A stretch of DNA of 64,000 nucleotides from a virus, in IMG/VR virus record IMGVR_UViG_3300005541_000007, positions 1 to 64,000 of that record; one strand, written 5' to 3'. The notes beneath the pieces are model-generated. The model saw nothing but the letters and a program-made list of their open reading frames with translations. It searched no databases and was not told the DNA's origin. The position numbers and the translations under genes are program-made. Shown here one piece after another: positions 1 to 64,000 of the stretch (the first letter of the stretch is position 1; each line of letters starts with the position of its first letter).

Positions 1-384
1 TATGCTGATCTTCGCAATGCTGATCTTTGCAATGCTAATCTTCGCTATGCTTATCTTCGCTATGCTGATCTTGGCTATGCTGATCTTCGCAATGCTGATC
101 TTTGCAATGCTGATCTTCGCAATGTAAAACTAGACAATACTGTTATTAATTGGCAAAGCCATGATTTACTTGCTGAAATTCTTAGACAAAACGCTGGAGA
201 TTTTGTTGATCGAAGAATGCTTGCTGGATTAATCCTAGTAAGTCGTGATTGGTGTTGGGATAAATTTATTACATTAGAAATTTCTAAAAAGTCTCAATTG
301 TGGGCGTTCAAAACACTAGCTAAATACATTACTGAAAACGATAATCATCCAGAAATTTTGGATCAATATAGGAGTAAAAATTAA
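1..384 (+). CDS. Pentapeptide-repeat protein (5' truncated by window)
   Basis: Frame 1 reads [41 protein letters not shown] (A[D/N]Lxx repeats), then a non-repeat C-terminal domain; stop TAA at 382-384. Confidence 0.9.
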
Positions 385-512
385 TGTGGTATTTATTAGA
401 AAATTTTATGTATTTGTGTTTAATAGTATATATAATTTGTATACTATTTGCAATGTTTGCTGGAATATATTGGATATTTACGGGCAAAAGCTTTACAATA
501 AGAAGGAAATAA
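384..512 (+). CDS. Small hydrophobic (membrane) protein, 42 aa
   Basis: ATG overlaps upstream TAA (TAATG); [42 protein letters not shown] has one TM segment plus a basic tail. Confidence 0.6.
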   Translation: MWYLLENFMYLCLIVYIICILFAMFAGIYWIFTGKSFTIRRK

Positions 513-513
513 A

Positions 514-840
514 ATGTCTGCTATAGAACAACTACAATATATAACAATTGCTTGGTTAAATGAAATTGAATCTTGTAAAGTAGGAATTAACACGTTTCTA
601 AAAGTATTTCCAACTGGTAAAGCAAAGGTTACTGAAAAGAATGTACTTAAATTTCTAAATTTTCAATCTACTAGTTTTTATACAGATTTAGAAAATAAGA
701 TTTCATTTTTAATATGGTGTCTTTATAATGATATTCCACAAAAAGATTTAGATTTGCTTTCAACAACAAACTCTAATGAGACAAATGCTAAGAATTATAT
801 GTATCTATGGAATACATATGGAGAATATATAGATGAGTAA
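514..840 (+). CDS. Hypothetical protein
   Basis: 108-aa ORF with AAGGA SD upstream. Confidence 0.7.
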   Translation: MSAIEQLQYITIAWLNEIESCKVGINTFLKVFPTGKAKVTEKNVLKFLNFQSTSFYTDLENKISFLIWCLYNDIPQKDLDLLSTTNSNETNAKNYMYLWNTYGEYIDE

Positions 841-1071
841 AATTTATTTAGTTCATGATTGTAAAGCTATGTTAGAAGATCAATATCTATCGTGGCTTAT
901 ATATGTAACAGAAGAATGTTTGAAAGCAGCTAGATACGGGGAATCTTGTTACATTTCTAAAATACTCCAATAGGGTTTATAAACGATATTATTGAAGCTT
1001 TGAAAGATAAAGGATATACAGTAGTATTTCAAGAAGATGAAATCATTATCTCAGGTTGGAAGGAACTCTAG
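833..1071 (+). pseudogene. Small gene split by a 1-nt frameshift (or assembly indel)
   Basis: MSKIYL...SCYISK (stop 971-973) continues in the -1 frame as NTPIGFINDIIEALKDKGYTVVFQEDEIIISGWKEL; the break is confined to the A4 run at 959-962. Confidence 0.5.
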
Positions 1072-1106
1072 TTAATATGTGGTGTGTAAAAATAAAGAAT
1101 TTCCAA

Positions 1107-1701
1107 CTTTTAAACCGGAACGGTTTAAATGCGCTAGAATTCTCTTCGAGAATTCAAGTAGAATATATTAAAGATAACTTTTGAATATGCTTCGCAAGGT
1201 ATTTAACCAATTGGTTAAATAGGGATTAATATGGGATTAATATGGGAAAGTACTCCACTGGATTCCACAAAATTCATTTCAATCCCTCTCATTATTTTTA
1301 TTCTAGTAATCACAAAAAAGTGAATTTTTATACAAAAAAGTGAATTCCATTCTCCTATATACAAAGTATTTTATCTATTACACACCACATTAATCCCAAA
1401 CATCACATCAACAGCACTTAATAAAAATAGTTTTGTTTCCTACCGCATGAAAAATAAACAAAATAAAACGATTTGAACCTAAATAAAAATACAATACTCT
1501 TTACAAAGTTCATCTTTTTTTCGGCTCAATAAACTACTCAGACTCAAACACTAGAAAATGTTTTTATTTAACCATGCAAAATATGTCAAACTAACAAAAA
1601 GTTTGATTCAAACGCTAGAAGTTGAATTAACCTTTTTCATTAGTTTGAACTTGGATTCTCGAAGAGAATCCTAGCGCATTTAAACCATTCTGGTTTAAAA
1701 G
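1107..1701. repeat. 53-bp inverted repeat pair (1107-1159 / 1649-1701), each copy a double hairpin
   Basis: 49/53 identical after reverse complementation; all 4 differences are compensatory within hairpin stems. Confidence 0.9.
1200..1346. repeat. 22-bp perfect palindrome plus short direct repeats
   Basis: TATTTAACCAATTGGTTAAATA at 1200-1221; GGGATTAATAT x2 (1222, 1233); ACAAAAAAGTGAATT x2 (1312, 1332). Confidence 0.85.
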
Positions 1702-2070
1702 AGAAAGTAATTCTTACTAAATGATACTACTACCACCTAGTTCACATTAATTTCGGCTCAGCATTATATAAGAAGATAGCAACCCATCAGTAGTAATTAA
1801 TTTCGGCCCAGCAAATCTTTTTCCACGATCATGTAAAATATGTTATACTTCGTAATGTCGTTTGACATAATCATTTGCTCAAACGTAAAAACGAATTCAA
1901 CTAGCTTGCTACAATGTTGCAATAAAGAACTGATTAACATTTGTCTACTATGTTGGAACAAACAGTGAATTGAACGTTATAGACTCAAGTAGGCAATTGA
2001 GCCCTATAGACTCAAGATTTAGACCCTGGTAAAATTACCTGTTTGTTAGGTTCAAACTTGATTTAGTTTT

Positions 2071-2426
2071 CTCAGGTTGGGAAGATTCGGAATTATCTCG
2101 AATACAATTCTCATTGCATCCGCCCGTGGGAAAAGCGAATATCGAATCAGACAGCAGGGACTGAAGCTAGGACTTCCGATACGACGGAATAAACGGGTAA
2201 CACCAGCGCGAAGTGAGCGCACCTAGTACGAACCGAACCGGCATAGTTAAACTCCTGCTCACCGTGAGCATTTAATCCCAAAGTGCATCTCAGCCCGAAC
2301 GGTTCGCAAGATACGATTTACGACGTTTCAGCCGCACCTTTAGTTATTCAAGGTGGCCGCTAAAGGCCCGTAGTCTACGCTCAACCTGTGGATCATGGGA
2401 AGAGTATTGGTAGAGGCTGAAACGTC
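2071..2426 (+). ncRNA. Candidate structured non-coding RNA (family unknown)
   Basis: GC-rich stretch without a credible ORF and with many nested helices, e.g. CAGGTTG/CAACCTG, AGCAGG/CCTGCT, GCTAGG/CCTAGT, GACGTTTCAGCC/GGCTGAAACGTC; strand inferred from G-U pairs and downstream genes. Confidence 0.5.
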
Positions 2427-2496
2427 ACACTGTCAAACGTAGCGCTCGGAATGACCAATTCTAAGCGTGACTCACAATCCCTTGGAGGGATGAAAC

Positions 2497-2859
2497 ATGA
2501 AGTATCTCGTAATGCTCGAATGTGAGCAGTCAGAAGCAACGCACCGAATGTCATACACCGCGATTGACAATCCTTACCGAAAGTTAATCGCAACCTGTGA
2601 TAGTTGGGATGATGCAGCAACAATCAAAAGGTTGCTAAATCAGACTTGTAACACTAATTATCGTTATCAGTACAACGAGGAAACCAGTTATACGCCTATT
2701 GTCAAAACGTGGAATATCCTGTGCGATAGCGCGGTAATTGCAACTAACCTTGCAAGTGAGGATCATGCTTTAGGACTGTTAAACAGTTTGTTAGCACTAA
2801 TTCAATGCGGGGATGCGATTCAACCGAATCACTTTTACTTACGTGAGGTTAGACAATGA
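2497..2859 (+). CDS. Hypothetical protein
   Basis: ORF with strong SD (GGAGGG). Confidence 0.75.
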   Translation: MKYLVMLECEQSEATHRMSYTAIDNPYRKLIATCDSWDDAATIKRLLNQTCNTNYRYQYNEETSYTPIVKTWNILCDSAVIATNLASEDHALGLLNSLLALIQCGDAIQPNHFYLREVRQ

Positions 2860-3056
2860 ACGAATTAATCAACGTTCCAAAATTCCTACTTGACATGAAC
2901 TTAGGAATGCTCGCTTCACGTGTACCGGCAATTGTAGTATCTGAGATGCTTCTAGCATCGTCAATGCTTTTTGCCGGTCAAGTCACAGATTCAATAGAGG
3001 ATGCTCGCAAACTGTCCCATCAGTGGTTAACGACTGCTAAGGATATGTTGCAATAA
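2856..3056 (+). CDS. Hypothetical protein
   Basis: ATGA overlap with upstream gene; GAGGT SD. Confidence 0.7.
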   Translation: MNELINVPKFLLDMNLGMLASRVPAIVVSEMLLASSMLFAGQVTDSIEDARKLSHQWLTTAKDMLQ

Positions 3057-3066
3057 TGTATCCAAA

Positions 3067-3390
3067 ATGGAAGTCAACTTATCATCAGCGAATCAGGAAG
3101 CAACAACTAGCACTCAAACGAATGCTGGCCGAAACTCAAGATTCGATCAAACGTTGCGATTTGCTTCTATTGAAGCAAAGGTTGGCAAAATGAACGACCT
3201 TTACAATGGCGTTTCTTTAGCCTGGCTCAGGACTCGCCGAGATTCAATTACTAGGACCATTAAAGGACCGTTGCTCCATGAACTTAACAAGGAACTTGGT
3301 GCGATCAAGCTTGAAATTGCCGAGAGGTCTATTCGAGATAACCACGAAGCGTACAAGCGCCGAGCATGGTTATCAGGCAGGTTTATCTAA
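3067..3390 (+). CDS. Hypothetical basic protein
   Basis: 107-aa ORF in the same-strand run. Confidence 0.65.
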   Translation: MEVNLSSANQEATTSTQTNAGRNSRFDQTLRFASIEAKVGKMNDLYNGVSLAWLRTRRDSITRTIKGPLLHELNKELGAIKLEIAERSIRDNHEAYKRRAWLSGRFI

Positions 3391-3490
3391 ACAGGCCCGT
3401 AAAGGGCTCTAATTGACTCACTGTAACGTTTCACACTGAGACGTGACTCACAACACGCGCATAGCGTTATCTATGCAAGGAATAAACAAT

Positions 3491-3736
3491 ATGGCAGGAC
3501 GACCTAAAACTGATCGAAACTTCAAGCGACAGACCGTATATCACGGTCTGGGACTTGTGATTGTGACCGTGCTATCCAATGAGGATATGACGCTCACGAT
3601 CAAAACGGCAAGCGGTGACCAGGAAGTCAGCTACACGCAACCGATTCCCTTCACCACTAGCGCAACTGACGGCTACGTGGAAGCTGTCGGTAGCAAATGG
3701 GCAGCAGAGGCCAGCAAGGGCAAGAAGGCGGCTTAG
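3491..3736 (+). CDS. Hypothetical small protein (MAGRPK..., AT-hook-like N-terminus)
   Basis: AAGGA SD before ATG 3491 favours it over GTG 3443. Confidence 0.65.
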   Translation: MAGRPKTDRNFKRQTVYHGLGLVIVTVLSNEDMTLTIKTASGDQEVSYTQPIPFTTSATDGYVEAVGSKWAAEASKGKKAA

Positions 3737-3752
3737 ACGGGCATCCTCGCAA

Positions 3753-3848
3753 TGCTATGTCTATACTGGATTGTGCGAAACATGATTCGGTCAGGCATAG
3801 CACGCTCTAACGAGTACCTCCGTCGCTATAAAAGGTGATGGAGGTACT
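3753..3848 (+). other. Two long G-U-rich RNA hairpins after the gene island (terminator/processing signal or small RNA)
   Basis: TGCTATGTCT...AGGCATAGCA (3753-3802) and AGTACCTCCGTCGC/GTGATGGAGGTACT (3813-3848). Confidence 0.55.
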
Positions 3849-3958
3849 ACGGTACTGGGTATCGAGTGGATGCGGTCATGAGTACTACCCTCCGGGCCAT
3901 TGTTGTCTCTGTCATATAACTACTATATTTTTCATTTATAAACGAGTGGTTTATATAT

Positions 3959-4882
3959 CTATACCGTATCTTTCAAAAATTTTTCAGAATATTTTTTAGC
4001 AATATCTTCAAGACTCATACCCATCTTAATATATTTAGCTATACTAGCTGAAGAATATCCTATACGTTTATCTCTTCCCCATACACTTAAAGGTTTAGTT
4101 TCTCCAAAACCTGTTATATTATTATTTGTGTATATATTCCATGCTTGTTCTGATTTAGGTATAAATTTGCAATTATCAGGATAATAACCCAAATCATTAT
4201 CTTTCCTTTCTATGGTTAGTCCTTTCTCATATCCATTCTCTAGCGCCCAAGTGATGAAATTATTTATATCTAACCATTCTTCACAAATAGTAATTCCTTT
4301 TGCTGCATAGGCTTTACTTCTATTTGGATCGTTATAATTTGGGTTACATCTGATCTTCATCGAATTTAACTTTGTAGCAAGGTCTGGATATTGCATTCTC
4401 AAGGTTGGTGGTTTTGGTTCTTTAACCGGTACTTCTTTTCTAATACTATCATAATAATCTTCCCGTGTTAAATATATTGCATTATTAGAATCCAAAGGAA
4501 GTGTTATATCTTTTCTAGCTAGAACCTTTTCTTTTTCATATCCATTACTAAATGCCCATTCAGCAAATGTATCCCAATCCTCTAACCATTCCTTACATAC
4601 TTCATAGCTCTTCTTTTTTAAGAGTATCCATATATGATATAGAGATATATTTTCGGGTGCTGTAGAAATGTACTTATATCTATTTTCTAAAAGTCCACAA
4701 CCACAACTTTTAAACTCTCCTTTCATGAGATTGGGTTTATTCACCCATTTAACAGTTCCACAATCACATTCAACTTCTACATATTGTGAATGCGATTTAG
4801 GGTTATTGGGATTAGCATGTCTAACTTCACTCTTTCCAGTAGCTACTAGTTTACCGAATCGTTTTCCTCTGATTTTTGTCAT
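3959..4882 (-). CDS. Free-standing HNH-type homing endonuclease with duplicated domain
   Basis: N-terminal GKRFGKLV..CDCG..SCGC, then two copies of xCxEW..F..WA..NGY; the second copy has LTIERKDNDLGYYPDNC (HNH-like core). Confidence 0.8.
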   Translation of the reverse strand: MTKIRGKRFGKLVATGKSEVRHANPNNPKSHSQYVEVECDCGTVKWVNKPNLMKGEFKSCGCGLLENRYKYISTAPENISLYHIWILLKKKSYEVCKEWLEDWDTFAEWAFSNGYEKEKVLARKDITLPLDSNNAIYLTREDYYDSIRKEVPVKEPKPPTLRMQYPDLATKLNSMKIRCNPNYNDPNRSKAYAAKGITICEEWLDINNFITWALENGYEKGLTIERKDNDLGYYPDNCKFIPKSEQAWNIYTNNNITGFGETKPLSVWGRDKRIGYSSASIAKYIKMGMSLEDIAKKYSEKFLKDTV

Positions 4883-5035
4883 GTTGATAGTATAGCATAT
4901 TTACCACTCGTTTGTATATACTTAGAAGACATGTTCCTAAAATTTTTCAAACATAAAGATTAGGTAAACTAATGTTTTATACCTAGAAAAAATAACTTAA
5001 TCATCATATACTTTAAAAAATTTTCCTAAAAAATT

Positions 5036-5302
5036 TTACACCAATATTAGTCGTTTAGGCCAATCATATAAAATTGCTATAAGGTATCTCGTGAAAGAAC
5101 GAAAGATTATAATGGGCCATAGATTGCTTGATACTACGAGTTGTTTAGTTTTTACTTGTTTAATTGTTCTAGGAATATAATAAAAGAGTGTTGTAACGGT
5201 TTCTATAATAAATCCTACAGTCCAGTAAATAAGCAGTATCTTACCAAGTGGAAGTTGATAGTGAATATTTATTGGAATAGTAAAATTAAACATCTTTATC
5301 AT
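5036..5302 (-). CDS. Hypothetical membrane protein
   Basis: Hydrophobic 88-aa ORF. Confidence 0.5.
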   Translation of the reverse strand: MIKMFNFTIPINIHYQLPLGKILLIYWTVGFIIETVTTLFYYIPRTIKQVKTKQLVVSSNLWPIIIFRSFTRYLIAILYDWPKRLILV

Positions 5303-5386
5303 CTGAATTAAACCATAGGTATATTTCTAATAGGATTAAAATTATGAATATAATTAGCCAGTAGTACATTGGAAAAGTTTACCATT

Positions 5387-5968
5387 TTATTTATGATGAT
5401 CTACCGGTTTAAAAGTTTTCTTTGAAAGAATTTCTTTAACTTGGTTATAAGATATTGGGAAATATTTAGGCGTTACAGCGTCTAATCCTACGTCCATAGA
5501 TAATGCATTAGGATCATCTGGTAGATTACCATGACTGTGCCCATACAAGCTGTAAGAAAAATAATGTTGTTTATTCCACGTTCTCATTGCATAGTGTGAA
5601 AGAGTAATTGGTTGATATTTACCATTAAGAGCATCTTTATCTAATACTTTAATTTCTAGGTAAGAAGAATGAATTGATTTAAATAATGGTTGGATTTTAG
5701 TGTCTTGAAGTTTATCATGGTTTCCTTTAATAAGGATTATTTGCCCATTAAGTTGTTTTCTAATTCTTTCCCATTCATTAAAGTTACCAAAGCAAAAATC
5801 CCCTAGATGAAATACTAGATCGGCGGGGGAGACTTTAGTATTCCAGTTCTTGATTAAGGTTTGATTCATTTCTTCAGTAGTAGCAAACCCCCGAATATTA
5901 GAACAGAATTTATGGCTAAAATGCGTGTCGCTTACTAGATATAGATTTCTATGATTTTCTATGGTCAT
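5387..5968 (-). CDS. Calcineurin-like metallophosphoesterase
   Basis: SDTH, HLGDF, GNHD, LSHY and GHSH motifs. Confidence 0.92.
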   Translation of the reverse strand: MTIENHRNLYLVSDTHFSHKFCSNIRGFATTEEMNQTLIKNWNTKVSPADLVFHLGDFCFGNFNEWERIRKQLNGQIILIKGNHDKLQDTKIQPLFKSIHSSYLEIKVLDKDALNGKYQPITLSHYAMRTWNKQHYFSYSLYGHSHGNLPDDPNALSMDVGLDAVTPKYFPISYNQVKEILSKKTFKPVDHHK

Positions 5969-5987
5969 AAATTTCCCCTGTAGCTGT

Positions 5988-6016
5988 AGTATACCTTAGT
6001 AGTAATTTTTTGTCAA
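5988..6016 (-). promoter_or_regulatory. Sigma70-type promoter
   Basis: TTGACA-17-TATACT on the minus strand upstream of 5968. Confidence 0.75.
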
Positions 6017-6118
6017 GTCTGCCCGGTGGGACGTGATTTATTGATATTTACGTCCTACAGGTGATTTACTAGAAATATCATATTTACCCCCGTGGTAAAT
6101 ATGGGTAAACTTGTAAAT

Positions 6119-7885
6119 ATGAGTTACGGCTGGATTAAACAAAAAGATGATTTTAGAGATTTTAAATATAGTGCTGAAAAGCCGGTTGATTTAACTAAGC
6201 CTGTTGATTTAACTTCTAGTATGCCACCTGTATGGGATCAAGGAGTTTATAACGATTGTGTTGCTCATGGTGTGGGTTGTGCTTTATGGGTTGCTTTAAA
6301 AGATGAAAATAAGATTTTTAACATGCCTAGCAGAATGTTTATTTATTATCAGGCAAGGAAATTGGAAAATTGTTTAAACCAGGATGCGGGTTGTGAAATT
6401 AGAGACGCTATTAAATCGGTAGTTAGTTTAGGTTGTCCCGAAGAAAAGGATTGGGATTATAGTATTGGGCATTTAGATATGGATGCTCCTACTAGTGTTT
6501 ACGCTGAAGCTAGTTTACATAAGGTATTGGTTTATAGAGCGGTAGCACAATCATTGAATGATATTGTTACTGCTTTAACTGAAGGATTTCCTGTTGTGTT
6601 TGGGTTTTTAGTTGATCCGTATTTTGAAACAAGTGAAATGGCAACTGAAGGACTTTTGAAGTATCCAGTAAACGCTTACAACACTAGATGGTGCGGAGGG
6701 CATTGTCTAGGTGGAAATACAAAAATTTCATTACTTGATGGTAGAGAATTATCTATATTAAATATTATAGATGAATTTAATGATAAAGAATTTTGGGTTT
6801 ATAGTTGTGATAATAAAGGAAATATAGTCCCTGGAAGGGCACATTCTGCACAAAAAATGGGAACTAAACAAGTATTAAAAATAACTTTAGATAATGAAGA
6901 AATTATTGAATGTACAGAAGAACATAGGTTTCTTTTGCGGGACGGTACATATGTGGAAGCAAAATTTTTAAAAGAAAACGATAGTTTAATGCCACTATAT
7001 AGAAAAAAATCTACTAGAAAACAAATGACGGGTTATGATATGTGTCTTAATAATAGAACTAATTCTTATTCTTACACACATAGAATAGTTGCTAAAGATA
7101 TTAATGGAACTTTGCATGGTTTTGTTGTACATCATAAAGATTTTAATAAACTTAATAATAATCCTAATAATTTACAACTCATGACGTCTGAGGATCATAT
7201 TAAATTACATTATACAGAAGTATGTAAATTAATAGAATATGTTAAAAGTGAAAAAGGTAGAGCAACGAGTAAGAAAAATATGGAAACCTTATGGGCTGAT
7301 CCCGTATGGGCAGAAAAAATGCTAGAACAATTAAAAATTAATACAACAAAAGGTGCAGATAAATTACGAGAAAAATACGCTAATGGGGAAGTTCAAGGAT
7401 TTTTAGCATTGGATGCAAATTTATTATTTGAAATACGAAGTAAAAATGGAAAGAAAAATTGTGTATCTATGCATACACCAGAAGTAATTGCTAAACGAAC
7501 CGAAACAACAAAAAATAAATTTATAGAAGATGAAGAGTATCGTGAAAAGAAACGAGCAATAGCTATTGCTAATATACAAAAATATAATGAAAAGAAAAAA
7601 CTAGAAAAACAATATAACCATAAGATTCAAAAAATTGAACTCGGAGATATACAAGATGTATATGATATTACTGTAGATAAACATCATAATTTTGCTTTAA
7701 CTGCGGGTGTATTTGTACATAATTGCGTAAATATTGTGGGTTATAATCCTGTGGACAGTACATTTATTTGTAGAAATAGTTGGGGAGATAAATGGGGATT
7801 AAATGGTTATTATCGGCAAAGCATTAATTATATACTAGACCCAAAAATTTCATCAGATTTTTGGGTAATTGAGTCTGTAAATTAA
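6119..7885 (+). CDS. Papain-like (C1A) cysteine peptidase interrupted by an intein
   Basis: VDL..PVWDQG..DC (oxyanion Gln and catalytic Cys), GGH|..|CVNIVGY and RNSWG..WG motifs; start placed at ATG 6119 from a TAAACT box 7 nt upstream. Confidence 0.9.
   Translation: MSYGWIKQKDDFRDFKYSAEKPVDLTKPVDLTSSMPPVWDQGVYNDCVAHGVGCALWVALKDENKIFNMPSRMFIYYQARKLENCLNQDAGCEIRDAIKSVVSLGCPEEKDWDYSIGHLDMDAPTSVYAEASLHKVLVYRAVAQSLNDIVTALTEGFPVVFGFLVDPYFETSEMATEGLLKYPVNAYNTRWCGGHCLGGNTKISLLDGRELSILNIIDEFNDKEFWVYSCDNKGNIVPGRAHSAQKMGTKQVLKITLDNEEIIECTEEHRFLLRDGTYVEAKFLKENDSLMPLYRKKSTRKQMTGYDMCLNNRTNSYSYTHRIVAKDINGTLHGFVVHHKDFNKLNNNPNNLQLMTSEDHIKLHYTEVCKLIEYVKSEKGRATSKKNMETLWADPVWAEKMLEQLKINTTKGADKLREKYANGEVQGFLALDANLLFEIRSKNGKKNCVSMHTPEVIAKRTETTKNKFIEDEEYREKKRAIAIANIQKYNEKKKLEKQYNHKIQKIELGDIQDVYDITVDKHHNFALTAGVFVHNCVNIVGYNPVDSTFICRNSWGDKWGLNGYYRQSINYILDPKISSDFWVIESVN
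6704..7723 (+). mobile_element. Intein (340 aa) with HNH homing endonuclease
   Basis: Starts CLGGNTKISLLDG; block B CTEEHRF; ends VYDITVDKHHNFAL..VFVHN followed by +1 Cys; internal HRIVA..VVHHKDFNKLNN..NL..H HNH motif. Confidence 0.93.
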
Positions 7886-8259
7886 TTACTATTTCTGGTA
7901 TTATTACACATACATGACCAACACATTTCCCCAGTACGATGGGCACAACACGCTTTGTGTTTACAAACATAAGTTACATTAGGTTCTGTAGATACCGGAG
8001 TTGACAATATCCAAGGACCATAAGAATGCGTTTCATGCGGATATGGTGGACCGGTAGGTAGTTTAGATACTTCAAACTTTACAATCTTACTGCGTTCCTT
8101 AATGGCTTTTAACATATTATCAGCAAATTTAATAGATTGTTCATATGCATCTGAACACTTATCAACAAGTGCTAAAAAAGACATATCAAAATACTTCTGC
8201 CAAATTTCAGCATGTTCATCAGTATCGAATACGGTAGTAGTTTGTGTTTCTTTATTCAT
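7882..8259 (-). CDS. Hypothetical protein with C-terminal Cys/His cluster
   Basis: ORF in a tightly packed minus-strand operon. Confidence 0.6.
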   Translation of the reverse strand: MNKETQTTTVFDTDEHAEIWQKYFDMSFLALVDKCSDAYEQSIKFADNMLKAIKERSKIVKFEVSKLPTGPPYPHETHSYGPWILSTPVSTEPNVTYVCKHKACCAHRTGEMCWSCMCNNTRNSN

Positions 8260-8659
8260 TTATTTTTCCTCTAAGATATGTAGCTATTTGTTTCCATGTA
8301 GGAATAAACATTAGATGAAAACAAGTATTTCCATCAGTACAGTAATTAGTTGTACTTCCATTTGGAAGTGTAGTGAAGGTTGTTAAATTTTTGTAAGATT
8401 TACCACAGCAATCACAACATACTCCTATTCCCTGCATACAATGTGCTATACCGTTCCAGCCTAATTCTCTAGCACAAGTATGACAAAGAAATTCTGGTTC
8501 CTGTAGACGGTTTAATACTTCTTTGAATAATTCAATTTCATGTGTAAAGTAGTCAGTATCACTATTCTCATAATATCTTAATTGACTTTTAATCTCAATA
8601 ATGAGTTCATTCATCGAATACTCTGAGTATTCTTTTTCATTATTATTCATTTGCTTCAA
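8252..8659 (-). CDS. Hypothetical Zn-finger-like protein
   Basis: CHTC and CDCC motifs; overlaps both neighbours. Confidence 0.6.
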   Translation of the reverse strand: MKQMNNNEKEYSEYSMNELIIEIKSQLRYYENSDTDYFTHEIELFKEVLNRLQEPEFLCHTCARELGWNGIAHCMQGIGVCCDCCGKSYKNLTTFTTLPNGSTTNYCTDGNTCFHLMFIPTWKQIATYLRGKINE

Positions 8660-9365
8660 TTACCTCTTCTAGTTCCCACATTAAATTCATTCTTGCTATC
8701 GTATCTTCTTGTTGCATAAAGATTGAATCTCTTGCTAAGAAAGATTTTAACCAATTTTTCCTTCCTTCAATAAATTTTTTAATATCTGCTTTATCTCCAT
8801 AAGCATTACAATATTCCATGTAATTATACCCCATATACTGTTCATACCATTCTACAGGTTCTCCTAGTATAGATAAATCTGCATCAATTAAAATATCTCC
8901 CATAGGAACATTCTTAGGGTTTGAGTGATCTACAGTAAGCATCACTAATTCTTGAATTCGTTGAATAAAGAATTCTGATCCTAATACTGTTCCTAGTAAT
9001 GATTTTACAAAGTTACTAGAAGCTTTTTCATTTTGTCCTTTCTTGTTCTTATAGTCATATACGTAATCATGCATACAAACTGCAATGGTTAAAAGTGCTT
9101 GATCTTTATCACTATAAAACTTCGATTCAAAATATCCTTGCTTTTTGTACAAATTATCTATATACATTAGCATATAATATAGGTGTGCGGGATTGTGATA
9201 AATACGTTTAGCACTCCATTGATTTGCTAGGATATTTGTAACTAATTCTTCAAATTGATTTTCCTGAGTTTCTTGCCCACAAATGCTTCGAAGTACGTAA
9301 ATTGCATCTTGCATTGCATCACAGCAATACTTAGTAATCGTAGTTAAATATTCAACTCTTTCCAC
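8643..9365 (-). CDS. HD-superfamily metal-dependent phosphohydrolase
   Basis: YHNPAH, HDYVY and DADLSILG motifs. Confidence 0.85.
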   Translation of the reverse strand: MERVEYLTTITKYCCDAMQDAIYVLRSICGQETQENQFEELVTNILANQWSAKRIYHNPAHLYYMLMYIDNLYKKQGYFESKFYSDKDQALLTIAVCMHDYVYDYKNKKGQNEKASSNFVKSLLGTVLGSEFFIQRIQELVMLTVDHSNPKNVPMGDILIDADLSILGEPVEWYEQYMGYNYMEYCNAYGDKADIKKFIEGRKNWLKSFLARDSIFMQQEDTIARMNLMWELEEVIEANE

Positions 9366-9792
9366 TAGGTCTACCTCTCTTTACTGTCTTCGGTAAATTA
9401 TCGTTTACTATTTGAGTCAATTTCTTTACATGAGTATATGGATCGTCCAAAATATCAACGTTCGTTGTCTTTTTACTACCCACATGCATCGTTATTCCTC
9501 CACAGTCAATATCTACCTTCTTTGTCTCAATATTGATTTCAATAGGTTCAAATAATTCTAAATATGATTTAAAATCTACGTTAATATAAGTTTTCTCTGC
9601 AACCATATCTAAAAATTCTACAAACTTATTTAATCTTTCTAATCTATCTTTTAAATCTTGCCATGTAATATCAAATAAATCATGGGTAGATTCTTTTTCT
9701 AAAAATTTCTTTAACTCAAGCATATGTTTATGTGCTTGAACAGCGATTTCAATTCCATCAAATTTTGCCGAAATATTATCTAAAAACATCAA
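9352..9792 (-). CDS. Hypothetical protein (C-terminal KRGRP AT-hook-like)
   Basis: ORF with AGGAGG SD. Confidence 0.65.
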   Translation of the reverse strand: MMFLDNISAKFDGIEIAVQAHKHMLELKKFLEKESTHDLFDITWQDLKDRLERLNKFVEFLDMVAEKTYINVDFKSYLELFEPIEINIETKKVDIDCGGITMHVGSKKTTNVDILDDPYTHVKKLTQIVNDNLPKTVKRGRPSGKS

Positions 9793-9817
9793 ATTCCTCC
9801 TAAAACTTAAAAATTTA

Positions 9818-10048
9818 TTAATTTTTGTACAATTCCTTATATCCAGTGTTTATAAGTAAAATCATCCAAATCACTAAATATACCCACCAAAAAATTGGAA
9901 TCAAACATTTATCTCTAGTAGACTGCATCACCGTTCCTTGTGATTTTGCAAGTCCTGCAAAAAATAAAAGTGTAATTAGCCCAGCGGTTAAATACTCAAT
10001 TCCTACAATAATGAAATTTGTAATCATATTTATTCCTCCTACCTCCAA
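9818..10048 (-). CDS. Small two-TM membrane protein
   Basis: Two hydrophobic segments; GGAGG SD favours the internal ATG (MITNF). Confidence 0.6.
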   Translation of the reverse strand: MEVGGINMITNFIIVGIEYLTAGLITLLFFAGLAKSQGTVMQSTRDKCLIPIFWWVYLVIWMILLINTGYKELYKN

Positions 10049-10127
10049 AATGAGTCGTTTTTCTTCCGTAGTCCTAGTAGAACGACTCCAAACTACTTTT
10101 AGTCAGTGGAGGCTTCTGACACTCTCT

Positions 10128-10156
10128 ACTATACCACACTTGGAAGCGTTTGTCAA
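10128..10156 (-). promoter_or_regulatory. Sigma70-type promoter for the leftward operon
   Basis: TTGACA-17-TATAGT with extended TG. Confidence 0.75.
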
Positions 10157-10207
10157 GGGGGTAGAAGAAGTTTTTTGCGCGTCTTTGGTACTGGGTACAA
10201 TTATATT

Positions 10208-10537
10208 ATGCCAAATATAACAAATCCAACTGCAATTGCTTTTTGTGATCAAAAAGTTCGTCCTATGGCGGACTTAATGCTTCAAGAGTATAATACAGCA
10301 AAATCTATTGTAAATTATTGGAATGCAAATAGTATGTCTTCAATTATCACAAATGATAGTTCAATAATCGAAGATTCTGCTGCAACCAATGGTGATGGTC
10401 GTCAAGTTATAACTGGAGCAATGGTAACAAATATCATTACTAGAGCAATAGAAAAGATTACCGACTACGAAGCAAGTTCAGATGCCAAACTAAATACAGT
10501 AGAACAGGTTTCGGTAAACGGTCAAGCGCGTTTCTAA
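10208..10537 (+). CDS. Hypothetical protein, probably virion-associated
   Basis: Start reassigned to ATG 10208 (TACAAT 6 nt upstream); first gene of the fibre/spike cluster. Confidence 0.65.
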   Translation: MPNITNPTAIAFCDQKVRPMADLMLQEYNTAKSIVNYWNANSMSSIITNDSSIIEDSAATNGDGRQVITGAMVTNIITRAIEKITDYEASSDAKLNTVEQVSVNGQARF

Positions 10538-11845
10538 ATGGCGATTCCGAGTGATACTATATGGGAGGTGCAGACCGGTGGAGTTGATACCAACGGTGGA
10601 GCTTGGGCTAACTCACAAAAGGGTGCAACCGGCACAGATCACTCACAATCGGCGCACACTGTATTTACTGTTACTACAAACGGCACAACAACGGTAACCG
10701 CTACAGTCGGATCATTTGACAATACGATGTTAGGTAATGGCATCAATATTGCATCAGATAATATTTATATTATCACGGCCTACACCAATTCAACTACTAT
10801 AACAGTTGATCGCAATACGGCCAATGGCGGTGCCGGAATTTCAGCAGTTGTGGGTGGACCATTTGCCACACCTGGATATGTTGCTGGTTTTATGGTTGCA
10901 GGTAATCGTATGTGGGTAAAAACAGGAACTTATACGACTACCACAACTACAGTAAATATCTCGGGAGGTCCAATAAGCATTTCACAGGCAGGATGCGCGA
11001 TTACTGGATATTCATCAAGCCGAGGAGATAATAGTCAGGCAACCGTTAAGTGTGGGGCTGCTCTTGGGGCCGCGCTCTTTGCAGGGGGCGGTAATATGAA
11101 TATCGAGAACATGATTGCCGATGGGAACAGCGTTACAAATTCAAAAGGCTTTAATAATGGCGGCCATTGCTATAACTGCACGGCCAAAAACACTTATTAC
11201 GAAGGCTTCCCTAGTCCCGCACTATGTTTCGGGTGTGCCGCTATAAATTGCGGAAGCGCAGGCGATTTTGGATTCACCGGAAACACATGCATAAATTGCT
11301 ATGCAACCGGAAATAGCGGAGGCGGCTTTGGAGATGCCTATTGTTGGTTTTGTGTAGCCTACAATAATACTGGTGTAGGCTTTTCCCTTGCTTATGATGG
11401 AATAGCGTCTAATTGTTCTTCTGTGTCCAATTCATCTCATGGGTTCGCCCTGTCCAGTGCTACCAGATCACAAAGGCTTGACAACTGCATTGCAGTCAGC
11501 AATGGGGGATACGGTGTTTCGGCAGGAACTGCGAATTGGGCGGCCATATCAATCAACAACACAGCATTTTATGGCAACACATCTGGTGCCACTCAGAACA
11601 TCCTCTACAATAATAATCCAATTACACTCACGGCATCCCCATTTAATAATCCGTCTGGTGGAGATTTTGGATTGAATAATACCGCTAATGCAGGCGCAGC
11701 GTGTAGAAATATTAGTGTTCCTGGAACATGGTTAGGACCATCTTCCACAACAAGTTATCTTGATATTGGGGCAATTAGACACCAAGACCCTTCGGGTGGG
11801 GGCGGACTACTTATTAATCCGGGTTTATTGGGAGGACTTAATTAA
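10538..11845 (+). CDS. Right-handed beta-helix (pectin-lyase-like) tailspike-type protein
   Basis: GGPFAT..A..MVAGNRMWVKTGTY cap, then repeated CxNCxAxxNxxxGF turns and a C-terminal PF.N..GGDF.L...DIGA. Confidence 0.75.
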   Translation: MAIPSDTIWEVQTGGVDTNGGAWANSQKGATGTDHSQSAHTVFTVTTNGTTTVTATVGSFDNTMLGNGINIASDNIYIITAYTNSTTITVDRNTANGGAGISAVVGGPFATPGYVAGFMVAGNRMWVKTGTYTTTTTTVNISGGPISISQAGCAITGYSSSRGDNSQATVKCGAALGAALFAGGGNMNIENMIADGNSVTNSKGFNNGGHCYNCTAKNTYYEGFPSPALCFGCAAINCGSAGDFGFTGNTCINCYATGNSGGGFGDAYCWFCVAYNNTGVGFSLAYDGIASNCSSVSNSSHGFALSSATRSQRLDNCIAVSNGGYGVSAGTANWAAISINNTAFYGNTSGATQNILYNNNPITLTASPFNNPSGGDFGLNNTANAGAACRNISVPGTWLGPSSTTSYLDIGAIRHQDPSGGGGLLINPGLLGGLN

Positions 11846-14545
11846 ATGCAAATTAAAACACAAGGATCAACTAGTCAAAGTATTTATGTTCGTATACTAG
11901 ATTCTACTTCTACTACAGGTGGAGGTAAAACCGGACTTGTTTATAATACTGCCAGTCTAACTTGTTATTATGTGATAAATAATCCTGGTACAGCGGGAGC
12001 AAGTGTTTCTGTGTCTTTAGCTACACAAACCACTACGGGTGCTTATTCTAGCGGCGGGTTCGTTGAAGTGGATTCTACCAACTGCCCAGGGTTATACAGA
12101 TTCGATCCGCCAAACCTTTCTTTGGCGAGTGGTGTGTCGGTCGTGTTTTACTTTAACGGCGCAACAGGAATGGTACAAACAGCGGAGGAAGTTTTACTTA
12201 CAACTTTTAATTTAAACACCGCTACTCAACCGGTGAATGTTACTCAATGGAATTCATCAAATGTTACTGCACCAAATATTGCAGGAACGCCTATCGTTGA
12301 TGTTGGTGATTGGTTAGGTCATGCTGTTACCTCTGCTACTAACGGTATTCCTGATACTAATACTAAAAATTACAATAATCAAACGGCACAAACCGATGGA
12401 AATAATCTTCCTAAAGTAGATATTGTCGATATTGCTGGTAACGCAGTTTCAGCAACTTCAGCACAACTTGGTGTTAATGTTGTTAACTGGAATAATAATG
12501 TTGTGGCTACACCTAATCTTGCTGGTGTACCGATTGTTGATCGTAGAGAATGGATTAGAACTAATACTGCTGCCGCTATTGCTGCGGGAACCATTACTCT
12601 AGATGCTTCTGCATCGGCTACTAATAACTACTATAATGGGCATACTGTATATATTCTTTCTGCTACAACTGGTGCAGGACAATCTAGACTTATTACAGGC
12701 TATGTAGGCTCTACACAAGTTGCTACAATAAACTCAAACTGGGCGGTTACCCCTACAGGAACAGTTGTATTTACAATTCTTCCTGAAGGAATGGTTGATG
12801 TAGAAACATGGTTACAAACAGATGTTACTGCTGCTACAGCGGGTATTCCAGATGTTAATACTAAAAACTGGGCAAATACTGCTGTTGTGCTTGATGCTAA
12901 TAACTTTCCTAAAGTAGATATTCAAGATATTCTTGGTGCTACAGCAGTATCAACTAATTCTGGCTATCTTGATGTAAATGTTAAATATATACTCGGAACA
13001 CTTGCTGTATCGACAAATGCAGGATATTTTGATACTAATGTTAAATATATTCTAGGAATTACTTCAGCAGGAGCAGCAGGATACTTTGGTATTGATTGGG
13101 CTAATGTACTTAATAAAACTTCTACTGTTGCACTAACAAATACTACAATTTCATCAACACAAACTATAACATCTGTTTCTGGTAGTGTGGGCAGTGTTAC
13201 AGGTGCTGTGGGTTCAGTTACAGGTAATGTAGGTGGTAATGTCACTGGTTCAGTTGGATCAATTTTAAATATTACATTTCCAACTAACTTTAACCTACTA
13301 TCAATTGATGCTAGTGGTTATGTTTCTCTTACTGCTTCACAATCACCATTAATTAGAACAGGAACAGCGCAAGCAGGTAGTGCAAATACTATTACACTTG
13401 ATGCTGGTGCTTCTGCAACTAATAATTTCTATATAGGTTCAACTGTTAGAGTTAGATCAAATACCGGTGCTTTACAAGGTGAACGAACTATTACAGGATA
13501 TGTGGGCGCAACTAAAATTGCTACTATTGACTGGAACTGGATTACTAATCCTGATTCTACTTCTGTATTTGATATTTGGTATGCTGATAATGCTGCATTA
13601 ACAAGTTCTCTAATTATGGGAGCGAATGTTACGCAATGGAACGGTAATAGCGTATTTTCAACTGTAAATGGTTATCCTGATATTAATATTGTCTATGTTA
13701 AAGGAGCAGGATCAACTGGTGCAGCAGGATTTATGGGGCTTGACTGGAGTGCCCTTACTAGTCAAGGCCATGCCCAAGCACTTACGAGCACCACAATTCA
13801 AAATACAATAAATCCTGTAACTATTGGAACAAATAATGATAAAACTGGTTATGCATTAACTAGTGGAGAACATACTAATATTGCTGGTGATGTTCTTAAT
13901 GCTACAGCGAGTGCTTATAATACAGCGGGAACTATTGGACATGATATTAATACTGCTGCTTCAGGTAGTTCGGGCATCGTGCAGGGCTATGCAGCAGGAG
14001 AAGACCCCGCTACAATAGTTCTAGGCGCTACAGCATCATCATGGAACACCGCAGGAACCATCGGACACGACATAAATGCTGCTGGTGGTGCTGCTGATCC
14101 GTGGTCTACTTCTGTAACTGGTGATGAAGTTTCAGGTACATTTGGTGGATTAGTTGCTAATCTTCCATATACTGTGGCTGAATTACTCGCCGGTAAATCT
14201 ATATATGTATCTAATCCTATAGGAAATGGATTTAACTTTGCGGTTGAAATGGGTTATGCTTATTCAACTACTTATCTAAATGCTCCAGTTTGGGCATTAA
14301 AGGGTTATCCTGATATTACAGGAGAAGCTATAACTATTGTAAACAAAGATACAGGTGCTACAATTGCAACTTGTACGATTTTGGTAAGCGGCGCTAGTAT
14401 AACGCAAACAGTTGCACTAAATTTAACCACGGCACAAACCTTAGCATTAACAATGGGAATTTACACCTATAATCTAGTTGCCACAGTAGGTTCAGATAAA
14501 GTCATTCTATCTACGGGACAATTAAATATTATAGGACCACATTAA
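11846..14545 (+). CDS. Large Thr/Gly/Asn-rich fibre-like virion protein with internal repeats
   Basis: Two copies of IRT.TA..A..TITLDA.ASATNN.Y.G..RxITGYVG.T..ATI..NW; VNVxxW and VTGxVG repeats; ASxxNTAGTIGHDIN x2. Confidence 0.7.
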   Translation: MQIKTQGSTSQSIYVRILDSTSTTGGGKTGLVYNTASLTCYYVINNPGTAGASVSVSLATQTTTGAYSSGGFVEVDSTNCPGLYRFDPPNLSLASGVSVVFYFNGATGMVQTAEEVLLTTFNLNTATQPVNVTQWNSSNVTAPNIAGTPIVDVGDWLGHAVTSATNGIPDTNTKNYNNQTAQTDGNNLPKVDIVDIAGNAVSATSAQLGVNVVNWNNNVVATPNLAGVPIVDRREWIRTNTAAAIAAGTITLDASASATNNYYNGHTVYILSATTGAGQSRLITGYVGSTQVATINSNWAVTPTGTVVFTILPEGMVDVETWLQTDVTAATAGIPDVNTKNWANTAVVLDANNFPKVDIQDILGATAVSTNSGYLDVNVKYILGTLAVSTNAGYFDTNVKYILGITSAGAAGYFGIDWANVLNKTSTVALTNTTISSTQTITSVSGSVGSVTGAVGSVTGNVGGNVTGSVGSILNITFPTNFNLLSIDASGYVSLTASQSPLIRTGTAQAGSANTITLDAGASATNNFYIGSTVRVRSNTGALQGERTITGYVGATKIATIDWNWITNPDSTSVFDIWYADNAALTSSLIMGANVTQWNGNSVFSTVNGYPDINIVYVKGAGSTGAAGFMGLDWSALTSQGHAQALTSTTIQNTINPVTIGTNNDKTGYALTSGEHTNIAGDVLNATASAYNTAGTIGHDINTAASGSSGIVQGYAAGEDPATIVLGATASSWNTAGTIGHDINAAGGAADPWSTSVTGDEVSGTFGGLVANLPYTVAELLAGKSIYVSNPIGNGFNFAVEMGYAYSTTYLNAPVWALKGYPDITGEAITIVNKDTGATIATCTILVSGASITQTVALNLTTAQTLALTMGIYTYNLVATVGSDKVILSTGQLNIIGPH

Positions 14546-14564
14546 TAAGGTATTATAAATTTAA

Positions 14565-15818
14565 ATGAGCACTAGAAATATTCAAGAATCCTCATATGAT
14601 TCAACACAATTAATGGATATTGGCGCTTTTATAGCCGCTACAGATGATTATTTACTTGCTGCCGCTACTTCTTCACAATTAATTACTGGTAATATTTATA
14701 ATATTGATGGACAGTCAATTGGAACTTATTCATACACTCTTATCTGGACTGCTTCAACTAATAATGGCTATTTAACTAATCAAACAAAATTAACTACAAT
14801 TATAGCAGGAGGAACTTATGCAACAGGGTATACTGCCGCCTCAGCTACCGGCATTGATCTTCCAAATGCTGCATTAGGCAATATTTTATTTAATCTAGGC
14901 GCTAGAACTGGCTTAAATATTACAACTATTTCACCATTATTAAATAGTATCGCTACGCTTAGTCGTGTACCGGGGAATATTTCTGCCTCTGGCGGTTCTG
15001 GAGGTGGTTCAGATGTAAATATTACACAAATTGCGGGTGTTAATGTTCCCGCTAATCTAGGACTTCCAATTTCTGATGAATATTTTGCTCCTGTTACAGC
15101 TACTTGGACTAATGCAACTGTGCAAAATACTGCTCAAACTGTTAGTACAGCGGGATGCGATACAGTTGTTTTAACTGTGGTTCCTACAGGTACAGTTACT
15201 CCAGGAGTAATCACATTTGAATGTTTTGATGGTGCTACTTGGGTACCAATTAGAATTGGACGATCTTCACAATATGCTACAGAAACTACCTATGCTTTAG
15301 GTGGTGGGCAGCAAAACTGGCAAATTAATCTTGCCGGATATACACAGTATAGAACACGTCTTTCTACTGCAATTACTGGCGGCGGTTCTGTAATTGTAAC
15401 AGCAATTGTTTCTAGTGCGCCTGATGTTGGAACTGTTACAGTTGGTATTGATACTACAACTTATGGTCAAGCGGTGAAAGCTTCTTCGCTTCCTGTAACT
15501 ATCGCAAGTGACCAAACTACTTCTACTTTTACACATACCCAACCTTCTGTTACCACCGCTACTAGTTTCACTTTACTTGCTTCTAATACTAGTCGTAAAT
15601 TCTTAGAAATTCAAAATAATAGTTCTGCTAATATTCTTATAAATCTAAATAATGGTACACTTACAGGAATTGTACCCACTTCTTCAAACTTGGGATTTGT
15701 ATTGACTCCTGGTTCTGCTTGGTATAGTCCTCCCAATGTTTGCCCTACTGCTGCAATCACAGGTTATCAAACTAGTGGTAGTACGATTAATACTATTTCA
15801 GTAATAGAGGGCACATAA
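14565..15818 (+). CDS. Putative virion fibre/decoration protein
   Basis: Thr/Gly-rich beta composition; C-terminal TLLASNTSRKFLEIQNNS domain. Confidence 0.6.
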   Translation: MSTRNIQESSYDSTQLMDIGAFIAATDDYLLAAATSSQLITGNIYNIDGQSIGTYSYTLIWTASTNNGYLTNQTKLTTIIAGGTYATGYTAASATGIDLPNAALGNILFNLGARTGLNITTISPLLNSIATLSRVPGNISASGGSGGGSDVNITQIAGVNVPANLGLPISDEYFAPVTATWTNATVQNTAQTVSTAGCDTVVLTVVPTGTVTPGVITFECFDGATWVPIRIGRSSQYATETTYALGGGQQNWQINLAGYTQYRTRLSTAITGGGSVIVTAIVSSAPDVGTVTVGIDTTTYGQAVKASSLPVTIASDQTTSTFTHTQPSVTTATSFTLLASNTSRKFLEIQNNSSANILINLNNGTLTGIVPTSSNLGFVLTPGSAWYSPPNVCPTAAITGYQTSGSTINTISVIEGT

Positions 15819-16219
15819 TGCCACTAGTAAATAGTGTGTTAAGTTCTCCGCAATGGCAAAAGTATACGGTTCCATACACTTCTTTACAAACAGCCGCATT
15901 AACTAATGCTATTACGCTTTTTACTTTACCAATAAAAGGAACTATTCACGCACTAGAAGCAAATGTAACCACCGCCTTCTCAGGAACAACTACGTGTACC
16001 TGTTCTGTGGGAATTGTGGGTAATCTTGTTAAATTTATGGCTGCAACTACTGTTTTATCTACAGGAGTGATTAATGGTGTTTCTTTATCTGTAACAGACA
16101 TTGAGAGTATGTCTGCTACTACAATTATTCAAATAAATGCAATTGCTACAGTTCAAAATCTTTCTTCACTTACACAAGGTTCAATTGATGTTTATGTACT
16201 TGTAGGACAACTAAACTAG
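15818..16219 (+). CDS. Putative small virion protein
   Basis: TAATG-coupled; Thr-rich beta-sandwich-like composition. Confidence 0.55.
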   Translation: MPLVNSVLSSPQWQKYTVPYTSLQTAALTNAITLFTLPIKGTIHALEANVTTAFSGTTTCTCSVGIVGNLVKFMAATTVLSTGVINGVSLSVTDIESMSATTIIQINAIATVQNLSSLTQGSIDVYVLVGQLN

Positions 16220-16244
16220 TCTATAAAAATGGTATACTTTTATT

Positions 16245-17126
16245 ATGTATAATTTAGGTACAGCATTAGCTGGAGCATTAGTTAATCCTCCGTGGCCTGA
16301 AACGGTTCCTCTTCCACTAGAAATAATTAAATCAAGTGGTTGTAATTTTGTATCTTTACCAATTAATCCCGCAGGAGAAGCTACTGCTGCTTTATCTGGT
16401 CCGGTGCTTTCTACAAGTAAACTAACATTACAATCAGCAGCGCAAGAAATTGTAGCAGCAAGTTTAGGATTAGTTACCATACCACACAATGATCCTCCGG
16501 GAGCTACAGATGCTATTCGTCTTGAATATTTCTTAAATTTTTCTACGGCATTATTAAGATTTACTCAAATATGTCAAGTGTTGCCTAAAGGAACAATGAT
16601 TGAACTTTGGAATGAGGCTACTTATAGTGAGGTTCAATCGGGTACCTACAATTTAACTTGGAATTCTGTAATTACGCTTTATGAAAATGCATTGCAGTTA
16701 GTTGCAATTGCCAGACAATATGGATTACTGGTTGTAATGCCCGCACCATTAGATCAATCGCCAGAACAAACTTTATTAATGCAACAAAATAATGCTTTTC
16801 CTTGGGAGCAAATGGCGGCATTAAAAGCAGATTATTTAAGTTATCACATGTATGATATTTATGGTGGATTACCGTTTCGTACACGTTTAAAGACTTGTAC
16901 TGATACAGCAGAAGAACTGGGTATTCCATTAATAATTACAGAAACCAATTTTGGTCCTGATCCTTGGAAAATTATTCAAACAGAAAAAGAATACAAAATA
17001 CAAGGAATTGCACATTCTATTTATCAATATATAATGGACCCTCCTTCAACTTCTGATTTTAGTAACACTGTTGTTCAAATAGCAATACAGTCAGCTATAA
17101 ATAATCCTATTACTACAATAAATTAA
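16245..17126 (+). CDS. Glycoside hydrolase clan A-like TIM barrel
   Basis: ELWNE (acid/base), SYHMY and IITET (nucleophile) motifs. Confidence 0.65.
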   Translation: MYNLGTALAGALVNPPWPETVPLPLEIIKSSGCNFVSLPINPAGEATAALSGPVLSTSKLTLQSAAQEIVAASLGLVTIPHNDPPGATDAIRLEYFLNFSTALLRFTQICQVLPKGTMIELWNEATYSEVQSGTYNLTWNSVITLYENALQLVAIARQYGLLVVMPAPLDQSPEQTLLMQQNNAFPWEQMAALKADYLSYHMYDIYGGLPFRTRLKTCTDTAEELGIPLIITETNFGPDPWKIIQTEKEYKIQGIAHSIYQYIMDPPSTSDFSNTVVQIAIQSAINNPITTIN

Positions 17127-17139
17127 GTATACTACATAG

Positions 17140-18876
17140 GTGCGTATTCCTTCAGCAGCACAAATAGTAATTACCGGTAATACTTCAGGAACTAATCAAT
17201 TAATTCCAGTTGAATTATTGACGATTGCCGGTGGACCCAATGTTACGCTTAATCAAAGCGGTAATTTAATATCTATTAGTGGTCCTTCTGCTGGTGGTGC
17301 TGGAATTCTTAGTGTTTATAATGTAGGACAAACTACAGGACAATCCTCTAGTTCTACAATTAATGGTACTGCTGTTTCATTAGATGGTGCTGGTGGTGTT
17401 TCTGTTGGTATGTCCGCTGGTTCTATTGTTATTTCTGGTGCTACTGGTGGCGGTGGCGGTGGAGCAATGTCTTGGTATGGTCTTGGTAATACTACTCAAA
17501 ATAGTTCCACAACCTTATCCGCAAATTCAATTTCACTTGATGGACTGGGAATTATTTCTGTTGGTTATAGTAATGGATCAATTCAAATTAGTGCTACCAC
17601 AGCACAAAGTAATCAAACTGAAGGAAATTATTTTGTAGGTAATACAACAGGGCAAAGTTCATCATCTACTATAGATGCACGTTCTGTTTCTGTTTCTGGT
17701 TTAGGCATTGTTAGTGCTGGAATGTCGGCAGGAATGATGGTTATTTCAGCTACTACAGCAGCACAATCTAATCAATCATTAGGTATTTATAATAGTTCAA
17801 ATACAACAGGGGCAACTACTTCATCAACCTATGACGCAAGAAGTTTATCATTTGTTGGTTATGGCGCAGCATCAGTAGGACAATCAAATGGATCAATACA
17901 AATATCTGTTAATGTGGGGGCACAATCAGCACAAACATTAGGTATTTACGCTAGTTCACAAACCACAGGGCAATCTTCTAGTTCTACTATAGATGCACGA
18001 TCTATGTCTATCGTAGGACAGGGAATTATAAGTGCTGGATTATCTGCTGGCGCTATTTTAATATCCGCTACTACTGCTGCACAATCTAATCAAACAGAAG
18101 GAAATTATTTCTTAGGTAATACTACAGGACAATCATCTAGTTCTACTATAGATGCTAGAAGTGTATCAGTTTCAGCACTTGGTCCTATTAGTGCAGGTAT
18201 GTCTGCTGGTGCGATGGTAATTTCTGCTCCATCTATTTACACAGCATCACAATATCATTGGCCCAATGATTTATTAGATGTAGGAAATTCCTATGCTTTT
18301 GGAAATATAGAAATAAATTATATACCTCTTCCTGTTTATGTATCTGGTACACAAGCATGTATTTATGCCTCATTATCTGCCGTAAGCACAACAGGAACAT
18401 TATCATTTAATGCATTATTTAATGCTAGTATTATGATTTATACTAGAAATGCTTCAACCTTAAGCAGTGTATCTTCTGCCAGTCAATCATTTTTAATTTC
18501 ATGGCAAAATAATTCTACATCTTCTATGGGTGGAGCAAGAGAATTTTCCTTTCCTTTAAATATTAATGCTTCTCCTGGTGACTATTGGGTTGGTATCGGA
18601 ATAAATACTTCTACTACACGAGCAGTAAATCCTATAGGTGCTAATATTTTAGTTTCTACAATAGGAGCAGGAACTATTTCTGCACAGTATAGAAATGCTT
18701 TAGCTGTTTCTGTTGGAACAGTCATTACTAGTACAAATCAAATTATACACGGTGTTGGAGAATACTCTGTTAGTACTGCTGCAATTCCTACAGCAATATC
18801 AATGACACAAATTACTGCTACAACTGCTGTAGGTTCTGCTCCGGGTAATTTCCATATTGCTCTAAAGAATTGGTAA
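17140..18876 (+). CDS. Ser/Thr/Gly-rich repeat protein (fibre-like)
   Basis: About six ~50-aa repeats of the form G[N/Q]TTGQSSSSTIDARSxSxxGxGxxSxGxSAGxxxISA, then a C-terminal globular domain. Confidence 0.75.
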   Translation: MRIPSAAQIVITGNTSGTNQLIPVELLTIAGGPNVTLNQSGNLISISGPSAGGAGILSVYNVGQTTGQSSSSTINGTAVSLDGAGGVSVGMSAGSIVISGATGGGGGGAMSWYGLGNTTQNSSTTLSANSISLDGLGIISVGYSNGSIQISATTAQSNQTEGNYFVGNTTGQSSSSTIDARSVSVSGLGIVSAGMSAGMMVISATTAAQSNQSLGIYNSSNTTGATTSSTYDARSLSFVGYGAASVGQSNGSIQISVNVGAQSAQTLGIYASSQTTGQSSSSTIDARSMSIVGQGIISAGLSAGAILISATTAAQSNQTEGNYFLGNTTGQSSSSTIDARSVSVSALGPISAGMSAGAMVISAPSIYTASQYHWPNDLLDVGNSYAFGNIEINYIPLPVYVSGTQACIYASLSAVSTTGTLSFNALFNASIMIYTRNASTLSSVSSASQSFLISWQNNSTSSMGGAREFSFPLNINASPGDYWVGIGINTSTTRAVNPIGANILVSTIGAGTISAQYRNALAVSVGTVITSTNQIIHGVGEYSVSTAAIPTAISMTQITATTAVGSAPGNFHIALKNW

Positions 18877-18879
18877 TCA

Positions 18880-18909
18880 TTGACTTTTATAGTTAGTTTA
18901 AGGTATAGT
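18880..18909 (+). promoter_or_regulatory. Sigma70-type promoter, leaderless
   Basis: TTGACT-18-TATAGT, ATG 7 nt downstream, no SD. Confidence 0.7.
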
Positions 18910-18916
18910 AATTTAT

Positions 18917-19645
18917 ATGACCAAACCACAAATCTTAATGCCTAATGATTGTGGGATACATAATTCTAATCTAGAAAACTCAACTATTAGATTAAATAAA
19001 ACTAAACTTTATGATAATATTTCAACTATTATAGTTGTTCCTACTCGTGGTGGTCCTTCTTTAACGCCTAGATGGGTAACTTGTTTAAATAATCTAATGA
19101 AACCAATGAATCAACAAATTTTTGGTCCTATGTTTCTTAGTGGAATGGAGGTTGGTGTTGCTTATAATGAGGCAATTCAATCTATTTTTAATAATCCTGT
19201 ATTAAATACTTGTAAATATATGCTTACGTGGGAGGATGATGTTCTTCCTCCACCTGACGGATTATTAAAATTGTATGAAGGAATGGATAAATTTGATTGT
19301 ATAGGCGCATTATATTGGACAAAAGGTGAAGAAGGACAACCTATGATTTATGGCGATATTAATGATCCTGTAGTAAATTTTAGACCACAGTTACCACAAT
19401 CAGAGTGTTTACAACGTACATATGGATTAGGTATGGGATTTAATTTATTTAAATTAGATATATTTAGAAAGTTAGAATATCCCTGGTTTGAAACCGTACA
19501 ACGTTGGGATGCAAATACAGGTGCAGCACAGTGGACTCAAGATTTAAGTTTCTTTCATAAAGCAGGAAGAGAAGGATTTAAATTTGCTTGTAATACTAAA
19601 GTTCGTGCGGGACATTTTTCCCATGAAACGGATATAGTTTGGTGA
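18917..19645 (+). CDS. GT-A fold (GT2-like) glycosyltransferase
   Basis: IIVVPTRG, AYNEA, LTWEDDVLPP (DxD-like), GMGFNL, QDLSF and GH motifs. Confidence 0.8.
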   Translation: MTKPQILMPNDCGIHNSNLENSTIRLNKTKLYDNISTIIVVPTRGGPSLTPRWVTCLNNLMKPMNQQIFGPMFLSGMEVGVAYNEAIQSIFNNPVLNTCKYMLTWEDDVLPPPDGLLKLYEGMDKFDCIGALYWTKGEEGQPMIYGDINDPVVNFRPQLPQSECLQRTYGLGMGFNLFKLDIFRKLEYPWFETVQRWDANTGAAQWTQDLSFFHKAGREGFKFACNTKVRAGHFSHETDIVW

Positions 19646-19648
19646 TAT

Positions 19649-20212
19649 ATGGAAAAAAAGATTAAAAAGAAAATTGAAAAAATTAAAGAACCTCTTCGTG
19701 TTAAACTTGGATGCGGCCAAAATAAGGTTGAGGGATTTAAAGGACTTGATATTTGTGATGGAATCGGTGCTGATTGGGTGCATGATTTAACAGTATATCC
19801 TTGGCCTTTTGAGGATGATTCTGTGGATGAATATTTAGCCGCACATGTATTTGAACATATTCCTGCTTTGCATAGGGGTAAGTTCATGGATGAAGTGTGG
19901 CGTACACTTAAAATGGGTGCTTCTATTAGAGTAATTACACCGGGGCATATGTGTGATAGAGCATGGCAAGATTACTCTCATATTATGCCGCCTATAGTTC
20001 CAAGTTCTTATAATTACTTTATGAGAGATTATAGAGAATTTAATAAACTTACACATGGAGTATATGATTTAAAGTGTAATTTCAGTGTAAGTATTAATGG
20101 TGTGGTAGACGGTACATGGATTAATCGTTCTGAAGATGCCAAGCAATTTGCTTCTAGACATTATTGGAATGTTATTAATGATTATGATGTAACTATGATC
20201 AAAATTCCTTAG
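19649..20212 (+). CDS. Class I SAM-dependent methyltransferase
   Basis: KLGCG motif I, HDL..PWPFEDDSVD, HVFEH, RTLK.G. Confidence 0.88.
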   Translation: MEKKIKKKIEKIKEPLRVKLGCGQNKVEGFKGLDICDGIGADWVHDLTVYPWPFEDDSVDEYLAAHVFEHIPALHRGKFMDEVWRTLKMGASIRVITPGHMCDRAWQDYSHIMPPIVPSSYNYFMRDYREFNKLTHGVYDLKCNFSVSINGVVDGTWINRSEDAKQFASRHYWNVINDYDVTMIKIP

Positions 20213-20248
20213 ATTTATATTCAAAATAGGGTACAATATGGCTACAAT

Positions 20249-21250
20249 ATGGACGAATATAGTAGCCTCGTCAACCTTCTTACTTTTGAATTTAAAGCAT
20301 GGGTAAATTCTTATAATCTTGAAAACTTAATAGAAATAATTGTAGATTATAATCGTCCTTTAGAGTTAAGATTTACAGATAGAATTATTCGTTCTACATT
20401 ACTTGTAACCTATGCAGATATTGACTATATTCTACAATCTTCTAATTTAAGTCAATTTAGTTCTGATAATCGTGCAGGATTAAAAAATACCTTACATAGA
20501 ATTTCTGTATTAAGAAATAAAAATAATAGAATTATAGGACTAACTATGCGTATCGGACGTAATATTACGTCAACTGTACCTCTAATTGCAGATTTATTAG
20601 ATGATAATAAATCTATATTATTTATTGGAAAACCGGGTACCGGAAAAACCTCATTTGTAAGACAAGCAGCATGTTACTTATCAGATTTTTCTGAAAAACG
20701 TGTAATTATTGTAGATACTTCATGTGAAATTGCGGGAGATAATGATTATCCACACGAATCTGTGGGTTCTGCTAGAAGATTGATGGTCAAAGATCGTGAA
20801 CATCAAGAGCAATATTTACTTGAAGCAGTTCAAAATCATTATCCTGAATACATTATTGTAGATGAAATTTCTACTAGAAAGGAAGCCGATAGTATTTGTT
20901 CTATTGCAGAACGCGGTGTAAAAGTTATTGGAACTGTACATGGTAGTGATTTTATTGGTGTTTTAAACAATTATAAGATTAATAGTATCTTAGGTTCTGT
21001 AGAAAAAGTTGTAATTACAGATGAAAATGCTAAGAAAAATGATGGAGTAAAAATTAAAACTGAGCGTAGATCAATACCGCCTTTTGAAATTGTAGTTGAA
21101 CTTCTAGCATTTGATAAAATAAAAATCTACTACAATACACAAGAAACTATAGATACTTATCTTACAGAAAAAAGTATCTCATATGAACTACGTACACTAA
21201 AAGATGGTGAAATGTATTGCAAATTTATCTCGGGTGAGGTATTATCTTAG
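20249..21250 (+). CDS. SpoIIIAA/Ycf45-like AAA ATPase
   Basis: DNRAG..TLHRIS, GLTMRIGR, Walker A GKPGTGKT, VDTSCEIAGD, EAVQNH.P, Walker B IIVDEI, GTVHG. Confidence 0.88.
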   Translation: MDEYSSLVNLLTFEFKAWVNSYNLENLIEIIVDYNRPLELRFTDRIIRSTLLVTYADIDYILQSSNLSQFSSDNRAGLKNTLHRISVLRNKNNRIIGLTMRIGRNITSTVPLIADLLDDNKSILFIGKPGTGKTSFVRQAACYLSDFSEKRVIIVDTSCEIAGDNDYPHESVGSARRLMVKDREHQEQYLLEAVQNHYPEYIIVDEISTRKEADSICSIAERGVKVIGTVHGSDFIGVLNNYKINSILGSVEKVVITDENAKKNDGVKIKTERRSIPPFEIVVELLAFDKIKIYYNTQETIDTYLTEKSISYELRTLKDGEMYCKFISGEVLS

Positions 21251-21253
21251 GTA

Positions 21254-22021
21254 ATGTCAGCAGAAATTTTCATGTCTCATTATGATAATGAGGGATATTT
21301 TAATCATGGACTAAGAGAACCTACAAATCTTAATGTATTTCAAACCACTAAAGAGTACCGTGATTTATCTACTATTATTGTAACTCCTACTAGAAAAGGA
21401 AATTCCATATCTTCTAGGTGGATGGGATGTTATCTTGATTTGATGAAACCAATGAATCAAAAGGTTTTTGGTCCTATGTTTATAGTCGGTATGGAAGTAG
21501 GAGAGGCTTATAATGAGGCTATTAAGCGTATCCTTAACCATGATATTCTAAAAAATGTTACTTATTTAGTCACTTTAGAAGATGATGTTCTTCCTCCACC
21601 AGACGGATTATTAAAGTTATATGAAGATGTTCAACACTATGATGTAGTTGGAGGACTCTATTATTCTAAGGGGGATTTTGGTTGGCCTATGATTTATGGT
21701 GATGTATCACAAAAAGAAATAGGTTGGGCACCACAAGAACCAAAAAGTTTTAAAGAGGGGGAAAATACATTACAAGAGTGTTATGGATTAGGTATGGGAT
21801 TTAATATCTATAAAATGGATATATTTAAAAAAATGGAATATCCTTGGTTTGAAACATTGCAACATTTTGATAAAGATTTAGGCGTGCAAGGTATGACCCA
21901 GGACCTCCACGCCTTTCAGCAAATGTACAAGGCAGGTTATAGGTTTGCATGTGATGTGTCATTAAAGTGCGGACATTTTGATGCGAATGGTGGAGACAGC
22001 GGTTTAGGGTTTACCTGGTAA
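21254..22021 (+). CDS. GT-A fold glycosyltransferase (paralog of 18917)
   Basis: LMKPMNQ, LEDDVLPPPDGLLKL, GLGMGFN and TQDL shared with 18917. Confidence 0.8.
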   Translation: MSAEIFMSHYDNEGYFNHGLREPTNLNVFQTTKEYRDLSTIIVTPTRKGNSISSRWMGCYLDLMKPMNQKVFGPMFIVGMEVGEAYNEAIKRILNHDILKNVTYLVTLEDDVLPPPDGLLKLYEDVQHYDVVGGLYYSKGDFGWPMIYGDVSQKEIGWAPQEPKSFKEGENTLQECYGLGMGFNIYKMDIFKKMEYPWFETLQHFDKDLGVQGMTQDLHAFQQMYKAGYRFACDVSLKCGHFDANGGDSGLGFTW

Positions 22022-22116
22022 ATATCATTTAAAAACTTTTTTTATAGTATTAAAACAGGGTATCATATTAAACATCATGACTATGATTACAATTTCTACT
22101 CTGGAGACTAAATAAT

Positions 22117-22575
22117 ATGCAGGCCCTTTTGAGTACCGCTTACACTGCTGGTCCCGGTACAACTGCTGTTAATACAGCTACCGTAAACCTTCTAAACGTC
22201 CCTAATGGATATATTGCTGGTGTTGATCCACGTCCTGTGGCTATCTTCACTCGTGGGCATATTCTTCTAAATATTCCTACTGTTCTACAGGCTTCACAAA
22301 CTGTTGCTCTTGCTATCATCGGTATTGATGCTTATGGTGCTACTTACAACTATGGTGGTACTTTCTCAACCCAATCCGCTGCTGGACAATATCTTTATGT
22401 GTTTAATGAACAGGCACTAACAACCGCTTCTGGTGGTGCTATTCCTGCTTCTGGTATTCGACAAATGCCGCTTCCTGAACAATTCCAGGTTCAACTACAG
22501 TTTGCTAACTCAACTGGTTCTGCTGCTGGTATTTCTGTTTCTCTACTCAATAACCTTTCTTACATCGCTGAATAA
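22117..22575 (+). CDS. Putative abundant virion/decoration protein
   Basis: Stand-alone unit with -10 box, GGAGA SD and terminator; codon style resembles the major capsid gene. Confidence 0.55.
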   Translation: MQALLSTAYTAGPGTTAVNTATVNLLNVPNGYIAGVDPRPVAIFTRGHILLNIPTVLQASQTVALAIIGIDAYGATYNYGGTFSTQSAAGQYLYVFNEQALTTASGGAIPASGIRQMPLPEQFQVQLQFANSTGSAAGISVSLLNNLSYIAE

Positions 22576-22598
22576 GTTCTGAGATTGAGTCATAGTCT

Positions 22599-22634
22599 AA
22601 AATCCTTTTCTGCGAATGTGGGAAAGGATTTTTT
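22599..22634 (+). terminator. Rho-independent terminator
   Basis: AATCCTTTTCTGC-GAAT-GTGGGAAAGGATT followed by a T-run. Confidence 0.8.
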
Positions 22635-22669
22635 ATATTTTACTTTTATAAAAAGGTATATTATCAATA

Positions 22670-23194
22670 GTGCCTAATCTTATTACAGCTTCACCAATAT
22701 TGTTTGATTATATGCCATCTGGTACGGCTGTTTCTAATACATTACTAGAATCTAGTTTAGGTGTTAATTTTACAATTCCACTTAGATTTTTCTATACTGG
22801 TAGATGTTTTAAATATGTACTTAGAGGAATGGGTAGTTCTATTTCTGGTGTTCCGGGGCAATTAACACTAAATACTTATTTAAATAGTACACTTTTATGT
22901 ACTACAGGTCCACTTAATTTAACTTCTGGTGCTACTAATTATGGATTTGAATATATTATTGATGGCATTTGTATTACAGGACATATAGGAAGTACATCAG
23001 GAAATGAACCAAATTCACAAGGACCCGTTATTCAAGCAGACTGTAGTATAGGCGGTTTGCAAATTCCAGGTACAACTACAGTACAACCTGCTATTGCTGA
23101 TCCTTATATTTTAAAGACTACAGCAATATTTACAGTTGCTAATGCAGGTAATTCTGTACAGGCACGTCAAGCATCCATTATGGGAATGGGATAA
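22670..23194 (+). CDS. Putative virion protein
   Basis: Gly/Thr-rich; C-terminus (ANAGNSVQ) resembles that of the next ORF. Confidence 0.55.
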   Translation: MPNLITASPILFDYMPSGTAVSNTLLESSLGVNFTIPLRFFYTGRCFKYVLRGMGSSISGVPGQLTLNTYLNSTLLCTTGPLNLTSGATNYGFEYIIDGICITGHIGSTSGNEPNSQGPVIQADCSIGGLQIPGTTTVQPAIADPYILKTTAIFTVANAGNSVQARQASIMGMG

Positions 23195-23197
23195 TTT

Positions 23198-23722
23198 ATG
23201 AATTCACCACTATTTTTTAGCACAACTGATCAAACTTTTTATGATGTAACCGCTGCTGGGGTTGTGACTGCAACTGCTTCAGAAACACAGGCGGCGGGTT
23301 GTGTACTTCCTGCTAATACTTTTTCTGTAGCAGGAAGAAATATTAGGATTCGTTATCAAGGTATTCAAACTGCTGTTAATGGAACTGATACTCTTACTGT
23401 AAAAGTTCGGTTTGGTGCTGCCTCTTTAAGTGGTACAGTTATTGTTAATGGCGCGGCTACTACTGGTGCTGTAAATAATGTATTTAGTGGTGATGTATTA
23501 ATTACTGCTCGTGCTGCTGCTGGTGCTGCTGTGGCCTGTGTAGCTGATGCTACCTACAGCGAACTTGCTTTAATTGCCTCTTCTGCATTTAAGAAAGCTA
23601 GAATGGCATCGACTAATTTTGCTACTAATGCACCATTAGTTATTGAAGTTACTCTACAATTTCAATCTGCTTCGGCAGGTAATTCTGCTCAAGTAGATCA
23701 ATTTTCTGTAGAGTTTCTTTAG
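23198..23722 (+). CDS. Putative virion protein (likely paralog of 22670)
   Basis: Same length (174 aa); LPANT..GR.IR..G and ASAGNSAQ motifs. Confidence 0.55.
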   Translation: MNSPLFFSTTDQTFYDVTAAGVVTATASETQAAGCVLPANTFSVAGRNIRIRYQGIQTAVNGTDTLTVKVRFGAASLSGTVIVNGAATTGAVNNVFSGDVLITARAAAGAAVACVADATYSELALIASSAFKKARMASTNFATNAPLVIEVTLQFQSASAGNSAQVDQFSVEFL

Positions 23723-24267
23723 TCATGTTGTTCATCGTACACTGGCGGCAACTTCTCTAATATAACTACAAGGTTATCTACCGAGTTAAGATAGTGTTCT
23801 GTACGCATTTTAATAACATCTTCGGTACGATTCTTAGTTTTACTATCATCATTAAATGTACCTTCTAACTTTGTAATGGCAAAATTAGATTGCATTTGAT
23901 AGTCTTTTCCTGTAAAATCATTAATCTTACGCCATGTAGCATTATACATATTATATGAATTAGGTGTAATTGGAGGCCACTGAATCATTGGGTCTACGTA
24001 TGAAATCTCATTACTCCAATAAGGGGTAATAATAGTTGCTGTACCGCCTAATTTAAGTACACGATAAATTTCATCAAAAAATATAAATCTATCATATGAA
24101 TGTACATAGTGTAAGTAGTTTGCACATAGAATTTCATCTACACTTTCACAATCAAAATCCCACGGGTAGTATTCAACTTCTTCTGTGGATAGGTTGAAAT
24201 ATCCTTCTACATTTGTAGAATCTTTAGTGCCGACATTTAACTTAACTTTATTATATTCTTGTTCCAT
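23719..24267 (-). CDS. SAM methyltransferase-like protein with degenerate motif I
   Basis: PWDFDCESVDEI..YLHY..FFDEIYRVLKLGG.ATIITP; motif I reads KLNVGTKD. Confidence 0.75.
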   Translation of the reverse strand: MEQEYNKVKLNVGTKDSTNVEGYFNLSTEEVEYYPWDFDCESVDEILCANYLHYVHSYDRFIFFDEIYRVLKLGGTATIITPYWSNEISYVDPMIQWPPITPNSYNMYNATWRKINDFTGKDYQMQSNFAITKLEGTFNDDSKTKNRTEDVIKMRTEHYLNSVDNLVVILEKLPPVYDEQHD

Positions 24268-24268
24268 A

Positions 24269-25021
24269 TTAATTTTCGTCTCCCAAATCTCTTCCGTTAA
24301 TTATACCTTCTGTATCAAAATTTTGAAACATTAGTAAAATATTCTCTTTAAACTCAGTAGTATCATCATTCACTAAGATACAATCCCAATCATCTACACT
24401 CTTTAAATCTAAAGAAGTTTCGCTAGGATGATCCCCAGTCCATCCAATAGAAGGACGAATTACTCTAATAGTCTTACCATCAAGTGATTTAATAGTATCA
24501 TACTCATTGGGAAATCGCATATCACAACAAATTGCATATTTATATTTACCAGATTCTTTTAGTTCATTCATTTTTTTAATAAATTTATTAATCCAATAAT
24601 TATCATCTGATTTTCTGCGATATTCTGTTCCCCAATATTGCATTAACATTCTATAATTTTCTTTTTCTGGATTATCTGTATTAAGAATATCCTTAATTTT
24701 TTGTTTTGCGTCCTCTCTTCCGTAACCTATGTGGTAGAAATGTCGTACACCTAATTTAGAACGGCCCTGTGGGTCAACGTGGGGCCAAGAATACACCATA
24801 TTCCAAATGGCATTGCCTTCTTGCTCCCCAAACATATCAATTAATTTTTCAAGTGCTGTGTATGAGGGCGTATTAACTAAAAATTCCGAAACTTCCTCTT
24901 TTAATCCATCTGCAAAATTACATTGAATAACGTCAGATCGTGTAGCCATGATTGTGTTAGCAATATATGTCTTGCCATTACACTTTTTTCCTGAAATTCC
25001 CAAAATATTAAAACTACTCAT
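24269..25021 (-). CDS. Deoxynucleoside monophosphate kinase-like P-loop protein
   Basis: GISGKKCNGKT, FADGLK, R.LMQ.WGTE, DMRFPNE and HPSE motifs. Confidence 0.82.
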   Translation of the reverse strand: MSSFNILGISGKKCNGKTYIANTIMATRSDVIQCNFADGLKEEVSEFLVNTPSYTALEKLIDMFGEQEGNAIWNMVYSWPHVDPQGRSKLGVRHFYHIGYGREDAKQKIKDILNTDNPEKENYRMLMQYWGTEYRRKSDDNYWINKFIKKMNELKESGKYKYAICCDMRFPNEYDTIKSLDGKTIRVIRPSIGWTGDHPSETSLDLKSVDDWDCILVNDDTTEFKENILLMFQNFDTEGIINGRDLGDEN

Positions 25022-25200
25022 GATAAATTTACTATTTCTCCTTCTAAATTAACAAAAATTTGTGTAAATGGTCCATAAGGTTGATGTTCTTCTACATTAG
25101 AAATATCACAGGGCAGATATAGTGCATTTTTATTAAAAAATCTAACTTTCATATTTGGTTCAAATTCCTCTAACTTATCTATCAATTCCTTACATGTCAT
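25018..25200 (-). CDS. Hypothetical protein
   Basis: MTxKELIxKL N-terminus typical of small phage proteins; overlaps next gene. Confidence 0.6.
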   Translation of the reverse strand: MTCKELIDKLEEFEPNMKVRFFNKNALYLPCDISNVEEHQPYGPFTQIFVNLEGEIVNLS

Positions 25201-25216
25201 GTGGTATCATATCCCT

Positions 25217-25618
25217 ATGGTTGATGAATCTATTATTCCTTTTCATTATGCTGATGAAATTTATCATATTCAAATTCTTAAAATTCTAATTCGTACTCGT
25301 GGTATTACTGTTACTTTTGATTCAAATCCTACTCTAGTTTGGAAATATATTCCTGGTTCCTATAAAACTAATAAACGACGAAGCGATCATACTTATAGAA
25401 TTCTTCAGGTAAATACACAAGAAGAACTCATAACTTTCTTAAAGTCACTAAAAACTAAACAAATTAATAAAGAAGTAGATTTTGACATTAATTCTCCTTT
25501 AATTGAATATAATAGTGTAACAAAGCGTATTATGCGTATTCATAAACATATTGAACCACCTAAGTTTTTAAAATTTCCTAAACAATATATACTAGAAACC
25601 TGCACTATGGAATTTTAA
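25217..25618 (+). CDS. Hypothetical protein
   Basis: Start reassigned to ATG 25217 (TG-G-TATCAT 6 nt upstream). Confidence 0.55.
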   Translation: MVDESIIPFHYADEIYHIQILKILIRTRGITVTFDSNPTLVWKYIPGSYKTNKRRSDHTYRILQVNTQEELITFLKSLKTKQINKEVDFDINSPLIEYNSVTKRIMRIHKHIEPPKFLKFPKQYILETCTMEF

Positions 25619-26138
25619 TAAGTGTAGCCACAATATCAGAAAAAGTATTTAAATGATGTTTAGCAAATGAGTGCATTTCTTCTTTTCCTCTATTAAGTTC
25701 TGAGTAATTATCTGAAATCATAGCTTTTACATCTACTTCAAAATTACATTTCAAATCATAAACTCCAAATGTAAGTTTATTTTGTTCTCGCCAATCTCTT
25801 ACAAAATAAGCATAACTATTACCAGTTATAGCTGGAAATGCATGGCTGAAATCCTGGATAGATCTTTCACTGTTCCAAGCAGGGGTAGTGAAGGTTGCCT
25901 TTCCTCCCATTTCTAAAATACGCCATACTTCATCCATGAACTTACCACGTAGTTTACCTTCAATATGTTCAAATACGTGACAACAAATAATTTCTTCTAC
26001 AGAATTATCTTCAAAAGGCCAAGGAAATTGTTCTAGATCATGTACAACATCTGTAACACCGGGAAGGTCAACAATATCTACTCCAATAAATCCTTCTGGT
26101 TTAGATGGACCCGATCCTAACTCAACGCGTAATCCCAT
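25605..26138 (-). CDS. Class I SAM-dependent methyltransferase (paralog of 19649)
   Basis: ELGSG, HDLEQFPWPFEDNSV, HVFEHI, RGKFMDEVWR and GVYDLKCNF shared with 19649. Confidence 0.88.
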   Translation of the reverse strand: MGLRVELGSGPSKPEGFIGVDIVDLPGVTDVVHDLEQFPWPFEDNSVEEIICCHVFEHIEGKLRGKFMDEVWRILEMGGKATFTTPAWNSERSIQDFSHAFPAITGNSYAYFVRDWREQNKLTFGVYDLKCNFEVDVKAMISDNYSELNRGKEEMHSFAKHHLNTFSDIVATLIKIP

Positions 26139-26146
26139 GAAACTGT

Positions 26147-26176
26147 ATTATACCTTGTAGTATGTTGATTTGTCAA
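26147..26176 (-). promoter_or_regulatory. Consensus sigma70 promoter, leaderless
   Basis: TTGACA-18-TATAAT, ATG 8 nt downstream. Confidence 0.8.
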
Positions 26177-26177
26177 T

Positions 26178-26369
26178 GGCGCTGATTAATATTGGCTCAG
26201 CGCCGGAAGCCTCTTTGAATCCCTTACTTTAAGTAGGGGACACCCTAAAGTTGTACTATTTCTCATGTGTCAAACGATGTAGTTATAGGGTATTGGTTGT
26301 GGAAGTTTATCTTAGATTAGCTATTTCCAAGATGGTCCCGGCGCTTTCTCCCACATCAGCGTTTCCGGC
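26178..26369 (-). ncRNA. Candidate multi-branched structured RNA
   Basis: Closing helix GCCGGAA/TTCCGGC encloses four hairpins, followed by a GGCGCTGA/TCAGCGCC hairpin. Confidence 0.4.
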
Positions 26370-26379
26370 AATGTCGTTT

Positions 26380-26715
26380 TTAGGCGGGCGGTGTACTTTG
26401 CGTAACTAGTCCATCGCTAGTAGTCTTCAAAGTATTAACTGCCGTTTCTAGTGCAGTTGCAGACGCAAGAGCCGCAGTAAGGTCTGTGGGGCCTCCCGCT
26501 GACTCAAGTGCCTGAATCTTGGCAAGGAGTGCTGTAACGTTCGTTACAACTGAGGTAATGTCTGAAACTACTGCATTAACTGCTGTAGTAATATTTCCGA
26601 GTGCGGTGTTAAGGTCGTCCAATTGTGCCATTATAAGTTTTTTATTTTCCTTTGCTAGTATTTCTAAGAACCATGCTCTGATTCTAATTCGTATCTTTAA
26701 GAGAGTATGTCTCAT
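26380..26715 (-). CDS. Coiled-coil protein
   Basis: Heptad-like Ala/Thr/Val/Leu pattern; alternative start at 26631. Confidence 0.6.
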   Translation of the reverse strand: MRHTLLKIRIRIRAWFLEILAKENKKLIMAQLDDLNTALGNITTAVNAVVSDITSVVTNVTALLAKIQALESAGGPTDLTAALASATALETAVNTLKTTSDGLVTQSTPPA

Positions 26716-26851
26716 AAATTGTCATTTTAAAAAAGTTTTTAAGGTTGGATTTACAGTCACTTTGTCGTGGTACCCGAGATTTAGACCTACCAACCTTAAA
26801 ATTTTGGGATTACGTTGAGCACGAGTCTACGCCCCCAACCACCAAATCTAA

Positions 26852-27289
26852 TTAGAATTGAAGACTAATACCGCCAATAGCCCCAAATCCAAACGTACCC
26901 TTTTGTCCACCACCACTACCAGCAAATGCCATAGTAGCGACAATCGGGCCAGCGGACGTATTCGCAATATGCCAAGAATGTCCTAAAGAAATTCCTGCTA
27001 CTGCTGTCTTATACTTATCATCATACCCGGCAAATCCAGAAAGATCAAGTGAAATCTTAGAATACTTTCCTAGAAAACTAATCGTAGTCCACTTATTTGC
27101 AATAACTTCTGCAAAAGAATTTGCCTTGAAGTTAAAATAGCCAAGTCCTGACCACGTACTTCCTGGTGCGGGTGCAACCACTACAGTTTGATTAGTATTT
27201 GAATTTAGCGGCTGTGCAACTGACGTATCAGCAATTGCAGTTGAAAAAATAGCTGTTGAAGCTAGAAGTGTAATGAGTGTTTTGTTCAT
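26852..27289 (-). CDS. Secreted protein, possible small outer-membrane beta-barrel
   Basis: Signal peptide MNKTLITLLASTAIFSTAIA; amphipathic strands; C-terminal ISLQF. Confidence 0.6.
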   Translation of the reverse strand: MNKTLITLLASTAIFSTAIADTSVAQPLNSNTNQTVVVAPAPGSTWSGLGYFNFKANSFAEVIANKWTTISFLGKYSKISLDLSGFAGYDDKYKTAVAGISLGHSWHIANTSAGPIVATMAFAGSGGGQKGTFGFGAIGGISLQF

Positions 27290-27307
27290 GTGTTTATTTA
27301 TAATACC

Positions 27308-27514
27308 TTAAAAAGTCCAATTTGGTACAACAATATCAATCGCATACCATCCCGAAGAAACAATAACCTTTGTCCCATCTGATAAGTTAAGTCTGTGTGT
27401 TCCACTAGGTCTAACGCAAATTTCATTCACATTTTGATAAGTAATATCTCTATCTGCAAATTTATAAGTTCTAGATTGTTCTTCAACCGTTGTAAAAACT
27501 AAATCTTCAGTCAT
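27308..27514 (-). CDS. Hypothetical protein
   Basis: TAATG-coupled 68-aa ORF. Confidence 0.65.
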   Translation of the reverse strand: MTEDLVFTTVEEQSRTYKFADRDITYQNVNEICVRPSGTHRLNLSDGTKVIVSSGWYAIDIVVPNWTF

Positions 27515-27720
27515 TATGAAATTGCTGTCTCCGTTTTAAATAATCGCAAAAGCAAATTAGTGACTGCTAATGCTCCAGCGAAAAATGCTAGAATGTGCGG
27601 ATTTGATTGAATCCAAACATCATTTGTAAAATACTGCTCTGCTCCAACCGCGAGTGTTAGAGCGTTGACCCAAACTGTAGTACTCTGATACCAAGGCTTA
27701 CTTGCTGTTACTGATCCCAT
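27514..27720 (-). CDS. Putative holin (2 TM)
   Basis: KPWYQSTTVWVN N-terminus, two TM helices, NLLLR..T C-terminus. Confidence 0.6.
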   Translation of the reverse strand: MGSVTASKPWYQSTTVWVNALTLAVGAEQYFTNDVWIQSNPHILAFFAGALAVTNLLLRLFKTETAIS

Positions 27721-27781
27721 AAAAAGTTTTTATCTCCTGAAACCTATCTATTTGCAGGTTCAGTTAGGTATCATACAACAT

Positions 27782-28408
27782 ATGGACACCGAAAGTCAAG
27801 GGGTAGACGAAAAAACTTTTTCAACTGCTCTGCACCGTACCTTTTTTAACGTCTCTAAGCCGTATGCTTATTTGTATATAGAAATTACTCCTTGTCAACG
27901 TTGGGATATAACTCCAACTTGTATGTATTTTTCTATTCAATGCTTAGATGAAGATTATCAAGAAGTTGCTTTAATTTGTAGAAAAGTAATGAATTTTAGA
28001 GATTGGGATGAAATTAATGCAGTAATTAAACAAATGGATGAATGTATTGATATTTTAGATGTAAAATACTACAATAAACCTTTACAACAACCATCAAAAG
28101 GCGTAATTTATTGTATTAATGATTTTATTTCTTATTTAGTTGTAACGAAACAAATTAGATGTTTAAATCTTTATCAACAGAAAATTCTTAGACCAAAACT
28201 TTATTCTAATTTTATAGCAAGAAAACTTCCAATTCAAATTATATTGGGAGATTATCAAGATAAAAAACCGTTCTATGATATATTTCTAAAGAGTAATTAT
28301 AAACTCCATAAGAAATCCTGTCCTACTTATGAACAGATGGATGTTTATTTTACAGAATTTTTAAGAAAACAAAAAGCAATTAGAAATCAAGAAGAATATT
28401 ATGAGTAA
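27782..28408 (+). CDS. Hypothetical protein
   Basis: ORF; start reassigned to ATG 27782 (TATCAT 7 nt upstream). Confidence 0.6.
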   Translation: MDTESQGVDEKTFSTALHRTFFNVSKPYAYLYIEITPCQRWDITPTCMYFSIQCLDEDYQEVALICRKVMNFRDWDEINAVIKQMDECIDILDVKYYNKPLQQPSKGVIYCINDFISYLVVTKQIRCLNLYQQKILRPKLYSNFIARKLPIQIILGDYQDKKPFYDIFLKSNYKLHKKSCPTYEQMDVYFTEFLRKQKAIRNQEEYYE

Positions 28409-28742
28409 ATTAATTAAACCAGAACCAAAACAAGAATTTGATGATTTAGAAGAATTACGTAGGCAAATCGCTAATGAAGAATTAGCTACTGCTTATGACA
28501 GAGAAAAACATATTAATGAAATTAAATCTAAAATTACTAAAGATTTAAATGATGAAGTTCCTGTAAAACTTACCGATGAAATTTGTGAATTAGGATTATT
28601 ATCTTGGTTTAGAGAAATTACTACAAAGTATGAAAATGCTAGACGATTAAAAGCATTGTGGGAAAAAGCTAATGAAGAGAATGAATCAGAAATTTCTAGA
28701 AGTTTTGGAATAAATGATTGTGATTTTAGATTATCGTTCTAA
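28401..28742 (+). CDS. Hypothetical protein
   Basis: Charged helical ORF overlapping the upstream gene. Confidence 0.6.
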   Translation: MSKLIKPEPKQEFDDLEELRRQIANEELATAYDREKHINEIKSKITKDLNDEVPVKLTDEICELGLLSWFREITTKYENARRLKALWEKANEENESEISRSFGINDCDFRLSF

Positions 28743-29045
28743 ATAAATCTTATCATAAATCTTTTGAAGCATTTCTTTCATATCATGTAAATCCGATTGA
28801 AAAGTTGAACTTCTAGTTTCTAAAATTGATAATCTTAAAGATTGTGCTTCAATTAAAGTTTTATGTTGAACATCGGTAGCTAATAACTCTATTGTTTTTG
28901 AAGATAGCGATTTTACGTCATTTGTTAGTGAAGCGGCTTTCCAAATTAAACCTACAACTAATCCTACACTGGTAATACAAACACCAATAATTGTAAATAA
29001 ATAATCTCCCAACTGCAATGTATTAGGAACTTGTGCTAGGAGCAT
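28731..29045 (-). CDS. Single-TM plus coiled-coil protein (lysis-accessory-like)
   Basis: One TM then heptads (RLSILE); TATAAT 6 nt before ATG. Confidence 0.6.
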   Translation of the reverse strand: MLLAQVPNTLQLGDYLFTIIGVCITSVGLVVGLIWKAASLTNDVKSLSSKTIELLATDVQHKTLIEAQSLRLSILETRSSTFQSDLHDMKEMLQKIYDKIYLER

Positions 29046-29406
29046 TCATTTATTATACTCAAAGTAATTCTACGAATATAAAAAGTTCTTTTTGCAATAT
29101 TTTTGCGCTGCGGCGTCTGTATACCCTTGTTCTGTCTACTTAGCATTACTAGCAAGTTCTTTCCCTTTGAATTGAATATTTTTGTTCTGTAAAGTATTTT
29201 AACCCGATTTTTACAAGATAAGTTAATTTTAGTTTATAAAATTTTTAAAATTATGTTTTCTTCTGTTTAGCTCGTGTACAGCACTTTTCTTAGATTTTTC
29301 TAAGGTTTATAAGATTTTTTTATAAAAGCTTGACAAATGATTGTCTACTATGCTACACACGCGCATGTCGTGACTATAGGACTCTAAAGAGAAATGATAT
29401 TATTTA

Positions 29407-29528
29407 TATAAAACTTCACTTCGTTCAGTTTTATAATATTATTCTTCGCTTTGCTCAGAATAATATGTTATTCTTAGCTTTGTTTAATTTTGTTTAGCTT
29501 TGAAAAGCTTTATTTAGCTTTGAAAAGC
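29407..29528. repeat. Twin hairpins with related 11-nt loops plus TTAGCTTTG direct repeats
   Basis: TATAAAACT-TCACTTCGTTC-AGTTTTATA; ATATTATTCT-TCGCTTTGCTC-AGAATAATAT; TTAGCTTTG x3, two of them extended to TTAGCTTTGAAAAGC. Confidence 0.75.
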
Positions 29529-29659
29529 AAAAATAACATAGGAAGCTAAATTTTTTATAGATGGTTTAAAAAATTATGAAGGATTTAAAAAGTTTTATAT
29601 AGTAAAAATAATATAGAAGATTTATTTAAAGTAACGATGGTAAAATTTTCTGAGAGGGC

Positions 29660-29688
29660 TTGACTTTTCAGCCGGGGTGTGGTATAGT
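29660..29688 (+). promoter_or_regulatory. Sigma70-type promoter
   Basis: TTGACT-17-TATAGT with extended TG. Confidence 0.75.
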
Positions 29689-29708
29689 GTCTCCAATGCA
29701 CTACTTCA

Positions 29709-30152
29709 ATGGACGGGAAGCTTATGACAACTGAACAACTGTTTAAAAAATTACTTGACCTTGGGTATGAGGAAGAACGCGTAGACTCTGGAGTGTGGTC
29801 GTATAATTCACCCGATTGTCCAGAACTAAACGGTTCATTTGAGGTTTATCTTTGTGTAAAATTAGAAAACGGGAAATTAGATCAATCTCTAAGCGTCTAT
29901 TTCAATTCAAATAATGAAACAATTCAAAATTCTAGGGTTCCTGAATCAAATGAAGAATCGGTTACACCCGATGAAATTTGGAATTTTATTGAAAATTTTC
30001 AATCTAAAAAAGTAATATTTAATGAATATTTAGTATCATGTAAAATAAATGCACCATATGATATTACTGTAGATCAAATTAAAAATACTATTTTTGGGGG
30101 ATATTATGTTAAAAAATTTAATCCTTATGATATTGCCATTGTATCTGTGTAA
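29709..30152 (+). CDS. Hypothetical protein
   Basis: 147-aa ORF downstream of the promoter. Confidence 0.65.
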   Translation: MDGKLMTTEQLFKKLLDLGYEEERVDSGVWSYNSPDCPELNGSFEVYLCVKLENGKLDQSLSVYFNSNNETIQNSRVPESNEESVTPDEIWNFIENFQSKKVIFNEYLVSCKINAPYDITVDQIKNTIFGGYYVKKFNPYDIAIVSV

Positions 30153-30164
30153 TAAACTACATAA

Positions 30165-31010
30165 ATGATTTCTATTCCAACCACAATGAACGAAAATCTT
30201 ACCGATGTTGAATCACGAGTAGAACTTTCTCAAACCGAGAAAGAAGAAGCGTGGTTTAATGCAATGCGAAACTATTTCCTTGGATTTCTCCCAACAGATC
30301 AAATGGAGAAAATTTACAATGAAATTAATTTTATTCCTGAAGATAAGGAAGGATTTTACAAGAGAATTTCAAAAGAACTGGAGCCGCTATATTCCCAAGA
30401 AGAAGTTTTAATCAATCAATCACTTCCATTAACCATCGAAGGATTTGTTCCTCCGCAAAAGAAATTCTTTTATTCCTGGGATATTTTTAAGAAGTTTAAT
30501 CTTGCACCTTGGGTTAAAAAGAGTATGCCTGATAATTGTCTAATTAAGCGATTTAAGGATGATTACACAACCTATGATGTTCGTTGCTTTGAAGAGTGTG
30601 GATTTGTAGAAATCGGAGATTGGCTTATTTCCAGAACAGTCCAACCATACGCAATCGTAGCAGATGTACCATTCAAGAATGAAGATGGAACCAAAGGAGT
30701 TAAGGAAGAAGTACAGGCAATCTATCCTTCCCTAAATAGTAAAACTGGACTACTTTGTGTTATTCCAAAAATGACAGAAGAGGAATTTTTTACTAAGTGT
30801 CCTTTTGTTCCGGGGGCAGATAATATGGGGATTCAGTTTACAGGCGAATTTGAGGTAGGGATGATTAATCCCGAGTTCGCAGCCGAATATAATATTCCAT
30901 GTACCACAGCGTTCATTCTAAGGCGCTACAAGAGCAAATTGAAGATGAATAAGAACGTGAGTAAACCAACGGTTGAAAGAGATTTCTACCGTGGAGCAAT
31001 GGTTGGTTAA
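30165..31010 (+). CDS. Hypothetical protein
   Basis: 281-aa ORF, no motif recognised. Confidence 0.7.
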   Translation: MISIPTTMNENLTDVESRVELSQTEKEEAWFNAMRNYFLGFLPTDQMEKIYNEINFIPEDKEGFYKRISKELEPLYSQEEVLINQSLPLTIEGFVPPQKKFFYSWDIFKKFNLAPWVKKSMPDNCLIKRFKDDYTTYDVRCFEECGFVEIGDWLISRTVQPYAIVADVPFKNEDGTKGVKEEVQAIYPSLNSKTGLLCVIPKMTEEEFFTKCPFVPGADNMGIQFTGEFEVGMINPEFAAEYNIPCTTAFILRRYKSKLKMNKNVSKPTVERDFYRGAMVG

Positions 31011-31401
31011 ATCAACTCTTCTAGACAAAATATCAACTAATTCTACAGTTTCCGATTATTTGGTAAACTCTGAATTAAGTAACGTTGATGAAGAGGAAAT
31101 TAGAAATATTAGGGAAGTATTTACCCGGTTTCTTGGTGCTGTTAATTTCACTCATGTCGATGCGTATTATCCTGCTTATTATTCTGTCGATCTGGTTTCC
31201 AGAACTATCACAGGATTGTGGCCCTTAAATTATTTTGAACTTTTTCTTTGTGTAATGTATATTTGTAACACTTTTCAAGATAATTTAACTGAAAATGATT
31301 TAATGAGTCTTGCTAAAAAATCGTTAATAGGGTATAATATTCCAGAAGCGCAAATCAACAAAGCGCAATTACATGCTGGAATCTTACTCGCAACAGAATG
31401 A
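30973..31401 (+). CDS. Hypothetical protein
   Basis: ORF overlapping neighbours; start uncertain. Confidence 0.6.
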   Translation: MKEISTVEQWLVKSTLLDKISTNSTVSDYLVNSELSNVDEEEIRNIREVFTRFLGAVNFTHVDAYYPAYYSVDLVSRTITGLWPLNYFELFLCVMYICNTFQDNLTENDLMSLAKKSLIGYNIPEAQINKAQLHAGILLATE

Positions 31402-32266
31402 ACTAATTGATATTTCTAGAAAAAAAGATGTAGTAAATTTAATAACTCATGCTCTTTTAAGCGGAATCGTAGTAGATATTATGTCTAATACATTTAAAAA
31501 TTGGAGTAAGGAAGAAATTATAGATTGGTTTCCAAAATATAAGAAACAATCAGAAAGAGAAGGATCAGAGTGTGAGACAGAAGAACCAAAAGATATTTAT
31601 CCAGATAATTCATCAGAAACTTCAATAATTACAGAATATATATTCTATTTCTTAGATAAAGATAAATGGACAATAGAAAACGAAAAAAGATTTAAACAAG
31701 AAAACTTATATATTGTAGATGCAGTATTACAATCAATTTTAATTAGATTAGAAAACAAAGAATATAAATCATTTATAGGAAACAATACCTATAATTTAAT
31801 TTTACGACTTACATATACATTAATTGAAACAGGATATTTTGGTTATCAGGATTTACAAGTATTATTTGAGACATGTGATGAAAAACTTGCACCTTATTTT
31901 GAAGATTTACTAAATAATTATTTTGATTTTGATTTCTATAATGAATTTTATAGTGTAGCAATTAAAGATAATCAAGAATTAGATGAAGATCAATTAATTT
32001 TACTTGAGGTAGTATTTTATCTTGCCCGTATTTCAACTCAATATAAAGGAATTAAATTTACCACAGTACCAAAAGAAACGCTACCAGAAGTTTTTACAAC
32101 ACAATCAGACATTGGACTCGTTACTTTTCTATTTGCAATATGGTGTATTTTTTCTGAACAATATGGGAAACAAAGTCAATATAGATTAATAGTTCCAGAA
32201 AAATTATGTAAAGAAAGTCCATATGCTGAAGATTTAAAAGATTTAATAAAAACCATTATATTATGA
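31373..32266 (+). CDS. Hypothetical acidic helical protein
   Basis: 297-aa ORF. Confidence 0.65.
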   Translation: MLESYSQQNELIDISRKKDVVNLITHALLSGIVVDIMSNTFKNWSKEEIIDWFPKYKKQSEREGSECETEEPKDIYPDNSSETSIITEYIFYFLDKDKWTIENEKRFKQENLYIVDAVLQSILIRLENKEYKSFIGNNTYNLILRLTYTLIETGYFGYQDLQVLFETCDEKLAPYFEDLLNNYFDFDFYNEFYSVAIKDNQELDEDQLILLEVVFYLARISTQYKGIKFTTVPKETLPEVFTTQSDIGLVTFLFAIWCIFSEQYGKQSQYRLIVPEKLCKESPYAEDLKDLIKTIIL

Positions 32267-33630
32267 TAAACCAAAATAAAAAATATCTCCACAATATAGA
32301 TTTATTTAATGAATTTATTGGAGATTTATACATAAAAACCAAACCAGAGATTGAAAATAAATGGGGAATATCACATTCTTCTATTAAAAGATGGAGAAAG
32401 AAGAATCCAGATCAATTAAGTATTTTTAAGCAAAGTACATTTGGTACGATTGGAACACAGTTTGTAACAGGAATGTCAGTTGCTAATCAATATCCAAAGA
32501 ATAGTACACCGTTTGGAAACTGTTCAGATACTTTCAACGGTAATCAATGGACACACGAATCAGTAAGTAAGAAAAGAATTTCCACACTAGCAGAACTACT
32601 AGAGCATTGTAAAGTAGATTCAACTGAATGGGAAGTAGTCAAGTGGACTCTCAAGAAGTGGGATTTTGGAATTAAAAATTCTGAAGATGCTGTTGAAGTA
32701 GAAGAGTTTTTTGCTGTAAGTGCAGTATTTAAGAAACGAGTTGAAATAATTCAAGGAAAGCAAATCTTAAATGAACTTGCTGAAGAACTTAAAGCACTAT
32801 CTCCAAAAGTATCACCATTTTACTATAATAAAGAAAATTTTACAGAAAAAAGACTTTTAGAGATTTCTCCATTTGATTTACATTTTAATAAACTTTGTTG
32901 GGAAGAAGAAACTGGCGAAAATTATGATTCTGTTGAAGCTACGAAACGTTATGAAACTGCTATTAGTGATCTTGTTAATAAAGCTGTAGCAACAGGTCCA
33001 ATTGATAGAATTCTTTTTATAATTGGGCAAGACTTATTTAATATTGATTCTAATTCAAATACTACTACAGGCGGTACTCCACAAACTGCTGATTCTAGGC
33101 ATCATAAAATCTTTAGAAAAGTTTTACATATGAAGATTGATACAATTCGTAGACTTAGCCTATATGCCCCAGTTGATGTGCTTATAGTTCCAGGTAATCA
33201 CGATGAAGAAACAACCTCTTATCTTGGAATGGCGCTTGAAGTAGCTTTTACTAATGATGCAAATATAGATATTAATGCTTCTGCTAAACTACGTAAATAT
33301 TATCAATATGGTAAAGTGATGCTTTGCTTTACTCACGGAGATAAAGAAAAACTAACCGATCTTCCGTTGATTACTGCTGTAGAAGAACCGTATATGTTTG
33401 GTGCTACAAAATATAGGGAAGTACATACCGGACATAAACACACAACTAAAGCCTTTGGGCGTGTAGATGTTGATGAACAGCACGGAGTACGTGTACGTAT
33501 CCTTCCGTCACTTACGGCTACAGATGCTTGGCATAAGGGTAAGGGTTTTGTAGGTAATATTCAAGCTTGTGAAGCCTATATTTGGGATGCTGAAAAGGGT
33601 CTAGATACCATCTTAATTCATAATATCTAA
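32263..33630 (+). CDS. Metallophosphoesterase-fold protein with N-terminal HTH-like segment
   Basis: DLH, GQD, PGNHD, THGD and HTGHKH motifs; N-terminal EIENKWGISHSSIKRW. Confidence 0.8.
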   Translation: MINQNKKYLHNIDLFNEFIGDLYIKTKPEIENKWGISHSSIKRWRKKNPDQLSIFKQSTFGTIGTQFVTGMSVANQYPKNSTPFGNCSDTFNGNQWTHESVSKKRISTLAELLEHCKVDSTEWEVVKWTLKKWDFGIKNSEDAVEVEEFFAVSAVFKKRVEIIQGKQILNELAEELKALSPKVSPFYYNKENFTEKRLLEISPFDLHFNKLCWEEETGENYDSVEATKRYETAISDLVNKAVATGPIDRILFIIGQDLFNIDSNSNTTTGGTPQTADSRHHKIFRKVLHMKIDTIRRLSLYAPVDVLIVPGNHDEETTSYLGMALEVAFTNDANIDINASAKLRKYYQYGKVMLCFTHGDKEKLTDLPLITAVEEPYMFGATKYREVHTGHKHTTKAFGRVDVDEQHGVRVRILPSLTATDAWHKGKGFVGNIQACEAYIWDAEKGLDTILIHNI

Positions 33631-33666
33631 AATCTAAGGTATAATTAATTCGGGTATTATTGTCAC

Positions 33667-35190
33667 ATGCCTCTATCGTGGCCTAAATTTTTCCAAGGCA
33701 AAAAAATACCTGAAATTACAAAAGGTTTAGTAACCGAACTAGATATTTTAGGTGAAGGCTTCCCCTCGCAAGATCAACTTGCGATCATGCGTACAACCTT
33801 TGGCGTACCGTACAAAGGCAAGATACGTCCGCTTACTGCTGCTCAAATTTACGCACAAATGCCTGTACTCATGGCATGTGTTGATAAAATTTGTAACTAT
33901 GCTATGCAGGTTCCTCTTAATGTTTATAAACAAAGAAGTCTTGATGATGATATTTACGATGAACAACTAGTAACTAGAGGATTTCCAGCTAACACTATAA
34001 TGAATGTAAATGAGTCTATGACTCAAACAGATTTTACATCAATGATGGCATTCTATCTCTTAGTCTTTGGAAATGCTTATATAGCAATGGAACCTGCACC
34101 AGAAGAATATAAAGATATTGCAGACTTCTTCTTATATCCCATGAATCCTACGTGGTGTTCTATCGTACCAGATGAAGCAGGAGAATCCTTATATCTTTAT
34201 CAACGTGCAGGTAAACGAATCTTCTTTAAGAAAGAATATGTAATTCATATTAAAGAAAATAATCCTTATGATAACTTTCAAGGATTTATTAAGATGAATA
34301 GTCTTGACTACGATTTATCTAAAGAACGATTTGCTAAAGGTGATCTTTCTAGATATTTTGAAAGAGCTTCCAATCTTAATGGAGTAATTACTATGGATAA
34401 GAACTCCAGAGTAAATGCCGATGAAATTCGTAAATGGAAGAAACAATTAGAACAAGATTATTCCGGCCCTGCTAATGCTTATCGTACTCTATTCTTAGAA
34501 AATGAAATGAAGTATGAAAAGATAGAAACGCAAGGAGGGGCGCAAAAAGCAGCTATTGATGTTATAGCAGATTCAGCCAGCACTACGCAAATGCTCTATG
34601 GTGTTCCTGCCGCACTATTTACAGGTGATGCTAGAGATATTGAAAAGGTAGAAGAAATGTTTTGGAATTCTACTGTTAAACCATTACTTACCAGAATTCA
34701 AGCACAACTTACAAAATTTATTCAAAGAAAAGCAGGACCAAAGTGGGAATGTCGTTATAATTATGCAAATATTTCAGCATTAAAACGACAAGACTTTACT
34801 GTAATGCGTAGTGTGGTAGCAGCCATTAATACCGGGTATATGTCAGTAAATGAAAATAGAATTGCTAATGGTATGCCTCCACTTACAGGCGCATATAAAG
34901 AGTTTGGAGATATGCCTCAACCCATGTGGCAACTAAAGAATAATATTATAGGTCCGCTGTCTAAAGGTGGATTTGGAGAACCGGGTGGGGGTAATCCAGC
35001 ACAATCAGGCAAAACAGGTCCTAGCCTCACCGTAGCAGGTTCGCAAGGCGGCAGGGATCAATCCTCGCAAGGTGAAGCACAAATGGCTGATGAACATGGA
35101 AGTAAAACAATTGAAAGTATTGAAGATTATGATATGATTGAAATAATTAGTAAGATTTTACTAGAAGATAATTTGCAAGGTAAACTCTAA
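33667..35190 (+). CDS. Portal protein (HK97-like)
   Basis: LMACVDKI, LLVFGNAY, LYPMNP, VIHIK, YGVPAAL and GYMSVNENR..GMPP motifs; first gene of head module. Confidence 0.9.
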   Translation: MPLSWPKFFQGKKIPEITKGLVTELDILGEGFPSQDQLAIMRTTFGVPYKGKIRPLTAAQIYAQMPVLMACVDKICNYAMQVPLNVYKQRSLDDDIYDEQLVTRGFPANTIMNVNESMTQTDFTSMMAFYLLVFGNAYIAMEPAPEEYKDIADFFLYPMNPTWCSIVPDEAGESLYLYQRAGKRIFFKKEYVIHIKENNPYDNFQGFIKMNSLDYDLSKERFAKGDLSRYFERASNLNGVITMDKNSRVNADEIRKWKKQLEQDYSGPANAYRTLFLENEMKYEKIETQGGAQKAAIDVIADSASTTQMLYGVPAALFTGDARDIEKVEEMFWNSTVKPLLTRIQAQLTKFIQRKAGPKWECRYNYANISALKRQDFTVMRSVVAAINTGYMSVNENRIANGMPPLTGAYKEFGDMPQPMWQLKNNIIGPLSKGGFGEPGGGNPAQSGKTGPSLTVAGSQGGRDQSSQGEAQMADEHGSKTIESIEDYDMIEIISKILLEDNLQGKL

Positions 35191-35192
35191 TC

Positions 35193-37709
35193 ATGGAAAA
35201 TTCTATTGATGGAATTCTCTACGAATTAGCATTCAAGGGTGAAATTGTAGAAAAATCTATGAAAGGCGATAAACTTGTCTTTTCTGGATATATTAGTACA
35301 GATGAAGTAGATTTAACCGGAGATAGGTGTCCAGCAGAATCATGGAGAAAATATCTTGAGTTTTATAATCGCAATCCTATTTACTGTTATAACCACGATA
35401 GAACCATCCCAATTGGAAAATGTCGTGAAGCTACTATTGATAATAAAGGACTTTTATTTAATGATATTACATTAACTCCAATTCCTTTTGTTAAAGATGT
35501 ATTAATGCCACTTATTCTTGATGATGTATTAAAACAGCAATCTGCTGGATTTATGAATCTTAAACAATCAAAGAAAAGTGGAGTAACAATTTTAGAAGAA
35601 AATTATCTTCTAGAAGGTTCTCTTGTTCCTGTTGCAATGAATCCTAATGGAACAGATATTAAAGTAAAAGGTATTGAACTATTTACAGAAGAGGCTAAAG
35701 TATATGATCTATGGACTATGTATGATAAAGGATTAATCGAAGTTTCTTCTAAAGTTTATAGTGTTCCCGATTCAGATGTTTTTTCAGGAAGTGCAAAAAT
35801 AAGTCAAAATAATGCAGACACAATTATGCCTACAAATACGTTTACACCAATGTTTAAGGGGATTGAAGTAACTAAACATATTGATTCTTCATATGACCCG
35901 GGGGGTGTTAAGGTAGATTTTCCTAAAAATTATGCATCAACCGCTGTAGAATATACTAAGGCAGCAGAACTTACACATGCAGGTAAGCAAAAAGCTAATC
36001 GTGAAGGTGTTAAAGATAAGTATATATTCCAAATTGGGCATGTAACAGAAAAGGGGTTTGCTTATGATTGGAATATGCTTGCAACCACTACCGCTAAAGT
36101 ATTAGGTGCTAAAGGTGGAGCAATTTTTGAAGAAGGAGAACAACTAGCAGTTCTTAAACGATTAGAACAAGCATATGCAGTTCTTGAAAAGCAATTTCCA
36201 CAGTATGAGAAAACTGGAGAAACTTTATCATATATTCCTGAATGGAAACTTACCGATATTAAATATGCCGAAGTAAAATTTTTTAATGATGAAGATATTA
36301 TTGTTGCTGATACTATTGCACATGAGAATATTGATAGTCTAAATAATTATATTGAAAAGAACGGTCCCGATAGAATTAAAACAGAACTAAAATATCTTTC
36401 ACATTCTGTAAATCTTAATATTTCTGGTGGTAAACATGGAGAATATGATAGTGATGGAGAAAATGATTCTAAATTAATGACTCAAGTTCTTCACCTACTT
36501 CATGGTTATCAGCAAACAAAAGATAAAGCTAAAGAAGATTTTCATAATAAACTTTCCTCTCCTGGTGAAGTAGATTACGATGCAGCACATAAAAATATGA
36601 AAGATGCTGTAGATCATTATGTCACCAATTGTCTTTCTGTAGGCGCTGACGGTCAAGGCAACGGCAATGATATGGACCTTGATAGTTCACAACTTGACTT
36701 AGATCAAGATGAAATTATTAAGGGTAAAAGTAAGAAAGAAATGCGTGAAGCAAATCCTGATGAACCAGAACCTTTAGCTGTAGCTGCTCAAACAGAAAAC
36801 GATGAAGCATATCTTGATCCTGATAATATTATGGGTACTTTAGGAGCTAAAGAACCACAAGGAGAAAATGACCTTAATCCAGAAATTAGAAATAGAAGTC
36901 GTCAAGCAGTAGAAGCCGCTGATTCAGGACACGGAATTCCCGCTAAAACTAAGGAAGAGATTGAGGCAGCTAATAAGAAAGCACGTAAAGATCAAAGTAC
37001 AACTGTAAATGAAGTTTCCTCTGTAACTAAAGATAAATCTCCATCTAAATATAATCATATGGATGATAGAGGGGGGAAGGCAACACATTATGCAGGACCA
37101 CATAATTCATTTCCAATTGAAAATCAAAATGATGTTGATGATGCTTGGGATTTAAGAGGACATGCGGATAATCCTTCTCAGGTTGGCCGAAATGTACTTA
37201 GACTTGCTGCACACCTTGGACTCAATCCACCTAAAGGTTATCATCCCGGCGAAACTAAGAAAGCAAAATCACCGAAAGATGAAGTAGTTGTAGCTGAAGA
37301 ATCTAACGATGGTACTACATTCCCAACCTCACCACCTTCAGTCCCTTCTGATGGTGATGCAGATGGTAAGAAAAAGAAGACTAAGTTCCTCTACTATCTA
37401 TCTTGCGTAAAGTATCTCGGAAAAGATAATGATACTAGATATGGGTATGTAATCGGTACTACCGACAAAACAGCATGTCCCGTAATTCTACGTGTAGAAA
37501 AACTTAACGATCAATTTAAGTTTACAAAACACTTTGACATTACAGATGCAGAACTTACGGAAATTCCACAATTTGATGAATTAAATGCATTACAAGAATT
37601 AGAATCAATTGTAGAAAAAAGTAAATCTATCTTAAAAGCCTTTGATCCAATTCAAGTGATTACTAAAGATAACACCTTAGAATATCTCGATAGACTATTT
37701 GGTTTTTAA
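35193..37709 (+). CDS. Prohead protease (HK97/S78-like) with long C-terminal extension
   Basis: FSGYIST..VD..GD, YNHD..PIGK, QSAGF and EGSLVPVAMNP; ~680 extra residues, partly acidic/low-complexity. Confidence 0.88.
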   Translation: MENSIDGILYELAFKGEIVEKSMKGDKLVFSGYISTDEVDLTGDRCPAESWRKYLEFYNRNPIYCYNHDRTIPIGKCREATIDNKGLLFNDITLTPIPFVKDVLMPLILDDVLKQQSAGFMNLKQSKKSGVTILEENYLLEGSLVPVAMNPNGTDIKVKGIELFTEEAKVYDLWTMYDKGLIEVSSKVYSVPDSDVFSGSAKISQNNADTIMPTNTFTPMFKGIEVTKHIDSSYDPGGVKVDFPKNYASTAVEYTKAAELTHAGKQKANREGVKDKYIFQIGHVTEKGFAYDWNMLATTTAKVLGAKGGAIFEEGEQLAVLKRLEQAYAVLEKQFPQYEKTGETLSYIPEWKLTDIKYAEVKFFNDEDIIVADTIAHENIDSLNNYIEKNGPDRIKTELKYLSHSVNLNISGGKHGEYDSDGENDSKLMTQVLHLLHGYQQTKDKAKEDFHNKLSSPGEVDYDAAHKNMKDAVDHYVTNCLSVGADGQGNGNDMDLDSSQLDLDQDEIIKGKSKKEMREANPDEPEPLAVAAQTENDEAYLDPDNIMGTLGAKEPQGENDLNPEIRNRSRQAVEAADSGHGIPAKTKEEIEAANKKARKDQSTTVNEVSSVTKDKSPSKYNHMDDRGGKATHYAGPHNSFPIENQNDVDDAWDLRGHADNPSQVGRNVLRLAAHLGLNPPKGYHPGETKKAKSPKDEVVVAEESNDGTTFPTSPPSVPSDGDADGKKKKTKFLYYLSCVKYLGKDNDTRYGYVIGTTDKTACPVILRVEKLNDQFKFTKHFDITDAELTEIPQFDELNALQELESIVEKSKSILKAFDPIQVITKDNTLEYLDRLFGF

Positions 37710-37803
37710 AAACTTTTTTCTAAATAATATTTTATAGGTATTATATGAAATAGCTGGAAGCAGGGGATCAACCCGACGTTAAACGATAGCGAAGGAAAAT
37801 ATT

Positions 37804-39486
37804 ATGGATAACAAAGAACCCACTATCGTCGTTGAGGAAATGTTGGCTGCGATTGCAAAAGACAAGAGTCTTTCAGTTGAAGATGTTAAAGCACGTCTTT
37901 CTGATGCTGTTAATAAAGGACAGTCTCATGAAACCCAAGTTAAACTTTATAATGAACTAAATGAAGCTGTTCAGCGTCTTACTGAAGTTTCAGTTTCCCT
38001 TGCCGAAGATAAGGTAAAGAAACTTGATGCTGAAGCATTTGAGGAAGCTGCTAAGGATCGACTTTTTGAGGTTTATAAGAATCTTCCTGACACCGATCCT
38101 CAGAAGATGCTTATTAAGTCAACTTTCCAGGTTAATAACAATCTTTCTAATTCTGATACCGATCTAATTCTTGACGGTACTGCTTATGAAAAGGCAATGA
38201 AAGCGCCAATTTATAAGACTAATGATAGGTATGATGAACTAACGGATGCACGAAAGGCTAATGACCTTCTAGCACTTTATGTTGCGGGTAAGGGCGGTGT
38301 AGAGGAAGCACTAGAAGATGATTCTCCCTATGCACGACTTAAACCGGCAACACTTAAATATTGTTATGATCGTCTTGTTAAGGAGCAAATCCCAGGAATT
38401 GAATTTCTTGAAAAGGGCGTTAATGGTGCTATGGACACGCTCGTCAGTGGTCAGGGTCTAGAATGGGTACCTGCACAGATTCTTAGCCGTAATCTTTACG
38501 AAGATATTTGGCTTCAACTTCTAGTTGCTGGTAATTTCCAACGATTTATTGCTACAGGTCCAACCTTTAGCTATCCGATCCGAACTGCCCGAACTCGCGG
38601 TTATTGTATGAACCAAGCAACTGCGGTTACTGATTTCTTCAATCAGTCAGTTGGTTCTAAGGTTATTCCTTCATACATGGGTACAAACCTAATTAAGTTT
38701 GTTGCACAGAAGTATGGAGTTGTGACTTACCTATCTGATGAACTTGAACAGGATGCGGTTTTCCCGATTCTTCAAGCAATCTATGGTGATCTTGCTTACG
38801 GTGCTGCTGATGGTATTGAAGATGCCGTTCTAAATGGTTCTTCAACTGCTGCACTTAATGATCTTGATAATCAGGATACAGATACTAACCGACTTTGGGC
38901 TAATACACTTGACCAGGGCGACGGTATCCGACTCAACACTAAGACTTCTGATGCTAGATTCCTTTGGAATGGTATTCGACAAGCTATTCTTACTCTTGGT
39001 ACTGAAGCAACTATTCCGAAGTTTAATGCTTCTGGTACTCTTTCTCGTGCAAACTTCCTTTCAACTCGTGCATTGATGCTCAAATATGGTGTTGATCCTA
39101 CTCAACTCTTTACGATTACAGGCCCGCAAAGCTATGCAACAATGCTCGGATTTACTGAAGTTGCTACAATGGAAAAATATGCTGCAAATGCTACCGTTCT
39201 TCGCGGTGAACTTGCTCGTATGGATAATATCCCAATTATTGTCTCTCCACGTATGTATGAGAATCTTAATGCTAGTGGTGTCTTTGATAACGTTACCACA
39301 ACCAAGAAGTGTTCACTCTACGTGCATAAGGATGCTTATGCCTTTGCTGACAGAATGACACTAAAGGTTGAATCAGAAAGACAGATTCTTTCTCAGCAAC
39401 GAGCAGTGGTTGCTTCTATGCGATTCAGTTTTAATAAGATGTTCCTTACTACTGAACCGACTGAAGCACTAATCTACAACTATTAA
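37804..39486 (+). CDS. Major capsid protein (HK97 fold, N-terminal coiled-coil delta-like domain)
   Basis: Position after protease; G.EWVP..LS, KYGV..YLSDELEQD, IEDAVLNG and DNIPIIVS motifs; SD and terminator. Confidence 0.9.
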   Translation: MDNKEPTIVVEEMLAAIAKDKSLSVEDVKARLSDAVNKGQSHETQVKLYNELNEAVQRLTEVSVSLAEDKVKKLDAEAFEEAAKDRLFEVYKNLPDTDPQKMLIKSTFQVNNNLSNSDTDLILDGTAYEKAMKAPIYKTNDRYDELTDARKANDLLALYVAGKGGVEEALEDDSPYARLKPATLKYCYDRLVKEQIPGIEFLEKGVNGAMDTLVSGQGLEWVPAQILSRNLYEDIWLQLLVAGNFQRFIATGPTFSYPIRTARTRGYCMNQATAVTDFFNQSVGSKVIPSYMGTNLIKFVAQKYGVVTYLSDELEQDAVFPILQAIYGDLAYGAADGIEDAVLNGSSTAALNDLDNQDTDTNRLWANTLDQGDGIRLNTKTSDARFLWNGIRQAILTLGTEATIPKFNASGTLSRANFLSTRALMLKYGVDPTQLFTITGPQSYATMLGFTEVATMEKYAANATVLRGELARMDNIPIIVSPRMYENLNASGVFDNVTTTKKCSLYVHKDAYAFADRMTLKVESERQILSQQRAVVASMRFSFNKMFLTTEPTEALIYNY

Positions 39487-39506
39487 TACTTAGTTTAGAA
39501 GTTAAG

Positions 39507-39545
39507 AGGAATGCAGATAAAAATTTGCATTCCTTCTTTCTTTTA
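39507..39545 (+). terminator. Rho-independent terminator after MCP
   Basis: AGGAATGCAGA/TTTGCATTCCT stem followed by a T-rich tract. Confidence 0.8.
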
Positions 39546-39571
39546 TGCTATACTCTCAAGAAGGAATAACT

Positions 39572-40030
39572 ATGGCAGCAACACCTAAATTTAAAGCTAT
39601 TAAAAATGTTTCTAAAAAGAATGAAACTATGACTTGTAAATGTGTTTATAATCTTAAATCACATCAGTATGTAATTACTAAAACTGAAGATGCTAATGAT
39701 CTACTTAGAGATTTTCCTCATTTTCTTGTAGAGTTTGGAAAGCCGGGGTGGGCTGATGAAGTTATGAAAGGTGGAACTCTTGAACTTGGTAATCCCTACT
39801 ATGATCCTGAAGACCCTGAACCGTGGGATGATGAAGTTACTGAAGTGCCAGTTTCACCTATTGAAATTGTAGGAGAAAAGGAAATAGATAATTCTGATTA
39901 TGCACATACTAAGTTAGAAGATATTCCCACAACTCCGCTTGCAGACTATACAAATATTGCAATAGCGCAACCGGTACAAGAACCCGCTACAGAGTATTCT
40001 GGTGTAGGAATAGAAACACCAACGGAGTAG
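39572..40030 (+). CDS. Hypothetical head-associated protein
   Basis: AAGGA SD before ATG 39572; acidic C-terminus. Confidence 0.65.
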   Translation: MAATPKFKAIKNVSKKNETMTCKCVYNLKSHQYVITKTEDANDLLRDFPHFLVEFGKPGWADEVMKGGTLELGNPYYDPEDPEPWDDEVTEVPVSPIEIVGEKEIDNSDYAHTKLEDIPTTPLADYTNIAIAQPVQEPATEYSGVGIETPTE

Positions 40031-40033
40031 TAG

Positions 40034-40963
40034 TTGAGCGATACACTCAAAGGATATGCGTCTGCAACACAAGTAGCTAATTTTATGGGGATAGTCCCAA
40101 ATACAGCTAACTTAGCGCAAATAACAACATATCTTGGAGTAGCAGAAGAATTAGTAGAAAATTATTGTCAAACAACTTTCTTACAAGAAATTGGCGGTAA
40201 TACTTCCGATCTAGCATCAACTCAAGCTTCTGGTTGGTTAGTAGTAACATCAGCAACTTATACATTTCAACCAACAGATGTAGGACAATTTATTCGTATT
40301 GTATCAGGAACTAATTTTACTCCTGGGGTATATTTAATTGCTTCTGTAGCAGGAGGAAATGCAACACTTTCAACTGCGTGTGGAACTACTGGAAATGCAT
40401 CATCCGGTACATGGCATGAAAGTGTAAATAAGATTTTTAGTGGACATGGAAATACTACAATTTTCCCAGGTTTATATATTCAAGATGTACTTGCTATGAA
40501 TCTTCTTGATATTGATGGAGTATCAGTAATCTATACTTATATTATGAATACTGATATAACACTTAAACCAGATACACCATTAAAGATTGCAAGTACACCA
40601 GTTTATAGATGGATTGAAAGAAAATATTATAGCGGTGGAAGTTTTGGACAACAAGGCGGCGATCAATCAGGAGTAACACCGTATTCTGTAACTCCTATCT
40701 TTATTCAAGGTTCGCAAAATATTCAAGTATTTGGAGTGTGGGGATTACCACAAATTCCTGATACCATTGTTTACGCCATATGCGCCACTGTACAGAATAT
40801 GTTTAGGGCCATAGGAATTAATCCATTTATTAAATCAGAGGGCGCATACGGGCGTTCTGTGGTCTTTAATGATACAAATGATTTTGAAATGATTCCTCCA
40901 ATGGCTCAAAGACTCTTGGACCCTTGGGTGAACAAAGCGATCTTCAACACCGATGGATTTTAA
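40034..40963 (+). CDS. Head-tail adaptor (gp6/gp15-like) with inserted module
   Basis: YAS..QV..F..AEELVENYCQTTF...G.WG..IPDTIVYA...SE..YGRSV...LLDPW; ~70-aa insert at 40202-40420. Confidence 0.75.
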   Translation: MSDTLKGYASATQVANFMGIVPNTANLAQITTYLGVAEELVENYCQTTFLQEIGGNTSDLASTQASGWLVVTSATYTFQPTDVGQFIRIVSGTNFTPGVYLIASVAGGNATLSTACGTTGNASSGTWHESVNKIFSGHGNTTIFPGLYIQDVLAMNLLDIDGVSVIYTYIMNTDITLKPDTPLKIASTPVYRWIERKYYSGGSFGQQGGDQSGVTPYSVTPIFIQGSQNIQVFGVWGLPQIPDTIVYAICATVQNMFRAIGINPFIKSEGAYGRSVVFNDTNDFEMIPPMAQRLLDPWVNKAIFNTDGF

Positions 40964-40965
40964 AA

Positions 40966-41007
40966 ATGTCTGCTACACCTATTTTAACTTCATCAGGTTG
41001 GTTTTAG
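40966..41007 (+). pseudogene. Orphaned original 5' end (MSATPILTSSGWF*) of the 42097 gene
   Basis: 13-codon ORF matching MITPLLSTSSSWF at 42097; joins in frame to ENVTF if 41005-42135 is removed. Confidence 0.75.
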
Positions 41008-42135
41008 TATGATTAATTATCAACTTAAATTAAAACTTACTAAATATCAGGAACAACAATTAGAATCCTGGTTACCAATACTTACCTCTATTTGGAATTG
41101 GACTATAAGAAAAATTGAATTAGATGCTAAAGATAATATATATTATAATAGTAAATTTGATTTTGTAAATTTATTAGTAAATCATAGTGAAAAATTAGGA
41201 GTATCTAGTCATACTATGATGTGTACTACTATGACTGCATATAATTTATACCAACAATATATAAAGAAAAAATGTGGTAAACCTAAATTTAAAGGACAAA
41301 GAAATAAACTTAATAGTATTCTATTTCCAGATATTATTAAACAACCACAAAATAATAAAATACAATTACGAGTAATAGGTAAAATTAAGTATCATAAACA
41401 ACAAATACCTGAAGGTAATATTAAATGTGTAAGAATTATTAAAAAAGTAAGTGGTTGGTATGCAGTATTAACTATAGATACTAAACCTAAAAAAATATCT
41501 ATTATTAGTAATAATAAAGTAGGAATTGACCCAGGATTTAAACATTTACTTACACTATCTAATGGTGATAAAATTGAACATCCTCGTGAATTTGAAATTA
41601 ATGCGGAACGATTAGCACAAGCACAACGCGGGCATAATAAGAAACTTGCTGCTATAATTAATGAAAAAATTGCTAATCAACGAAAAAACAGAAATCACAA
41701 ACTCTCTAGAAAATTAGTAAGTGAAAATGAATTAATAGTTTTTAGTAAAGATAATCATAAAAATGTTGCTAAAAAATTTGGTAAATCTGTGTCCTCTTCA
41801 GGACATTATCAACTTCAAAAAATGTTAGAATACAAGTGTCGTACAGACGGTAGGCAATACATAGAAGTTGATTGTAAGTTTTCCACCATGACCTGCTCTA
41901 CCTGTAATGCTCGTACCGGGCCTACAGGTTGGGAAGGCTTGAAGGTAAGGAATTGGGAGTGTACAGAGTGTGGAACTTTACATGATAGAGACATAAATGC
42001 CGCTATCAATACGCTTAATTCCGGGCTTGGAATAAGCCACGAGAATACCGTGAAAACGGAAATACAGAAAACTAGTAATGAATGGGGTAATATTTAATGA
42101 TTACACCACTATTATCAACTAGTAGTTCATGGTTT
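41005..42135 (+). mobile_element. Transposase-less tnpB/omegaRNA cassette (IS200/IS605-derived)
   Basis: TGGTTT at both junctions; only tnpB inside; 3' hairpins ending TAGTTCAT resemble IS605 right ends. Confidence 0.7.
41009..42097 (+). CDS. tnpB: TnpB-family RNA-guided nuclease (RuvC-II Glu not at canonical position)
   Basis: N-terminal helical/WED region, KPKFK, GIDPG (RuvC-I), STMTCSTC..WECTECG Zn finger, HDRDINAA (RuvC-III). Confidence 0.92.
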   Translation: MINYQLKLKLTKYQEQQLESWLPILTSIWNWTIRKIELDAKDNIYYNSKFDFVNLLVNHSEKLGVSSHTMMCTTMTAYNLYQQYIKKKCGKPKFKGQRNKLNSILFPDIIKQPQNNKIQLRVIGKIKYHKQQIPEGNIKCVRIIKKVSGWYAVLTIDTKPKKISIISNNKVGIDPGFKHLLTLSNGDKIEHPREFEINAERLAQAQRGHNKKLAAIINEKIANQRKNRNHKLSRKLVSENELIVFSKDNHKNVAKKFGKSVSSSGHYQLQKMLEYKCRTDGRQYIEVDCKFSTMTCSTCNARTGPTGWEGLKVRNWECTECGTLHDRDINAAINTLNSGLGISHENTVKTEIQKTSNEWGNI

Positions 42136-42146
42136 GAAAATGTCAC
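42022..42146 (+). ncRNA. Predicted omegaRNA 3' part plus guide
   Basis: Hairpins GGCTT/AAGCC and CCGT-GAAA-ACGG, long stem 42071-42123, then AGTTCAT and putative guide GGTTTGAAAATGTCAC; 5' end not determinable. Confidence 0.55.
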
Positions 42147-42528
42147 TTTTAATGTAATAGATTTAGTGTACCAAGTTTTAGATATGCACAGTGTTCCGAG
42201 TAATACAGTTGTATACTCAGGGTTAGTAGGACATTTACAAAATGCACAATTTAGTAAAGAAGGGCAAGCAGATAAAGAAAGAAATAGAACTTCACCGTGG
42301 ATATTAACAGTAACTACTCAATATGATTTACAAATGGGACAATTTATAGTAATTACAAGTGTTAAGAATGCTTATGGTATGTGGATTGCTAGTACCCAAC
42401 CTTACGAACAATTCAAAGTAGATTTCCTCAACGCGTCATTTAGTAATTCAAACGAGAAAATTCTTAGATTATCGCGTAGGGATGCTGTGGCGAATACTAG
42501 TAACACTGCTGATGGAGTAATAAATTAA
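42097..42528 (+). CDS. Putative head-closure/head-completion protein
   Basis: Synteny between adaptor and neck/terminator genes; TAATG-coupled to tnpB. Confidence 0.55.
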   Translation: MITPLLSTSSSWFENVTFNVIDLVYQVLDMHSVPSNTVVYSGLVGHLQNAQFSKEGQADKERNRTSPWILTVTTQYDLQMGQFIVITSVKNAYGMWIASTQPYEQFKVDFLNASFSNSNEKILRLSRRDAVANTSNTADGVIN

Positions 42529-43067
42529 TGAGTGTAGCATCCCACTTATCACAAGAACTAATTTATGTAGACATAAATATACCTAAACTTACACAACAAA
42601 TTAAAGAAGTTTTAGATGAACGATCTGCTACACATCATTCTATTCAAGATTTAAAACTCAAAGTTTTAGAGGCGTTCGGTAAGGAGACAAGAAGACGTGC
42701 AAGAATTATTTTATCACAAAGTTCTAGAGGTTCAGCGTATCCTCCTGGTGGTGGAGGAACAGATACTAGATACGGCGGTATTAGACTTTATGACACTATT
42801 ACATGGAAGGTTTATCCTAATCAAAATAGGGTAAGAGTTATGGCGGGTGGAGGAATTCGCCCTGATGCTTTTATGTATAACAAACCGCGTGGAGAATTTA
42901 CTCAAATGAATAATGTAAGTTTCTTTTCATTTAAAATGAATAGACGAGTAAAATATAAACAAGTGCAACGTGAAGGAATTTATTATTTGGGCGGGGCTTT
43001 CAGGGGAGTATTGCGGGACCTCCAAAAAATTGTGGATCGTGTAGTTAGAAAGGAGATTTCAGATTAA
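42528..43067 (+). CDS. Putative neck protein (HK97 gp10-like)
   Basis: Basic, G.LYDTI..; synteny. Confidence 0.5.
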   Translation: MSVASHLSQELIYVDINIPKLTQQIKEVLDERSATHHSIQDLKLKVLEAFGKETRRRARIILSQSSRGSAYPPGGGGTDTRYGGIRLYDTITWKVYPNQNRVRVMAGGGIRPDAFMYNKPRGEFTQMNNVSFFSFKMNRRVKYKQVQREGIYYLGGAFRGVLRDLQKIVDRVVRKEISD

Positions 43068-43089
43068 TATTCCCCATTTAACAAAATGT

Positions 43090-43803
43090 TTGGCATCTAA
43101 TATGTCATTAGCATCTGCTACTAGTTTTACTGAAATAGATTCTCTGACCGTCTCATTGTGGCAGAATCGTGTACTTTATACAGCATCGCCTGTAACACAA
43201 CTTACTACAATTAATCAAGCACAATACTGTATCATAGAATTTACATCGGGTGCTTGTCAAGGCATTCGTTGTGTAATCTATAGTCATGCAGCACAACCTA
43301 CTCAATTTATTTGTGCTGATGATATGAGAGGTTCCCTACAACCGGCACCAGGAGATACTTTTAGAATTTATGGTGGTCCACTTATATCAGGGTTATGTAA
43401 TGTATTTTGGATGCAACAAGATTCATTTCAAAATATTCCAGATAATAACTTTATAATTGTAGTAAGTACAGGTGGAGGAAATATGTTTATTGATCGAATT
43501 AATGCTAATCAATTACAAGGATTAATGGCATTTAGACAACAAGCAGAAATTGAAATAATGGTTCTAGCACCATTTGTTACTGCCGATGCTTCTAGTTTTA
43601 CAAATTATAATGCTGCAATTTTAGATATTTATACATTAGTAGATCAAGTAAGAACATTTACCGCACTATTTAGAATGAGTACAGTTAATAATTTTACTGG
43701 TAAAGGGCCGATTAAATGGGATTATTTTTGGTCAGTACAGGAAGATGGTTCACTAGCAAGACAAGGATGCACAATTACATTTACCTGTGAGTCTGCGTCA
43801 TAA
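43090..43803 (+). CDS. Putative tail terminator with extra N-terminal domain
   Basis: Synteny before tail tube; N-terminal FTSGA.QG...PAPGDTFRI domain. Confidence 0.5.
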   Translation: MASNMSLASATSFTEIDSLTVSLWQNRVLYTASPVTQLTTINQAQYCIIEFTSGACQGIRCVIYSHAAQPTQFICADDMRGSLQPAPGDTFRIYGGPLISGLCNVFWMQQDSFQNIPDNNFIIVVSTGGGNMFIDRINANQLQGLMAFRQQAEIEIMVLAPFVTADASSFTNYNAAILDIYTLVDQVRTFTALFRMSTVNNFTGKGPIKWDYFWSVQEDGSLARQGCTITFTCESAS

Positions 43804-43841
43804 TCTTTTTCTACAGTAAATTATTCAAGTATAATGTATAA

Positions 43842-44138
43842 ATGCAACCAAAATGGGTGTTAGAATATGTCGCATCAGAAGGCACTATTCTTCATAAACC
43901 TTTAAGCGATGGTCAGTGTTTATTTCAAAAAGGACAACCATTTACCGTAACCAATTTTGAAGATTATAGACGACTTGTAAATACTCACCGTGGAGAATTT
44001 GTAGAAATTAGTAATAATCTAGATGAAATTATTCCTAAAGAAGAAAATGTTACAGAACCTACAGCAGAACCTATTGGTTATCCAATAACAAAACCCAAAG
44101 CAGAACCCACATTAGAATTAAATAAGGAAGATAAATAA
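43842..44138 (+). CDS. Hypothetical protein
   Basis: TATAAT 6 nt before ATG; TAATG-coupled to the next gene. Confidence 0.65.
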   Translation: MQPKWVLEYVASEGTILHKPLSDGQCLFQKGQPFTVTNFEDYRRLVNTHRGEFVEISNNLDEIIPKEENVTEPTAEPIGYPITKPKAEPTLELNKEDK

Positions 44139-47116
44139 TGCCAAAAACTAGAGTCTTATATCCCACAGCACTATCAGGAACTAATGATGGCACTACTTTT
44201 ACAGCTAATGGTGCCACAATGGTTCTTGGTTATTCTGTTAATAGTGTAGCAAATGGTGTACAAGCTAATCTTAGATTTGATACTCACTTAGTTGGTTGTG
44301 TTTATGATGGTACTGATCTTGCTTCTGTATCTCCTTGGACTACGGTAACATCTGCTTCTTATCAATTCCAAACTACAGACATTGGATCAACGCTTTATAT
44401 TCAAACTGCCGGTACAAACTTTACTGTAGGTAAATATACAATTACGGCTGTTTCAGCTAATGGTGCGGCTACATTAAATGCCGCTTGTGGATCAACCGGT
44501 GCTGCATCAGGCGCTACTTGGTTCTTAGGACCATTTAATACTCAACATGTAGTTGCTACTCAATTTCTTTCTACAGTTACCGCTGTTGGCGCTTCTGGTA
44601 CACCGCATACTACTGATTTAACTGCCGCTACTGCTACTACAACTCCAGTTGTTTCTTCCATTTCATATACATTCTTAGCTACTGATGTTGGCAATACAAT
44701 TACAATTACCGCAGGAACTAACTGGCTTACAGGAACTTATACAATTGTTTCTGTTGCTGGTGGAAATGCTACATTAAATAAGGCTTGTGGTAGTTCCGCA
44801 ACACTTACTGCCGGTACATGGTATGAAGGAACTCTCGCTGGAGCTAATCACCCATTTGCATTATGGGGAGCTAATTATCGAAGTGCATTAGGAATTGGAG
44901 AATATAATGTTTCTGCCAATAATCTTCAAACAGAATATCGTCAGCAAATTACACCGACTACTCTTCCATTAATTCCATCATTTACTACAGCTACTTTTGC
45001 TGCTGCTGGCGGTTCACCTTACGCTGCTGTTTATGTTGTTCCTTCTAGATTCTTAAATGCTGGTGTTCCTGGTGATGCTAATATTTTCCCTGCAACTTTT
45101 GCTGGGGTTGACCTAGCTTCTTCAAATGGTACAAATGCTGCCCCATCAGTAACTTCCGCTTCACATACATTTACTCAAAGTGATGTTGGGCAACCGCTAA
45201 ATATCTTAGCAGGAACTAACTGGACTACAGGAATATTTACTATTGTTTCTGTTGCTGGGGGTGCTGCTACATTAGACAGAGCGTGCGGAAGTTCTGCCTC
45301 CATTTCTGCGGGTATTTGGTATGAAGGTGGAACTTGTGACCTAGAAATTAGATTACTCGCTTCAGGAACGGTTACACAGACCGGTGATACGGTTACTGTA
45401 CAAGGCCCCGCAAGCGTAGGAACTTATGCGTCAGGAATTTATTCAGGACAAACAGAAAAACCAACTCTAACAGTAGTTTCAATTTCACCCACCGAAATGT
45501 CTTCAGGACAATCTCCTTATCGAAAGGTTGCAATTGGCGCTGAAAGTTATTTTGCATATGATATTGAACCCGTAGAAGGATACGCTGTTGTAGGACAAAA
45601 TATTCTTGATGTAGATTCAATTGGACTAACGCAGCAAGCAGCTAATCTTTTTGGTGCAGCACTATCTAATGAACGTGCTAGACCTCGTAAGGTAGCTATT
45701 GGAAGAACCGGTTCTGGTGGAAATATTTCATTTGAACTTACTCCCGAAAAATGGACTAAACTTCTTACTGGATTGATGAAGATTGTTTCAATTCTTGATT
45801 CTAACGGTAATGAACTTGGAAATGCAACCATCTTCAATGGTCCTGTTAGTGGAACTGATCTTACTTCAACTAATGCAACTAGTCTTAATCCGGTAGTTAC
45901 ATCAGCTAGTAGAAACTTTGGAATTACTGATTTAGATCAAACTATTGTTGTTACTGCCGGTACAAACTGGACTACAGGAACTTATACGGTAGTTGGAGTA
46001 TTTGGAGCAGGAGCAGCAGGAGCGCCGCTTAATGGAGCAGTCCTAAACAAAGCCTGTGGTTCAGCCGCATCTATTTCTGGTGGAACTTGGGTAGAAAGTG
46101 GTCCTGCACCAACTACAGCTAATACTACAATTGCACTTGCTACAGTTACCTCCAATATTACAACTTTTTCAAGTACAGGACCGTATACATATCAATTTAG
46201 AACTTGTCAATCTAGTCAAGTAAACTCATTTACAGGAATTGTAAAGAAAGGATCATTCCGAAAGGTTTATCCAGGTCTTAAAGTTTCTTCAATGTCATTT
46301 TCTGTTGGACTAGATAATCTTGTAAGAGCTACAGTAGATTTTGCAGGACTTGATGAATTTACCTACGATCAAACATCATTCGGACTCTCAGGTGATGAAA
46401 TTGTACTTTCAACGAGTGCAGGATATGATACTATTACAAATAGTGTTTGGTCCTATGTTGATGGTGTTTGTGCCCTCGGCTCCATGACTGATAGTTATAC
46501 ACAAGCTACTACAATTAATCTTTCTAATGATCTTAGAGAACGAAGAGGATTAAACGGTAAGCGTGGTCCTGTTAGTCATTATGCACAAGGATTTAGTGCA
46601 AGTACAAACCTTACACTCTATTCTGAGACAGAACAACATCTTAGAAAATTTCTTGGTGTACAATATCAAGGATTTCCATTTAAACCAGGAAAGGTTATTA
46701 ACTTTGATGCTTATTCATTAACTTTTGGTAGGCAAGATATTTCTGATCTTCTTCAGTTCTATATGCCAAAGACAATGTTTGTTACTCTTGCTGATCCTAT
46801 TCAGGGCGAAGATGTAATTATGTTGTCTGGTGATATGATTGGAATTTATGATTATCAAAACTGGAACTCTAATATTGTAGTTACACTTACAACCAGCGAA
46901 GTGCCATCAGCGTTCTTCCCATCTACTAATTATATTACGGTCTATCCTCCTGATACTACAGGTATTCAAACGCAGGGTAACCTTAATTATCTTCCTGTTA
47001 ATCCAACTAGTCCTATCATTGATCCTTATGCTCCCGGTGGTGCTGGTGGTGGGGGTGCAGGTAGTGGTTCTAGCGGTACTGCTGGCGGTGGTTCTGGTAT
47101 TGGACCTTCTGGATAA
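44138..47116 (+). CDS. Major tail tube protein, unusually large with four inserted modules
   Basis: C-terminal half has tube-like motifs (VAIGAES, GGNISFEL, SFT..YPGLKVSSMSFS..ATVDFAG); precedes chaperone and TMP; terminator follows. Confidence 0.75.
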   Translation: MPKTRVLYPTALSGTNDGTTFTANGATMVLGYSVNSVANGVQANLRFDTHLVGCVYDGTDLASVSPWTTVTSASYQFQTTDIGSTLYIQTAGTNFTVGKYTITAVSANGAATLNAACGSTGAASGATWFLGPFNTQHVVATQFLSTVTAVGASGTPHTTDLTAATATTTPVVSSISYTFLATDVGNTITITAGTNWLTGTYTIVSVAGGNATLNKACGSSATLTAGTWYEGTLAGANHPFALWGANYRSALGIGEYNVSANNLQTEYRQQITPTTLPLIPSFTTATFAAAGGSPYAAVYVVPSRFLNAGVPGDANIFPATFAGVDLASSNGTNAAPSVTSASHTFTQSDVGQPLNILAGTNWTTGIFTIVSVAGGAATLDRACGSSASISAGIWYEGGTCDLEIRLLASGTVTQTGDTVTVQGPASVGTYASGIYSGQTEKPTLTVVSISPTEMSSGQSPYRKVAIGAESYFAYDIEPVEGYAVVGQNILDVDSIGLTQQAANLFGAALSNERARPRKVAIGRTGSGGNISFELTPEKWTKLLTGLMKIVSILDSNGNELGNATIFNGPVSGTDLTSTNATSLNPVVTSASRNFGITDLDQTIVVTAGTNWTTGTYTVVGVFGAGAAGAPLNGAVLNKACGSAASISGGTWVESGPAPTTANTTIALATVTSNITTFSSTGPYTYQFRTCQSSQVNSFTGIVKKGSFRKVYPGLKVSSMSFSVGLDNLVRATVDFAGLDEFTYDQTSFGLSGDEIVLSTSAGYDTITNSVWSYVDGVCALGSMTDSYTQATTINLSNDLRERRGLNGKRGPVSHYAQGFSASTNLTLYSETEQHLRKFLGVQYQGFPFKPGKVINFDAYSLTFGRQDISDLLQFYMPKTMFVTLADPIQGEDVIMLSGDMIGIYDYQNWNSNIVVTLTTSEVPSAFFPSTNYITVYPPDTTGIQTQGNLNYLPVNPTSPIIDPYAPGGAGGGGAGSGSSGTAGGGSGIGPSG

Positions 47117-47137
47117 ATTTACTTGATTTAAAGTAGT

Positions 47138-47178
47138 AAAATGTGGTATTGTGTAATAAGCAATACCACATTTTTATT
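47138..47178 (+). terminator. Terminator after tail tube gene
   Basis: Perfect 14-bp stem AAAATGTGGTATTG/CAATACCACATTTT plus T-run. Confidence 0.75.
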
Positions 47179-47934
47179 ATGGAACCAACACTACCTATTC
47201 GTAAACCACAATCTTCTACACCTAACGTACCAAAACCACCCGAAAAGAAAAATATTAAAGGACAGCGATCATTTGTAAAAATGCTAGATGATCGTAAATA
47301 TCTTATTGATGGTATTGAAGAATATAATGATGAAGGAGAACTTATTGATCCTTGGCGAGAAGGAAATACCTACATCCTTGTAAAACCACTCTCAGCAGAA
47401 CATTATATTAGATATAATTTAGAAAATGGAGAAACTATTGATAAAACTACAACTCTCATTATGGGATTTGAATTCTTGCAATATCAACGCTATCTAAAAA
47501 AGCAAGAAGGTGAAGATGTACCCATGATTGAAGTTAATCAAGATGGTGCATATCTAATTCCAGAAGTAGGTTATCTTTACGGTGATCCTGCTATTGCTAG
47601 GTTAAATCTTTGTGCTTATATTATGTCCTGTCATGGTAAGATTGTAGGATTTGATGAATTTGGTAAATATATTCTACATCCAATTTCACAAAAAGAAATT
47701 CTAAATCTTTTACCTGGAAACTTTGCAAATATTGTAGTTAATGAAGAAACTCAAGAAACAGTATTCTACGAACTTCTTAAAGTATCAGCAGTTTTTAATT
47801 CAGATACGATTGAAAAGGAACTTGTTAAAGATGCAGAACTAAAGGAAGATGAACTAAAAAACTTACCCAGCAAGAACGGGAATACCAAATCAGGCAAAAA
47901 GCCCTCAAAAACTCAAAACGAAATAATCGAATAA
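47179..47934 (+). CDS. Tail assembly chaperone (gpG-like)
   Basis: Between tube and TMP; slippery site near 3' end; start moved to ATG 47179, after the hairpin. Confidence 0.75.
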   Translation: MEPTLPIRKPQSSTPNVPKPPEKKNIKGQRSFVKMLDDRKYLIDGIEEYNDEGELIDPWREGNTYILVKPLSAEHYIRYNLENGETIDKTTTLIMGFEFLQYQRYLKKQEGEDVPMIEVNQDGAYLIPEVGYLYGDPAIARLNLCAYIMSCHGKIVGFDEFGKYILHPISQKEILNLLPGNFANIVVNEETQETVFYELLKVSAVFNSDTIEKELVKDAELKEDELKNLPSKNGNTKSGKKPSKTQNEIIE

Positions 47935-48146
47935 ATAATAACTCTATCCAAAATCCATTAGCTAAATCATTTGATGAACAAATGGAAGGTGAAGATTGGG
48001 GTAGAGTTTTATATTTAGTTGCTAATAAATGTGGTATTAAATGGCCTGAAGTTCTTAAACTAGAACAGTATATGCTAATTGCATATTATGAAGAAGCGGT
48101 TTATGATGAACAATTACAAATATATAATCGTGCAAGTAGTTTATAA
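47856..48146 (+). CDS. -1 frameshift extension of the tail chaperone (gpGT-like)
   Basis: A AAA AAC heptamer at 47856-47862; -1 frame open to TAA 48144-48146 (KLTQQEREYQIR...NRASSL). Confidence 0.8.
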   Translation, partial: KKLTQQEREYQIRQKALKNSKRNNRINNNSIQNPLAKSFDEQMEGEDWGRVLYLVANKCGIKWPEVLKLEQYMLIAYYEEAVYDEQLQIYNRASSL

Positions 48147-48167
48147 GGTATACATAAATAAGAAGAA

Positions 48168-51100
48168 ATGGCTGGTAACGAACAAGTATTTGTTGAATTA
48201 GGAATAGGTTTAAATCTACAAGAAGCCGAAAAGGTTAAAAAGGGTCTTCGTGACATTCTTTCAGAAGGAATGGCTACTAATGCATTTTATAGACAAAATG
48301 CAGCAGGACAGTTTATTAATCAAAGAGGACAATTTGTTTCTCACAGCGAGGTAGGTACCTATGTAGGGCGTCAAATGGCGCTAAGTGCTGCGGCGAGTAC
48401 CGGACGTATAGACTCATATATTCCAGGATCAGGTAGAGGTCCTAATTTTACTAATGTATATGGACAAAATACACAATCCGCAGATCAAGCATATAAAGTT
48501 GCAATAAGAAATGCAGAGAAATTACAAAAAGATTTAGATAAATTACAGCAACAAACCGCAAATAGGGTAAATTCTTCCATCAATCAACAAGTAAAAGATT
48601 TTGAAAAAGCAGAAAAACTTAAAACACAAATAGCAAAAGCAGAATCTAATGCACGAATAAAACAAGAGGAATTAGAAGCTGCTAAAAAATTAGAAATACA
48701 AAAAAAGTTTCAAGCACTTTCTCCACTAGGAAAACTAAATGCATGGATGCACGGCGGTACTCCACAAGCCATAGAAAATGCAGGACGTGCAGGTTCACCA
48801 CCAATCGTACCTTTTGGAAGAGGAAATAATTCTCTATTTAATGAGTTTAATCATCGAACTACAAATGTTGCACAACTTGCTGGAGTATCTTTATATGGAT
48901 TAGGTGCTGTAGGTGCTGGAGTATACGGAGTAAAACAATCTTTTGATGCTGCTGCTGAAATGAAACGTTCAGAACTTGCACTGACGGGAATTGTAAATAC
49001 TTATTATAAATTTTTAGATGCACAAGGTAAATCAGTATCTAATGCAGAAAATCTAAATCGTGCAGTTCAACACAGTCACGAATTATATCAAAAAATTGCA
49101 CAAGTAGCACCTAAAGCATTAATGTCAACACAAGATTTGGCAGATGTTTATACTGCTAATTTAGGATTACTTGCATCTAAACGTGGAGGGATTACATCGG
49201 GAAATAAAGCGGGATACAATGAAGATCAAATGCTTGAAATTATATCTAAGGTTGCTGAACTTAGAGGATTATTTGGTGACCAAGCAGGATCATTAACAGC
49301 TAATTTACAACCTTTTGGTACGGGCGTATTAAATAGACGTTCTGCTAGAACTCTACAAAATATCGGACTATCAACAGATACATGGCAATCTACTGCTAAA
49401 ACAGAAGGTCCACAAGGACTATTTAATTTATTTGAAAAAGCAATAGAAAAGTTTAAACCAGTTCTAGATTCAATTGCTAATTCTCCCGAAGGTAAGATGA
49501 AGGAATTAGATGCTGCTTTTGTAAAAATGAAGCAGACTATTGGCGTAGAACTTATGCCAGTAATTCTTCCTTTTATGGAACGATTGTCTGCATCAGTACA
49601 ACGATGGGTTTCATCCGGGGCGGCTAAAAGATTTGGGGATGATGTAGCGGGAGTATTAGCAGCACTAGGTAAAGTAGCAACCGGCACTATTTCTATTCTT
49701 TCAGGGTTTAAAGGAAATTTGGCTGAAGTATTAGGTCTAGCGGGTTTTCTAGGAGTAGTAGGAGTATTTGTAAAAGGAATGGCGGTTAAAGCTGTAGAAG
49801 CTAGAGCCGGGGTAGTAGGATTTCTTGGAGTTATAGGATTATTAGTTACTGGATTATTTACTTATATACAACAAGTAAGAGAGGGCCAACAAGGAATTGA
49901 AAAAGGTGCTATTGGACTTAGTGGACAACTATCTGGAGTAAGTCCTATGCAAATAAATGCTGCTGGTATGCAATTAAATCAAGACTTTCCCGGGGGAACA
50001 GGATTTTTACCACAAGCACAATTAGCAACTGAATATTTAGGGGTTACAAAGGCGTATAATCAAGCAGCTAGGCAAGCGTATAATAAAGAACAACAGTTAT
50101 TTAAAGGTGTACCTGGAGCAGGAAGAGAAAGTTTTGAATCATGGCTAAATAGGCAATCTGGTAAGACACGCGGGGAAGAGGCTATAGGACCATATGTAGC
50201 AGCACTTAGAGAAACAGGAAAATACTTTATAGGGCAAGAACCGAATGATGCCGCAGTTGCCGCAGAGTGGAATACATATTGGTCTAGTGAACATGCAAAT
50301 TTAAATAAACAACAAGATGCGTTAAGTGCATTTGAAAAAAATAATGCTGGATTTATTTCAGGATTACCCCTAACAAATAAAGCAGCATATCTTTTAGCTA
50401 TGTCTCAACGTGGTAAAAATATTAATTCCGCTATATCCTCCGCTAATTCATCAGTTGTAGGTACTGGGGGAGTAGGGGGAGCAAGTGGAATTATTGGAGC
50501 AGCTTTTCGAGGAACAAAACCTTTTAATGTGGTTGGTAATACTGATTTAACCCCCCCACCTAAAGTCACAGGCGGTGACCCAGGAATACAATATACTACA
50601 CCAGATCGCTCAGATACTATTATGGCGATTGCTAAAGCACAAGCAGATGTAGCATTTAGTCAAGAATACATTGATGCAATGCCAACCAATACACCGGCAG
50701 ATCGTATTGCTAAAGCTTCTGCAATTATGCGGTTACAACAGAAACAAGAAATACTAGCTAGGGCGCAATATAGAGATAAAATGCAGGGATTATCGGGTGA
50801 TCCCGTAGCATTTAAGAAAGGGTTACAAGTATCTCCACTACCTGATGATCCCGCTACTGCTTTTAAACTATTATCACATAATACTAAAAATCAAAATGAA
50901 GCATTACAAGCATATAAAGATGAATTAAATAGACAAGAAATATCTAAACGTGCAGCATTACGAGGGTCAAGAGAAGAATTACAAGCGGGATTTTCAGAAT
51001 ATTCGCGCTTAGCTACAGCGGGAGCAGCAGGAGTAGCAGATAGTTTTGCATTACGTGGAACATTAGCAGCAGGAACAGGTGGAAGTGCTACTGCTGTTTA

Positions 51101-52607
51101 TAGTGCTAAGATGCAAGAATTAAATCAACGAGAAGTTGAAGCACGTATTAGACTTAATGAATCGCGTAAACTACAATATATGGGAGCATTTATTTCTGGT
51201 AATGGTCCCGCCACACAAGAAGCAACTAATGCTATGAATGCAGAACTTGCTAAAATAGCAGTAGAGAAACAAACAGTAAAGTTTGCATATAATAGAGAAC
51301 AGGCACAATTTACTACAGAAATGGCCTTTAACGCAGCACAGCGAGGTATAGGAATATCCTCGCTGGGAATGAGTAGTCTTAATTTCGCGGGACGTAGAAG
51401 TATTGCAGAAGCTACATTTAATGCAGAGATAGCAAGAGCTAACGGTACATATAGCCCACAGGAGCGTCTAGGTAACCCACAGACAGCCGCAAGATATATA
51501 GATGCAGTAAACTCAGCACGAGCAGCATACACTAAAAATTTATTTGAAATTAATGCTTCCGCAGGACAAAACGAAGTAGAAATGTTTATGGCCGCACATG
51601 CTGAAGGGATGGGCCAATCAGGACCACAAGGACAAATAGCATTAAAGAATTATAGAATTGCTTTAGCTAATCAAAGAATTAAGGGCGCTAATCTATCAAC
51701 ACCAGAAGGAGTAAAAAGTGCCGAATCAGATTCCTTATTAATTCAAGCAATAGAAAAGCAAATTAAAGCTATTGAAGCAAATACAGTATATCTAGGAATA
51801 TTATCAGGTAAAAGCTTAGAAGCAGCAAAATCTGCTGCATATGGAAGTGCGGCACCTGGATTTGTCGGTTCAATGGCAGACACATTTAATACTCAGGCTG
51901 CATATTATACAAGTTTACAGGGGGATGATTTAACAAAGTTTGCAGCAGCTAGAGGCGTTAGAACTGTAGGAAGAACACCTGAACAAATACGAAATGATTT
52001 ACAGATTCAAGATTATGGTTCAGCGCATAAAGGATTTCAATTAGGTGCAGCAGCAGATGCCGCTGTAGGGGCGTTGATGGGACCAAAACGAAGTCTTACT
52101 ATTGGAAGTGTAATTGAAGCCGTAGGAGGAAGTCAAAACTCATTGTTAAATAATGCATTAAGAGATATTCAACGACAAGGAACATCAGTAACTAAAAATG
52201 GAGTAACCCTTCCAGGTAAATTAATTAATGGCGGTAATATCGGAGATTATGGACAAATACTTGCATCAGTGATTGGTGGTAATCTTGGTGGAGATTCTAG
52301 ATCGGGATCAAGTATTGGTGGTGCAATTGGCTCAGGAATAGGAAGTATTATTCCAGGATTAGGAACGGTTACTGGTGGAATTTTAGGTACATTAGGTGGT
52401 GGACTTATTGGTTCATTATTTGGTAGACAAGAAGACCCCGCTACAGCCGCTTATCGAAGAAAGATCGCAGAATTACTTACTAGAATTGATAAATCTTTAC
52501 GTCCCGTAGGAGATTACTATAGAACTAAGGTTAATGTTTATTCTGCTGCTTCAGCTTACGTGGGCGGTAGAGCATTAGGCGCGGGTGATCGGTTAGGTGC
52601 TATTTAA
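48168..52607 (+). CDS. Tape measure protein
   Basis: 1479 aa, Ala/Gly/Gln-rich helical, central hydrophobic segments, Gly-rich C-terminus; follows chaperone. Confidence 0.9.
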   Translation: MAGNEQVFVELGIGLNLQEAEKVKKGLRDILSEGMATNAFYRQNAAGQFINQRGQFVSHSEVGTYVGRQMALSAAASTGRIDSYIPGSGRGPNFTNVYGQNTQSADQAYKVAIRNAEKLQKDLDKLQQQTANRVNSSINQQVKDFEKAEKLKTQIAKAESNARIKQEELEAAKKLEIQKKFQALSPLGKLNAWMHGGTPQAIENAGRAGSPPIVPFGRGNNSLFNEFNHRTTNVAQLAGVSLYGLGAVGAGVYGVKQSFDAAAEMKRSELALTGIVNTYYKFLDAQGKSVSNAENLNRAVQHSHELYQKIAQVAPKALMSTQDLADVYTANLGLLASKRGGITSGNKAGYNEDQMLEIISKVAELRGLFGDQAGSLTANLQPFGTGVLNRRSARTLQNIGLSTDTWQSTAKTEGPQGLFNLFEKAIEKFKPVLDSIANSPEGKMKELDAAFVKMKQTIGVELMPVILPFMERLSASVQRWVSSGAAKRFGDDVAGVLAALGKVATGTISILSGFKGNLAEVLGLAGFLGVVGVFVKGMAVKAVEARAGVVGFLGVIGLLVTGLFTYIQQVREGQQGIEKGAIGLSGQLSGVSPMQINAAGMQLNQDFPGGTGFLPQAQLATEYLGVTKAYNQAARQAYNKEQQLFKGVPGAGRESFESWLNRQSGKTRGEEAIGPYVAALRETGKYFIGQEPNDAAVAAEWNTYWSSEHANLNKQQDALSAFEKNNAGFISGLPLTNKAAYLLAMSQRGKNINSAISSANSSVVGTGGVGGASGIIGAAFRGTKPFNVVGNTDLTPPPKVTGGDPGIQYTTPDRSDTIMAIAKAQADVAFSQEYIDAMPTNTPADRIAKASAIMRLQQKQEILARAQYRDKMQGLSGDPVAFKKGLQVSPLPDDPATAFKLLSHNTKNQNEALQAYKDELNRQEISKRAALRGSREELQAGFSEYSRLATAGAAGVADSFALRGTLAAGTGGSATAVYSAKMQELNQREVEARIRLNESRKLQYMGAFISGNGPATQEATNAMNAELAKIAVEKQTVKFAYNREQAQFTTEMAFNAAQRGIGISSLGMSSLNFAGRRSIAEATFNAEIARANGTYSPQERLGNPQTAARYIDAVNSARAAYTKNLFEINASAGQNEVEMFMAAHAEGMGQSGPQGQIALKNYRIALANQRIKGANLSTPEGVKSAESDSLLIQAIEKQIKAIEANTVYLGILSGKSLEAAKSAAYGSAAPGFVGSMADTFNTQAAYYTSLQGDDLTKFAAARGVRTVGRTPEQIRNDLQIQDYGSAHKGFQLGAAADAAVGALMGPKRSLTIGSVIEAVGGSQNSLLNNALRDIQRQGTSVTKNGVTLPGKLINGGNIGDYGQILASVIGGNLGGDSRSGSSIGGAIGSGIGSIIPGLGTVTGGILGTLGGGLIGSLFGRQEDPATAAYRRKIAELLTRIDKSLRPVGDYYRTKVNVYSAASAYVGGRALGAGDRLGAI

Positions 52608-53318
52608 ATGTCAGTTTCCGGCTTATTTAACATTGAAGATAGATTTATCGTTCAAGGTGTGCAATTTGGTTGTACACCAGGATCATTTGAACCAGTACAA
52701 CAATCTATGTATCAAGTAAGGTCTAGAACTACTCCTATGCTTTATGGGCGTAATTTAACTGTAGTGCAACGGCCTGAAGATGTAGGAGGAAATGATATTA
52801 ACTCTAGACAAATATATCATCAAGCATGGGAAGCTACATGGGATGCAGATTCTTTTATGTATGCAGATATGAAAGATTTTTTAATGAATTTACAAACTAC
52901 CAATACTTCCTTCTGGTTACAATATGACGACCATATGAGTAGAGTAGGAGGATATTTAATTCCCGTAGATACAACTTATCTTACATATGCAACACCCACC
53001 TATCCAATAGAACCATTTGCTAATACTCCTACTACACCACAATCTTATTCAAATCATATCTATGTAGACGGTGTACCTATATCAGCAGGGTATACTGTAG
53101 ATAATGAACGGGGTATAGTATTGTTTGGTACACCTTATACCTCTAGTAATGTATTAACTATGGATTATACATGGAAGTGTTATTGTAGAATTTCTGAATG
53201 TGTGTTAGAACCTGTGGATTATCCTCAAGGAATATATGTTGGTAAGGTACTTTTTCAGCAGATGCCGCCCAACAACTCAGATACCGCGTGGAGTATACAA
53301 ATTCCTCTGAACAGGTAA
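52608..53318 (+). CDS. Distal tail protein-like
   Basis: Directly after TMP; IYVDGV..GYTVD..GIVLF..P..VLT.DY beta domain. Confidence 0.6.
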   Translation: MSVSGLFNIEDRFIVQGVQFGCTPGSFEPVQQSMYQVRSRTTPMLYGRNLTVVQRPEDVGGNDINSRQIYHQAWEATWDADSFMYADMKDFLMNLQTTNTSFWLQYDDHMSRVGGYLIPVDTTYLTYATPTYPIEPFANTPTTPQSYSNHIYVDGVPISAGYTVDNERGIVLFGTPYTSSNVLTMDYTWKCYCRISECVLEPVDYPQGIYVGKVLFQQMPPNNSDTAWSIQIPLNR

Positions 53319-53321
53319 ACC

Positions 53322-54086
53322 ATGTCTACTACGCTATTTCCAAACGTTTTCATCGTAAGAGGCGTCCAATTTGTAACTTCCCCCGGCAAATGGACTGCTA
53401 TTAATCAATCTCCTTACGGCGTTAGAGAATCAGTTGTAGGTACCGCCGATGGTTCTAATTTAGTAACTGTGCATACTCCAGCAGATATTCTTAATACCGG
53501 AATAGGAATATCACAAAGAGTAAATAAAAACCAAGCATTTACAGGTACTTGGGAACAAGGATCATGGATGGATAATACAATGTATAATTACTTAAAACAA
53601 TTGTATGAAACTAATACTCCTTTTTGGCTACAGTTTGATGATGAAATGTCTAGAACTGCTAATCCTGTGATGTTTGCTAATCCTAGTGGAGATTTACAAA
53701 CATTTTTCTCTCCGACATATCCAGCATTTCCGTATGGATTTACGCCTTCTAATATTGCTTTTCATTCTGAATCTATGGTCTACGATACGACTAAGTTTTT
53801 TATAAATAATGTATCAGGTGTAGGTGCTTTAACCCTATTATACAACCAAGAATTTGGGATATATAAAACTAGCGCACCACTCTCAGCAGGAGCAATTTTT
53901 TCAGGATTATATACTTGGAGACTATATTGTAGAATTACAAGTTTTATTATGCATGGTTTCGGGCTTGCGGACCATGTTTACAGCGGGTCCGTAACGTTCG
54001 AGGGTTTGAAATTTCCATACTTAGACGTGGATTATTATAACATAATTATCCCCGGACTAACTACAAATGTATGGGAGAATAATTAA
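53322..54086 (+). CDS. Distal tail protein-like (paralog of 52608)
   Basis: Shares FIV.GVQF..PG, TNT.FWLQ.DD.MSR, PTYP and YTW..YCRI with 52608. Confidence 0.6.
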   Translation: MSTTLFPNVFIVRGVQFVTSPGKWTAINQSPYGVRESVVGTADGSNLVTVHTPADILNTGIGISQRVNKNQAFTGTWEQGSWMDNTMYNYLKQLYETNTPFWLQFDDEMSRTANPVMFANPSGDLQTFFSPTYPAFPYGFTPSNIAFHSESMVYDTTKFFINNVSGVGALTLLYNQEFGIYKTSAPLSAGAIFSGLYTWRLYCRITSFIMHGFGLADHVYSGSVTFEGLKFPYLDVDYYNIIIPGLTTNVWENN

Positions 54087-56824
54087 TGTCCAACATTCCG
54101 AACATAGATGCCTATCTAGCCTCTGGCAACTTGGAAGTCACGGACACATTCAACGCGTATTCATTAACTATTAATCCTTGTTATGCGAACCTGCTGGACG
54201 AAAGCGTTGACACCGATGATATACCATACGCACTCGGCACCACATATGAAGCAGTAGTATCAGCACAAGGACCATTACATTATTATAGACTAGGCGAAAC
54301 AACAGGAACCTCTGCTGCTGACATAGGAAGCAATCCACAAGCAGGGACTTATACAGTTACCATTACTGGAGCAAATAACTTTTCTAGTTCTTTACCGGCT
54401 GAAGTAGGAACAGACTACTCTAAATACATGAATTTTTCTCCACTAGGTAATCTAATACTACCACCAGGAATAGCAGATGACTTTCTTCTTAATGCAGAAA
54501 ATAATAATCCGTGGTCAGTAACATTTTGGATTAGATTCCCATCTTCAGTATATGGAATATTAGGAGCAGATAGATTATTTGATGTTTATTATTCCAATCC
54601 TTATGGTGGAACTGCTGCATTTAACCTTAATGGTAAATATAAACACATCACTAATACAGTAATTTTAACGCAAGGCGGTGTAGGAGACTTAACCGCCGAT
54701 TCTGTACAGTGTGGAGATATGCAATTAGATACTTGGTATCACGTTGCAATGGTAAATAATAACACTGGTAATTCTACAACATCTACAGGAACTATATTCG
54801 TAAATGCTGTAGTAGGACAACAAATTGCAATTCCTACAACTATATTTAGCCGTGGTGCTATTGGAGGAAGTAGAATTTTTTGGTGGGGCGCTGATACTAC
54901 AGATCATTTAGCTCCCGCAATGTATATAGATGAAATTGCCTTATTCAATAGAGCATTACTTCCATCTGAAGTTACCCTACAACATTCTACAGGTGCAGCA
55001 TTATCTGCTACAACTACAGGAGGGCAAACAGTTACAGTAGGTAGTCAAGCTGCTACATCTACAGTGTTGAATGTTATGTCCACCACAAATATACTTAATC
55101 AAAATGGTGGAATAGGAATTGAATTATATATTGGAACTAATCCTGCACAAGAAGTGGAAACAAGCAATGTATTAAATTCTACGCAAACAACACTACTTAC
55201 GGGGCTAACAACGGGCACAGGAACGTTTATGGGCCTTACCGCGCCTCTTAGTGGTACAGACCTTGCATCAACTAATTCAACAAATGCTGCACCCGTAGTT
55301 ACATCAGCAACACACAATTTTGTTGCAGCAGATGTAGGGCAAGCAATTGATATTACAGTCGGGACAAACTGGATACAAGGTATTTATACAATTATTAGTT
55401 GTGCTGCTAATGCTGCTACTCTAGATCGTCCGTGTGGTACAGTAGCATCAATTACTTCAGGCACATGGAATGAAGGCGCATTAGTTAGAATTAACTATAT
55501 TCCACCATTGCAATATGGATCGTGTAATCCCTATACACTTCCAACATTTAATGCAGCAGTTGATATTACGGGATATGTAGCAGAGGATTTTTCAGTAACC
55601 TATTCTAGAAATAACGTTACATCATCCGCTACCCTAAATGGAGTAGATCAATATGCATCAGAATATTTAGCTAATCTATTACAGCCAAATACTATGGTTA
55701 GATGGCAACGTAGAGTTATAAATAAAACAGAAGGACTAGACACAGGATTTGTAACCTATGCAACATTATATGTTAATGGACCTATAGGGGAAGCAGTAGA
55801 TGCTACTACGGGGGAAAAGAGATTACCCATTCTACTTTCAGGCGTAACTAAACTACTTAGTTTTGATATTGTTAATTATCCAGTTACACCAGATTTAATT
55901 CATGTTCCACGTACAGCAATGGTACAAACTTACTCTGATGGAAATATTACAATCTATCAAGTATTAAGAGCAGGATCAACTAGCGCATATTATTACAACT
56001 GGGCAACAGCGCCTACACCTAGAATGTGGGCATTAAAATTTAGTCATGTAGGTAATGACGTAGTTTCTGTTGGAGATACAATTCCCATTACTACATCTAA
56101 TGGAAATATACAAACTGTCGGTGGAGCAGGAGAGGTAATTTTCAATACTAATTACCTTACATCAGCATTTTATGATTCATCACTTAAAGCAGGATTTGGA
56201 TTAGGCAATCCTCAAGAAATTGATATTGATTTTTATCGCTATGCTACTTATGAAGATATTACAGTAGCACCGTTTGTAAGTGCTGCTGTTGTAAAGGTAG
56301 GAACTCTTATTTCACAGGCTACTTTTACGGTTAATAATGCTACAGTAAATGGAATTACTCCTTTAATGGCGGGGCAAACATACGCAGGAAGAACTATTTT
56401 TATTAAATCAGGAAATAGTTTAGGACGTAGTTTTAAAATAGTTACAGAACCCGTTACAGCAGGAGGAAGTAATATGAAATTTAATGTAAAAACTATTGAT
56501 AATCAATTATATGATATTACTACAATGTCTATGACAGCGGGAGACTTAATTCAAATTACTGACGCTAATATGATTCAAGATGCATTATTAAAAGTATTAA
56601 CTAGAGCAGGATTTCAATTTCAAAATTCTTCTGATCCTTTTTATGCAGTAATTACACCACCACCAATTCCAGTGCAAGTTCCCCCATTTGATTATGTGTA
56701 TAATAATAACATTAGAGAAATGGATTTATTTAATGAAATTATACAATATGGACCTCCCAACTATTTTCCAAGAGAAGAAGCGGATGGTTCTTTAACAATC
56801 GCTTCAAGAGTACAACTAGTTTAA
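54086..56824 (+). CDS. Tail tip/hub protein with LamG (concanavalin A-like) domain
   Basis: PLHYYRLGE..G..A.D, WSVTFWI, DTWYHVAMV and IDEIALFNRAL..EV; one copy of the repeated module. Confidence 0.75.
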   Translation: MSNIPNIDAYLASGNLEVTDTFNAYSLTINPCYANLLDESVDTDDIPYALGTTYEAVVSAQGPLHYYRLGETTGTSAADIGSNPQAGTYTVTITGANNFSSSLPAEVGTDYSKYMNFSPLGNLILPPGIADDFLLNAENNNPWSVTFWIRFPSSVYGILGADRLFDVYYSNPYGGTAAFNLNGKYKHITNTVILTQGGVGDLTADSVQCGDMQLDTWYHVAMVNNNTGNSTTSTGTIFVNAVVGQQIAIPTTIFSRGAIGGSRIFWWGADTTDHLAPAMYIDEIALFNRALLPSEVTLQHSTGAALSATTTGGQTVTVGSQAATSTVLNVMSTTNILNQNGGIGIELYIGTNPAQEVETSNVLNSTQTTLLTGLTTGTGTFMGLTAPLSGTDLASTNSTNAAPVVTSATHNFVAADVGQAIDITVGTNWIQGIYTIISCAANAATLDRPCGTVASITSGTWNEGALVRINYIPPLQYGSCNPYTLPTFNAAVDITGYVAEDFSVTYSRNNVTSSATLNGVDQYASEYLANLLQPNTMVRWQRRVINKTEGLDTGFVTYATLYVNGPIGEAVDATTGEKRLPILLSGVTKLLSFDIVNYPVTPDLIHVPRTAMVQTYSDGNITIYQVLRAGSTSAYYYNWATAPTPRMWALKFSHVGNDVVSVGDTIPITTSNGNIQTVGGAGEVIFNTNYLTSAFYDSSLKAGFGLGNPQEIDIDFYRYATYEDITVAPFVSAAVVKVGTLISQATFTVNNATVNGITPLMAGQTYAGRTIFIKSGNSLGRSFKIVTEPVTAGGSNMKFNVKTIDNQLYDITTMSMTAGDLIQITDANMIQDALLKVLTRAGFQFQNSSDPFYAVITPPPIPVQVPPFDYVYNNNIREMDLFNEIIQYGPPNYFPREEADGSLTIASRVQLV

Positions 56825-58267
56825 ATGGCATACGATCACGATATTTCACAATCTACAGCGGCTACCTCTAAAGATAGTTCAGATTATGGTATTTACACAA
56901 GAGTAATTTGTCAAGGACAAGGAACAGGTAATTATAATGTAGGAACTAGTGCCGCTTATAGTGCTACAGGTGGAGGATCATATGCAGGATCATATAAAAC
57001 AGATCAAGTATATCGTGCAACTACAGGAATATCTACTACTGTAACAGGCGTTAACACCGCAGGAAGTAAAATCCTAAACATGGGAAGTACTACAGGAATA
57101 TTGCCTGGAATGTCTCTATATATTAATATCGGTGTAGGTCCAACATTTCAAGTATGTGTTGTAGATTTTATCAACTCTACTACTCAGGTAGGACTCATAA
57201 ATGCATTATCATCTACTACAGCAGGAACAGAAATTATTCATGTCTTCAATACAGCACCACAAGGAAATGCTTATACAGCCGGGACAGTAGATTATTTCAT
57301 CAATCAAATTTTTGATACACAAGCAACTACACCTGAAGTAACGTTTAATGGTAATACTACACCGCCTTTTGATTATGGAAGAATATACGATTCAGAAAGT
57401 TCTCTATACACAAGATCATGGACGATGGCTGATTCTGATATATTTTGGGTAGATTTAGGCCGTAATCCTGCTACTGGTAATGCTTGGTTAATTGATTTTC
57501 TACAAATAACAAGTTTTAATCCTTTTAAAGATAATACTACAACACCTACAGTACCACAAACTGTTTATATTTACTATATGACAGAAGAGGATTTTGTGGC
57601 ACAAACAGGCTATTATCCTCCTGTTAGTCCTGCTACTGTAGTGAGTGGTAAAGCCATTGTTGATCCTATTTTATACAATTGGATGGGAGGATTTTTTATT
57701 AGAGATTCATCCGCGTGGACACTTCTTACAGATGTTATACAAATGCAAGATGGACAAACTAATATAGATGTATCACAATTTATAAAACAACGAGCGACAA
57801 AACTAAGATTTTTAAAGATAAGATGTACACAACCTTGGTATCAATTTCCTAATTCTGGAATTACTGGGGGTAGAGCAGCATTTGTTATGTCCGGTTTTAA
57901 TGTATGGCTATCTAGAAATATTGTAAGAACTGCCGAATATGGATATTCACCTAATTTTAATTCCACTGCTAATCTTGCTACAAGAGCAACTTTAATGCGT
58001 AGAACAATGGTGCTTGAAAACAATATTGCTATTACTGACGGTACTACAGCAGCACAATTTGCATTAAACGATCTAACTGAAATGGTTACAGACTTTGTTC
58101 CAATTAATTTTGCTGTAGAAGTTTCTCCATTACAACTTTTCGATACGGTACAATATATAGATGCTGAAACAAATATTACTGAAAAATTCTTTGTTTCAGA
58201 AATTACTCTTAATCGTAATGGACCGCATACATGTACAGCAATTGACTACTCGGCTGTTCTTCAGTAG
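56825..58267 (+). CDS. Tail tip protein
   Basis: IYTRVICQG start; C-terminal SPLQLFDTVQY.D...FFVSEI OB-like tail motif. Confidence 0.65.
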   Translation: MAYDHDISQSTAATSKDSSDYGIYTRVICQGQGTGNYNVGTSAAYSATGGGSYAGSYKTDQVYRATTGISTTVTGVNTAGSKILNMGSTTGILPGMSLYINIGVGPTFQVCVVDFINSTTQVGLINALSSTTAGTEIIHVFNTAPQGNAYTAGTVDYFINQIFDTQATTPEVTFNGNTTPPFDYGRIYDSESSLYTRSWTMADSDIFWVDLGRNPATGNAWLIDFLQITSFNPFKDNTTTPTVPQTVYIYYMTEEDFVAQTGYYPPVSPATVVSGKAIVDPILYNWMGGFFIRDSSAWTLLTDVIQMQDGQTNIDVSQFIKQRATKLRFLKIRCTQPWYQFPNSGITGGRAAFVMSGFNVWLSRNIVRTAEYGYSPNFNSTANLATRATLMRRTMVLENNIAITDGTTAAQFALNDLTEMVTDFVPINFAVEVSPLQLFDTVQYIDAETNITEKFFVSEITLNRNGPHTCTAIDYSAVLQ

Positions 58268-58273
58268 GAGAAT

Positions 58274-58855
58274 ATGGCCGGTAATTTAATTGGTAATAGT
58301 AGATACCCAAGAATTAGAAAACTTGATAATAATACAGTTATCACACGAAAACTTATAGATCAAGCTAATGTTACCACAACTGTAGTACAACAATTTGGTG
58401 GAGGAATATCTGGTGGTGGAGTAGCACCATCAAGTAATACCGGAGGATCGGGAACTACAGGACTTGCTTATGCACAAGTTACAACAGTATATACTGATTT
58501 AGCTACAACTAATGGTAATAATGCAACTCCTACTGTAACATCTGCATCATATACATTTACAGCAACAGATGTAGGAAATTTTATAACAATTACATTAGGA
58601 ACAAACTGGTTCCCAGGAACATATAATATTAGTAGTATTTCTGGTGGTGGAGCGGTATTAAATGAATCTTGCGGAAATACAGCGTCTTTAACATCAGGAA
58701 CTTGGTTTGAATTTGCTTCTACTGCAACTAATACATTAGAGCCTTTTATTACTGGGGATACAGGTATAATAGTAATGAATAATGCCGCAGCAACACAATT
58801 AATTTTAAGATATGAACCTATTAATAATCCCCTATTTATGTTGGAGTGTTTCTAA
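58274..58855 (+). CDS. Tail-associated protein carrying the repeated module
   Basis: AGGAG SD; module at ~58490-58714. Confidence 0.65.
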   Translation: MAGNLIGNSRYPRIRKLDNNTVITRKLIDQANVTTTVVQQFGGGISGGGVAPSSNTGGSGTTGLAYAQVTTVYTDLATTNGNNATPTVTSASYTFTATDVGNFITITLGTNWFPGTYNISSISGGGAVLNESCGNTASLTSGTWFEFASTATNTLEPFITGDTGIIVMNNAAATQLILRYEPINNPLFMLECF

Positions 58856-59221
58856 ATGGCACTAGCCCTTACTTCAATAAAACCAGTAAATACCACAACT
58901 TCTATTGGAAATTCCCCAGTTACCGTCTATACTTGTCCTGCTAATACTTATGCTACGATGCAATATATTACAGTTACAAATATTACTACAGCATTAACCG
59001 TTAATGTTACTGTGCAAATGTGGAGAGTACCCAGTGGAGGAAGTGCAGGAACTACTAATTTAATTTTACCAGGATATATAATTCAAGCAAATGATCCAAC
59101 ATTAACTTTATATTATAATTCTAAAATTCAATTTAATCCTGGCGATTTTCTAGTAGTGGAAGCTAGTGTAGCGGCCTCCTTAAATTTTGGTGCTATAGTC
59201 AACGAATTCCAGGCACTTTAG
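58856..59221 (+). CDS. Small virion protein
   Basis: TVYTCPAN..I.VTN...NLI...PGDFL pattern; last gene of the tail operon. Confidence 0.6.
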   Translation: MALALTSIKPVNTTTSIGNSPVTVYTCPANTYATMQYITVTNITTALTVNVTVQMWRVPSGGSAGTTNLILPGYIIQANDPTLTLYYNSKIQFNPGDFLVVEASVAASLNFGAIVNEFQAL

Positions 59222-59231
59222 TACCTATGAC

Positions 59232-59325
59232 TTGACAAACTCTTCTATATGTGGTAAGGTGTGCAAGCGTCGTGATTTAGACTTCGCAACGTTCCACCCT
59301 AAAGAGAACGGCTAGGTTACGACGC
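59232..59325 (+). promoter_or_regulatory. Promoter plus structured 5' leader of the replication operon
   Basis: TTGACA-17-TAAGGT (extended TG); 14-bp stem GCGTCGTGATTTAG/CTAGGTTACGACGC. Confidence 0.65.
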
Positions 59326-59334
59326 ATTCTATAT

Positions 59335-60738
59335 TTGCGAATAGAGAATATGAAATTTGAAATTCATACAAAAAATAATAGAGCTAAACTAATCGGAGAT
59401 ATTTCTGAAGAAATTGAATATAAACTTCAATCAGAATGTTTGTGGACGGATGAACTCAACTTCGACCATCAAATTTTATTCTATGCAGATGGAATTTTAT
59501 ACCCCGGGGTATCTTATCGCATTAAAAACATTCTAGAGGAAATGGGGCATGAGTGTAAAATTGTATTACCAGAACTACCTAAACCACAATATAATTGGCC
59601 TTTTACTTGGAAATATAGATATAAGCAAGAAGAATTTGCAGATGAATTAATTAAGAAAAGATATGGAATAGGTCAAGCAAGTGCTGGATTCGGTAAATCT
59701 GCCGGATTTGCGAGTATTATTTGTAAAGTAGGACTACCTTCTGTTGTTCTCGTGATGGAAAAGGAGCCACAGGATCAAGCAATTGAAACTCTTACAGACA
59801 TTATTGGTGAAGAATATATTGGAATTATTGGAGACGGAGTTTATAAACCAAATGTAGTTAATGTTTGTATGATTCAAACACTAATGCAATTAATAGAAAA
59901 GAATGATCCATTTATTGAATTCTTAAAAAATAAAGCTAAAATTGTGGTTGTAGACGAGGCCCACGCCTTTACAGGTGATATGGCATGGAAGATATTTTCA
60001 ATTTTAAACAGCGTAGAAATATTGGTGGGCGTTTCGGCCACTCCGTTACCCTCGCACAGCAGAGCGCCCTTTGTAGAGGCATTAATAGGCCCTGTACATT
60101 ATAACATCACCTACTCAGAATTAATAAACGAAAAAGTTTTGTGCCCGCTAACACTTTATACTGAAAAGATGCCGCTTAAGATGTATAAAATCCCAGGTTC
60201 TCAATTTGCAAGAAATAGAAAATATAGAGAAATTGTAGATGATTATATCGTCTATAATAAAGAAAGACATAAATACATTAAAGGATTTGTAGATGAAATG
60301 TTAGAGGAAAATATCTCTGTAGCTGTAGTGTGTCAACAAGTAGAACATGCTAAATCTTTACATGAAATGATGCCTTATGGAGTTGTATTGACAGGTAGAA
60401 CACCAAAGAAACAACGTGAGGAAATTGTACGTAAATTAAGAAATAAAGAAATAATGTGTGTAATTACTACAGTTTTTAATCAAGCAGTAGATATTCCATC
60501 ATTAGGTGCAGTTGCGATTGTAGCAGGAGGAAAGTCGTATGTAAAATTAATACAGCGCATCCGCAGCACCCGCACTTTTTCTGGAGAAACTGCTACAGGG
60601 CACTTGACAAAGACAGAGGGGATAGTGTACTATCCTTATGACAGGGCACCCTGGCTTCAGAATCACTCGGTAGCAGCACTAAAGATTTTTTCTGAACTTA
60701 TTGCCCAACATTCTTTGAATAAAATGGTGAGCGTTTAA
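59335..60738 (+). CDS. Superfamily 2 (UvsW-like) DNA helicase
   Basis: ASAGFGKS, VVDEAH, GVSATP, VDIPSL and QRIRSTR motifs. Confidence 0.9.
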   Translation: MRIENMKFEIHTKNNRAKLIGDISEEIEYKLQSECLWTDELNFDHQILFYADGILYPGVSYRIKNILEEMGHECKIVLPELPKPQYNWPFTWKYRYKQEEFADELIKKRYGIGQASAGFGKSAGFASIICKVGLPSVVLVMEKEPQDQAIETLTDIIGEEYIGIIGDGVYKPNVVNVCMIQTLMQLIEKNDPFIEFLKNKAKIVVVDEAHAFTGDMAWKIFSILNSVEILVGVSATPLPSHSRAPFVEALIGPVHYNITYSELINEKVLCPLTLYTEKMPLKMYKIPGSQFARNRKYREIVDDYIVYNKERHKYIKGFVDEMLEENISVAVVCQQVEHAKSLHEMMPYGVVLTGRTPKKQREEIVRKLRNKEIMCVITTVFNQAVDIPSLGAVAIVAGGKSYVKLIQRIRSTRTFSGETATGHLTKTEGIVYYPYDRAPWLQNHSVAALKIFSELIAQHSLNKMVSV

Positions 60739-60903
60739 ATGTCTGTACAGGAAGTAATTGACAATTTACTAAAAGTAGAAGATAAAACAAAAGATATTAT
60801 AGTTTGTGTAAAAAGACATTTTCCACACGAAGAAGAAAGTTTTAATATTACAAAGATAACTAGTGATTGGGTATATGTAGAACTATATTGTGGCTTTGAA
60901 TGA
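60739..60903 (+). CDS. Small hypothetical protein (not in ORF track)
   Basis: ATG directly after helicase TAA; MSVQEVIDNLLKVEDK..., 54 aa. Confidence 0.55.
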   Translation: MSVQEVIDNLLKVEDKTKDIIVCVKRHFPHEEESFNITKITSDWVYVELYCGFE

Positions 60904-60999
60904 AAGAACGACAAGAATTCACCGAAGCGTGGGATCAATTTGTAAATGAAATTTACAAAATATTTTTACCTATGACAACTTGGATTGTAGAGAAAATTA

Positions 61000-61383
61000 A
61001 TGCCCGCTTTTTCTAATATTGGATTTTATATCAACACCTATGCAATTATTGCAAAACGTCCAGTTCCAAAACTTCAAAAACCACAAATACTTAGTTTACA
61101 AGCAGTTTTTAGAAGTATTAAAGATAGATATGAAATTCCAAATAATGAAATACGCTATTTAATCTCATATTCATTTCTTCATAATCCGTTAAAGTTAGAA
61201 AATATATCTGAATATGGACAAATAGGCAAATTAATTCCTTGTGCTATTTTCTATAATAGTTGGAAGAAATATAATAGACAGCTTATACAACAACAAGGAT
61301 TGCAAAAAGCAATTCTTAATACTCGTCCAAACGATCAGACAGCAGAAACAGAACTGCTAAAGGAAATATTTAGTGAACAATAA
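61000..61383 (+). CDS. Hypothetical protein
   Basis: 127-aa ORF in replication operon. Confidence 0.55.
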   Translation: MPAFSNIGFYINTYAIIAKRPVPKLQKPQILSLQAVFRSIKDRYEIPNNEIRYLISYSFLHNPLKLENISEYGQIGKLIPCAIFYNSWKKYNRQLIQQQGLQKAILNTRPNDQTAETELLKEIFSEQ

Positions 61384-61558
61384 AACAGCAGCAACACTTA
61401 ATAATGGTGATAAGGTATCTATCTTGTCAGGTGCGTGTAAAGGATATTCAGCTAATGTAGTTGATAAGAACTTTTCTGATACAATGATTCAAGTAAAGAT
61501 TAACGATAGCAATACCCTTATTAAGAAGACTACACAAGTTACAGTAATTAATACTTAA
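61373..61558 (+). CDS. Small KOW-motif protein
   Basis: GDKVSILSGACKGYSANVV. Confidence 0.6.
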   Translation: MNNKTAATLNNGDKVSILSGACKGYSANVVDKNFSDTMIQVKINDSNTLIKKTTQVTVINT

Positions 61559-62347
61559 ATGTACAGTCAAGTTCTTGATTATTTATATGAAGCACAAGAA
61601 GTAGAAAATCTTGTAGCCGAAACTTGTAAAGAAGCATCGGCTATTAATTTAATGCAACTTGATATTCTGTATTCTCAAGATAGATTATGTGATAAGTGCG
61701 TTACATTGCCTAATACTTCTATGCTTTGTGGGGGTATTAGGCTTGTGTTAGATGTTAACGCAACACAACAGTATAAAAAGCCAATTCTTTTAGATCGTGC
61801 ATGTTCTAAATTAGAACAACAACAAGATACCCAATTTGGAGATTCTAGAATGAAAAGAACAGGAATACCAAAACATTCCTATTTATCTACGTTAGAAAAT
61901 TTAAAATTCGATTATGATATTGACGAACACTCTATGCAAGTGTATAGAGTAGGACCAAATGAAGATGATGATGCAGATTATTATCCTTTACTTGATGTAA
62001 ATAAACAATCGCTTAAAAATATTAGAGATAGTATGGATGCGGTTGTTAGTTTAGCGGATAAAGGTTTTGAAACTTATTTTTTCCATGTAGAGAAAGAGTA
62101 CGCAAAATCTATAGATTGGGACATAGAAAGGCTTACAGTACTTGACTTTATACACTTTGAAGGGGTAAACAGTAGGAGTGGTACAGACTACAGTAGACAG
62201 AGGTTATTTGAAATTATAAAAATGAGAATTGAATATGAATTACCAACAAGTATTTCAATGTTGGCAGATGTACAGGGACGTAATGAAGAAGAAACAGAAT
62301 TTTTCAAGATGTTAGAGGAAAAGATTAATGAACGAACAAATCCTTGA
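61559..62347 (+). CDS. Degenerate DnaC/DnaI-like helicase loader
   Basis: N-terminal CxxC..C..C, then LDFIHFEGV..TDYSRQRLFEII..R...LPT resembling the DnaC/IstB C-terminus; no Walker A visible. Confidence 0.5.
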   Translation: MYSQVLDYLYEAQEVENLVAETCKEASAINLMQLDILYSQDRLCDKCVTLPNTSMLCGGIRLVLDVNATQQYKKPILLDRACSKLEQQQDTQFGDSRMKRTGIPKHSYLSTLENLKFDYDIDEHSMQVYRVGPNEDDDADYYPLLDVNKQSLKNIRDSMDAVVSLADKGFETYFFHVEKEYAKSIDWDIERLTVLDFIHFEGVNSRSGTDYSRQRLFEIIKMRIEYELPTSISMLADVQGRNEEETEFFKMLEEKINERTNP

Positions 62348-62735
62348 AGCTACAGTAGTAGGAGTACAATTTTGTAAAAATCGTGGTACTGCACTACTTG
62401 AAACATATCTAGCAGATAAAAAGAATGCTGATCTTTCATTACAGGAAAAACCAGACAATGAATATAATCCTAGAGCAGTAGCCGTTAATATTAACGGATA
62501 TGACGGAGAGGTATTTCAACTAGGTTGGATTCCTGATGATGATTTAGATGAATATTATGATTGGAAGGAAAAGTGCATTAATGAATGTATTGAGGAAGAT
62601 TTAGACCCAAATGATTTAGATTTTTATATTTCTAGTAATCTTTATGATGAAGATGGAGAACCTTTTTGTGTGAATTATATTAGAAGCAATCTTCTAAGAT
62701 ATTTTGCAGTAGATTTTATTTTTAGGATTAAGTAA
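62328..62735 (+). CDS. HIRAN-domain protein
   Basis: VVGVQF, L.EKPDNEYNPRAVAV and LGWIP motifs. Confidence 0.8.
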   Translation: MNEQILEATVVGVQFCKNRGTALLETYLADKKNADLSLQEKPDNEYNPRAVAVNINGYDGEVFQLGWIPDDDLDEYYDWKEKCINECIEEDLDPNDLDFYISSNLYDEDGEPFCVNYIRSNLLRYFAVDFIFRIK

Positions 62736-64000
62736 TTAACGAGAATTTTGCTAGATTACTACGTCATGTAATTGATGTAGATGGTTCTTTAGTATCTGAT
62801 TGCTATTATACTGTATTTAATTCTCAACTTAAAGAAGAACATTTTCAATTCTTTGATTTAAAAGATAATGTATTTGATATAACAGCAGAAAGTCTAATCT
62901 TTCGTGCAGCTAAAAATCTATTTGATCGCTATAATAATCCTTGTACTATTGATACAATTGCAGAAGAAGTCAATAAAGAACAAAAATTACTTGCTAGTGA
63001 AAAACAAGATGTAATAGATGCACTTAAAGATATTTCTGAATATGAAGCAAATCCTAATGAAACTAAGTATTTACTAGAACTTGTATTAGAAGATTATAAA
63101 GATTCAAGACTTAATCAAGTATTTCAAACTGCAATAAAACTAAAGGAAAACAATCTTGAAAAGTCAATCAATTATTCTATTAAAACATTAGCAGAACTTA
63201 AACAGCTAGGAAATTCTATAAATAATGATGATCCTGCTACTATTTCATTAAAAACAGCATCAGAAACACTACTTAATAAAATAGAACAAGGAAAAGAATT
63301 AGTAGAATTTGCATGTCACTATGGCGTGAATGAAATTAACCAAAGATTAGACGGTATTAAAAGAAGAGAATATATTGTACTGTGTGGACCGGCTTCAGCG
63401 GGCAAGTCATTTTTATCACAAGAATTTGCATATCAAGCAGCACTTAATCAAAATAAACGAGTTGTAATAGCCTCTACTGAAATGAATACTGAAGATATTT
63501 TACTTAGGCTAATGTCTAGGCTTACTAAAATTCCTTCACGTAAATTACAACGTCCTGACACATTAACACCAGAAGAATTAGAACGATTTAAAGTTTGTAT
63601 TACAGAATTTCAGAAAGAAGAATTTAATGATAGATTAATCTTTGTACAAAAAGGTAAGTTTTCTACAATAGAACAACTAAAACAAATTATCCTTCAACAA
63701 TTAGGAGATAAACAATTAGATTTACTTGTACTTGACTATATTGAAAATTTAATTCCATCGTTTAAAACTGGTAGTCAACAATGGGAACAAAAGAACGCTA
63801 TTTCACAAGAGTTTAAGCATTTACTTGATGAATTAAATTGTGGGGGTATTACTCCTGCGCAAAATAATGCAAGAGGTATGGTTAATGGTGGTAACGGTGC
63901 AGGTATCGGAGAAATATCATTTAAACAATTATATAAAGATGCAGATACATTCTTAATGGTATCAGAAGATGAAACTATTCCACCAGGACCGCCAGCATCA
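62735..64000 (+). CDS. dnaB: DnaB-like replicative helicase (3' truncated; probable ATT start)
   Basis: Open frame from 62732 to window end with GPASAGKS, STEM, LLVLDY, TPAQ and KDAD motifs. Confidence 0.88.
   Translation, partial: MNENFARLLRHVIDVDGSLVSDCYYTVFNSQLKEEHFQFFDLKDNVFDITAESLIFRAAKNLFDRYNNPCTIDTIAEEVNKEQKLLASEKQDVIDALKDISEYEANPNETKYLLELVLEDYKDSRLNQVFQTAIKLKENNLEKSINYSIKTLAELKQLGNSINNDDPATISLKTASETLLNKIEQGKELVEFACHYGVNEINQRLDGIKRREYIVLCGPASAGKSFLSQEFAYQAALNQNKRVVIASTEMNTEDILLRLMSRLTKIPSRKLQRPDTLTPEELERFKVCITEFQKEEFNDRLIFVQKGKFSTIEQLKQIILQQLGDKQLDLLVLDYIENLIPSFKTGSQQWEQKNAISQEFKHLLDELNCGGITPAQNNARGMVNGGNGAGIGEISFKQLYKDADTFLMVSEDETIPPGPPAS

What the first reader, a model, noticed from the sequence alone, without database searches (positions are those of the whole stretch)
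40966..42146. TnpB cassette that rebuilds the gene it disrupts: replacement N-terminus encoded inside the predicted omegaRNA
Seen: a 13-codon ORF just before tnpB reads MSATPILTSSGWF*. The gene after tnpB starts MITPLLSTSSSWF-ENVTF, a similar peptide on different DNA. TGGTTT occurs at both junctions (40999-41004, 42130-42135). Deleting the 1131 bp between them gives an in-frame MSATPILTSSGWFENVTF gene. The new ATG overlaps the tnpB stop (TAATG). It lies in the loop of a long hairpin (42071-42123) whose 3' arm is the replacement codons, and the hairpin is followed by AGTTCAT. There is no tnpA and essentially no left end. Known: TnpB omegaRNAs overlap the tnpB 3' end, finish at the element right end and use the flank as guide. 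Inference: the guide GGTTTGAAAATGTCAC would target cassette-free alleles (TAM near AGGTT). That would make this an RNA-guided homing element that stays neutral in a morphogenesis gene without splicing, because one sequence acts as RNA scaffold, coding sequence and coupled start.
Basis: partly seen in the sequence, partly recalled or inferred. Interest (0 to 1): 0.92.

Follow-up and report, generated by a model that had tools for sequence, protein, structure and literature searches.

The report
TnpB cassette carrying replacement gene start
A transposase-less RNA-guided nuclease gene (tnpB) sits 13 codons inside a phage neck gene, and the tail of its guide RNA most likely also encodes a new start codon and a substitute first 13 codons, so the gene stays whole without splicing.

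Summary
A 13-codon mini-ORF (40966-41007) is followed by an intact tnpB (41009-42097). The next gene starts at an ATG overlapping the tnpB stop and repeats the mini-ORF peptide on different DNA.

I compared about 80 relatives. Their guide RNA (omegaRNA) has a covarying pseudoknot, an invariant TCA and a fixed 8-nt tail. In the window only one 3' end fits all three: TAGTTCAT ending at 42130.

Both peptide copies resemble natural N-termini of the gene family. The right copy is therefore a foreign allele carried by the cassette, not an invention.

The same phage has a GIY-YIG homing endonuclease with the identical old start / nuclease / new start layout. Fungal mitochondrial mobile ORFs do the mirror image at gene C-termini. 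Two relatives (L053, L068) also place the downstream start codon in the omegaRNA terminal loop. Unchecked notes of this scan describe similar TnpB start-patching in other phages.

Homing itself is not shown. The family's target-adjacent motif (TAM) is TGAAC, not AGGTT, and no cassette-free allele could be fetched. I rate this a new variant of known kinds, of moderately high interest.

The parts
40034..40963 (+). Upstream gene A, a head-tail adaptor. It would serve as the left homology arm in any homing.
   Evidence: phrog_442 connector, E = 3.6e-13; ORF list.
40966..41007 (+). Copy A: a remnant of the resident gene start (MSATPILTSSGWF*). It now acts as a leader mini-ORF whose TAG stop lies 1 nt before the tnpB ATG.
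   Evidence: It resembles the natural N-termini of P0002 and P0123.
40999..41004 (+). Left TGGTTT, the only block identical between copy A and copy B. GGTTT equals the first 5 nt of the guide.
41009..42097 (+). tnpB, 362 aa. It keeps all 63 columns that are invariant in the family. GC is 22-30% against about 36% in the flanks.
42024..42038 (+). omegaRNA hairpin 0. Its loop GGAAT (42029-42033) is the 5' strand of the pseudoknot.
   Evidence: Aligned to A5 columns 41-55. The helix is 99.5% paired with covariation.
42048..42059 (+). Stem-loop 1 (CCGT/ACGG). In relatives this stem-loop covers the tnpB stop; here it is read through.
42065..42072 (+). CAGAAAAC, the counterpart of the conserved CAGGAATC motif. 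Its last C opens stem-loop 2.
42072..42122 (+). Enlarged terminal stem-loop 2. It is closed by C42072-G42122, and its loop holds the tnpB stop and the new ATG (TAATG, 42095-42099). Its 3' half encodes codons 2-9 of the rebuilt gene.
   Evidence: Fold. The position of the closing pair matches that in relatives.
42123..42130 (+). 8-nt scaffold tail TAGTTCAT. GTTC (42125-42128) pairs with GAAT (42030-42033) to form the pseudoknot. This is the right end of the element.
   Evidence: It matches 7 of 8 bases of the AAGTTCAT tails of L007 and L060.
42131..42150 (+). Predicted guide (GGTTTGAAAATGTCAC...). It also encodes codons 12-18 of gene B.
   Evidence: In relatives the guide starts immediately after the tail. 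The sequence is unique in the genome.
42097..42528 (+). Gene B, 143 aa, a neck or head-completion gene by its position. Its first 13 codons (42097-42135) are copy B.
   Evidence: N15 and F18 are invariant in the family, so a start upstream of them is needed.

Best explanation
This is a tnpA-less, left-end-less IS200/IS605-family tnpB-omegaRNA cassette. It lives inside the 5' end of a phage neck gene in the manner of a mobile-ORF homing element.

The mobile unit is roughly 41005-42135. It comprises a stop codon, tnpB, the omegaRNA scaffold, and, inside the scaffold's enlarged terminal stem-loop and tail, a new ATG plus a foreign allele of the gene's first 13 codons.

The resident first 13 codons are pushed upstream. 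They survive as a leader mini-ORF. Translation is probably passed on by termination-reinitiation: mini-ORF to tnpB (TAG-N-ATG), then tnpB to gene B (TAATG).

The omegaRNA ends at 42130, and its guide is the gene sequence across the insertion point. The carrier is immune for two reasons. The left copy holds only 5 nt of the target, and the right copy is preceded by the scaffold tail instead of a TAM.

The cassette most likely reached this phage, and may still spread, by double-strand-break repair between related co-infecting phages. The adaptor gene plus the native start would be the left arm, and the gene body the right arm.

Shown here: the anatomy, the scaffold boundary by comparative evidence, and the homology of both peptide copies to natural N-termini.
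Inferred only: translational coupling, RNA processing, cleavage and homing.
For: - tnpB is intact and keeps all columns invariant in the family.
- The right end and guide start of the family are fixed by multicopy bacterial elements.
- The tail pairs with the loop of hairpin 0: 96.8% of cells are paired, with 19 and 11 double-sided changes. TCA is invariant in 78 of 78 sequences.
- The window's loop GGAAT is identical to that of L007. Only the end at 42130 keeps TCA, the pseudoknot (GTTC/GAAT), a closing pair at the C of the CAGRAAWC motif and an 8-nt tail.
- Given this phage's codon usage, the codons AGT TCA for S10-S11 have probability 0.073. Together with ACT AGT of the closing stem the probability is 0.0075.
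- Both peptide copies match the natural N-termini of P0002 and P0123 equally well. They share 8 of 12 residues but only 19 of 36 bases, which is the signature of two alleles.
- Analogues validated by the same pseudoknot: L053 has the Shine-Dalgarno sequence (SD) GGAGG, the TAA stop and the ATG of a 482-aa ORF in the stem-loop 2 loop, and L068 has an ATG in that loop.
- Diverged host-sequence repeats flank other left-end-less cassettes: L024, L032, L054 and L068.
- The same genome has a GIY-YIG/NUMOD3 endonuclease with the same layout.
- Known parallel: fungal mitochondrial mobile ORFs that carry a foreign gene terminus, with 63.5% nucleotide against 91% amino-acid identity between the copies (PMC3630166).
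- TnpB-driven homing that does not depend on TnpA is described in PMC13565253.
Against: - The family TAM is TGAAC. The reconstructed empty site has AGGTT, and a copy-B-type allele would have TTCAT. Cleavage of cassette-free alleles therefore requires a changed TAM specificity, which I did not test.
- No cassette-free or cassette-bearing relative of this phage could be fetched.
- Two covariance models built from relatives place the 3' end elsewhere: 42097 and 42118.
- The long hairpin is not an outlier among synonymous recodings, p = 0.15.
- The canonical RuvC-II glutamate is a serine in the whole family. Published work reads such sites as rearranged rather than dead, but does so from structure models (PMC10691335).
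- There are no RNA data of any kind.
Confidence: 0.55

Rival explanations
1. A stranded passenger. An IS605-type element lost its left end and tnpA. It reached its present place by illegitimate or microhomology-mediated recombination between two diverged phages, with the junction in TGGTTT. It persists only because the arrangement happens to keep gene B expressed. TnpB does not home at this site. It may be idle, or it may act against competing phages.
For: - The TAM expected from the family (TGAAC) is absent at the reconstructed site.
- Up to 36 of 57 non-redundant viral relatives lack both tnpA and a recognisable left end, so stranding is common.
- The only exact identity between the two copies is the 6-bp TGGTTT, which is typical of a microhomology junction.
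- The nearest TnpB anywhere is only about 62% identical, so there is no sign of recent spread.
Against: - tnpB and every conserved omegaRNA feature are intact, including the pseudoknot.
- The start-in-loop layout recurs in L053 and L068.
- The same layout is seen with a bona fide homing endonuclease in the same genome.
- Two precise translational overlaps are unlikely from a random junction.
Confidence: 0.3
2. An ordinary insertion between a stop and a start codon. The omegaRNA scaffold ends at the tnpB stop (…GGGGTAATATTTAA, 42097) and has a degenerate terminal stem. Copy B is simply the gene's own 5' end and serves as the guide. The downstream hairpin and AGTTCAT are then chance products of AT-rich coding sequence.
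For: - The sequence-dominated covariance model R1 aligns the model's end to 42097.
- ATTT(AA) can still pair with the GAAT loop through a T-G wobble.
- Given the peptide SSW, the codons AGT TCA occur by chance at 7%.
- The synonymous recoding test is not significant.
Against: - This reading replaces the C of TCA, which is invariant in 78 of 78 relatives.
- It leaves no stem-loop 2, although that stem covaries in relatives.
- It leaves copy A, an intact natural-looking start with 13 codons, unexplained.
- L053, which could be read the same way, is settled by its pseudoknot in favour of the start-in-loop reading.
Confidence: 0.1
3. A domesticated, nuclease-dead TnpB of the TldR type. It would use its guide to bind, rather than cut, the start of gene B and so regulate late gene expression.
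For: - The canonical RuvC-II glutamate is absent.
- The cassette is wired into the late operon, and its guide matches its own downstream gene.
Against: - The same VFSKDN motif is invariant in mobile, multicopy relatives that carry tnpA and have clean ends.
- RuvC-I and RuvC-III aspartates and an invariant E286 are kept.
- Rearranged RuvC-II sites are read as active in PMC10691335.
Confidence: 0.05

Closest known systems
IS200/IS605-family TnpB with omegaRNA (OMEGA systems: ISDra2, IS608, tnpB-only IS1341 type; PDB 8EXA, 8H1J)
   Same: The protein has the same RuvC and zinc-finger architecture. The omegaRNA overlaps the tnpB 3' end and stops at the right end, with the flank serving as guide. 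The right end and pseudoknot match relatives that still have tnpA and transposon ends.
   Different: There is no tnpA and no left-end hairpin. No TGAAC lies at the junction, and the element is single-copy. It sits inside an ORF. Its terminal stem-loop is enlarged from about 20 nt to 51 nt and holds a stop codon, a start codon and 11 sense codons of the host gene. The cassette is flanked by a diverged duplication of host codons, which peel-and-paste transposition never produces.
Mobile ORFs (mORFs) of fungal mitochondria: free-standing LAGLIDADG or GIY-YIG endonuclease genes that carry a foreign gene C-terminus (Allomyces atp6; Glomus atp6, atp9, cox2, nad3; PMC3630166)
   Same: A nuclease ORF sits inside the end of an essential gene. 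The gene terminus is duplicated: one copy is in frame and in use, the other is a displaced native remnant. The copies have low DNA identity but high peptide identity. The arrangement is explained by homing with co-transfer of a foreign terminus.
   Different: Here the N-terminus is duplicated, not the C-terminus. The host is a phage, and the nuclease is RNA-guided. The transferred terminus overlaps the guide-RNA scaffold, so one stretch serves as both RNA structure and coding sequence.
Free-standing phage homing endonucleases and intronless homing (Seg and Mob of T4; reviewed in PMC13565253), including the GIY-YIG cassette of this same phage
   Same: A nuclease gene lies between or within conserved phage genes and spreads by break repair in co-infection with co-conversion of flanks. 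The GIY-YIG cassette at G000:74055-74890 has the same old start / nuclease / new start layout.
   Different: Target choice would come from a guide RNA whose template is the flank itself. Self/non-self discrimination would depend on the insertion, not on sequence polymorphism.
IStrons (group I intron fused to an IS605-type TnpB element)
   Same: Both let a TnpB element sit inside a gene without destroying it.
   Different: No intron is present here and there is no Rfam match. The gene is kept whole at the level of translation by a second start and duplicated codons, not by RNA splicing.

Membership tests
IS200/IS605-family TnpB-omegaRNA element | TnpB protein with a split RuvC domain and a zinc ribbon | tested here: met
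   Pfam PF07282 (1e-20) and PF01385 (9e-9). ISDra2 TnpB chains match at E = 9e-19. All 63 columns invariant in the family are kept.
IS200/IS605-family TnpB-omegaRNA element | Canonical RuvC D-E-D catalytic triad | tested here: inconclusive
   The D of GIDPG and the D of DRD are present. The RuvC-II Glu position is Ser (VFSKDN) in every family member, while E286 is invariant. Rearranged RuvC-II sites are described in PMC10691335. Activity was not tested.
IS200/IS605-family TnpB-omegaRNA element | omegaRNA scaffold overlapping the tnpB 3' end and finishing at the right end, followed directly by the guide | tested here: met
   The covariance model match has E = 3e-15 to 3e-18. The pseudoknot, the TCA and the 8-nt tail are satisfied only by an end at 42130. 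The models themselves place the end ambiguously.
IS200/IS605-family TnpB-omegaRNA element | Left end with a subterminal hairpin next to the target motif (TAM; here TGAAC) | tested here: not met
   Only 4 nt separate host-like codons from the tnpB ATG. There is no GCGCAATCCC-type hairpin and no TGAAC.
IS200/IS605-family TnpB-omegaRNA element | Y1 transposase TnpA in the element or elsewhere in the genome | tested here: not met
   PF01797 was searched over the 80-kb genome with no match, and the search's controls were positive.
mORF-type homing cassette carrying a gene terminus | Nuclease ORF inside a gene end, flanked by two copies of that end with low DNA but high peptide similarity, one copy in frame with the gene body | tested here: met
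   8 of 12 residues against 19 of 36 bases, p = 0.0006. Copy B is contiguous with the gene body and copy A ends in TAG.
mORF-type homing cassette carrying a gene terminus | The in-frame terminus is foreign and the remnant is native, shown by comparison with relatives | not testable with these tools
   Only two close homologues exist, P0002 and P0123, as protein sequences. Their contigs could not be fetched. Both copies score alike against P0002, 81 and 83.
mORF-type homing cassette carrying a gene terminus | The nuclease cuts the cassette-free allele and the cassette is copied in | not testable with these tools
   This needs cleavage and cross experiments. The only public run holding the sequence is the source sample and is kept as contigs, which show no variant.
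IStron | Group I intron ribozyme around the element | tested here: not met
   No Rfam family matches 40800-42400 at E <= 1.

The most novel reading that the evidence does not exclude
Phages harbour an RNA-guided counterpart of mobile-ORF homing elements. These would be transposase-less TnpB cassettes that colonise the first codons of essential late genes. Their omegaRNA terminal stem-loop and tail double as the stop/start junction and the N-terminal coding sequence of the host gene, and their guide spans the insertion point. One stretch of sequence would then serve as RNA scaffold, coding sequence and translational coupler. The element would home between co-infecting phages without a transposase, an intron or a left end. 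The recurrence in L053 and L068, and in the sbcD cases noted earlier in this scan, would make it a class rather than a one-off.
Probability: 0.4. Interest if true: 0.8.

Novelty: new variant of a known kind. Interest (0 to 1): 0.62.

Why it matters
TnpB is usually discussed as a helper that restores IS605 transposons after TnpA excises them. This case has no transposase and no left end, yet the nuclease gene and guide RNA are fully conserved, and the cassette is built into an essential phage gene.

If it homes, three things follow:
- RNA-guided nucleases can live the life of free-standing homing endonucleases in viruses.
- There is a third way to be harmless inside a gene, beside introns and inteins: bring a spare copy of the gene end.
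- An omegaRNA scaffold tolerates a 30-nt coding insertion in its terminal loop, which is useful to know for engineering compact TnpB editors.

It also gives a simple search image for annotation: old start, nuclease, new start. Such loci are at present called as a hypothetical mini-ORF, a transposase and a hypothetical protein.

Tried and rejected
Searches for a cassette-free allele or any relative of this phage all came up empty:
- megablast and tblastn against 50,697 phage records;
- IMG/VR scans with gene A, gene B and a three-sequence gene B alignment;
- one JGI metagenome scan;
- The genome search does not draw relatives for a virus record.

The only close homologues are P0002 (69% identical, on a 2,294-bp JGI contig) and P0123 (51%, on a 739-bp ENA contig).

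Public reads: one run holds the stretch. It is the probable source sample and is kept as contigs, and it showed no alternative joint. This says nothing about whether variants exist.

A close relative of this TnpB was not found either. The best hit is about 62% identical.

Covariance models:
- R1 ends its alignment at 42097.
- R2 ends at 42118.
- I rejected 42118 because TATC cannot pair with the GAAT loop.
- I ranked 42097 low because it changes the invariant C and has no stem-loop 2.

Leads dropped as chance or as ordinary:
- ATTATCAACT occurs three times, and TTT(A/G)AAAATGTC occurs on both sides of the cassette. Twelve such repeat families are found in 1.35 kb of this AT-rich DNA.
- The direct repeat AACTAGTA..ATGG (42070 and 42117) could mark an old guide, but I could not tell it apart from the palindromic stem base.
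- L051 looked like another ORF starting in the scaffold. It is an ordinary insertion with a left end, and the lysozyme gene has its own TTG start.
- Cassette-free relatives of L068 and L053 were sought without result. A homologue of the L068 gene (P0129) gave no clear answer on the native N-terminus.

The consensus promoter scan was at chance level.
Full report
**What is there.** The window belongs to an 80,385-bp soil virus record with direct terminal repeats.
- Gene A (40034-40963) follows the major capsid gene and is a head-tail adaptor (phrog_442).
- Two bases after its stop comes a 13-codon ORF (40966-41007, MSATPILTSSGWF, stop TAG).
- One base later comes tnpB (41009-42097).
- The A of the tnpB TAA is the A of the ATG of gene B (42097-42528, MITPLLSTSSSWFENVTF...).
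- TGGTTT closes both 13-codon stretches.
- tnpB is a full-length IS605-type gene (Pfam; ISDra2 TnpB structures).
- It is single-copy in the genome and much more AT-rich than its surroundings: 22-30% against about 36% GC.
- The genome has no Y1 transposase.

**Anatomy of the family.** I collected 72 viral loci and 45 bacterial loci with TnpB relatives at 45-62% identity.
- Multicopy elements in single bacterial genomes fix the boundaries. The copies stay identical up to ...GGGGAGGTTCAA and then diverge.
- Four independent insertions in one genome all follow TGAAC, and so do the viral copies that still have a left-end hairpin. The family TAM is therefore TGAAC, and the guide starts right after the tail.
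- The 3' part of the omegaRNA is built as follows: a hairpin whose loop reads G-GNNN, then CACGAG, a stem-loop over the tnpB stop, the motif CAGGAATC whose last C opens a second stem-loop, and an 8-nt tail ending NNTCA(A/T/G).
- A covariation scan showed that the two variable tail bases pair with the loop of the first hairpin.
- On alignment A5 this pseudoknot is 96.8% paired, with 19 and 11 sequences changed on both sides. The slid controls fall to about 40-50% paired.
- TCA is invariant in 78 of 78 sequences.
- The closing pairs of the second stem also covary.

**Where the window's omegaRNA ends.** Three ends were possible.
- A sequence-dominated covariance model chose 42097.
- A model with the stem added chose 42118.
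- The window's first hairpin and its loop GGAAT (42029-42033) are identical to those of L007. The tail must therefore read (A/G)TTC before A.
- An end at 42118 (TATC) cannot pair with that loop.
- An end at 42097 (ATTT) pairs only with a wobble, changes the invariant C and has no second stem.
- An end at 42130 gives GTTC-A-T. Its closing pair C42072-G42122 starts exactly at the last C of CAGAAAAC, and its tail TAGTTCAT is 8 nt long and matches 7 of 8 bases of the tails of L007 and L060.

I put about 80% on this end. It follows that the guide starts at 42131 (GGTTTGAAAATGTCAC). The terminal stem-loop is enlarged to 51 nt. Its loop carries TAATG, and its 3' arm and tail are codons 2-11 and the first base of codon 12 of gene B.

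Codon choice agrees with this. Given the phage's codon usage, AGT TCA for the two serines has probability 0.073, and 0.0075 together with the ACT AGT of the closing stem. The whole hairpin, however, is not an outlier among synonymous recodings (p = 0.15), so the case rests on the specific conserved features and not on overall stability.

**The two peptide copies.**
- Gene B has only five detectable relatives among 1.8 billion representative proteins.
- P0002 starts MAATPLIQTSSSWFENVTF and P0123 starts MAITSLIPITDFFNNIIF. N15 and F18 are invariant, so the gene needs a start upstream of them.
- Copy A and copy B match P0002 equally well, with scores of 81 and 83. They match each other at 8 of 12 residues but only 19 of 36 bases, with serine codons switched between TCA and AGT.
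- A remnant drifting neutrally to that DNA distance would not keep its ATG, its open frame and its natural-looking peptide.
- The simplest reading is two alleles from two phage lineages. Copy A is the resident start, orphaned recently. Copy B arrived with the cassette.

**The layout recurs.**
- In L053 the loop of a canonical CCCC/GGGG terminal stem contains GGAGG, the tnpB TAA and the ATG of a 482-aa ORF. Its tail GTGCTCAG pairs with its own loop GGAGC, which settles the reading.
- In L068 an ATG in the same loop opens a 288-aa frame, and a mini-ORF plus a 12-nt repeat lie upstream.
- L024, L032 and L054 carry diverged repeats of host sequence, 26-48 nt long, on both sides of cassettes that lack a left end. 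In L032 the repeat covers the last 16 codons of the upstream gene.
- Up to 36 of 57 non-redundant viral relatives have neither tnpA nor a recognisable left end.
A GIY-YIG/NUMOD3 endonuclease (Pfam) is preceded by a 51-codon mini-ORF. The first 32 residues of that mini-ORF are colinear with the start of the gene after the nuclease (score 49 against 25 +/- 4.8). The new ATG and an AAGGAG lie inside the nuclease's 3' end.
- Two unrelated nucleases with one layout point to a common route: break repair with a transferred gene end.
- That route is known at the other end of genes. Fungal mitochondrial mobile ORFs carry a foreign C-terminus and leave the native one as a remnant, with 63.5% DNA but 91% peptide identity between the copies (PMC3630166).
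- Other unchecked notes of this scan describe TnpB right ends that supply the start of a phage sbcD gene.

**How it most likely works.**
- Ribosomes start at the native site, stop at TAG and restart at the tnpB ATG one base on.
- They stop at TAA and restart at the overlapping ATG of gene B.
- The omegaRNA is cut from the same transcript.
- In a co-infection, a cassette-free allele presents the guide's full match across the insertion point.
- A break there would be repaired from the carrier. The adaptor gene plus the native start would be one arm and the gene body the other. This copies in the cassette and its foreign 13 codons and leaves the recipient's own start as the new remnant.
- The carrier is safe because the left copy has only GGTTT of the target and the right copy follows the scaffold tail.
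- All of this is inference from anatomy, from TnpB homing as reviewed in PMC13565253 and from the mobile-ORF precedent.

**What speaks against it.**
- The bases before the target would be AGGTT in the resident type or TTCAT in the copy-B type, not the family's TGAAC.
- I could not fetch any empty or filled relative.
- No TnpB closer than about 62% identity exists in 5.8 billion proteins, so recent spread is not visible.
- The family lacks the canonical RuvC-II glutamate. That trait is shared with mobile relatives and is described as a rearranged active site (PMC10691335).
- There are no RNA data.
- I therefore give 0.55 to the homing-cassette reading, 0.30 to a stranded passenger with the same anatomy, 0.10 to an ordinary stop/start insertion that ends at 42097, and 0.05 to a dead regulator.

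**Verdict.** This is a new variant of two known kinds: the TnpB/omegaRNA element and the mobile ORF that carries a gene terminus. The overlap of guide-RNA scaffold and host coding sequence is the new feature.

Noticed in passing
G000:C1:74055-74890 (L120:1056-1890), beyond the window's end: A GIY-YIG + NUMOD3 homing endonuclease has the same layout. A 51-codon mini-ORF repeats the first 32 residues of the downstream gene. The nuclease start overlaps the end of the mini-ORF. The new ATG, with AAGGAG upstream, lies inside the nuclease's 3' end.
   Followed up: yes
L015:4093-4130 compared with L017:3358-3385: Two nearly identical phage loci carry the same TnpB element. They differ only in the 25-35 nt directly after the right end, which is the guide position, and then converge again at TAATGGCTACCGC. 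This could be guide-segment replacement between close relatives.
   Followed up: no
L032:2930-3000 and L032:4090-4140: The last 16 codons of the upstream gene (…YSMDMIIFDCQKVEK*) recur after the right end as …YSLDMMIYTCQKVEI*. The second copy is read in the tnpB frame and ends at a TGA that overlaps the next gene's ATG. This mirrors the window's N-terminal duplication at a C-terminus.
   Followed up: partly
L036:2873-3004, L040, L052/L069:2849-3004: A small ribbon-helix-helix-like ORF (MKRTN.FFP...RRAV.A.LK) overlaps the tnpB start in several left-end-less viral loci. It may be the Arc-type repressor named in the abstract of the 2026 preprint 10.64898/2026.09.24.754181. L047 and L053 share a different small basic ORF in the same place.
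   Followed up: no
window 41738-41755 (TnpB residues about 244-249): The canonical RuvC-II glutamate is a serine (VFSKDN) in this TnpB and in all 28 aligned relatives, while E286 is invariant. This fits the rearranged RuvC-II clades of PMC10691335.
   Followed up: partly
window 42070-42085 and 42117-42132: A direct repeat AACTAGTA(ATGA/GTTC)ATGG lies 47 nt apart in the same codon phase. The TnpB tail …KTSNEWG thus echoes gene B …STSSSWF. It contains the palindrome ACTAGT that forms the base of the hairpin. Its origin is unexplained.
   Followed up: partly
protein P0003 / P0127: The exact TnpB and gene B proteins are also on record from a 109,570-bp contig. A longer assembly of this phage therefore exists in public data, while CheckV rates the 80-kb record as 73% complete.
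   Followed up: no
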